From the IMG/VR virus record IMGVR_UViG_2698536312_000008: a stretch of 7,919 nucleotides of DNA. The stretch is one strand, 5' to 3'. Shown here in pieces: positions 1-7,919 of this stretch; within the stretch, counting starts at the first letter, position 1; every line of letters begins with the position of its first letter. The translations under genes were made by a program, and so were the position numbers. The notes under the pieces are model-generated. The model did not search any database. It worked only from the letters and a program-made list of their open reading frames with translations, and was not told the origin of the DNA. The stretch is from a virus (Duplodnaviria; Heunggongvirae; Uroviricota; Caudoviricetes).

Positions 1-98
1 GGTTTATCTTCAAGTTAACTATATGAAAAATATAAAAACAGGTCTTCTGTGAACCGGACATGACCGGTTTTGTTGTGATTGTGAGGTGAGAGTTCAGA

Positions 99-548
99 TT
101 GCAGAAATTGCCGGGTGCCCCGATATCGAATAAGCGAGGGCAACTGGATCTGGATGCCTGGCGCGATTTTTACATATCGTATCTGAGAAGAAGTAAAAAC
201 GATGTGCCTGATGGCGATAGCGAAGACGACTATGAGGAAAAATTGCTTATTGCCAGATGGGAACTGACAGCAGAACAGGCTGTTACACAGCAGTTAAAAA
301 ATGAGGTGTCAAAAGGAAAACTTATTGACACCGGGTTCTGTATTTTTGCCCTCAGCAAGCTGGCAATGGCGTTATCCAGTACGCTTGATTCCATCCCTTT
401 ATCCATGCAACGACAGTTTCCTGATTTAACACCACGCCATCTTGACCATCTGAAAACCCTTATTGCGAAGGGGGCAAATCAGTGTGCGCGGGCAGGGGAT
501 AAATTACCGGATTTACTCGATGAATATATCAGAGCAACAACTGAATAA
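99..548 (+). CDS. nu1: Terminase small subunit, lambda Nu1-like, N-terminally truncated relative to lambda Nu1 (possible pseudogene or TTG-initiated short form)
   Basis: The C-terminal ~75 aa (KLIDTGFCIFALSKL...SIPLSMQRQFPDL..RHLDHLK...LPDLLDEYI) align colinearly with the recalled C-terminal half of lambda Nu1 (ETAFCTFVLSRI...GLPLSVQRRFPEL.NRHVDFLK...IPGLLSEYI). The first residues (QKLPGAPI) appear to match lambda near residue ~21-29 (QEQGMPV). An in-frame TGA at 87-89 closes the frame upstream, and the other two frames upstream hold stops and no Nu1-like coding. The only start is TTG at 99, preceded by an SD-like GAGGTGA at 83-89. The 3' end overlaps the gpA start, as in lambda. Confidence 0.7.
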   Translation: MQKLPGAPISNKRGQLDLDAWRDFYISYLRRSKNDVPDGDSEDDYEEKLLIARWELTAEQAVTQQLKNEVSKGKLIDTGFCIFALSKLAMALSSTLDSIPLSMQRQFPDLTPRHLDHLKTLIAKGANQCARAGDKLPDLLDEYIRATTE

Positions 549-2448
549 TATGATGAGTGCTGTCACAACAGCATTACAGCCCCTGATAAGGGCATTGCCG
601 GTGACGCCAGTTGAATGGGCTGATCAAAATTATTATCTGCCTAAAGAATCTTCATATGGTGAGGGAGAATGGAAAACGCTGCCGTTCCAGGTCGCCATTA
701 TGAACTGTATGGGTAACGACCAGGTTCGCACGGTTAACCTGATTAAATCTGCCCGTGTTGGCTATACAAAGATGTTGCTGGGGGTGGTCGGGTATTTTAT
801 TGAGCATAAATCACGAAACAGTCTGCTTTTTCAGCCCACGGATTCTGCCGCTGAAGATTTTATGAAGTCTCACGTGGAGGCGACGATTCGGGATGTGCCA
901 TGCCTGAAAGACCTTTCCCCATGGCTGGGTCGTAAACATCGTGATAATACCCTCACGCTGAAACGTTTTTCATCGGGCGTGGGCTTCTGGTGCCTGGGCG
1001 GGGCTGCCGCTAAAAACTACCGTGAAAAATCCGTGGACGTGGTCTGCTATGACGAACTTTCCTCGTTCGAACCGGATGTCGAAAAAGAGGGGTCGCCAAC
1101 CCTGCTTGGGGATAAACGTATTGAGGGCTCTGTATGGCCCAAATCCATTCGCGGCTCGACGCCTAAAATCAAAGGCACCTGCCAGATCGAAAAAGCGGCC
1201 AACGAGTCGGCGCATTTTATGCGTTTTTATGTGCCCTGCCCACACTGTGGGGAGGAGCAGTATCTGAAATTTGGCGATGAGTCCACGCCTTTTGGGCTTA
1301 AATGGGAGAAGGACAGTCCCGAAAGTGTTTTCTACCTCTGTGAACATCATGGCTGCGTGATCCATCAGTCTGAACTGGACCAGAGCAACGGGCGGTGGAT
1401 CTGTGAAAACACGGGCATGTGGACCCGTGACGGTCTGACGTTTTTCAGCGCTGCGGGTAATGAAATTCCGCCGCCGCGCTCCATCACGTTCCATATCTGG
1501 ACGGCGTACAGTCCGTTTACCACCTGGGTACAGATAGTCTATGACTGGCTGGATGCACTGAAAGATCCCAACGGCGTGAAAACCTTTGTGAACACCACGC
1601 TGGGCGAGACCTGGGAAGAGGCCGTGGGCGAAAAACTTGATCACCAGGTGCTGATGGATAAGGTCGTGCATTATACGGCGGCGGTACCTGCCCGGGTGGT
1701 TTATCTGACGGCGGGCATTGACTCGCAGCGAAACCGTTTTGAGATGTATGTCTGGGGATGGGCACCGGGAGAGGAAGCTTTTCTGGTGGATAAAATCATC
1801 ATTATGGGGCGTCCTGATGAGGAAGAGACGCTGTTACGTGTGGATGCGGCGATCAACAAAAAATACCGCCATGCGGATGGCACCGAGATGACCATTTCCC
1901 GTGTCTGCTGGGACACCGGGGGGATCGATGGCGAAATCGTTTATCAGAGGTCAAAAAAACACGGTGTTTTCCGGGTGCTGCCGGTAAAAGGTGCATCTGT
2001 TTATGGCAAGCCGGTGATCACCATGCCAAAAACCCGCAATCAGCGGGGCGTGTATCTGTGCGAAGTGGGGACGGACACCGCAAAAGAAATTCTCTATGCC
2101 CGTATGAAAGCCGATCCCACGCCTGCGGATGAAGCCACGTCGTATGCCATCCGTTTTCCTGATGAGCCGGAGATTTTTTCGCAGACAGAGGCGCAGCAAC
2201 TGGTGGCGGAAGAGCTTGTGGAGAAGTGGGAAAAAGGAAAGATGCGTCTGCTGTGGGATAACAAAAAGCGGCGTAACGAAGCGCTGGACTGCCTGGTGTA
2301 TGCCTACGCGGCATTACGTGTGTCCGTGCAACGCTGGCAGCTTGATCTGGCTGTACTGGCAAAATCCCGGGAAGAAGAGACGACCCGGCCACCCCTTAAA
2401 GAACTGGCAGCGAAGCTGTCCGGAGGAGTGAATGGTTACAGTCGCTGA
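520..2448 (+). CDS. A: Terminase large subunit (lambda gpA-like; packaging ATPase plus cos endonuclease)
   Basis: Near-colinear similarity to recalled lambda gpA over the whole length: MNIS..., VEWAD.NYYLPKES.Y.EG.W.TLPFQ, Walker-A-like KSARVGYTKMLLGV, Walker-B-like VDVVCYDE, CPHCGEEQYLKFGD, TFVNTTLGETWE, AGIDSQ, WDTGGID, KKRRNEALDC. The ORF track starts at 463, but the homologous N-terminus MNISEQQ begins at the ATG at 520. The stop is TGA at 2446-2448. Length is about 642 aa, versus about 641 aa recalled for lambda gpA. Confidence 0.93.
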   Translation: MNISEQQLNNMMSAVTTALQPLIRALPVTPVEWADQNYYLPKESSYGEGEWKTLPFQVAIMNCMGNDQVRTVNLIKSARVGYTKMLLGVVGYFIEHKSRNSLLFQPTDSAAEDFMKSHVEATIRDVPCLKDLSPWLGRKHRDNTLTLKRFSSGVGFWCLGGAAAKNYREKSVDVVCYDELSSFEPDVEKEGSPTLLGDKRIEGSVWPKSIRGSTPKIKGTCQIEKAANESAHFMRFYVPCPHCGEEQYLKFGDESTPFGLKWEKDSPESVFYLCEHHGCVIHQSELDQSNGRWICENTGMWTRDGLTFFSAAGNEIPPPRSITFHIWTAYSPFTTWVQIVYDWLDALKDPNGVKTFVNTTLGETWEEAVGEKLDHQVLMDKVVHYTAAVPARVVYLTAGIDSQRNRFEMYVWGWAPGEEAFLVDKIIIMGRPDEEETLLRVDAAINKKYRHADGTEMTISRVCWDTGGIDGEIVYQRSKKHGVFRVLPVKGASVYGKPVITMPKTRNQRGVYLCEVGTDTAKEILYARMKADPTPADEATSYAIRFPDEPEIFSQTEAQQLVAEELVEKWEKGKMRLLWDNKKRRNEALDCLVYAYAALRVSVQRWQLDLAVLAKSREEETTRPPLKELAAKLSGGVNGYSR

Positions 2449-2638
2449 ACTGCAGGCGCTGCGTCAGGCGCGCCTTGATTTATTAACCGGTAAACGGGTG
2501 GTGTCTGTCCAGAAAGATGGTCGCAGAATTGAATATACGGCGGCTTCTCTGGATGAGCTTAACCGGGCGATCAATGATGCGGAGTCGGTACTGGGGACAA
2601 CCCGGCGTCGCCGTCGTCCGCTGGGAGTGAGGTTATGA
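2432..2638 (+). CDS. W: Head completion / head-tail joining protein (lambda gpW-like)
   Basis: 68 aa, the same length as lambda gpW as recalled, with the shared core LLTGKRVVSVQKDGRRIEYTAASL and an RRRRP motif near the C-terminus. GGAGGAG SD at 2423-2429, ATG at 2432. Overlaps the gpA 3' end by 17 nt. Its TGA stop overlaps the ATG of the portal gene (ATGA). Confidence 0.9.
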   Translation: MVTVAELQALRQARLDLLTGKRVVSVQKDGRRIEYTAASLDELNRAINDAESVLGTTRRRRRPLGVRL

Positions 2639-4227
2639 AACGAACGCCTGTCCTGATTGATGTGAACGGCGTTCCGCTTCGGGAGAGCCTCAGCTACAAC
2701 GGGGGCGGCGCAGGATTTGGCGGGCAAATGGCGGAGTGGTTGCCACCCTCGCAGAGTGCCGATGCGGCCCTGCTGCCCGCGTTGCGTCTGGGGAATGCCC
2801 GGGCAGATGATCTGGTGCGCAATAACGGGATAGCGGCCAATGCGGTGGCCCTGCATAAGGATCACATTGTCGGGCATATGTTTCTTATCAGCTACCGTCC
2901 GAACTGGCGCTGGCTGGGGATGCGGGAGACCGCGGCAAAAAGTTTTGTCGATGAGGTGGAGGCGGCCTGGTCAGAATACGCAGAAGGGATGTTTGGTGAG
3001 ATCGACGTGGAAGGGAAACGCACGTTTACGGAATTTATCCGTGAAGGTGTGGGCGTTCATGCGTTTAACGGCGAAATCTTTGTGCAGCCGGTCTGGGATA
3101 CGGAAACCACGCAGTTATTCCGTACGCGTTTTAAAGCCGTGAGTCCGAAACGGGTGGACACGCCAGGACACGGTATCGGGAACCGTTTTCTGCGGGCCGG
3201 TGTGGAGGTCGATCGATATGGCCGTGCCGTTGCGTACCATATCTGTGAGGATGATTTTCCTCGCTCCGGGAGTGGACGATGGGAACGGATCCCGCGTGAA
3301 CTACCCACCGGGCGTCCGGCCATGCTGCATATTTTCGAGCCGGTGGAGGACGGGCAGACCCGTGGGGCCAATCAGTTTTACAGCGTCATGGAACGGCTGA
3401 AGATGCTCGATTCCCTGCAGGCAACACAGCTTCAGTCGGCCATAGTGAAGGCGATGTATGCAGCGACGATTGAAAGTGAACTGGATACCGAAAAGGCCTT
3501 TGAATATATCGCCGGTGCGCCGCAGGGGCAGAAGGATAATCCGCTTATTAATATTCTGGAGAAGTTCTCCAGCTGGTATGACACGAATCACGTGACGCTG
3601 GGCGGTGTCAAAATTCCGCACCTTTTCCCTGGTGATGATCTGAAACTGCAGACAGCGCAGGATTCAGACAATGGATTTTCGGCGCTTGAACAGGCGCTGC
3701 TGCGGTATATCGCCGCCGGTCTTGGCGTTTCCTACGAACAGTTGTCCCGTGATTACTCGAAGGTCAGTTACTCAAGTGCCCGCGCCTCCGCCAATGAGTC
3801 GTGGCGCTATTTTATGGGGCGGCGAAAATTTATTGCGGCCCGACTGGCCACGCAGATGTTTTCCTGCTGGCTGGAAGAGGCACTTCTTCGGGGGATTATT
3901 CGTCCGCCACGGGCTCGTTTTGATTTTTATCAGGCGCGATCAGCCTGGTCACGGGCAGAGTGGATTGGTGCCGGAAGAATGGCCATTGACGGGCTCAAGG
4001 AAGTCCAGGAATCAGTGATGCGCATTGAGGCCGGACTGAGCACGTATGAGAAAGAGCTGGCGCTGATGGGCGAGGATTATCAGGACATTTTCCGCCAGCA
4101 GGTCAGGGAATCTGCAGAGCGGGAAAAAGCCGGACTCTCACGCCCGGTGTGGATAGCGCAGGCGTATCAGCAGCAGATAGCGGAGAGTCGCAGGCCGGAA
4201 GAGGAGACAACACCACGTGAGACGTAA
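2635..4227 (+). CDS. B: Portal protein (lambda gpB-like)
   Basis: 530 aa with extensive colinear identity to recalled lambda gpB: GGG.GFGGQ, GNARADDLVRNNG.AANA, HIFEPVEDGQTRGAN.FYSVME, LQSAIVKAMYAATIESELDT, LLRYIAAGLGVSYEQLSR, ARASANESW.YFMGRRKF, WIG.GRMAIDGLKEVQE, EAGLSTYEKE. SD GGAGTGAGG upstream, ATG at 2635. Confidence 0.94.
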   Translation: MKRTPVLIDVNGVPLRESLSYNGGGAGFGGQMAEWLPPSQSADAALLPALRLGNARADDLVRNNGIAANAVALHKDHIVGHMFLISYRPNWRWLGMRETAAKSFVDEVEAAWSEYAEGMFGEIDVEGKRTFTEFIREGVGVHAFNGEIFVQPVWDTETTQLFRTRFKAVSPKRVDTPGHGIGNRFLRAGVEVDRYGRAVAYHICEDDFPRSGSGRWERIPRELPTGRPAMLHIFEPVEDGQTRGANQFYSVMERLKMLDSLQATQLQSAIVKAMYAATIESELDTEKAFEYIAGAPQGQKDNPLINILEKFSSWYDTNHVTLGGVKIPHLFPGDDLKLQTAQDSDNGFSALEQALLRYIAAGLGVSYEQLSRDYSKVSYSSARASANESWRYFMGRRKFIAARLATQMFSCWLEEALLRGIIRPPRARFDFYQARSAWSRAEWIGAGRMAIDGLKEVQESVMRIEAGLSTYEKELALMGEDYQDIFRQQVRESAEREKAGLSRPVWIAQAYQQQIAESRRPEEETTPRET

Positions 4228-5722
4228 TCTTTCACACATTATTGCCGCAGCATTCAATGAACCGCTGCTTCTGGAGCCCACCTATGCGCGGGTTTTCTTT
4301 TGCGCGCTCGGGCGCGAGATGGGGGCAGCAAGTCTTTCGGTACCACAACAACAGGTACAGCTTGATGCTCCCGGAATGCTGGCTGAAACGGACGAGTACA
4401 TGGCCGGAGGTAAACGACCGGCCCGTGTTTACCGGGTGGTGAACGGTATTGCTGTACTGCCGGTGACCGGCACGCTGGTGCACCGGCTGGGCGGTATGCG
4501 GCCATTTTCCGGAATGACAGGCTATGACGGCATTGTCGCCTGTCTTCAGCAGGCAATGGCAGATAGCCAGGTGCGGGGCGTACTGCTGGACATTGACAGT
4601 CCGGGCGGGCAGGCCGCCGGCGCGTTTGACTGCGCTGACATGATTTACCGCCTCCGTCAGCAGAAGCCGGTCTGGGCACTGTGCAATGACACGGCCTGTT
4701 CTGCAGCCATGCTGCTGGCGTCGGCCTGCTCCCGACGGCTGGTTACCCAGACATCCCGTATCGGCTCCATTGGCGTGATGATGAGCCATGTCAGCTATGC
4801 CGGTCATCTGGCGCAGGCCGGTGTGGATATCACGCTGATTTATGCCGGGGCGCACAAGGTGGATGGCAATCAGTTTGAAGCGTTGCCGGCAGAGGTTCGC
4901 CAGGATATGCAGCAGCGGATTGATGCGGCGCACCGGATGTTTGCCGAAAAAGTGGCGATGTATACCGGGTTGTCTGTGGATGCGGTCACGGGAACAGAGG
5001 CCGCCGTTTTTGAAGGTCAGTCCGGCATTGAGGCCGGGCTGGCGGATGAATTAATCAATGCGTCGGATGCCATCAGCGTGATGGCTGCGGCGCTGAACAC
5101 TCATGATACAGGAGGCACTATGCCGCAATTAACTGCAACGGAAGCTGCCGCGCAGGAGAACCAGCGAGTGATGGGGATCCTGACGTGTCAGGAAGCGAAA
5201 GGACGTGAACAGCTTGCCACGATGCTGGCAGGACAACAGGGCATGAGCATTGAACAGGCCCGGGCGATTCTGGCCGCGGCGGCACCACAGCAGCCGGTGG
5301 CATCCGCGCAGAGTGAAGCCGATCGCATTATGGCGTGTGAAGAAGCGAAAGGTCGTGAACAACTGGCGGCAACGCTGGCGGCGATGCCGGAGATGACGGT
5401 GGAAAAAGCACGCCCGATCCTGGCGGCTGCACCACTGGCGGATGCCGGGCCCTCACTTCGTGATCAGATCATGGCCCTGGATGAGGCAAAAGGGGCAGAA
5501 GCGCAGGCTGAAAAACTGGCGGCCTGCCCGGGAATGACCGTGGAGAACGCCCGGGCTGTGCTGGCTGCGGGATCAGGTAAGGCCGAACCGGTCTCTGCAT
5601 CCACAACCGCCCTGTTTGAACATTTCATGGCGAATCATTCACCGGCAGCGGTGCGGGGTGGCGTGTCACAGACGTCAGCAGACGGTGATGCGGACGTGAA
5701 AATGCTCATGGCCATGCCATGA
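4217..5722 (+). CDS. C: Head maturation protease / prohead protein (lambda gpC-like, ClpP/SppA S49-type serine peptidase) with an expanded C-terminal scaffold domain
   Basis: Colinear match to recalled lambda gpC: AFNEPL.LEP.YARVFFCAL, NGIAVLPV.GTLV, SGMTGY.GI, FDCAD.I, KPVWAL.ND..CSA..LLAS, SRRLVTQT.R.GSIGVMM.H, ITLIY.G.HKVDGN, MFA.KV..YTGLSV, EAGLADEL.N..DAI.VM. The start is inferred as GTG at 4217: there is no in-frame ATG near the homologous N-terminus, and GAGGAG lies at 4201-4206. Overlaps the portal gene's 3' end. About 501 aa versus about 439 aa for lambda C; the excess is the repeat expansion listed separately. Confidence 0.88.
   Translation: MRRNLSHIIAAAFNEPLLLEPTYARVFFCALGREMGAASLSVPQQQVQLDAPGMLAETDEYMAGGKRPARVYRVVNGIAVLPVTGTLVHRLGGMRPFSGMTGYDGIVACLQQAMADSQVRGVLLDIDSPGGQAAGAFDCADMIYRLRQQKPVWALCNDTACSAAMLLASACSRRLVTQTSRIGSIGVMMSHVSYAGHLAQAGVDITLIYAGAHKVDGNQFEALPAEVRQDMQQRIDAAHRMFAEKVAMYTGLSVDAVTGTEAAVFEGQSGIEAGLADELINASDAISVMAAALNTHDTGGTMPQLTATEAAAQENQRVMGILTCQEAKGREQLATMLAGQQGMSIEQARAILAAAAPQQPVASAQSEADRIMACEEAKGREQLAATLAAMPEMTVEKARPILAAAPLADAGPSLRDQIMALDEAKGAEAQAEKLAACPGMTVENARAVLAAGSGKAEPVSASTTALFEHFMANHSPAAVRGGVSQTSADGDADVKMLMAMP
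5120..5722 (+). CDS. nu3: Scaffolding protein (lambda Nu3-like), nested in-frame in the 3' part of the gpC gene
   Basis: An in-frame ATG at 5120 is preceded by AGGAGG at 5110-5115, a strong SD with a short spacer. This is the equivalent position to where lambda Nu3 starts inside C (lambda ...GGRMTKETQ... versus here ...GGTMPQLTATE...). The downstream sequence carries the Nu3 motif IMGIL.C.EA.GRE....LA..PGMTV..AR.ILAAAP. Predicted product is about 200 aa. Confidence 0.6.
   Translation: MPQLTATEAAAQENQRVMGILTCQEAKGREQLATMLAGQQGMSIEQARAILAAAAPQQPVASAQSEADRIMACEEAKGREQLAATLAAMPEMTVEKARPILAAAPLADAGPSLRDQIMALDEAKGAEAQAEKLAACPGMTVENARAVLAAGSGKAEPVSASTTALFEHFMANHSPAAVRGGVSQTSADGDADVKMLMAMP
5165..5572 (+). 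repeat. Three tandem, diverged, in-frame copies of the scaffold motif (about 114-156 bp each) inside the gpC/Nu3 coding sequence
   Basis: Protein-level repeats: RVMGILTCQEAKGREQLATMLAGQQGMSIEQARAILAAAAP / DRIMACEEAKGREQLAATLAAMPEMTVEKARPILAAAP / DQIMALDEAKGAEAQAEKLAACPGMTVENARAVLAAG. Copies start at about 5165, 5321 and 5459. The DNA copies are clearly related but not identical (for example gaagcgaaaggacgtgaacagcttgcc versus gaagcgaaaggtcgtgaacaactggcg). Confidence 0.65.
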
Positions 5723-5758
5723 AGTCAGTGCTGACCATCAATATGAGGTTTTAACAAA

Positions 5759-6106
5759 ATGGTGACGAAAACCATCACTGAACAGCGTGCGGAAGTACGT
5801 ATTTTTGCTGGTAATGATCCGGCTCATACCGCCACAGGCAGCAGCGGGATTTCTTCTGCAACACCGGCTCTGACGCCCCTGATGCTGGATGAAGCCACCG
5901 GGAAACTGGTGGTCTGGGATGGACAGAAAGCCGGTAGTGCGGTTGGCATACTGGTACTGCCGCTTGAAGGCACAGAGACGGTGCTGACCTATTACAAGTC
6001 GGGGACCTTTGCGACGGAGGCAATCCGCTGGCCTGACAGTGTGGATGAACACAAAAAGGCAAATGCCTTTGCCGGCACAGCCCTGAGTCACGCGGCTCTG
6101 CCGTAA
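5759..6106 (+). CDS. D: Head decoration protein (lambda gpD-like)
   Basis: 115 aa. Matches recalled lambda gpD: NDPAHTAT, TPLMLD, KLV.WDG, AVGIL, YKSGTF, WP....DE.KK..AFAGTA. ATG at 5759, stop at 6104-6106. Confidence 0.92.
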   Translation: MVTKTITEQRAEVRIFAGNDPAHTATGSSGISSATPALTPLMLDEATGKLVVWDGQKAGSAVGILVLPLEGTETVLTYYKSGTFATEAIRWPDSVDEHKKANAFAGTALSHAALP

Positions 6107-6113
6107 CACGTTA

Positions 6114-6135
6114 TCAGGCCACCATGGTGGCCTGA
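6114..6135. promoter_or_regulatory. Perfect 22-bp palindrome (TCAGGCCACCATGGTGGCCTGA) in the D-E intergenic region; predicted RNA stem-loop followed by a U-rich stretch
   Basis: Direct reading: 6114-6135 equals its own reverse complement, giving a 9-bp GC-rich stem with a CAUG loop, followed by ctgatttctgaatg. Lambda has a GC-rich hairpin plus T-run at the equivalent D/E junction (GCCGCCTGTGCGGCTTTTTTT, from recall). Confidence 0.55.
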
Positions 6136-6163
6136 CTGATTTCTGAATGAAAGGAACTGATTT

Positions 6164-7192
6164 ATGGGATTGTTTACGACCCGCCAGTTACTCGGTTATA
6201 CCGAACAAAAAGTTAAATTTCGTGCGCTGTTTCTGGAACTGTTTTTCCGCCGTACGGTGAATTTCCACACCGAAGAGGTGATGCTGGACAAAATTACCGG
6301 AAAAACGCCGGTGGCGGCCTATGTCTCCCCGGTCGTTGAAGGAAAAGTGCTGCGTCATCGTGGGGGTGAAACCCGCGTGTTACGTCCGGGCTACGTCAAG
6401 CCGAAACACGAATTTAATTACCAGCAGGCGGTTGAACGCCTTCCCGGTGAAGATCCGGCTCAGCTGAACGACCCGGCCTACCGTCGTCTGCGTATCATCA
6501 CTGATAACCTCAAACAGGAAGAGCACGCTATTGTGCAGGTGGAAGAAATGCAGGCGGTGAATGCCGTGCTGTATGGCAAATATACGATGGAAGGAGACCA
6601 GTTCGAGAAAATTGAAGTCGATTTTGGCCGATCGACGAAGAATAACATCATACAGGGTAGCGGTAAGGAGTGGTCAAAACAGGATCGTGACACGTTCGAC
6701 CCGACATATGATATCGACCTTTTCTGTGATCAGGCCAGTGGTCTTGTGAATATTGCCATTATGGACGGTACCGTCTGGCGTCTGCTGAATGGCTTTAAGC
6801 TTTTCCGCGAAAAACTGGATACCCGTCGCGGTTCAAATTCACAACTCGAAACGGCAGTGAAAGATCTGGGCGCAGTGGTATCCTTCAAGGGGTATTACGG
6901 CGATCTGGCTATTGTGGTAGCGAAAACGTCTTATGTGGCAGAGGACGGTACCGAAAAACGTTATCTGCCGGAGGGCACGCTGGTGCTGGGGAATACGGCG
7001 GCAGAGGGGATTCGTTGCTATGGAGCCATTAAGGATGCACAGGCGTTGTCTGAAGGAGTGGTGGCTTCTTCCCGTTACCCGAAACACTGGCTGACCGTGG
7101 GCGATCCGTCCTGTGAATTCACCATGACGCAGTCCGCGCCGCTGATGGTGCTGCCGGATCCGGATGAGTTTGTGGTGGTACAGGTGAAATAA
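6164..7192 (+). CDS. E: Major capsid protein (lambda gpE-like)
   Basis: 342 aa. Colinear with recalled lambda gpE: TT.QLL, FLRLFFR, YVSP.V.G.V.R.RGG, PGYVKPKHE, DPAYRR.RII, QVEEMQAV.AVL.GKYTM, KLDTRRGSNS.LETAVKDLG, GDVAIVV, GNT.A.G.R.YG.I.DA, RYPK.W.T.GDP..EFTM.QSAPLM.L.DPDEFV.VQ. AAGGA SD at 6151-6155, ATG at 6164. Confidence 0.95.
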   Translation: MGLFTTRQLLGYTEQKVKFRALFLELFFRRTVNFHTEEVMLDKITGKTPVAAYVSPVVEGKVLRHRGGETRVLRPGYVKPKHEFNYQQAVERLPGEDPAQLNDPAYRRLRIITDNLKQEEHAIVQVEEMQAVNAVLYGKYTMEGDQFEKIEVDFGRSTKNNIIQGSGKEWSKQDRDTFDPTYDIDLFCDQASGLVNIAIMDGTVWRLLNGFKLFREKLDTRRGSNSQLETAVKDLGAVVSFKGYYGDLAIVVAKTSYVAEDGTEKRYLPEGTLVLGNTAAEGIRCYGAIKDAQALSEGVVASSRYPKHWLTVGDPSCEFTMTQSAPLMVLPDPDEFVVVQVK

Positions 7193-7200
7193 TCCGTGAG

Positions 7201-7228
7201 CGGGGGCGAAATGCCCCCGTGTTTTTTT
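7201..7228 (+). terminator. Rho-independent terminator-like hairpin directly after the major capsid gene (stem CGGGGGC / GCCCCCG, loop GAAAT, then TGTTTTTTT)
   Basis: Direct reading: cgggggc-gaaat-gcccccg at 7201-7219, followed by tgttttttt at 7220-7228. It lies 9 nt after the gpE stop and upstream of the gpFI SD and ATG. Lambda carries an analogous hairpin at the E/FI junction (ATGGCCCTTCGGGGCCAT, from recall). Confidence 0.7.
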
Positions 7229-7243
7229 CACAGGGAGCTGGAT

Positions 7244-7612
7244 ATGGCAACAAAAGAAGAAAATCAGAAACGTCTTCGTGAACTGGCTGGTCTGCTGGGG
7301 CGCGAGGCGGATATGTCGGGGAGTGCTGCGGATATCGCACAGCGTGTGGCAGAGTGGGAAGAGGAGGTTTGCGCCTCGGAAAATGAAATCGCAGATGTTG
7401 ATGATACCGTTCATGAGCAGGCATGCAGGCACACCGGTGAGGATGACGTTGGTATTCTGGAACGTATCAGGCTTCTGAAGTGTTTTTACCTGTGCGGTGT
7501 TGACGATGAAACAGGTGAGCCTGTTGAGCATGTTGATGCTGGCAGAGTAATTCTGATGCCCCCCTCAGTGGCAAAAGACATGGTCAGGAGCGGAATGGCC
7601 GTTTATGCATGA
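7244..7612 (+). CDS. FI: DNA-packaging / head assembly accessory protein (lambda gpFI-like)
   Basis: The N-terminus MATKEENQKRLRELAGLLGRE...AADIAQRVAEWEEE resembles recalled lambda gpFI (MTKDELIARLRSLGEQLNRD...KEELALRVAELKEE), followed by an acidic central region. AGGGAG SD at 7232-7237, ATG at 7244. The ORF-track start at 7196 would translate through the terminator hairpin and is rejected. Stop TGA at 7610-7612. Confidence 0.8.
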   Translation: MATKEENQKRLRELAGLLGREADMSGSAADIAQRVAEWEEEVCASENEIADVDDTVHEQACRHTGEDDVGILERIRLLKCFYLCGVDDETGEPVEHVDAGRVILMPPSVAKDMVRSGMAVYA

Positions 7613-7919
7613 TTTTGAGAATTCCTTTGATGCTGCCCTTGCCGGGGTGGACAGAACGATTGTTGAAGTGATGGGGCTCTGTGCGCAGTTCACCTCGGGG
7701 GCACAGTGTGGCAGCGAAGTTCAGGGGGTTTTTGACGATCCGGAGTCGCTGGGGTTTGCCGGTAGCGGGGTCCGTATTGAAGGAAGCAGCCCGTCATTAT
7801 TTGTGCGGACGGATACGGTTCGTGCCGTGCGGCGTGGTGACACGCTGACCATTAATGGTGAGACATTCTGGGTGGATCGTGTTTCTCTGTCAACGCCACG
7901 ATGTTTGACCGTTATTTGC
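7605..7919 (+). CDS. FII: Head-tail joining protein (lambda gpFII-like), 3'-partial, continues past the window end
   Basis: Not in the ORF track because no stop falls in the window. Manual translation from the ATG at 7605 gives MHDFENSFDAALAGVDRTIVEVMG...VQGVFDDPESLGFAGSGVRIEGSSPSLFVRTDTVRAVRRGDTLTINGETFWVDRVS, which matches recalled lambda gpFII (MADFDNLFDAAIARADETIRGYMG...IRGVFDDPENISYAGQGVRVEGSSPSLFVRTDEVRQLRRGDTLTIGEENFWVDRVS). Overlaps the gpFI stop (ATGCATGA). Confidence 0.88.
   Translation, partial: MHDFENSFDAALAGVDRTIVEVMGLCAQFTSGAQCGSEVQGVFDDPESLGFAGSGVRIEGSSPSLFVRTDTVRAVRRGDTLTINGETFWVDRVSLSTPRCLTVIC

What the first reader, a model, noticed from the sequence alone, without database searches (positions are those of the whole stretch)
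60..200. Small terminase loses lambda homology at about position 95 and lacks the N-terminal DNA-binding domain
Similarity to lambda Nu1 begins essentially at the first codon of the ORF, and by my alignment this corresponds to lambda Nu1 residue ~21. The first ~20 residues, which hold the first helix of the winged helix-turn-helix that recognises cosB, have no counterpart. The frame is closed by TGA at 87-89 and no upstream frame encodes them. The only start is TTG at 99, with a decent SD (GAGGTGA, 9-nt spacer). Either this is a recombination or deletion breakpoint that made a packaging-defective prophage, or it is a natural short small-terminase variant with different DNA-recognition specificity. 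The self-assembly and gpA-binding C-terminal regions are intact, so an N-truncated protein could still bind the large subunit.
Basis: partly seen in the sequence, partly recalled or inferred. Interest (0 to 1): 0.6.

Follow-up and report, generated by a model that had tools for sequence, protein, structure and literature searches.

The report
Small terminase gene missing its start
This is an ordinary phage DNA-packaging gene in a dead Shigella sonnei prophage that has lost 71 bases at its start, through either a private deletion or a draft-assembly error, and it is not a new short type of terminase.

Summary
ORF 99-548 (TTG start, 149 aa) is a Nu1-type small terminase without its N-terminus.

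The cause is simple. The window is a whole draft contig of Shigella sonnei (CXDB01000167.1). Exactly 71 bp are missing between window positions 94 and 95, compared with every other copy examined:
- more than 1,100 E. coli prophages;
- the PhiR12 phages;
- a complete S. sonnei chromosome;
- the sister isolates of the same clone.

The missing 71 bp carry the real ribosome-binding site, the GTG start and codons 1-19 of a conserved 169-aa protein. In a predicted model these codons form helix 1 and most of helix 2 of a MerR-like winged helix-turn-helix.

Full-length homologues across Enterobacteriaceae are mostly 167-172 aa (range 151-188) and nearly all keep this N-terminus, so this is not a natural short variant.

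The closest sister contig has 0 mismatches over 7,825 bp. It contains the 71 bp but has assembly gaps at both places where the window is anomalous. A mis-assembly is therefore about as likely as a real private deletion.

The prophage is already dead either way: its FII gene is cut by IS21/IS600 and other insertion sequences (IS) lie in the prophage.

BLASTP similarity starts at about ORF codon 53. The finding is ordinary and of low interest.

The parts
1..51 (+). Remnant of the cosB-like region. Positions 1-5 are the last 5 nt of the R3-like element CATGTCCGGTTT, which is cut by the contig start. Positions 6-51 are an AT-rich spacer in the position of lambda's IHF site I1.
   Evidence: Alignment to S. 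sonnei and E. coli copies. The repeat analysis finds CATGTCCGGTT and AACCGGACATG as a perfect inverted pair 47 nt apart. The lambda cosB layout is taken from PMC4669245. The function is inferred, not tested.
52..70 (+). AACCGGACATG (52-62, R2-like, opposite orientation to R3) overlapping CATGACCGGTTT (59-70, R1-like). These are candidate small-terminase binding sites.
   Evidence: E. coli relatives and PhiR12 carry a second AACCGGACATG 30 nt further on. All S. sonnei copies and one O157 genome (H31) have one, so this 30-bp difference belongs to the lineage and is not private to the window.
79..90 (+). TTGTGAGGTGAG, the first copy of a 12-nt direct repeat. By accident of the 71-bp loss it now serves as the Shine-Dalgarno-like sequence for TTG-99. 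It contains the in-frame TGA at 87-89.
   Evidence: The second copy, TTGCGAGGTGAG, lies 17 nt downstream in intact copies. It is the real SD of the GTG start and lies partly within the missing segment.
94..95 (+). Junction of the 71-bp loss (GAGAGTT|CAGATTG). The missing sequence is TTTGCGAGGTGAGGAGTGGCTACGCAGACTGAAGTTGCCAGGCATTTAAGTCTGACCGATCGCCAGCTTCG. There is no microhomology at the junction.
   Evidence: The flanks (window 1-94 and 95-7919) are otherwise identical or nearly identical to CP179997.1 and eight other S. sonnei contigs, all of which contain the 71 bp.
99..548 (+). 5'-truncated small terminase (terS, Nu1-type) ORF of 149 aa. It corresponds to residues 21-169 of the 169-aa protein, with L21 read as the TTG start.
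520..2448 (+). Large terminase (terL, gpA-like, 642 aa). It is intact and overlaps the terS 3' end.
   Evidence: PF05876, PF20454. The identical protein is found in the other S. sonnei copies.
7605..7887 (+). FII-like head-tail joining gene, truncated after codon 94 of 117.
   Evidence: by comparison with E. coli WP_001204544.1 (117 aa).
7888..7919 (.). The first 32 nt of an IS21-like element inserted in FII. In the complete genome this element is itself split by IS600. It explains the right-hand contig end.
   Evidence: The match to the IS21 istB / IS600 region begins exactly at the breakpoint.

Best explanation
ORF 99-548 is the last 149 codons of an ordinary 169-codon Nu1-type small-terminase gene.

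In this contig, and in a second draft record holding the same contig, 71 bp are absent between positions 94 and 95. That segment holds three things:
- the gene's own Shine-Dalgarno sequence;
- the GTG start;
- codons 1-18 plus two bases of codon 19, which encode helix 1 and most of the recognition helix of the N-terminal winged helix-turn-helix that reads cosB.

The loss leaves an upstream copy of a duplicated GAGGTGAG motif 9 nt before an in-frame TTG, so gene callers report a 149-aa ORF. This is shown.

Inferred consequences: any protein made from TTG would keep the oligomerisation and TerL-binding parts but could not recognise cos. This has no consequence here, because the prophage is already inactivated by insertion sequences (FII::IS21::IS600, plus IS elements in the lysis region).

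Whether the 71 bp are missing from the isolate's DNA (a recent private deletion) or only from the assembly (a bad join at a poorly covered spot 94 nt from a contig end) cannot be decided here. I put the two at about even odds.
For: **The 71-bp gap is specific to this contig**
- The window 1-700 matches 1,306 E. coli records (1,154 of them over at least 80% of the query; best about 98.7-98.9% identity) and five PhiR12 phage genomes at 99.2%.
- In both copies aligned from those sets (E. coli 90-3040 and PhiR12_1) the extra 71 bp are present. No listed match to window 1-200 spans the 94|95 junction in one piece.
- The annotated gene there is 169 aa with a GTG start.
- The window is contig CXDB01000167.1 of S. 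sonnei GCA_001256715.1.
- The same prophage carries the 71 bp and a 169-aa gene in the complete chromosome CP179997.1 and in eight other S. sonnei contigs, with 0-2 mismatches elsewhere in those collinear with the window.
- The junction sequence is absent from 185,579 species-representative genomes.

**The N-terminus is a conserved part of the family**
- M1, A2, T3, Q4, E6, A8, H10, R16, R19, L21 and Q22 are nearly invariant across the 23 homologues aligned with the query, which range from 99% to 34% identity (lambda Nu1 is the most distant).
- Hits covering the whole query are mostly 167-172 aa, with a range of 151-188.
- phrog_57 covers all 169 residues, but the window ORF only enters at profile position 36.

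**The lost part is the HTH**
- The AlphaFold model (pLDDT about 80 in the N-terminal 50 residues) has helices at 4-10 and 15-22, a loop at 23-36 and a helix at 38-54.
- The best PDB fold matches are MerR-type winged-HTH domains (RdfS, RacA, MerR regulators). They are weak, with E about 0.4.
- PMC4669245 states that lambda TerS binds cosB through its N-terminal wHTH, and that recognition-helix residues 20 and 24 set specificity.

**The prophage is dead anyway**.
Against: There is no evidence against the 'decapitated ordinary gene' reading.

On real deletion versus artefact the evidence is mixed.

Against a real deletion:
- The junction is 94 nt from the end of a short-read contig.
- The nearest sister contig CXDF01000147.1 (0 mismatches over 7,825 bp) has N-runs exactly where the window contig starts and inside the 71-bp segment.
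- The 149-aa product is not recorded from any Logan re-assembly.

Against an artefact:
- The join has no Ns and no overlap that a scaffolder or gap-filler would normally need.
- Two ENA protein records (CSQ48388.1, CSQ74289.1) carry the product. These may be duplicate assemblies of one data set, because the sister contigs also occur in identical pairs.
Confidence: 0.92

Rival explanations
1. This is a sub-case of the main reading. The 71-bp loss is an assembly error. The isolate's DNA carries the intact 169-aa gene, and the contig's first 94 nt were joined wrongly across a poorly covered stretch.
For: - The window is a whole Illumina draft contig and the junction lies 94 nt from its end.
- Sister contig CXDF01000147.1 belongs to the same project and clone. 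It shares SNP A4280 and has 0 mismatches over 7,825 bp. It has N-runs at 648-726, which cover the spot where the window contig begins, and at 803-822, inside the 71-bp segment.
- The left contig end is native prophage sequence, not an IS end, so it looks like a coverage break.
- Two Logan re-assemblies of runs from this small clade (ERR025741, ERR025742) are fragmented in this prophage, which suggests low coverage.
- The 149-aa product is not in Logan.
Against: - De Bruijn assemblers cannot invent a junction k-mer, and scaffolders insert Ns. The join has neither Ns nor any overlap.
- The same contig is recorded in two samples, although these may be duplicates.
- I could not link the assembly to its sequencing run.
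Confidence: 0.45
2. This is also a sub-case of the main reading. The loss is a real, recent 71-bp deletion private to one S. sonnei isolate or sub-clone, as further decay of an already dead prophage.
For: - The junction is clean and the flanks are otherwise identical.
- Two protein records exist.
- The prophage is visibly decaying in this species. IS21 and IS600 sit in FII, other IS elements lie in the prophage, and a +1 frameshift in gpW occurs in other isolates.
- PMC4669245 notes that cos and terS changes can accumulate in the prophage state, where lytic fitness is moot.
Against: - The coincidence with assembly gaps in the sister assembly is unlikely for a random private deletion.
- The junction has no microhomology.
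- No long-read or Logan assembly shows it.
Confidence: 0.47
3. This is a natural short small-terminase variant that lacks the HTH and uses another way of recognising DNA, or relies on a partner protein.
For: - An SD-like GAGGTGA lies 9 nt upstream of TTG.
- The C-terminal two thirds of the protein are intact.
- Partner proteins that retarget lambda-like TerS are known (the PICI Rpp protein, PMC6739421, listed).
Against: - The product is on record only from the two S. sonnei draft records and two contig-edge fragments.
- Identical flanking DNA in sister isolates encodes the 169-aa form.
- The SD is a left-over copy of a duplicated motif.
- The family N-terminus is strongly conserved.
- The prophage is IS-disrupted.
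Confidence: 0.02
4. Position 95 is a mosaic recombination joint or an IS scar, where a different upstream module was fused to the terS body.
For: Lambdoid phages are mosaic. Contigs of many E. coli assemblies break within this gene's 5' end, as shown by partial products of 134-164 aa.
Against: Window 1-94 is 100% identical to the native sequence immediately upstream of the same gene in CP179997.1. No foreign or IS sequence is present, only a gap.
Confidence: 0.01

Closest known systems
Phage lambda gpNu1 (TerS, 181 aa; Pfam PF07471)
   Same: - The gene position is the same: directly after cos and overlapping terL.
- The central and C-terminal part is 46% identical (residues 73-164 against Nu1 86-177).
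- The family scores above the Pfam cut-off.
- The intact 169-aa relatives have the same predicted helix-turn-helix, loop, helix order at the N-terminus.
- The upstream cosN is lambda-like (GGGCGGCGACCT).
   Different: - The N-terminal DNA-binding third shows no significant sequence similarity to lambda's.
- The R-like repeats have a different sequence (CATGTCCGGTT type), which implies another packaging specificity.
- The window copy lacks the HTH altogether.
Specificity variants of lambda-like TerS/cosB (phage 21, N15, Monarch group; PMC4669245)
   Same: - A conserved TerS body is combined with a divergent recognition helix and matching R sites.
- The cosB-like region has an inverted R pair around an AT-rich spacer.
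- The number of R sites varies by unequal crossing-over. Here a 30-bp indel removes one AACCGGACATG copy.
   Different: All those variants keep the N-terminal wHTH. None is a truncation. The family here (169 aa, called 'Qin Nu1-like' in databases) was not assigned by me to any of the named specificity groups.
Truncated or orphan Nu1 homologues in cryptic prophages (for example nohA/nohD of E. coli K-12; from my own knowledge, not tested here)
   Same: These are terS-family remnants left in defective lambdoid prophages as part of prophage decay.
   Different: Those are fixed in a lineage and confirmed in finished genomes. The truncation here is seen in two draft records only and may not exist in the DNA.
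PICI Rpp-TerS retargeting (PMC6739421, PDB 6HLK)
   Same: It concerns altered DNA recognition by lambda-like TerS through its N-terminal domain. 6HLK appears among the weak fold matches.
   Different: Rpp works by binding an intact TerS. No partner gene and no intact DNA-binding domain are present here.

Membership tests
Nu1-type small terminase (PF07471 / phrog_57) | Sequence match to the family profile above the curated threshold | tested here: met
   PF07471 scores 68.4 bits against a cut-off of 30, but only profile positions 62-163 are matched. phrog_57 gives E = 2e-47 and phrog_1790 gives E = 1e-67.
Nu1-type small terminase (PF07471 / phrog_57) | N-terminal winged helix-turn-helix DNA-binding domain | tested here: not met
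   The window ORF starts at residue 21 of the 169-aa protein. All of helix 4-10 and residues 15-20 of helix 15-22 in the model are lost. phrog_57 alignment starts at profile position 36 instead of 12. In the intact relatives the domain is present. The fold match to MerR-type wHTH is weak (E about 0.4, probability 0.92-0.95).
Nu1-type small terminase (PF07471 / phrog_57) | Gene lies next to cos and immediately upstream of, and overlapping, the large terminase gene | tested here: met
   terS is at 99-548 and terL at 520-2448. Lambda-type cosN and R-like repeats lie upstream in the S. sonnei copies.
Nu1-type small terminase (PF07471 / phrog_57) | Binds cosB and supports cos cleavage and packaging | not testable with these tools
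   This needs gel-shift and packaging assays. It is predicted to be negative for the 149-aa form.
Natural short (HTH-less) small-terminase variant | Recurs in independent, otherwise intact phage or prophage genomes with its own start signals | tested here: not met
   The product is found only in two S. sonnei draft records plus two contig-edge fragments. No listed match among 5,426 complete E. coli genomes spans the junction, and the junction is absent from 185,579 species-representative genomes. Full-coverage homologues are mostly 167-172 aa.
Draft-assembly artefact | The anomaly lies near a contig end, at a place where related assemblies fail | tested here: met
   The junction is 94 nt from the contig start. 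Sister contig L009 has N-runs at both corresponding places.
Draft-assembly artefact | Raw reads or an independent assembly of the same isolate contain the missing segment | not testable with these tools
   The sequencing run of GCA_001256715.1 could not be identified and no reads are available. Indirectly, the 149-aa product is absent from Logan.
Defective (decaying) prophage | Essential morphogenesis genes disrupted by IS elements or frameshifts | tested here: met
   FII is truncated at codon 94 of 117 by IS21, which is itself split by IS600. IS21-family and IS3-family elements lie in the lysis region of CP179997.1.

The most novel reading that the evidence does not exclude
The deletion is real and the HTH-less TerS is made from TTG-99. 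It still assembles with lambda-like TerL, so it would poison the terminase of related superinfecting or co-resident lambdoid phages. That would make it an accidental dominant-negative packaging inhibitor retained by a dead prophage.
Probability: 0.02. Interest if true: 0.45.

Novelty: already known. Interest (0 to 1): 0.08.

Why it matters
It matters little biologically. It shows one more step of decay, or a draft-assembly flaw, in an IS-riddled lambdoid prophage of Shigella sonnei.

It is useful as a caution. A plausible-looking ORF, with a ribosome-binding site and a TTG start, that appears to be a new short terminase is a by-product of 71 missing bases next to a contig end. Database entries such as 'terminase small subunit [Shigella sonnei]' of 149 aa (UniRef UPI000663CC84) should be treated as truncated.

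The side observation has modest interest for packaging-specificity work: a non-lambda R-site set (CATGTCCGGTT type) paired with a lambda-type cosN, and a 30-bp R-copy polymorphism.

Tried and rejected
- **PDB sequence search** with the 169-aa protein gave no Nu1 hit, only chance matches with E of at least 0.7. It is uninformative for the N-terminal domain.
- **Pfam scan of the N-terminal 60 residues** gave only a sub-threshold Sigma70_r3 HTH hit (E 0.05). It is not usable as evidence.
- **Foldseek of the model against the PDB** found no match with E ≤ 0.001. MerR-type wHTH proteins top the list but only weakly.
- **Exact junction search in species-representative genomes** gave 0 hits. GTDB merges Shigella into E. 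coli, so this says little about S. sonnei.
- **Contigs L004 and L005**, which 'carry' the 149-aa product, start at window positions 97 and 98. They do not span the junction and are rejected as support.
- **IS insertion at window position 1** was considered as the reason for the left contig end. It is rejected because the first 31 nt are native prophage sequence, whereas the right end carries 32 nt of IS21.
- **The 30-bp difference at about position 62** was considered as a second private deletion. It is rejected because all S. sonnei copies share it.
- **A literature search for the PhiR12 phages** found nothing relevant.
- **Linking GCA_001256715.1 to a sequencing run** was not possible, so I could not use the Logan assembly of its own reads.

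Full report
**What is in the sequence.**
- GAGGTGA lies at 83-89.
- An in-frame TGA lies at 87-89.
- TTG lies at 99-101.
- An ORF runs to 548 (149 aa) and overlaps the large-terminase gene, whose ATG is at 520.
- The ORF matches Pfam Phage_Nu1 above threshold (68.4 bits, cut-off 30), but only profile positions 62-163 are matched.

**Where the N-terminus went.** Megablast of window 1-700 found 1,306 E. coli records (best about 98.7-98.9% identity) and five PhiR12 phage genomes (99.2%). Every listed match was split into pieces and spanned 71-101 more bases than the query.

Alignment with one E. coli prophage and PhiR12_1 showed two extra segments in the relatives:
- 30 bp between two direct AACCGGACATG copies;
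- 71 bp between window positions 94 and 95.

The annotated gene in the relatives is 169 aa with a GTG start: VATQTEVARHLSLTDRQLRRLQKLPGAP.... The 71 bp contain the second copy of a TTGYGAGGTGAG repeat (the real Shine-Dalgarno sequence), the GTG, and codons 1-18 plus two bases of codon 19. The window ORF is therefore residues 21-169, with L21 (TTG) read as the start. The junction GAGAGTT|CAGATTG has no microhomology.

**Provenance.** An exact-protein look-up showed that the window is an entire draft contig, CXDB01000167.1 (7,919 bp) of Shigella sonnei GCA_001256715.1.

The 149-aa product is on record from few sources:
- two S. sonnei ENA proteins, CSQ48388.1 and CSQ74289.1;
- two contig-edge fragments that start at window 97 and 98 and so do not span the junction.

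It is not recorded from Logan re-assemblies.

A look-up of the window's exact large terminase retrieved the same prophage in a complete 4.89-Mb chromosome (CP179997.1) and eight other contigs. A look-up of gpC added CXDK01000152.1 and Logan ERR025756, both with an intact 169-aa gene, and two Logan fragments that do not reach terS. All copies that reach the gene contain the 71 bp and encode 169 aa. Contig L009 is called at 166 aa only because of an N-run.

All S. sonnei copies share the single AACCGGACATG. The 30-bp difference is therefore a lineage trait, also seen in one O157 genome (H31), and is not part of the anomaly. The junction string is absent from 185,579 species-representative genomes.

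**Real deletion or mis-assembly?** The window carries a non-synonymous SNP, A4280 (gpC T22), that marks a small clade.

Within that clade:
- CXDK01000152.1 and Logan ERR025756 have the intact gene.
- CXDF01000147.1 is identical to the window over all 7,825 bp downstream of the junction. It contains the 71 bp but has two N-runs.
  - The N-run at 648-726 masks the R3/AT-rich region, exactly where the window contig begins.
  - The N-run at 803-822 lies inside the 71-bp segment, at GGCTA[N20]GCAGACTG.

Both oddities of the window's 5' end therefore coincide with places where the same pipeline failed on the closest relative.

Further points:
- The left contig end is native sequence, so it looks like a coverage break. 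The right end carries 32 nt of an IS, so it is a repeat break.
- Two Logan assemblies from this clade (ERR025741, ERR025742) are fragmented here, which suggests low-coverage data.
- Against an artefact, the join has no Ns and no overlap, and de Bruijn assemblers need a read that spans it.
- The 'two samples' are weak support. The sister contigs also occur as identical pairs, N-runs included, which points to duplicate submissions.

I cannot decide without the reads and put the two options at roughly even odds.

**What was lost.** Hits to the 169-aa protein that cover the whole query come from E. coli, E. albertii, Klebsiella, Salmonella, Citrobacter and Enterobacter. Most are 167-172 aa, with a range of 151-188 aa.

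In an alignment of 24 sequences, which also included the window ORF and lambda Nu1, the first 22 positions are among the best conserved. M1, A2, T3, Q4, E6, A8, H10, R16, R19, L21 and Q22 are at least 90% conserved.

An AlphaFold model of a 169-aa member has pLDDT of about 80 over residues 1-50. It shows helix 4-10, helix 15-22, a loop at 23-36 and helix 38-54. The best PDB fold matches are MerR-type winged-HTH domains: the RdfS excisionase, RacA and MerR regulators. None reaches E ≤ 0.001.

Feiss and co-workers (PMC4669245) state two relevant points:
- Lambda TerS recognises cosB through its N-terminal wHTH.
- Recognition-helix residues 20 and 24 determine specificity.

The missing residues 1-20 thus remove helix 1 and six of the eight residues of the putative recognition helix.

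**Correction of the lambda comparison.**
- BLASTP against lambda Nu1 aligns only residues 73-164 of the 169-aa protein (46% identity to Nu1 86-177).
- Pfam aligns from residue 49.
- The N-terminal third is a family-specific module. PHROG families phrog_57 and phrog_7289 cover it.

**Context.** Upstream in the S. sonnei copies lies a lambda-type cosN (GGGCGGCGACCT), followed by:
- CATGTCCGGTTT;
- 47 AT-rich nt;
- the inverted AACCGGACATG, overlapping CATGACCGGTTT.

This matches the R3-I1-R2-R1 logic described for complex cosB sites, but with different R sequences. It is an inference only.

The prophage is defective regardless of terS:
- FII departs from its 117-aa E. coli counterpart after codon 94, at window 7888.
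- At that point an IS21-like element begins, and in CP179997.1 that element is itself split by IS600.
- IS21-family and IS3-family elements also lie in the lysis region.
- Other S. sonnei isolates carry a +1 frameshift in gpW.

**Verdict.** The truncation is real in the given sequence and is explained by 71 missing bases. It is not a natural short terminase and not a recombination joint. It is either a trivial private deletion in a dead prophage or an assembly flaw. Nothing here would surprise a specialist, so interest is low.

Noticed in passing
window 1-70; L006 9340-9480; L001 1490-1600: A cosB-like architecture with non-lambda repeats lies behind a lambda-type cosN (GGGCGGCGACCT). The order is CATGTCCGGTTT, then 47 AT-rich nt, then the inverted AACCGGACATG overlapping CATGRCCGGTTT. 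E. coli prophages and PhiR12 phages have a second AACCGGACATG 30 nt on. All S. sonnei copies and O157:H7 F3113 have lost it, apparently by unequal crossing-over between the 11-nt repeats.
   Followed up: partly
window 7888-7919 (L006 17369 onward): The contig's last 32 nt are the end of an IS21-like element inserted in the FII head-tail joining gene after codon 94 of 117. In CP179997.1 that IS21 is itself interrupted by IS600.
   Followed up: yes
L009 648-726 and 803-822: The sister assembly from the same project has scaffold N-runs at the two spots where the window is anomalous. The second N-run replaces a single real base, although the local sequence is not AT-rich. The cause of the repeated assembly failure there is unexplained.
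   Followed up: partly
window ~2570 (L008, L011): Some S. sonnei isolates carry a 1-base insertion in gpW, which shortens it from 68 to 48 aa. This is another independent decay step of the same prophage.
   Followed up: no
window 4280: The SNP A4280 (G in the other copies compared) changes gpC residue 22 from Ala to Thr. It marks a small S. sonnei clade: CXDB, CXDF, CXDK, and runs ERR025741, ERR025742 and ERR025756.
   Followed up: partly
L006 2700-8400: In the complete S. sonnei genome the lysis region of this prophage carries an IS21-family element between the holin/DUF1327 genes and the lysozyme gene. An IS3-family (IS600-like) element lies after the Rz-like gene.
   Followed up: no
protein cluster of the 169-aa TerS: Many E. 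coli draft assemblies have contigs that begin inside the first 35 codons of this gene, giving partial products of 134-164 aa. The 5' end of this terS is therefore a frequent contig break point in short-read assemblies.
   Followed up: no

What the first reader, a model, noticed from the sequence alone, without database searches (positions are those of the whole stretch)
5165..5572. Threefold tandem expansion of the scaffold motif in gpC/Nu3
The motif (I/V)M.(I/C)L.(C/D).EAKGRE(Q)LA..LA..PGMTVE.AR.ILAAAP occurs three times in tandem here, whereas I recall it occurring once in lambda Nu3 (IMGILNCEEAHGREEQARVLAETPGMTVKTARRILAAAP). This accounts for the roughly 60-aa size excess of gpC. The copies are diverged at the DNA level, so the duplication is old rather than a recent slippage or assembly artefact. 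This region is the scaffold that directs capsid assembly, so copy number could plausibly affect scaffold-capsid stoichiometry or prohead size. The third copy has lost the GRE residues (KGAEAQAE).
Basis: partly seen in the sequence, partly recalled or inferred. Interest (0 to 1): 0.6.

Follow-up and report, generated by a model that had tools for sequence, protein, structure and literature searches.

The report
Phage 21 scaffold "Tri box" repeats
The head-protease/scaffold gene of this lambda-like prophage really does carry three diverged tandem copies of a roughly 40-residue module that phage lambda has once, but phage 21's 1993 GenBank record already marks this triplication ("Tri boxes") and it sits in about a third of E. 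coli genomes, so it is real but ordinary.

Summary
The C/Nu3-type gene (4217-5722) encodes three tandem units of 40-44 aa at residues 314-357, 367-406 and 414-453. Their similarity lies 12-17 SD above composition-matched shuffles, and lambda-type Nu3 profiles match three times. Lambda gpC has exactly one unit. The copies are 57-68% identical in DNA, so the duplication is old and not slippage or an assembly artefact. It is not new. The window is 94.5% identical to the phage 21 head operon (M81255), where "Tri1 box", "Tri box" and "Tri3 box" are annotated in gene 6 at the same positions, with function unknown. The three-copy gene occurs in 1866 of 5426 complete E. coli genomes, the one-copy lambda type in 3141, and a four-copy variant in 104. 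Across species one copy is the widespread state. Two to four copies were seen almost only in Enterobacterales, apart from unplaced two-copy proteins. Each unit is predicted with confidence (pLDDT 91) as a small three-helix bundle, with flexible linkers between units. My inferred mechanism is a multivalent binding domain that carries scaffold and protease into the prohead. The binding partner is untested. Phages with three units package 43-54 kb, which brackets lambda's 48.5 kb, so there is no sign of a change in capsid size. Interest is low.

The parts
4217..5722 (+). Gene for the head maturation protease plus scaffold domain (homologue of lambda C and phage 21 gene 5). GTG start overlaps the end of the portal gene. 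501 aa.
   Evidence: ORF list. Pfam Peptidase_S49 at residues 146-293, E 1.5e-35. phrog_53 head maturation protease, E 5e-227. Collinear with M81255 CDS 4572-6077.
4652..5095 (+). S49 (SppA/ClpP-like) serine peptidase domain.
   Evidence: Pfam PF01343 match at residues 146-293.
5110..5115 (+). AGGAGG ribosome-binding site for the nested scaffold gene.
   Evidence: Read directly from the sequence. M81255 and OL657228 annotate an RBS at the equivalent position.
5120..5722 (+). Nested in-frame scaffold gene (homologue of phage 21 gene 6 and lambda Nu3), 200 aa.
   Evidence: ATG four bases after the RBS. Equivalent to M81255 CDS 5475-6077. phrog_8399 head scaffolding protein matches three stretches.
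5156..5287 (+). Repeat unit 1 (residues 314-357). The Tri1 box of M81255 maps to 5187-5290. This unit is the orthologue of lambda's single unit and has a longer first helix (VMGIL).
   Evidence: Repeat HMM score 71-79 bits. Coordinate transfer from M81255. Unit tree.
5315..5434 (+). Repeat unit 2 (residues 367-406). The Tri (Tri2) box maps to 5327-5437.
   Evidence: The AlphaFold2 model of this unit has pLDDT 91 and three helices.
5456..5575 (+). Repeat unit 3 (residues 414-453). The Tri3 box maps to 5468-5581. The Arg of KGRE is replaced by Ala.
5576..5719 (+). Non-repeated C-terminal tail of 48 aa (…LFEHFMANHSP…DVKMLMAMP). A tail of 39-67 aa follows the last unit in every homologue examined.
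   Evidence: Near-invariant F166 and M170 in alignment A1. Tail lengths in 23 genomic loci.

Best explanation
This is the known 'Tri box' triplication in the protease/scaffold gene pair of phage 21-type lambdoid phages (genes 5 and 6, the counterparts of lambda C and Nu3). The window is a phage 21-type head operon from an Escherichia-group prophage. Shown here: each Tri box encodes a 40-44-aa unit that is under purifying selection and is the conserved core of the lambda-family scaffold domain. Lambda and most distant relatives have one unit. An Enterobacterales lineage acquired two more long ago, and a further lineage has four. Predicted: each unit folds on its own into a small three-helix bundle, and units are joined by flexible Pro/Ala/Gln-rich linkers. 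Inferred, not shown: the units are protein-binding modules. Through them the free scaffold (gp6) and the protease (gp5), which carries the identical C-terminus, attach to the inner face of the assembling capsid shell and/or to each other. Three units per chain would then make the scaffold multivalent. After assembly the S49 protease removes the scaffold. I put about 0.95 on the identity (known Tri boxes, scaffold domain) and about 0.5 on the multivalent capsid-binding mechanism.
For: Identity with phage 21. Window 602-7365 is 94.5% identical over 6770 nt to M81255. That record carries repeat_region features 'Tri1 box', 'Tri box' and 'Tri3 box' in gene 6, and these transfer to window 5187-5290, 5327-5437 and 5468-5581. 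The repeats are real and lambda has one unit. Purifying selection: dN/dS is 0.17 over the repeat region against phage 21, compared with 0.21 for the protease domain. Prevalence: 1866 of 5426 complete E. coli genomes have the three-copy gene, 3141 the lambda type and 104 a four-copy variant. Phylogenetic spread. Among 50%-identity representatives of at least 380 aa, 30 have one unit and 1 has three. Among the 23 loci found in a scan of one genome per species, E. albertii, E. coli, Shigella, Trabulsiella and Providencia have three units. Buttiauxella has two, and 17 others, from Vibrio to Caulobacter and Bryobacter, have one. Unit 1 of every multi-copy protein groups with lambda's single unit, and the extra units form their own clade. 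Structure: the single-unit model has pLDDT 91.1 and pTM 0.67 with three helices. In the whole-Nu3 model the units score 70-78 and the linkers below 60. Published yeast two-hybrid and genetic data report lambda Nu3 interactions with E, C, B and itself (PMC3224144).
Confidence: 0.85

Rival explanations
1. The units are scaffold-scaffold oligomerisation modules or portal-recruitment modules, and the capsid shell is contacted by the conserved C-terminal tail.
For: Lambda Nu3 self-associates and is required for portal incorporation (literature table in PMC3224144). Every homologue keeps a 39-67-aa tail after the last unit, with near-invariant F and M residues. Known coat-binding motifs in other scaffolds sit at a chain terminus (P22 and phi29 discussion in PMC11922011).
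Against: Nothing here separates this from capsid binding. The lambda and window tails are not significantly similar pairwise (z = -0.3), whereas the unit is the best-conserved element of the whole scaffold domain across Proteobacteria.
Confidence: 0.3
2. The extra units are dispensable passengers. They would be a tolerated ancient duplication acting as spacer or as protease substrate, with no effect on assembly.
For: Lambda and most relatives manage with one unit. Genome sizes of one-copy and three-copy phages overlap.
Against: All three units are under purifying selection (dN/dS 0.08-0.32 per unit, on small counts). They keep the same core residues in lineages as far apart as Providencia and Trabulsiella. 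In-frame two-copy deletion forms of the 21-type gene appear only as clusters of 1-3 member sequences (P0013, P0018, P0022), whereas the full gene is in 1866 genomes.
Confidence: 0.1
3. The apparent repeats are a low-complexity Ala/Glu/Gln-rich coincidence.
For: The region is rich in Ala, and Pfam has no model for it.
Against: z = 12-17 against composition-preserving shuffles, with none of 2000 reaching the observed score. Independent PHROG profiles match three times. The position-specific pattern I-M…A-K-G-R-E-x-L-A…L-A…G-M-T/S…A…I/L-L is conserved across homologues.
Confidence: 0.01
4. The repeats are a recent replication-slippage event or an assembly artefact.
For: None beyond the tandem arrangement.
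Against: The units are 57-68% identical in DNA and TRF finds no array. The same structure is present in phage 21, which was sequenced independently by two methods, in 1866 complete E. coli genomes and in other genera.
Confidence: 0.01
5. The repeated DNA acts as a cis element, for example the CII-binding-site pattern annotated on the minus strand in OL657228, or an antisense promoter or RNA.
For: OL657228 annotates two TTGYNNNNNNTTGY matches inside gene 6. Both are present in the window at 5125-5138 and 5359-5372.
Against: Two matches against 1.42 expected by chance, and 82 of 200 shuffles do as well. Only one of the two lies within a unit, so they are not part of the repeat pattern. There are no promoter-like sites in 4900-5900 and no Rfam family. 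Conservation is at the protein level.
Confidence: 0.02

Closest known systems
Phage 21 genes 5 and 6 with Tri1/Tri/Tri3 boxes (GenBank M81255; complete genome OL657228)
   Same: The gene order is the same: terminase, head completion, portal, protease/scaffold with nested gene, decoration, major capsid. Nucleotide identity is 94.5% over 6.8 kb. Both proteins are 501 aa and 200 aa, the GTG start and internal RBS are the same, and the three units sit at the same residues.
   Different: There are 20 amino-acid differences across gp5, 11 of them in the gp6 part. The window's first 601 nt and last 550 nt (small terminase subunit end, FI/FII end) do not align with phage 21 at megablast level but do align with PhiR12-type phages.
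Lambda gpC / gpNu3 (NC_001416)
   Same: An S49 protease with an in-frame nested scaffold gene preceded by a GGAGG ribosome-binding site. Unit 1 is orthologous to lambda's IMGILNCEEAHGREEQARVLAETPGMTVKTARRILAAAP.
   Different: Lambda has one unit instead of three, a 36-aa longer Ser/Thr/Ala-rich linker before it, and a tail with no significant pairwise similarity.
Four-copy variant in E. coli prophages (e.g. STEC309, WP_096934546.1, 538 aa)
   Same: The same protease/scaffold architecture and the same unit, with a lambda-like unit 1 followed by shorter extra units.
   Different: It has four units at an exact 46-aa period. The units are much more alike (81-94% aa, 75-81% nt), so the expansion or homogenisation is younger. 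It is found in 104 of 5426 genomes.
P22 gp8, phi29 gp7 and other scaffolding proteins with a helical coat-binding motif
   Same: The likely working principle is the same: a small helical motif on a largely flexible scaffold binds the capsid protein transiently (PMC11922011). This is an analogy only.
   Different: No sequence or fold match was found. The motif here is a three-helix bundle, is internal and is repeated. The scaffold is also fused to and degraded by a protease, whereas P22's scaffold exits intact (background knowledge).
Tandem three-helix-bundle binding domains (staphylococcal protein A domains, UBA, RuvA domain III)
   Same: These are the best structural neighbours of the unit model, and they are independent protein-binding modules that are sometimes arrayed in tandem.

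Membership tests
Phage 21-type gp5/gp6 (lambda C/Nu3 family) with Tri boxes | N-terminal S49 (SppA-like) serine peptidase domain | tested here: met
   PF01343 at residues 146-293, E 1.5e-35, 122.9 bits against a cut-off of 24.9.
Phage 21-type gp5/gp6 (lambda C/Nu3 family) with Tri boxes | Position between the portal gene and the decoration and major capsid genes of a lambda-type head operon | tested here: met
   ORF order in the window, collinear with M81255 and OL657228.
Phage 21-type gp5/gp6 (lambda C/Nu3 family) with Tri boxes | In-frame nested scaffold gene with its own ribosome-binding site | tested here: met
   AGGAGG at 5110-5115 and ATG at 5120, annotated as gene 6 in phage 21. Actual translation from this start was not tested.
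Phage 21-type gp5/gp6 (lambda C/Nu3 family) with Tri boxes | Three tandem Tri units in the shared C-terminal region | tested here: met
Phage 21-type gp5/gp6 (lambda C/Nu3 family) with Tri boxes | Scaffold function (needed for prohead assembly, absent from the mature head, degraded by the protease) | not testable with these tools
   Inferred from homology to lambda Nu3. Literature interactions are summarised in PMC3224144.
P22-type scaffolding protein coat-binding helix-turn-helix | Sequence or fold similarity to the P22 gp8 C-terminal helix-loop-helix domain | tested here: not met
P22-type scaffolding protein coat-binding helix-turn-helix | Motif at the extreme C-terminus | tested here: not met
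   A 39-67-aa tail follows the last unit in all 23 loci examined, and a 48-aa tail follows it in the window.

The most novel reading that the evidence does not exclude
The copy number of this three-helix unit (1, 2, 3 or 4) may be an unstudied, naturally occurring valency series in lambda-family scaffolds. It arose at least twice independently and is maintained by selection. It may tune how many capsid subunits, or other scaffold chains, one scaffold chain bridges, for instance by substituting for Nu3 dimerisation. As far as I could find, nothing beyond the 1993 'function unknown' annotation addresses it.
Probability: 0.3. Interest if true: 0.35.

Novelty: already known. Interest (0 to 1): 0.15.

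Why it matters
It matters little as a discovery, because the triplication has been annotated in phage 21 since 1993 and is present in thousands of sequenced E. coli prophages. It has modest value as a resource. The unit is the only strongly conserved element of the lambda-family scaffold domain, it is predicted to be an autonomous three-helix bundle, and nature supplies one-, two-, three- and four-copy versions in otherwise similar T=7-type head operons. That gives a ready-made series for testing how scaffold valency affects procapsid assembly. The mechanism of lambda scaffold action is still poorly defined.

Full report
WHAT THE WINDOW IS. The 7919-nt window is the left end of a lambdoid head operon. 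It holds the end of the small terminase subunit and the large terminase, then the W-like head completion gene (2432-2638) and the portal (2635-4227). Next come a 501-aa protease/scaffold gene (4217-5722), a decoration protein (5759-6106), the major capsid protein (6164-7192) and an FI-like gene. Positions 602-7365 are 94.5% identical over 6770 nt to GenBank M81255, 'Bacteriophage 21 head gene operon', and equally to the complete phage 21 genome OL657228. The best matches in complete E. coli genomes are about 98% identical. An Escherichia albertii contig is 96.6% identical over 4.7 kb. The source is therefore an Escherichia-group prophage of the phage 21 head type.

CHECK OF THE OBSERVATION. 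Pairwise local alignments of non-overlapping segments score 108, 80 and 102. Composition-preserving shuffles average about 25 with SD about 5, so z is 17.5, 11.9 and 15.3, and none of 2000 shuffles reached the observed score. PHROG profiles for lambda-type Nu3 (phrog_8399 'head scaffolding protein', phrog_8940, phrog_17040) each hit three separate stretches. A repeat HMM places the units at residues 314-357, 367-406 and 414-453, which is nt 5156-5287, 5315-5434 and 5456-5575. The same HMM, with filters off and domain E up to 1, finds exactly one unit in lambda gpC at residues 357-399. The units are 53-66% identical in protein and 57-68% in DNA. About half of the codons for identical residues differ, and TRF detects no array.

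Two details need correcting. Copy 3 lost only the Arg of KGRE and the following Leu, and this is specific to the phage 21 lineage, because Salmonella, Trabulsiella and Providencia homologues keep KGRE in unit 3. The 62-aa size excess over lambda is a net figure: +96 aa for units 2 and 3 with linkers, +8 for the tail and +1 for unit 1, minus lambda's 36-aa longer linker ahead of unit 1 and 7 aa in the N-terminal part.

IT IS ALREADY KNOWN. M81255 carries three repeat_region features inside gene 6: 'Tri1 box' (5542-5645), 'Tri box' (5682-5792) and 'Tri3 box' (5823-5936), each noted 'function unknown; putative'. Their translations are QEAKGREQLATMLAGQQGMSVEQARAILAAAAPQ, IMVCEEANGREQLAATLAAMPEMTVEKARPILAASPQ and IMALDEAKGAEAQAEQLAACPGMTVESARAVLAAGSGK. 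With the constant offset of 355 nt they fall at window 5187-5290, 5327-5437 and 5468-5581. From memory, this record belongs to Smith and Feiss, Gene 1993. I could not retrieve the paper. The record also annotates the nested gene 6 (the Nu3 counterpart) with its RBS. In the window this corresponds to AGGAGG at 5110-5115 and ATG at 5120, giving a 200-aa product.

HOW COMMON IT IS AND HOW COPY NUMBER VARIES. The three-copy gene covers at least 80% of the query in 1866 of 5426 complete E. coli genomes. The lambda-type one-copy gene does so in 3141. A 538-aa variant has four units at an exact 46-aa period, with units 81-94% identical in protein; it is found in 104 genomes, for example STEC309. In-frame two-unit deletion forms of the 21-type gene exist only as clusters of 1-3 member sequences.

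Across sequence space I used a phmmer search of 1.84 billion 50%-identity representatives, which gave 132 hits. Among the 31 proteins of at least 380 aa, 30 have one unit and 1 has three. The shorter entries, many of them fragments or separately called nested genes, mostly have one, with a few at two or three. In the scan of one genome per species, 23 loci were found. Three units occur in E. albertii, E. coli, Shigella flexneri, Trabulsiella guamensis and Providencia alcalifaciens, and two in Buttiauxella ferragutiae. The other 17 have one, among them Vibrio, Caulobacter, Hoeflea, Paracoccus, Cellvibrionaceae and Bryobacter. This sample is biased by the search patterns used.

In a neighbour-joining tree of units, which rests on short sequences and is only indicative, unit 1 of every multi-copy protein groups with lambda's single unit. 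The extra units form a separate clade with a first helix 3-4 residues shorter. The four-copy variant's extra units cluster together. The two-copy proteins P0090 and P0150 look like an independent duplication. So one copy is the widespread and probably ancestral state. The expansion in the phage 21, Gifsy, Providencia and Trabulsiella line is old.

The conserved pattern is I-M…(E)-A-K-G-R-E-x-L-A-x-x-L-A-x-x-P-G-M-T/S-x-x-x-A-x-x-I/L-L. Against phage 21, dN/dS over the repeat region is 0.17, compared with 0.21 for the protease domain, so conservation is at the protein level. No Rfam family, promoter-like site or other DNA-level feature is present. The two CII-pattern matches annotated in OL657228 recur at 5125-5138 and 5359-5372 on the minus strand but are at chance frequency.

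HOW IT MOST LIKELY WORKS. Shown: the units lie in the C-terminal region shared by the protease and the nested scaffold protein. They are the best-conserved part of that region across Proteobacteria, and they are repeated with flexible linkers between them. Established for lambda in the literature: Nu3 is the scaffold, is needed for portal incorporation, interacts with C, with itself and (by two-hybrid) with E, and is removed by the C protease (PMC3224144). Inferred: each unit is an autonomous binding module that tethers scaffold and protease to the inside of the assembling shell and/or to other scaffold chains, so three units make each chain multivalent. I cannot tell whether the partner is the capsid protein, the portal or the scaffold itself. 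The conserved non-repeated tail is an equally plausible capsid contact.

VERDICT. The one modestly useful addition from this work is the natural one-to-four copy-number series together with the confident three-helix-bundle prediction for the unit. Together they make scaffold valency in lambda-type heads experimentally approachable.

Noticed in passing
L003 (lambda NC_001416) 833 versus 1043; window 5110-5122: RefSeq annotates lambda nu3 as a 201-aa product starting at 5132, where no ribosome-binding site is visible (cagtcccggATG). The start equivalent to phage 21 gene 6 is Met309 of gpC, which is preceded by GGAGG (tcaggagggcgaATG) and would give a 131-aa product. That is the length of the phrog_8399 'head scaffolding protein' profile. 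The RefSeq lambda nu3 start may be too far upstream.
   Followed up: partly
window 1-601 and 7366-7919: The two ends of the window (small terminase subunit region, and the end of the FI-like gene onward) do not align with phage 21 at megablast level but do align with PhiR12-type phages and many E. coli prophages. These are mosaic joints flanking a phage 21-type head module, and they may imply a different cosB/small-terminase specificity.
   Followed up: no
window 5125-5138 and 5359-5372, minus strand: There are two TTGYNNNNNNTTGY matches, at the positions annotated as 'CII binding site' in the phage 21 genome OL657228. Chance expectation is 1.42 per window and 82 of 200 shuffles have at least 2, so the annotation looks like a pattern match without support.
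   Followed up: yes
L005 2128-3744 (E. coli STEC309, WP_096934546.1): A 538-aa C homologue has four units at an exact 46-aa period. Its units are far more alike (81-94% aa, 75-81% nt) than those of phage 21, which suggests a younger expansion or gene conversion. It is present in 104 of 5426 complete E. coli genomes.
   Followed up: partly
protein P0108 (258 aa, from the representative search): This three-unit homologue has nearly every Ala replaced by Val, and Arg replaced by Cys, Trp or Tyr (e.g. EVRGYEVLVQMLVGQLGMSVVQVKFILVVV). That is the pattern expected from C-to-T converted reads (bisulfite-type data) assembled as if native, so it is probably a database artefact and not a real protein.
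   Followed up: no
proteins P0013, P0018, P0022: These are rare in-frame two-unit versions of the 21-type protein whose junctions fall at equivalent positions of two units (e.g. MSVEQARPILAASP fuses unit 1 to unit 2). This is consistent with unequal recombination between units, or with assembly collapse. Each cluster has only 1-3 member sequences.
   Followed up: no
window 4217-4227: The protease/scaffold gene starts with GTG and overlaps the last 11 nt of the portal gene, exactly as annotated for phage 21 genes 4 and 5. The M81255 record mislabels the gene 4 product as 'head-tail preconnector gp5'.
   Followed up: no
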